A DNA stretch of 10,299 nucleotides from an uncultured bacterium (GTDB lineage Bacteria > CAIJMQ01), in NCBI GenBank assembly GCA_964573245.1, contig CAZNJA010000049.1, positions 1 to 10,299 of the forward strand. The letters run 5' to 3'. Both the position numbers and the translations under genes were made by a program. Positions 1 through 10,299 of this stretch are shown here, piece after piece. Numbering within the stretch: position 1 is the first letter of the stretch; each line of letters opens with the position of its first letter. The notes under the pieces are model-generated. The model was not told where the DNA came from. It saw nothing but the letters and a program-made list of their open reading frames with translations, and did not search any database.

Positions 1-1649
1 TCTATTTCATAACTCGAAAAACCCTTCCCGAATTTCCTAACGTCGATTATGGCTTGAGAGAACTCATCGGGAAGAACCTTTTTATAATTTTTTCCTATAG
101 CCGAAGAAGCTGGAATTCCCGTAATTTTCTGCGCTTTTTCGTTAAATATACGAATCTTGTCTTCTTTGTCCGTAACAATGACTGCATTCGCCAAATTTTT
201 TAAAATATTTTCCTGATAGAGTTTGGCTTGCTCAACCTGCGTGTAAAGACGCGCGTTTTCTATGGCGACACCCGCTTGACTGGCAAGAGTAAGCAAAAGG
301 TCTATATCTTCTTCCTTAAACATGTCTCCTGAAGATTTGCTCTTGAGAAAAATTATCCCCGTTAAAATATCTTCTCTAATTATCGGTATTGCTATCTCCG
401 CTTCGATTTGAGCAAGAGAATTTTTCATATCCTGAAATTGCTTGCCCTCACCCATACGTTCCAATTCATCTTTAATAACTACATCCTTTTTCTGTGTCAT
501 CCAAACAACAAGGGAGTCACCTTGAGAAAGCGTGATATTTTTATTGGAAAAATTTCCCAATAAGGACTTTGCCTTAAATTTACCTGCCTCGCGTAAATAG
601 ATAACACCACCGTCTATACCCACTACATCTGTTATATTCTTTAAAATATATTTTAACAACTTTGGCAGAGGCAAAACTCTATTTAATTCCCTACCCATTT
701 GTTTGAGAACTCTTTGATATTCATATTTTTTCTTGCCGAATATTTTATCAACTAAAGTTTGAATTTTTTCCCTTAATGGCAAAAATATAAATGTTACAAG
801 TAAAGCCGCAAAAACAGCGGAAAAGAAAAAAGTCTGATAACCAATAATCACTCTAAATACACGTTCTGCTAAAAGAACCCCCAACAACAGAACAGCAGTT
901 ACTGAACCCGTCAGAAGAGTATATATAGCAGTTTTTTTAATTACTAAAGTAATATCAAGAAGTCGATATCTAATAATTGAATAAGCAATAAAACCTGCAA
1001 TCATTACTGAAAAAACAGGACCGATAGCAATAAGTTGGGGGAATCCTAACGCTGGCATAATTGCGCAGGTAACTATAGCCAAAACAGTAACTGTAAGCAT
1101 TCCAGTAAAAATAATTTTCAACTGAATTGCTTCAATACCTGTTTTTATAATTTTCCATTTTTTGAACAAGTAAGTCGAACTTAACCCTACACCACCTATT
1201 ATATAGGCTACAAATAAAGGATAAAATAATCCCGGAATGGGACGAAAAGTTCCATTCGGTAAAACATACACATCTCTTTGAATCAACTTAGTAAAGGAAA
1301 AGAAAATCAAGAGCAAGCCCATAATAACGATACTATAATTCAAAAGGGGAAACCCATATTTTAATTTATTGCGGTCTGCAGGGGGTTTAGGAAAAACTAT
1401 GGAAAAATAAAGAAGAGGTATAGGGACCAAATTACCTGCCGCAAAACACCAATGCCCCCAAAAAACAACCCATTTTATATCTTTAGAGATGGTTACCAAT
1501 AAATTAAATAAACTCCAAACGGCAAAACTATATATAAGTAGTGAAAGCGTCTGATTAACTATCTTTTTAGGTTCTTTGGACAAAACATACGTTGCAATAA
1601 TCAAATTTGCCAAAGTAGAAATTATTAAACCTAAAACTTTTAAAGTCAT
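1..1649 (-). CDS. Membrane sensor protein (HisKA_7TM-like membrane region + GAF + PAS), probably a sensor histidine kinase; 3' end outside window
   Basis: Not in the ORF track. Manual translation from ATG at 1649 stays open to the window edge (about 549 codons): MTLKVLGLIISTLANLIIATYVLSKEPKKIVNQ..., multiple hydrophobic helices, 'IAYSIIRYRLLDI' (typical end of HisKA_7TM), GAF end 'IAIPIIREDILTGIIFL..KSSGDMFKEEDIDLLLTLASQAGVAIENARLY', PAS start 'ILKNLANAVIVTDKEDKIRIFNEKAQKITG'. The output domain is not visible. Confidence 0.88.
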   Translation of the reverse strand, partial: MTLKVLGLIISTLANLIIATYVLSKEPKKIVNQTLSLLIYSFAVWSLFNLLVTISKDIKWVVFWGHWCFAAGNLVPIPLLYFSIVFPKPPADRNKLKYGFPLLNYSIVIMGLLLIFFSFTKLIQRDVYVLPNGTFRPIPGLFYPLFVAYIIGGVGLSSTYLFKKWKIIKTGIEAIQLKIIFTGMLTVTVLAIVTCAIMPALGFPQLIAIGPVFSVMIAGFIAYSIIRYRLLDITLVIKKTAIYTLLTGSVTAVLLLGVLLAERVFRVIIGYQTFFFSAVFAALLVTFIFLPLREKIQTLVDKIFGKKKYEYQRVLKQMGRELNRVLPLPKLLKYILKNITDVVGIDGGVIYLREAGKFKAKSLLGNFSNKNITLSQGDSLVVWMTQKKDVVIKDELERMGEGKQFQDMKNSLAQIEAEIAIPIIREDILTGIIFLKSKSSGDMFKEEDIDLLLTLASQAGVAIENARLYTQVEQAKLYQENILKNLANAVIVTDKEDKIRIFNEKAQKITGIPASSAIGKNYKKVLPDEFSQAIIDVRKFGKGFSSYEI

Positions 1650-2899
1650 TTTAAAGTCCGGTTAAACCTTGAGACAATTAGACTTGCATTACTTCCACCA
1701 AAACCATGAGAATTAATAAGCACTGTGTTTACCTTATTCTTTCTCGCTTTATTGGGAACATAATCCAAATCACATTCATCGTCAAGAAACTCATAATTGA
1801 TAGTCGGAGGAATCAAACCATCTTTAATAGCCATTAACGAAGCAATTAATTGCATAGGTCCAGCTGATGCAAATGGATTCCCTGTCATTGATTTAATTGA
1901 ACTTATAGGGACATTATATGCATAATCACCAAAAACTTCTTTAATTGCAAATGTTTCAGCTCTATCCCTTATAATATCAGAGGGAGCATGAGCACAAATA
2001 TAATCTATATCTTCGGGTTTTAAAGAAGCCTGCCTCAAAACTTTAACCATCTCTTTAGTAAATCCGTTACCTCTTGCATCAGTTTCAAATAAACTCGAAG
2101 CTTCCGTACTTGAGCTATAACCTATTATTTCCCCGTATATAAAAGCATTTCTAATAAGAGCATGTTCTAATTCCTCCAAAATAACAATCCCTGCGCCTTC
2201 ACTTAAAACACCTCCGCTACGTCTCGCGTCAAAAGGTCGGCTTGTCTTAGCAGGATTTCCGTTATGCGAGGAAAGAATTCCTGCCATCCATAAAGTACCC
2301 AAGGTTAAAGGTGTTACAGCCCCATCCGTTCCCCCGGCAATCGCAATATCTACATCTCCTTTTTTTAATGAATGATAGGCAACGCCTACCGCATCTAAAC
2401 CAGCGGTACATCCTGTAGAAATGGTCGTAACTCGTTCACTACAACCCAATTCAACGGAAACTTCCGTAGCCGCAGAATTAGTAATAATAGCAGCAGAACT
2501 AAAAGGATTTACTCTCTGAATGCCCTTCTCTCGAAGATTGATATGTTCTCTCTCGGAAATGTCTCTTCCTCCTGCCGCTGACCCCATATATATTCTTATT
2601 CGTTTGTTAACTAAAGAGTTTTTCTCTATTTTAGCGTCTTTAGTAGCCATCTTTGCCGAAGCAACAGCAAAATGTGTAAATTTCCCTGTTCTTCTCACAG
2701 TTTTAAAATCCATATATTCAGAAGCGTCAAAATCCTTGATCTCACCTGCAATCTGAACAGGAAAAGAAGAAGTGTCAAACGAGGTAATTTTGTCAATGCC
2801 AGACTTGCCGTTTACAAGCGCTTCCCAGAAGGCATCTTTACCTATGCCGTTTGGAGCAACGACTCCAAGCCCTGTCATAACAATTCGCCTTTTACTCAT
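1646..2899 (-). CDS. Beta-ketoacyl synthase family protein (FabF/KS-alpha-like) with an atypical active site
   Basis: MSKRRIVMTGLGVVAPNGIG N-terminus, STGCTAGLDA catalytic Cys, PFDARRSGGVLSEGAG, YICAH, SSIKSMTGN, IPPTIN, NSHGFGGSNAS. The ATG at 2899 (417 aa) is preferred over the track's start at 2941, which falls inside the predicted promoter. Confidence 0.93.
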   Translation of the reverse strand: MSKRRIVMTGLGVVAPNGIGKDAFWEALVNGKSGIDKITSFDTSSFPVQIAGEIKDFDASEYMDFKTVRRTGKFTHFAVASAKMATKDAKIEKNSLVNKRIRIYMGSAAGGRDISEREHINLREKGIQRVNPFSSAAIITNSAATEVSVELGCSERVTTISTGCTAGLDAVGVAYHSLKKGDVDIAIAGGTDGAVTPLTLGTLWMAGILSSHNGNPAKTSRPFDARRSGGVLSEGAGIVILEELEHALIRNAFIYGEIIGYSSSTEASSLFETDARGNGFTKEMVKVLRQASLKPEDIDYICAHAPSDIIRDRAETFAIKEVFGDYAYNVPISSIKSMTGNPFASAGPMQLIASLMAIKDGLIPPTINYEFLDDECDLDYVPNKARKNKVNTVLINSHGFGGSNASLIVSRFNRTLK

Positions 2900-2921
2900 A
2901 TCGATTGGACAATTTTGTACG

Positions 2922-2950
2922 CTTATAACATAAATGAACAATTATGTCAA
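2922..2950 (-). promoter_or_regulatory. Sigma70-type promoter for the ketosynthase-sensor operon
   Basis: Minus strand TTGACA (2950-2945), 17 nt spacer, TATAAG (2927-2922), with an extended -10 TG (TGTTATAAG). Confidence 0.75.
2928..2947. promoter_or_regulatory. Imperfect palindrome (putative operator) covering the promoter spacer and part of the -35 box
   Basis: ACATAAATG-AA-CAATTATGT, arms match at 8 of 9 positions. Confidence 0.45.
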
Positions 2951-2987
2951 GGAATAGGTGTGGAGGAAGAAGAAAATGAGATATTTT

Positions 2988-4547
2988 TTACCGAGGAAAA
3001 TCCGAAAATAGACTTTTTATTGCGGGATAGTCCCTATTAACCATATTCTGAATAATCGTCTTTGTAGTGGTTATATAATCCTTCTCCAAAAGGTCGGCTA
3101 ACAGGAAATAATAATCAGGTATTGATGGTATCTGAAACTTCTTAGTTACTGCATCCACAAATTTTTGATATAGAGCCACAATAAATTCAAAACTAACATC
3201 TTCTACTCTTTTATCCATTATTTCATACTTAAAAGGAAAAGGAGGCCAATACTTAACAGGCATGAGATATTTTATGGGATAAACAATAAATTTTTCCACA
3301 AATTTATCGTCAAGGTATATTCCGTATTTCCCTGGGTTTCTACTCCATTCAGTATTAGGATATATACCTGCGGGTAAAGCCAAAAGCGAATTTAAATATG
3401 GGCTCAATTCATTAATCCTTCCTAATGTATTCTCCATGCTTTGCCTTGTCTCCCCCGGAATAGGAAAAATGAAACTGCCGACAGTATAAATACCCACTTT
3501 GTGGACTTTTGTAAGAGTATCTTTTATCTGTTTATATGTAATACCTTTTTTAAGTTTTACAAGATTTCCATCATCCAATGATTCTATCCCAAAAAATAAA
3601 GCCAAAAAACCTGCTTTTTTCAATAACTCAAAACTTTCGTGAGCATTAGAATCTACTCTGGAGAACCCACACAGCTTGATTCTCCCTTTTAATTTTGAAT
3701 TTAGTATCGCCTTTGAAAGTTCGGATAAGGAATTTTTCGGCGGGGTTGAATCTTCTATCCTAAAATGCGCAATATTACGTTCAAAGTGCAATTTCTCCAG
3801 TTCATCTATGACATTTTCTGTTTTCCTGACTTTATTAATCCTTCCGTAGTTCTCCGGCCTGATGCAAAACACACAATTATTAGGACAAGCTTGGTTCGAC
3901 AAAGTAATTGAATATATTGGTATTTTGTACCCTATATTTCCGTAGACACTTTCATCATATAACGCTATAGGATAATCGTCTACATTTATAGGAATTTTCC
4001 TGTTTTCTATTGTTTTCCCACTATCATATAGAATTAGGTTTGGAATGTCCTTAACATCCTTATTTAAAACTATCCCTTCGACAGCGTTGTAGCCGAGTCC
4101 CGTTACAAGCCCGTCTAAATTATTGTTAGATAATTTCAATACGTGTTCCTTGAACCAATCCACTTTCTGCCCTACTCCATATATTTTTATACCAGGATTT
4201 TCTTTCTTTACTAAATTCGCCAAATCTATAGAGAATTTAAACCCTGTTCCATGCCATAAATTCAAAAATATCACATCATAATTTTTCTCAAGAATACCTT
4301 TTGCTTCTTCTTCCAATCCAGATTCATACAATTCGTTAGTATCATAAAAAGATAATCTGCCCAAATTCTCCATATATTCCTTGCCGAAATCCATCAAATC
4401 TGAAAGATTGGCTCTGTCCACTATATTTACTCGTTTCCCGTGTTTTTTGATTATGGCAGCGATTCTTCCCAATCTTTCGTTAGGGAATAAATGTGAAATG
4501 TCGTCTAATTCACCCGAGAAATTATAAACTAAATACTTTTGCGACAT
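2988..4547 (-). CDS. B12-binding-domain radical SAM protein
   Basis: N-terminal cobalamin-binding-like segment (FPNERLGRIAAIIKKHGKRVNIVD), CxxxCxxC motif 'ACPNNCVFC', 'FRIEDS', 'FSRVD', 'LKKAGFLALFFGIES', 'GSFIFPIPGET'; 519 aa. Confidence 0.88.
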   Translation of the reverse strand: MSQKYLVYNFSGELDDISHLFPNERLGRIAAIIKKHGKRVNIVDRANLSDLMDFGKEYMENLGRLSFYDTNELYESGLEEEAKGILEKNYDVIFLNLWHGTGFKFSIDLANLVKKENPGIKIYGVGQKVDWFKEHVLKLSNNNLDGLVTGLGYNAVEGIVLNKDVKDIPNLILYDSGKTIENRKIPINVDDYPIALYDESVYGNIGYKIPIYSITLSNQACPNNCVFCIRPENYGRINKVRKTENVIDELEKLHFERNIAHFRIEDSTPPKNSLSELSKAILNSKLKGRIKLCGFSRVDSNAHESFELLKKAGFLALFFGIESLDDGNLVKLKKGITYKQIKDTLTKVHKVGIYTVGSFIFPIPGETRQSMENTLGRINELSPYLNSLLALPAGIYPNTEWSRNPGKYGIYLDDKFVEKFIVYPIKYLMPVKYWPPFPFKYEIMDKRVEDVSFEFIVALYQKFVDAVTKKFQIPSIPDYYFLLADLLEKDYITTTKTIIQNMVNRDYPAIKSLFSDFPR

Positions 4548-4598
4548 TTATTGTTTGGTTTGGTTATTTGCTTGATACGAAAAGTTCACACAACCTAT

Positions 4599-4614
4599 TG
4601 CACATTTTTGTGCA
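4599..4614. promoter_or_regulatory. Perfect inverted repeat upstream of the radical SAM gene (possible regulator site)
   Basis: TGCACA-TTTT-TGTGCA, about 50 bp upstream of the ATG at 4547. Confidence 0.35.
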
Positions 4615-4661
4615 TCTGCCCCACCAGACGTGATACAGGCGCATTCATACAGAGGTGCCGG

Positions 4662-4734
4662 TGGCGAGACCCAGAATCGAACTGGGGACGCCAGGATTTT
4701 CAGTCCTGCGCTCTACCGACTGAGCTATCTCGCC
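4662..4734 (-). tRNA. tRNA-Phe (GAA)
   Basis: GGCGAGA TAGCTCAGTCGGTAGAGC G CAGGA CTGAAAA TCCTG GCGTC CCCAG TTCGATT CTGGG TCTCGCC A. Full cloverleaf, followed by CCG rather than CCA. Confidence 0.97.
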
Positions 4735-4768
4735 GTCTAGAAAACGTTCAACCAACTAACGGTGTTCG

Positions 4769-4793
4769 CCCGCCTGCTTGCGAAGCGGGCAGG
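4769..4793. repeat. GC-rich REP-like palindrome flanked by CGGTGTTCG direct repeats
   Basis: CCCGCCTGCTT-GCG-AAGCGGGCAGG hairpin (11-position stem with one mismatch and one G-T pair). CGGTGTTCG occurs at 4760-4768 and 4799-4807. Confidence 0.55.
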
Positions 4794-4878
4794 GTTATCG
4801 GTGTTCGTAAAAAGATCTTTCCGCAAACCGAAAACCGTTTTATCTTTACGATAACCGTTATTTTATATTATATCAAAC

Positions 4879-4955
4879 TGGCGCGCCTGGCAGGAATTGA
4901 ACCTGCAACCTACGGATTAGAAATCCGTTGCTCTATCCGATTGAGCTACAGGCGC
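4879..4955 (-). tRNA. tRNA-Arg (TCT)
   Basis: GCGCCTG TAGCTCAATCGGATAGAGC A ACGGA TTTCTAA TCCGT AGGTT GCAGG TTCAATT CCTGC CAGGCGC G CCA. CCA is encoded. Confidence 0.97.
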
Positions 4956-4970
4956 ATTGCACAGGTGAGG

Positions 4971-4999
4971 ATTTTAAAACAAAATTCCTAATATTTCAA
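4971..4999 (-). promoter_or_regulatory. Sigma70-type promoter of the tRNA-Arg/tRNA-Phe unit
   Basis: Minus strand TTGAAA (4999-4994), 17 nt spacer, TAAAAT (4976-4971), 15 nt upstream of tRNA-Arg. Confidence 0.7.
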
Positions 5000-5059
5000 A
5001 TTATTGCAGACGGATGAGAAAACTTATAAAAAAGGGAATTAATTGGAAAGTTATATTTT

Positions 5060-7783
5060 CTATTGCGGAAAAACAAACCTCAAATAAGTATCTTGAACAA
5101 GCGCTTCCACTTCAAATGTTGCCTCTTCAGGCCAAAATTCGAATGTAAATATCGAGTCCTCTTTTACTTGTTGGAGCAATTCTTTTTTAAGTATAATTTC
5201 CGTATCAGTGTAATCGAAATCTGTATCCATACTTAGATAAGGCGAATTTGCACGCAGAATAGGTTCTTTATTTTCTTTGGTAAGCAGACTTATTTTATCT
5301 AATTTGACGCCGTTGAACGATATAGGAATTAAAAGCGTTGCATCATTACTAACTGATATTGTTTTTCTCGAAAATTGAGGTAAGTCATATCGGATGATAT
5401 TAAGCGGCATATCTACGCCTCGAGAAAAATCAAATATTAAAGTGGCAACAGCACCTATTCCTGCAGTTTCAAGTAGTTTTGCAACATATTCTTTTTTTAT
5501 CGTTGCCTCTAAAGAAGAATAAAGATAATCCATCCCCTTAATTAGCTTTTTATCCCCATTATAAATAGCGAGAAGTTCATTACCGTTAAGTGCCCAGCTA
5601 ATCTCTAAATCTTCTTCTACTTCCGCGTTAATCTTAAAATAGTAATTTATAGGGAATATAAATGAGTTTGGGATGCCTGAGCCTGCGTTTACAGTTATTT
5701 CTTTGAGTACTTCGTCTCGCCAAATTCTATTTTTTCTGTCATAGTATTGGCATTGATTCGCATTTCCATTGTCCCATAATATACAAGGCATACGATATTT
5801 ATATGCCCGCTTAGCAACATAATCGTGGTAATACCATCGCGACAATTGGCCGTTTTTTGACAGAGTCCCCCATTCGCTTATAATCACAGGTATCTTATTT
5901 TTAACAAATTTGTAATAAATCTGCCTAAGAGTTTTATATACTTCAGTCTTCTCCCCTGGAGTACCCCAACTCGTTACTCCGCGACAATTACTTAAAAAAC
6001 ACCAAGGTTTATAATAATGGACTTTAAGAATAATAAACTTGTCATCTGGCACTTCTAACTTCAATATTTCCAATATTTCTTCGCTCGCATATGCTAAGCC
6101 ACCAAGCACAACAAGCCGCTTGCTATTATGACCGCCTGATGGACGGATAATTTTTAGAACCCGTTCATGTAAATCATGCAGTTGCTCGTGTGTCAAATCA
6201 TATCTGGTCTCCGGAAAAAAAGGATTTTTTGGGGGGGCGAATTTTTTAGGACGACCTCTATCACTACGAGGCTCGTTCAAAATTTCAAATATCAATTTTT
6301 CACTTTTTCCCTTGAATCGTTCCGCAATTTGCTGCCAGAGTTTTTCAAATTTGCCTATGTTATTTTCATAATCATTCACATATTTACCCGTTTCCGGGTC
6401 AATTGCCATTTTAGATATCCAATCATTGTCATGATGAGTATTAATTATTACCCAGAAATCTCTTTTTAAAGCCCAGTCAATAACTTCTTCCACCCTATCA
6501 AACCATTGGGGGTCAATTTTATAGTCAGGCGCATGACCCATGTGATATGCCCACGTTACAGGAATCCTTACAGTCTTAAAACCTGCTTTTTTGATATCGT
6601 CAAAAATATATTCTTCAGCAGGAGGATTATCCCAAGAACCTTCAGTCGGCACTGCGTCTAATGTATTTCCTAAATTCCAGCCGGGAGACATTTGCTTGAC
6701 CGCTTCCTGCGGACTGACAGTCTCGAATTTTTCTATTGCGACCTCTTTGGGTTTTGTTGTGATTTGCCTGCTATCTTCCTTGGATAAGTATTCTCTTAAC
6801 CATGTCAAGGCAGGACGCCCCATACCATCGGCTCTTATTAAACAAGCGTCTTTTTCAGGAATAGTTTGTTGTCTATCTCCCCATATTGTTATTCCTTCTA
6901 TATTGGGGTGCTCCCACAATAAGGGGAATTGTTCCCGATATACTTGCAATTGTTTATCATCATCCGCAAGGTTTACTTCGTATCCTGTTATATATAGGGG
7001 CAAACCCGTCTGTGCTAACTTCTCCAAATGAAACCGTATCACGCTAATGTCTTTATCTTCTAAAAAATTACCCTGAATACCTATACCGTCTATTAAATTG
7101 TTTTTTCTCAAGAGGTTTATTATTTCTAAATAATCGTCTATTGAAGTCCAACCATTTAGAATTCCCCATTCATTTATGATTAATTTTGAGTTGGGACAGT
7201 ATTTTTTTGCTTTTTCAAAAGACCAAATGACCCAGTCCCATCCTGTTTTGCCATCGTCACCTAATGCTTGTTTGTAAAAAGGAGGTTCTCTTAAAGGTTC
7301 ATTAACTACAATGATATAGTCTGCGGCAGGATATCTTTGCCCGAAAAGCTCTACCCATTCTTCTATTTCTTTTCTCTGTTCAGCCAAAGAAAGAGAAGCA
7401 AGCCAATCGGGTTCTTGTTTGCCCCAAATTAGAGCATCCTGCGTAAATAAAAAGCCGTTGTTTTTTGCGTAGAGATAAATCCGGTCCAATCCGCTCCATT
7501 GCATATTGTTTCGGCTGAATTCGATTGAACGCCATTTACCATGGTTTTTGGGAGTCACTTGGTTCCAATAATTGCCAAATTGGTATGGGATATTGGAGCC
7601 TTCTCTTATTATATTGCCTAAAAATTTGTCCTCTGCGGAAGATTCAGGCTCTGCCTGAAGAGAAAAGAAAATAACAGCAAAAAACGCTGTTAATATTGTT
7701 AATAATCTAATATCTACATGAAAAAACCGGTATGTAAAATAATCCATTGTCAATTTTCTCATTTTTACAATTCCCATTCTCAT
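5060..7783 (-). CDS. Secreted multimodular glycoside hydrolase: degenerate GH10 + GH5 (subfamily 4-like endoglucanase/xyloglucanase) + X2/Ig-like + CBM46-like
   Basis: Hydrophobic signal ending SLQA. GH10 motifs WNQVTPxN.GKW, VVNEP, IDGIGIQG. GH5 motifs GWNLGNTLDA, VRIPVTW, IINTHHD, FEILNEP (acid/base), HYY.PW.F, IISEWG (nucleophile), WDNG. The C-terminal LNGNEL...G.DY...F.FS.G and TFEFW segments resemble the X2-CBM46 tail of Bacillus Cel5B-type enzymes. Several in-frame ATGs (7783, 7777, 7762, 7747) make the start uncertain. Confidence 0.9.
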   Translation of the reverse strand: MRMGIVKMRKLTMDYFTYRFFHVDIRLLTILTAFFAVIFFSLQAEPESSAEDKFLGNIIREGSNIPYQFGNYWNQVTPKNHGKWRSIEFSRNNMQWSGLDRIYLYAKNNGFLFTQDALIWGKQEPDWLASLSLAEQRKEIEEWVELFGQRYPAADYIIVVNEPLREPPFYKQALGDDGKTGWDWVIWSFEKAKKYCPNSKLIINEWGILNGWTSIDDYLEIINLLRKNNLIDGIGIQGNFLEDKDISVIRFHLEKLAQTGLPLYITGYEVNLADDDKQLQVYREQFPLLWEHPNIEGITIWGDRQQTIPEKDACLIRADGMGRPALTWLREYLSKEDSRQITTKPKEVAIEKFETVSPQEAVKQMSPGWNLGNTLDAVPTEGSWDNPPAEEYIFDDIKKAGFKTVRIPVTWAYHMGHAPDYKIDPQWFDRVEEVIDWALKRDFWVIINTHHDNDWISKMAIDPETGKYVNDYENNIGKFEKLWQQIAERFKGKSEKLIFEILNEPRSDRGRPKKFAPPKNPFFPETRYDLTHEQLHDLHERVLKIIRPSGGHNSKRLVVLGGLAYASEEILEILKLEVPDDKFIILKVHYYKPWCFLSNCRGVTSWGTPGEKTEVYKTLRQIYYKFVKNKIPVIISEWGTLSKNGQLSRWYYHDYVAKRAYKYRMPCILWDNGNANQCQYYDRKNRIWRDEVLKEITVNAGSGIPNSFIFPINYYFKINAEVEEDLEISWALNGNELLAIYNGDKKLIKGMDYLYSSLEATIKKEYVAKLLETAGIGAVATLIFDFSRGVDMPLNIIRYDLPQFSRKTISVSNDATLLIPISFNGVKLDKISLLTKENKEPILRANSPYLSMDTDFDYTDTEIILKKELLQQVKEDSIFTFEFWPEEATFEVEALVQDTYLRFVFPQ

Positions 7784-7803
7784 TTACTTTAACAATACAT
7801 GTA

Positions 7804-9222
7804 TTATCTTATCAAGCCATAAACAGGAACTTTTATAATTGGCTGGTAAACATTGTCAGTATGGAATATTATATCTCCTTTTATATTGCCTGTCGGCGCG
7901 TTTTCTTCCAAAACCGCGGTTATTTCATATTCCTTATTTTTGTTTTTAGGGATTGTGTATACTGAGATGCAATCAAACGGGTTTTCTACTTCTTTTATTT
8001 TGAAAGGTCCTTTGCATGTCGTAAAAATAGTTAACTTAGATACGCATTTTTCTCCTTTTTCTATAAAACCGAAGAAAAATGAAGATGGTTTAAACTCAAT
8101 ATCTCTTTTGATATTGCCAAAAATAGGAATTTCTATTTTCGGATATTCTTTGTCATTAGTATAAATAGTGAGGTTTTCCTGCAAATTGCCAAAAGGGATA
8201 TTAGAATCAAAAATAATTTCTATCTCGAATTTCTTAATATATTCTGTAATAGAATTTGCAATTTCTTTGATTTTGACAGAAATAAAATCAGAGGAGGTTT
8301 TTACTTTAAAAATTTTAAAATCTTCCGTTCCTATTTTATTGATATATAGTGTTTCAATAACATCCGCGCCCTTCTTGATATCTTCTAAAACCATTGTTTG
8401 TGGTGAGAAGCGAAGTTCCGTTTCGACAATTCCTTTAACCTGCAGTTTAACTATTGGGGTCACAGTATCATTGGAATACACATATACAGTTTGATTCTGA
8501 GACCCTTTATATCCGGCAGTATCAAAAACTACTTTTATCTCATCCTCACTTTGATAAGGGATACCTCTTTTGGAAAAAATAACATCAGTGCAACTACACG
8601 GCGTCCTTACTTTATCAATTACAAGTTTTTCTTTACCGACATTTTTAAATTTAAATATATGCTCTACTTTTTTTCCTCGCCGAACTACTCCAAAGTTATA
8701 AATATATTCTTTAAATCTTATATCCGGACCCCTTACTTCTATTTTGGGGAAAGAGCCCTCGTTTTTTGAAATTAAAAGAGCAAGCCCGGAATAAACACCG
8801 GTAAACTTGTCTTTGGTTATTAGGTACGGCTCCTTGGGATAATCTATTACGTTCAAATGATTCCCTTCAAATCCGTCTATTACAACACAATGATTATCCC
8901 AAAGATACGCAATTATCGGTATTTTCAGTTTAGAGAGTTCATCCAGCCCTATTTTCATCCCGACAGCATAAAGCCCTTTTGTTTTAGCCGCTTTATAAAG
9001 ACCCGCCATTGTCGTGCCTTTTGACTCATCATAGCCAGATAGTTTCTTTACTTCTTCAAGGTTCGTCGAAACTTCTAACTTTTGAAAGGCAACTAACAAA
9101 GCGTTGGGACCACACAGGGAATTAGGTTCAGGGACAGATTTAGATTGAGAAAACAGTAAAAATGGGAAAGACAAAAGAGCAAACAACAATAAAAAACTAC
9201 AAAAAAATGTTTTTGTTCTCAC
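7804..9222 (-). CDS. Secreted C39-like cysteine peptidase fused to DUF1573 and further Ig-like domains
   Basis: GTG start and a Sec-type signal. 'SLCGPNAL...GTTMAGLYKAAKTKGL...NHCVVID...VIDY' gives a Cys/His/Asp arrangement. DUF1573 signature 'YNFGVV..G..VEHIFKFKNVG...LVIDKVRTPCSCT'. Repeated modules end in 'YSND....VKLQVKG', 'IYTND...IEIPIFG' and 'FHTD...IKVPVYG'. Confidence 0.82.
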   Translation of the reverse strand: MRTKTFFCSFLLLFALLSFPFLLFSQSKSVPEPNSLCGPNALLVAFQKLEVSTNLEEVKKLSGYDESKGTTMAGLYKAAKTKGLYAVGMKIGLDELSKLKIPIIAYLWDNHCVVIDGFEGNHLNVIDYPKEPYLITKDKFTGVYSGLALLISKNEGSFPKIEVRGPDIRFKEYIYNFGVVRRGKKVEHIFKFKNVGKEKLVIDKVRTPCSCTDVIFSKRGIPYQSEDEIKVVFDTAGYKGSQNQTVYVYSNDTVTPIVKLQVKGIVETELRFSPQTMVLEDIKKGADVIETLYINKIGTEDFKIFKVKTSSDFISVKIKEIANSITEYIKKFEIEIIFDSNIPFGNLQENLTIYTNDKEYPKIEIPIFGNIKRDIEFKPSSFFFGFIEKGEKCVSKLTIFTTCKGPFKIKEVENPFDCISVYTIPKNKNKEYEITAVLEENAPTGNIKGDIIFHTDNVYQPIIKVPVYGLIR

Positions 9223-9238
9223 AATTAGAATTTATTCC

Positions 9239-10165
9239 CTACTTTGTTTCTTCCGCCTTTTTCAATTCTTCTTCTTCTTCAGGAACAATTACCCCCACTT
9301 CTTCAAGCAGTTCCCTTGCAGGAACATCTCTGCCGATTATCACCGATATATCTTGAATTTCATCTCGGACTCTTGTCCCTTCAGCCCATTCTATTATGAA
9401 TTGTTCGTCGGAAACACCCTGATTGATAGATATATTTGTAGCAGTAGTCACTTCCTCCCCGCTCCATATAACTTCAGTAGAAAGCCAAATGCCTCCCTTA
9501 AATTCCTGCAGTTTAAATGAATCCCACCACGCAATAACACCTTTGTCAGGATGAATTATTTCTATCTTTAACGGCTGGAATCTTCTGCCCGTATCTACCC
9601 AAACTTTATATTGCATTCCTCCCTCGGGAGCAAATTTGCCGCTGACTATATGACAAAGATGCCCATCAATATCTCCTGTCCCGATTAGTTCTGCGGTACC
9701 GTTTCTAAACAACCATATCCATTTACTCCCTTTATATCCAACAGTAAATTCTGGAGGAGGGGAAAAGTCCCTAAAAACTTGATAATTCTCGCCTTCAACA
9801 ATTATTCCATATCCAGAGTCCTTCGGTTTATCTAAATCCCGGCTCCAGCTGATTGTTTTTCCGCGGATATAGGACTCTACTCTCTGTATATTGGTGGCTT
9901 TGTCTCTGGCTTCCAGATACAGCATGTCTCCCTTTCTAATCCATTTTCCATCGTGCCCACAGTAAATTCCGTGTTTTCCGGGAAGGCATTTCTTCTGAAA
10001 ATCAAGAGTTATATCCTTAACTAAAGATGCGTTATGTTCAATTCCCGCGGCAATAAATTCCAAGGTTATGTTGTCGTCAACAGCAAAAGAAGGAGAATAT
10101 ATAGAAGAAAAACTAACTACAAATACTGTTAAAACAAATATTAATAAATACTTTTCCTTTTTCAT
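9239..10165 (-). CDS. Secreted hypothetical protein, LolA-fold/lipoprotein-sorting-like
   Basis: Signal peptide MKKEKYLLIFVLTVFVVSFSSIYSPSFA. 'IGTGDIDGHLCHIV...KVWVD......PLKIE' and 'NISINQGVSDEQFIIEWAEGTRV' resemble LolA-like family patterns. Acidic tail. The ORF itself is solid, while the fold assignment is tentative. Confidence 0.65.
   Translation of the reverse strand: MKKEKYLLIFVLTVFVVSFSSIYSPSFAVDDNITLEFIAAGIEHNASLVKDITLDFQKKCLPGKHGIYCGHDGKWIRKGDMLYLEARDKATNIQRVESYIRGKTISWSRDLDKPKDSGYGIIVEGENYQVFRDFSPPPEFTVGYKGSKWIWLFRNGTAELIGTGDIDGHLCHIVSGKFAPEGGMQYKVWVDTGRRFQPLKIEIIHPDKGVIAWWDSFKLQEFKGGIWLSTEVIWSGEEVTTATNISINQGVSDEQFIIEWAEGTRVRDEIQDISVIIGRDVPARELLEEVGVIVPEEEEELKKAEETK
9269..9323. repeat. 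55-bp exact direct repeat, copy 1
   Basis: TTCTTCTTCTTCAGGAACAATTACCCCCACTTCTTCAAGCAGTTCCCTTGCAGGA, identical to 10245-10299. Confidence 0.95.
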
Positions 10166-10223
10166 TTAATTTCTTTAAAAAATTAATGTTAACTATATAT
10201 TTTCTTTCTTAAAGACACATCTG

Positions 10224-10299
10224 TTATTTTTCTGTTTCTTGTATTTCTTCTTCTTCAGGAACAATTACCCCCACTTCTTCAAGCAGTTCCCTTGCAGGA
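10224..10299 (-). CDS. 3' end of a probable tandem paralog of the 9239-10165 gene (partial)
   Basis: Reads ...PARELLEEVGVIVPEEEEIQETEK* (TAA at 10226-10224), compared with ...PARELLEEVGVIVPEEEEELKKAEETK* in the neighbouring gene. Confidence 0.75.
   Translation of the reverse strand, partial: PARELLEEVGVIVPEEEEIQETEK
10245..10299. repeat. 55-bp exact direct repeat, copy 2 (runs to the window edge)
   Basis: Identical to 9269-9323 at an offset of 976 bp. Confidence 0.95.

Follow-up and report, generated by a model that had tools for sequence, protein, structure and literature searches.

Several known signaling operons place the gene for a signal synthase before that for its receptor, as in LuxM/LuxN, ComQXPA, and Agr, and in the Rpf system (RpfF/RpfC/RpfG) the output is an HD-GYP protein, like that of the cassette described here. 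Short-chain fatty-acid use is under the control of AtoS and AtoC, a pair that responds to acetoacetate. The Phc system, as set out in excerpts of the cited work, combines a synthase-receptor layout with a methyltransferase partner, as the cassette does (PMC8578825). For the PrsK system, passages of two papers describe a stimulus that was obscure as of 2006 (PMC1569441) and a family of associated acyl synthases whose products are long-chain N-acyl amides (PMC9762135).

The window (the whole stretch analyzed, 10299 bases from the start of contig C49) may hold the front half of a conserved cassette that makes and senses an acyl-derived signal, a reading to which we give roughly even odds (about 0.5). 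A stand-alone KAS I/II-fold ketosynthase (KS) is encoded at 1646..2899 on the minus strand (417 residues, counted from the ATG at 2899; the program-made ORF list begins instead at a TTG at 2941). Its fold follows from Pfam matches to both ketoacyl-synt domains (N-terminal, E 8.8e-45, 153.7 bits; C-terminal, E 6.6e-26, 91.1 bits). The protein is 45% identical to Bacillus subtilis FabF over a full-length alignment (E 1.3e-107), and its best NCBIfam match is fabF (TIGR03150) at 446.9 bits, below the equivalog cut-off of 493.75.

Alignment to B. subtilis FabF (PDB entry 4LS5) sets KSMTGNP of the window KS against KSMTGH, and yields an active site of Cys164, His304, and Asn341, with Lys336. The Cys-His-His triad of elongating KAS I/II enzymes is absent, position 341 being Asn. 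Relative to FabF, the second His has become Asn, its Glu partner Gln, and a conserved Phe Gly, while Thr305 and Thr307 (EcFabF) are replaced by Pro306 and Asp308; Gly230, Pro306, Asp308, and Gln350 are signature residues of the clade. The FabB/FabF counterparts given in the cited excerpts are the decarboxylation His333, its partner Glu342, and Thr300/Thr302 (PMC2649909), and passages of a second paper assign T305/T307 to the phosphopantetheine pocket (PMC9006962). The exchange of His-Glu for Asn-Gln would make the triad KAS III-type. In the KAS III family, a Cys-His-Asn triad is catalytically competent. With Cys, the first His, and Lys invariant in the clade, the active site appears redesigned rather than decayed, and the remodeled triad together with Pro and Asp in the phosphopantetheine pocket points to a change in either substrate or reaction.

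In a tree of 205 rows, the KS clade stands apart from canonical FabFs, and a single change between His and Asn/Asp accounts for the labels. Five positions are fixed in the 131 clade rows (F to G230, T to P306, T to D308, H to N341, and E to Q350). Of these rows, 126 have Asn at position 341 and five have Asp, where all 70 canonical rows have His. Every one of the 131 clade rows retains Cys, His304, and Lys, the conservation of His304 being partly owed to the retrieval of clade loci by the patterns AH[AG]PSD or KSM.GN. Among the 120 best homologs of the window KS, 66 carry AH[AG]PSD plus G[N/D]P. The clade occurs in at least 10 phyla, mainly in uncultured anaerobes, with two seemingly cultured or culturable carriers (a Pontiellaceae isolate and Dethiobacter alkaliphilus). 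A preliminary description of this locus had left room for the KS to be the genome's only FabF. That is not so: a separate canonical fabF, divided between two contig ends (C82 and C94), lies directly after acpP and encodes INAHGTST and KSMTGH. Judged by sequence and context, the window KS is not a housekeeping FabF.

The KS is followed by a sensor histidine kinase gene (3..1649, minus strand) that is cut by the contig end, leaving the N-terminal 549 residues. Pfam places HisKA_7TM (PF16927) at residues 8–234 (46.8 bits; gathering cut-off 28.6), GAF at 328–464, and the start of PAS at 480–534, and the AlphaFold model has a pLDDT of 85. Full-length orthologs comprise 833–841 residues and end in HisKA-HATPase. 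The KS stop (TGA, 1648–1646) and the sensor start (ATG, 1649–1647) overlap in an ATGA (1646..1649, minus strand; TTTAAAATGACTTTA), exactly as reported before, which is consistent with translational coupling. Of 55 related loci, 24 show the 4-nt overlap, and seven more have one of 11–14 nt.

This adjacency, the core of the earlier proposal, is conserved. In a set gathered by KS motifs alone, from which the best 80 of 152 relatives were kept, a 7TM-kinase N-terminus lies directly after the G-N-P-motif KS on the same strand in 74 of 74 loci where the downstream sequence spans 450 nt or more, a co-located, co-oriented arrangement of the putative synthase and receptor genes; 54 of 68 next-gene ORFs match Pfam HisKA_7TM at E 1e-6 or better. 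By comparison, control loci of canonical Cys-His-His fabF have such a kinase in 0/23 cases and acpP in 20/24. No ACP-like match was found in the 80 cassette loci.

The cassette extends further than the two genes first described. A B12-binding-type radical SAM enzyme of 519 residues (2988..4547, minus strand), overlooked at first, is encoded on the same strand and ends 88 nt upstream of the KS. In Pfam it reaches 70.7 bits for Radical_SAM and only 18.9 bits for B12-binding, under the cut-off of 32.1, whereas its homologs in related cassettes pass both cut-offs. It aligns over its full length, at 27–33% identity, to the gene directly upstream of the KS in 40 loci (in a few of them, to one two to three genes upstream), which places it, as a divergent member, in the radical SAM family found ahead of the KS in most diderm cassettes. 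Its nearest NCBIfam matches, all under cut-offs, are HpnJ/HpnR and a “lipid biosynthesis B12/radical SAM” family. Across 62 loci with enough sequence, the gene directly upstream of the KS encodes a B12-radical SAM enzyme in 38 and a class I methyltransferase in nine, and a methylating enzyme is absent in 15. ICMT-KS fusion proteins also exist (P0087).

In relatives the gene order is radical SAM or SAM methyltransferase, KS, 7TM kinase, REC-kinase, and regulators. The last comprise an activator (HTH_8 or sigma-54), a REC-HD-GYP protein predicted to hydrolyze c-di-GMP, or both; where enough downstream sequence is available (44 loci), REC-HD-GYP is present in 31 and a sigma-54 activator in 22. 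A FadL-like gene accompanies 30 of 58 assessable loci, but none of nine in Bacillota and none of six in diderm Thermodesulfobacteriota, and is also lacking in Armatimonadota members. A sigma-54 promoter pattern has 20 matches in 1.09 Mb, of which 15 are directly 5' of a divergent FadL-like gene, and three more are at the equivalent place. Such a promoter on the gene makes this outer-membrane channel for hydrophobic molecules a likely output of the system in diderm relatives. The output end that the preliminary description sought beyond the contig edge is visible in relatives as HisKA-HATPase, followed by REC-kinase, REC-HD-GYP, and FadL. That description's finding of no acpP, fabG, fabD, or CLF in the window holds in a Pfam search of all ORFs of at least 150 residues, and for ACP also in a tblastn search with the genome's own protein (best E 4.4). 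The cassette itself encodes no ACP, thioesterase, or exporter, and annotated cassettes contain no acyl-CoA or acyl-ACP synthetase or beta-oxidation genes.

Upstream of the KS, a candidate promoter consists of TTGACA (2950–2945), a 17-nt spacer, and TATAAG (2927–2922), with TG at 2930–2929. The scanner that lists consensus promoters demands T as the final base of the second hexamer and so omits it. Two boxes flank the extended −10 element (TGTTATAAG, 2922..2930, minus strand), itself a consensus match only. The first six bases of box 1 (TTGACATAATTGTTCA, 2935..2950, minus strand) are the −35 hexamer; box 2 (CGTACAAAATTGTCCA, 2906..2921, minus strand) lies between the −10 element and the ATG, and is a degenerate copy of TGTACAAAATTGTACA (TGT-N10-ACA). 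Box 2 forms an invariant block in an alignment of five loci, and the box is also positionally enriched. All 16 intergenic sites of the 16-bp box are no more than 170 nt ahead of the first gene of the operon, three further sites with the same placement are in DNA mislabeled as coding by the ORF calls, and there are none elsewhere in 62 kb of intergenic DNA. The loci are labeled Ratteibacteria, Omnitrophota, Verrucomicrobiota, and Kiritimatiellota, with some unlabeled.

The promoter and palindrome noted earlier are both present, the latter with imperfect 9-nt arms (2928–2936 and 2939–2947, 89% complementary). However, TTGACA-N17-TATAA, found once in the window, occurs at least once in 82 of 200 shuffles with one mismatch allowed, so the promoter is not statistically exceptional by itself, and it is the 16-bp box, not the palindrome, that is conserved. 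A conserved box of the TGT-N10-ACA type on the operon's own promoter suggests autoregulation, and its overlap with the promoter fits the earlier suggestion of feedback on an operator.

A profile of the 7TM region, run on 401 diverse genomes, matched 129 of them, and the 40 top loci outside the window's class were inspected. The partner gene is an upstream KS in 19 of these, an ICMT/PEMT-type methyltransferase in four, an alpha-oxoamine synthase of the BioF/Kbl/CqsA superfamily in two, and a GNAT, Methyltransf_31, radical SAM enzyme, flavin amine oxidase, or PilZ protein in one each; no related partner gene was seen in 10. The 17 kinase-linked KSs typed in this survey include seven with a canonical Cys-His-His triad and two with Cys-Asn-Ile, in which both histidines are lost and which, going by these residues, could not carry out decarboxylative condensation. 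An earlier search of 41 genomes gave four weaker, non-orthologous kinase matches, one following a LuxI/FeeM-like acyl synthase (Pfam Autoind_synth, 45 bits; FeeM, 31.5 bits) and another a B12-radical SAM enzyme and a thioester reductase. Two of the enzyme classes that occupy the KS slot include known autoinducer synthases. A wider view, which we hold tentatively and put a little short of an even chance, is that HisKA_7TM-GAF kinases form a large family of receptors for self-made acyl-derived signals, with interchangeable synthases (remodeled KS, CqsA-like, LuxI/FeeM-like, and ICMT-type). Carrier genomes also encode six HisKA_7TM paralogs whose neighbors are unrelated, which indicates that the 7TM domain in itself serves as a general-purpose sensor.

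Taken in sequence, the cassette would work as follows. The radical SAM enzyme and the KS would build a small, probably methylated, acyl-derived molecule, drawing on the cell's own acyl-ACP or acyl-CoA pool in a single condensation or acyl transfer. The seven-helix kinase would detect this molecule by its membrane domain or its GAF domain, and the signal would pass to the REC-kinase, and then to the sigma-54/HTH_8 activator and REC-HD-GYP. For the KS-kinase pair we infer the role of signal synthase and receptor, as the preliminary description did; every comparative test proposed there favored that module, which is larger than first described. The layout of a synthase gene, a polytopic kinase, and regulators in one operon is that of known synthase-receptor cassettes and favors signaling. 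Against it count the heterogeneity of kinase-linked KSs, the loci with no methylating enzyme (15/62), a cassette with no ACP, thioesterase, or exporter, the absence of FadL from diderm Thermodesulfobacteriota, and HisKA_7TM paralogs with unrelated neighbors. A genome of 1.46 Mb is also an unusual place for quorum sensing.

The main rival to signaling, unlikely but serious, is sensor-controlled remodeling of membrane lipids, in which the kinase would monitor a physical or chemical property of the membrane, the KS and methylating enzyme would alter acyl chains (for example, by methyl branches), and the product would be bulk lipid rather than a signal. B12-radical SAM methylases that act on lipids are known. 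The enzymes that fill the KS slot beside homologous kinases (KS, SPT-like alpha-oxoamine synthase, PEMT/ICMT-type methyltransferase, and thioester reductase) all belong to classes that also act on membrane lipids, so that lipid remodeling under a membrane-sensing kinase accords equally with these data; the sensor domain is polytopic, and the families nearest to the radical SAM enzyme, though all below cut-off, are lipid-related. However, a lone KS with no ACP, KR, DH, or ER cannot build a lipid pathway, and the genome keeps a normal FabF. The enzyme gene precedes that of the kinase, with apparent translational coupling, and is not a regulated target set apart from it; the sigma-54 pattern is detected at the FadL channel and not at the enzymes, and a predicted c-di-GMP phosphodiesterase is among the outputs.

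The mixed types of kinase-linked KS raise the prospect that their shared role is acyl binding or transfer, not synthesis, and the relatives that lack both histidines leave room for a window KS that possibly binds an acyl group instead of making a product. In its strongest form, which we consider improbable, the KS would be a co-sensor, an acyl chain on its Cys or a bound acyl-ACP reporting the fatty-acid pool to the kinase. The Cys is kept in all kinase-linked KSs examined except CLF-like partner subunits, the histidines vary (N, D, or Q, with both lost in two loci), KS and kinase genes are tightly coupled, and the threonines replaced are those that the excerpted source places in the phosphopantetheine pocket (PMC9006962). 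Yet the triad of the window clade, by analogy with KAS III, may well be competent, and a usually co-encoded methylating enzyme and the ICMT-KS fusions both imply a chemical product.

Less probable still is uptake of and response to a hydrophobic compound from outside the cell (for example, a fatty acid), imported by FadL, sensed by the kinase, and processed by the KS and radical SAM enzyme. This would account for a FadL gene behind a sigma-54 promoter, and for the best scores of the kinase core against AtoS (313–362 bits; cut-off 646) and of the activator against AtoC (441–527 bits; cut-off 714), both of which are nevertheless under cut-off; the cassette has no synthetase or beta-oxidation genes, FadL is missing from Bacillota, Thermodesulfobacteriota, and Armatimonadota members, and a KS is biosynthetic, not catabolic. 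That an ordinary second FabF adjoins a kinase by chance, as its top family match and 45% identity to B. subtilis FabF might suggest, is highly improbable given a score under the cut-off and a changed active site, and is contradicted by the conserved linkage (74/74 cassette loci against 0/23 canonical loci).

No description of the cassette was found in the literature searched, and the KS-kinase pair looks like an undescribed system for making and sensing a lipid-like signal. If so, a KAS I/II-fold KS with a redesigned, Cys-His-Asn active site would join the autoinducer synthases as a new class, together with a new class of receptor, and the HisKA_7TM/PrsK-type sensor domain would gain a ligand class. 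We know of no chemical communication in Ratteibacteria, Omnitrophota, Kiritimatiellota, or Dethiobacteria, where signaling by the cassette would document it; in the wider view of the kinases, lipid quorum sensing would be hidden across many phyla of uncultured anaerobes, including Ratteibacteria-like genomes of 1.4 Mb. If lipid remodeling is the right reading, the cassette would still represent a new circuit of lipid homeostasis with a wide distribution. Pairs of a B12-radical SAM enzyme and a FabF-like protein have been read as ladderane candidates, and the pairing occurs here, wired to a kinase, well beyond anammox bacteria. The seemingly culturable carriers (the Pontiellaceae isolate and Dethiobacter) make the question directly testable.

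Compared with FabF/KAS II (4LS5), the window KS shares the fold, length, Cys, first His, Lys, and GFGG gate loop. It differs by Asn-Gln, Pro/Asp, and Gly, scores under the fabF cut-off, and differs in context: the cassette KS is never beside acpP and always beside a kinase, whereas the control fabF genes are with acpP in 20 of 24 loci. The Cys-His-Asn triad is common to KAS III and chalcone-synthase-type enzymes, but these form another branch of the thiolase superfamily; the window KS has the KAS I/II fold, and matches KAS III-type families only negligibly (StlD/DarB family, E 1e-4).

Among two-component systems, the curated families against which the PAS-kinase core and activator score best are AtoS and AtoC, both well under cut-offs, and AtoS lacks the 7TM-GAF sensor of the cassette kinase. 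This pair responds to a 3-oxo acid, and KSs make products of that class, which by analogy may serve as a lead only. In the PrsK system, as in the cassette, a polytopic N-terminal sensor precedes a kinase core, and the kinase is paired with a sigma-54 REC activator. The PrsK model (TIGR02916) is matched by the window sensor over positions 5–472, at 61.8 bits for the fragment and 153.6 bits for a full-length ortholog against a cut-off of 300, and the cassette activator scores 380–448 bits against the activator family of the PrsK system (cut-off 502.6). Unlike that system, annotated cassette neighborhoods show no exosortase genes, and the partner enzyme is a KS. With Rpf/DSF the cassette shares only the REC-HD-GYP output, no RpfF-type crotonase being present in any annotated neighborhood. 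CqsA/CqsS is linked to it by the CqsA-superfamily enzymes that fill the KS slot beside homologous kinases. PhcB/PhcS/PhcR/PhcQ (methyl 3-hydroxymyristate), CqsA/CqsS, LuxM/LuxN, and Rpf have in common with the cassette their logic and gene order of acyl enzyme, membrane kinase, and response regulators. None of their proteins is orthologous to those of the cassette, in which the putative synthase is a KAS I/II-fold KS and the putative receptor a HisKA_7TM-GAF-PAS kinase.

The ketosynthase (KS; 417 residues, 2899..1646, minus strand) and sensor genes overlap in an ATGA, as stated in the preliminary description of this DNA, which was also correct that acpP, fabD, fabG, and chain-length-factor (CLF) genes are absent from the window (Pfam on ORFs and an ACP search). 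A gene overlooked at that stage encodes a 519-residue radical SAM protein (4547..2988, minus strand) and stops 88 nt upstream of the KS. The sensor gene, last in transcription order, leaves the window at base 3 on the minus strand and encodes HisKA_7TM and GAF domains and the beginning of a PAS domain (Pfam). Its AlphaFold model, built from 44 homologs, is confident (pLDDT 85), and a Foldseek search of the PDB with this model returned GAF-domain matches only. Among named relatives of the KS, MAG proteins under the labels Candidatus Ratteibacteria (81% identity) and Omnitrophota/Omnitrophica (75%) come closest.

All window genes lie on the minus strand (ORF calls, Pfam). The first to be transcribed encodes a 308-residue protein with a signal-like N-terminus (9239–10165), for which Pfam and NCBIfam gave no family match. 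The second encodes a 472-residue protein (7804–9222) in which an N-terminal Peptidase_C39-like domain is followed by two DUF1573/HYDIN-type Ig-like domains (Pfam); C39 domains are unusual outside ABC exporters. The third (5060–7783) encodes a secreted-looking glycanase of 907 residues that carries GH10 (xylanase-type), GH5 (cellulase-type), and CBM_X2 domains on a single chain (Pfam), a large multi-domain protein for a 1.46-Mb genome. Genes for tRNA-Arg and tRNA-Phe, on the same strand, lie between the glycanase and the radical SAM gene. The assembly comprises 1.46 Mb in 110 contigs and is 93% complete, the window being the first 10299 bases of contig C49. Another contig of this assembly (C89:1-4334, locus L117) contains the 3′ half of a sensor gene, then a gene encoding a REC-GAF-PAS-kinase-HTH_8 protein. 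C89 was rejected as a simple continuation of the window sensor because DNA identity between its last 557 bases and window bases 1–557 is only 82%; it represents a strain variant binned together with this genome or else a second, paralogous cassette.

The preliminary description proposed that the KS and sensor form a signal synthase–receptor module, and their adjacency proved to be conserved. A locus scan covering one genome per species (185,579 species), with patterns drawn from the KS alone, yielded 152 KS relatives, and the best 80 loci were retained. Record titles for these 80 include Ratteibacteria, Omnitrophota, Thermodesulfobacteriota/Desulfovibrio, Armatimonadota, Verrucomicrobiota, Kiritimatiellia, Lentisphaerae, Bacillota/Dethiobacteria, Elusimicrobia, Nitrospirales, and Poribacteria. 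A 7TM-kinase N-terminus lies immediately 3′ of the KS, on the same strand, in 74/74 loci with at least 450 nt of downstream sequence; the remaining six of the best 80 end too soon. Of 68 next-gene ORFs, 54 gave a Pfam match to HisKA_7TM at E ≤ 1e-6; the others are mostly incomplete or miscalled. Among 55 measurable loci, the distance between KS stop and kinase start is −4 nt in 24, −11 to −14 nt in 7, 1 to 55 nt in 22, and more than that in 2. Wherever contigs show it, three congeners and two further genera of the class keep the order radical SAM–KS–sensor.

As a control, 24 fabF loci from unrelated genomes were inspected. An acpP gene is near 20 of these, and an ACP-like match was found in 0/80 cassette loci. 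A 7TM kinase of this kind accompanies a single control locus, where the KS is a Cys-His-Gln variant in the same kind of cassette, and none of the 23 true Cys-His-His fabF loci. Six HisKA_7TM paralogs examined in five carrier genomes have unrelated neighbors throughout, with no acyl enzyme among them, so only a subfamily of the HisKA_7TM domain shows the KS–kinase linkage.

The annotated neighborhood of a congener with a 165-kb contig displays a six-gene cassette, in the order B12-radical SAM enzyme, KS, 7TM-GAF-PAS-HisKA-HATPase kinase (833 residues), REC-GAF-PAS-HisKA-HATPase-HTH_8 protein (798 residues), REC-HD protein (HD_5, HD-GYP type), and FadL/TodX channel. Directly 5′ of the KS, a B12-radical SAM enzyme is encoded in 38 of 62 assessable loci, a class I SAM methyltransferase in 9, and neither enzyme in 15. 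The nine methyltransferase loci belong to Bacillota and Thermodesulfobacteriota (Desulfovibrio/Desulfopertinax-type). Where enough downstream sequence is available, REC-HD-GYP is present in 31/44 and a sigma-54 activator in 22/44 loci. A FadL-like gene occurs in 30/58 assessable loci, and was not found in those of Bacillota (0/9), Thermodesulfobacteriota (0/6), or Armatimonadota (0/2). The window radical SAM protein shares 78% identity with its counterpart in the closest congener but only 27–33%, along its entire length, with those encoded in the cassettes of 40 other loci; judged by these identities, it is a fast-evolving member of the same family.

Two further genes were observed near cassettes of this kind. 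In Bacillota and Desulfovibrio-type cassettes (L085 6571-9141, with equivalents in L087, L088, L091, and L095), the methyltransferase gene is preceded by one for an 850-residue protein with SelA-like, PAS, GGDEF, and HD_5 domains, a predicted second c-di-GMP enzyme in the cassette. In a Dethiobacter alkaliphilus MAG, a class II lanthipeptide synthetase-like gene (L094 5495-8761; DUF4135 + LANC_like, 1089 residues) lies two genes upstream of the methyltransferase–KS–kinase cassette, on the opposite strand.

A separate canonical fabF, for which the preliminary description advised a search, is present in the same genome. It is divided between the ends of contigs C82 and C94 (17-residue overlap), directly follows acpP, and carries the motifs INAHGTST and KSMTGH. 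The window KS scores 446.9 bits against the NCBIfam fabF equivalog, under the cut-off of 493.75. Its alignment with Bacillus subtilis FabF (4LS5; E 1.3e-107) shows that the nucleophile Cys, first His, Lys, and GFGG gate are retained, while the second-His site reads KSMTGN and AHAPSD stands in place of AHGTST. AH[AG]PSD and G[N/D]P are common to 66 of the 120 best homologs in a search of 5.8 billion proteins. In a FastTree phylogeny of 205 rows (SH-like support, midpoint root), Asn/Asp and His rows part by a single change, and five positions are fixed differently between the clade (131 rows) and canonical enzymes (70 rows): Phe to Gly230, Thr to Pro306, Thr to Asp308, His to Asn341, and Glu to Gln350. 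Table 2 of PMC2649909 provides the FabB equivalents of changed residues, Thr300, Thr302, His333, and Glu342, and assigns decarboxylation to His333, on which Glu342 sets the charge. Section 15 of PMC9006962 describes EcFabF T305 and T307 as conserved phosphopantetheine-pocket threonines. With a His–Glu pair replaced by an Asn–Gln pair and the carrier pocket altered, the active site looks redesigned rather than degraded. KAS III-type enzymes use a Cys-His-Asn triad, matching that of the window KS, and by this analogy condensation is still plausible.

Proteins P0062, P0066, and P0087 are fusions of a FabF-like KS with a PilZ domain or an ICMT/PEMT-type methyltransferase. PilZ domains bind c-di-GMP, and the fusions link such KS to c-di-GMP signaling and carboxyl methylation. 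All homologs of the window KS are named generically as FabF, as are those of the Desulfovibrio-type member. A search of the main texts of the literature found no description of the KS–7TM kinase cassette or of the KS clade, and the terms "histidine kinase," "sensor," and "two-component" are absent from the main text of Rattray 2009 (PMC2649909).

The promoter described ahead of the KS, TTGACA-17-TATAAG with an upstream TG, is present, but the bare pattern is not rare, being matched with one mismatch allowed in 82 of 200 shuffles. A 9-nt palindrome reported with it is likewise there, but the conserved element is instead a 16-bp box, T[GT][TG]RCA-WWW-TTG-NN-CA (ideal form TGTACAAAATTGTACA). It has the TGT-N10-ACA form recognised by Fis-type HTH activators. 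Immediately before the KS start, the box does not vary among five Ratteibacteria-type loci. In the window, Box 1 (2950–2935, minus strand) contains the −35 hexamer, and a degenerate Box 2 (2921–2906, minus strand) occupies the interval from the −10 element to the ATG, a layout that fits a predicted operator on the promoter.

Across the 80 loci there are 40 unique box sites. Sixteen are intergenic, and each lies within the 170 nt that precede the first gene of the operon; three more at the same place are labelled coding by over-long ORF calls, and four lie in other ORFs. The other 17 fall within radical SAM ORFs, where they coincide with codons for two conserved peptides, VDIFEH and YKFVQG; they were discounted as operators and left out of the box count because these codons explain the sequence as a coding coincidence. 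Box pairs 87 nt apart occur inside the radical SAM genes of L049, L057, L061, L062, L068, L070, L076, L081, L097, L104, and L114, a spacing close to the 79–83 nt of intergenic pairs; coding constraint accounts for them, and an internal operator is a less probable alternative. A box search across the window's own genome returned two sites, one of which, inside an ORF, is probably a chance occurrence. The other is on another contig (G000:C54:7871-7886; L126 ~1501-1530), where the 19-mer preceding the KS start codon, GTACAAAATTGTCCAATCG, recurs exactly. There too an ATG follows after 2 nt, but it opens only a tiny ORF downstream of a TrpC-like gene; this copy could be a regulon site or a remnant.

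A strict sigma-54 pattern (TGGYAY-N5-TYGCW) was searched for in the 1.09 Mb of the 80 loci. Fifteen of its 20 matches lie immediately 5′ of a divergent FadL-like gene, 3 at the equivalent position, and 2 elsewhere. This placement makes the FadL-like hydrophobic-compound channel a likely target for the sigma-54 activator of the cassette.

A profile restricted to the 7TM region and built from 16 kinases matched 129 of 401 diverse genomes (E ≤ 1e-12). The 40 best loci outside the window's class were examined, contig-start matches and all weaker matches having been dropped, and genes upstream of the kinase on the same strand were scored. A KS is upstream in 19 of the 40, an ICMT/PEMT-type methyltransferase by itself in 4, and an alpha-oxoamine synthase (BioF/Kbl/serine-palmitoyltransferase/CqsA superfamily) in 2, one of these with a B12-radical SAM enzyme. 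GNAT, Methyltransf_31, RaSEA-like radical SAM, flavin amine oxidase, and PilZ proteins account for one locus each, and 10 have nothing related upstream. Four weaker, non-orthologous matches from a separate 41-genome search include one kinase after a LuxI/FeeM-like acyl synthase, and another after a B12-radical SAM enzyme and a thioester reductase. At the second catalytic position, the 17 typed survey KS have His (7), Gln (4), Asn (3), Ile (2), or Asp (1). Both Ile-type enzymes also lack the first His; among the His-type, an ICMT-type methyltransferase is upstream in three and a CLF-like dead partner is present in two. At L168 (G334:C4:13000-32000), a KS-like gene, a GAF kinase, two REC proteins, and an HD-GYP protein are encoded in a row, followed by four tandem short 7TM kinases (532–561 residues).

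The repeated position of this receptor family just downstream of interchangeable acyl-chemistry enzymes gives the cassette the look of a system that makes and senses an acyl signal. The inclusion of both autoinducer-synthase superfamilies among the partner enzymes, those that make AHL/N-acyl-amide and alpha-hydroxyketone autoinducers, strengthens this reading. Its probability is put at about 0.5, since a lipid-enzyme reading and the His-less KS variants compete with it. The same list of partners can be read as membrane-lipid enzymes, and lipid remodelling under a membrane sensor is a possible, if doubtful, alternative. The His-less variants argue that at least some KS only bind or transfer an acyl group; that the KS acts as an acyl-sensing co-receptor is nonetheless unlikely. 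Uptake of, and response to, exogenous lipid is less probable still, and to regard the KS–kinase adjacency as coincidence is hardly credible.

No cassette component reaches a curated NCBIfam cut-off; under the cut-off, the best-scoring curated relatives of the kinase core and activator are AtoS/AtoC, followed by PrsK/PrsR. The cassette's HD-GYP protein recalls the HD-GYP output of Rpf, and other quorum-sensing cassettes have the same gene order as is found here. For Phc in particular, the gene order as outlined in PMC8578825 is the same as that of the cassette.
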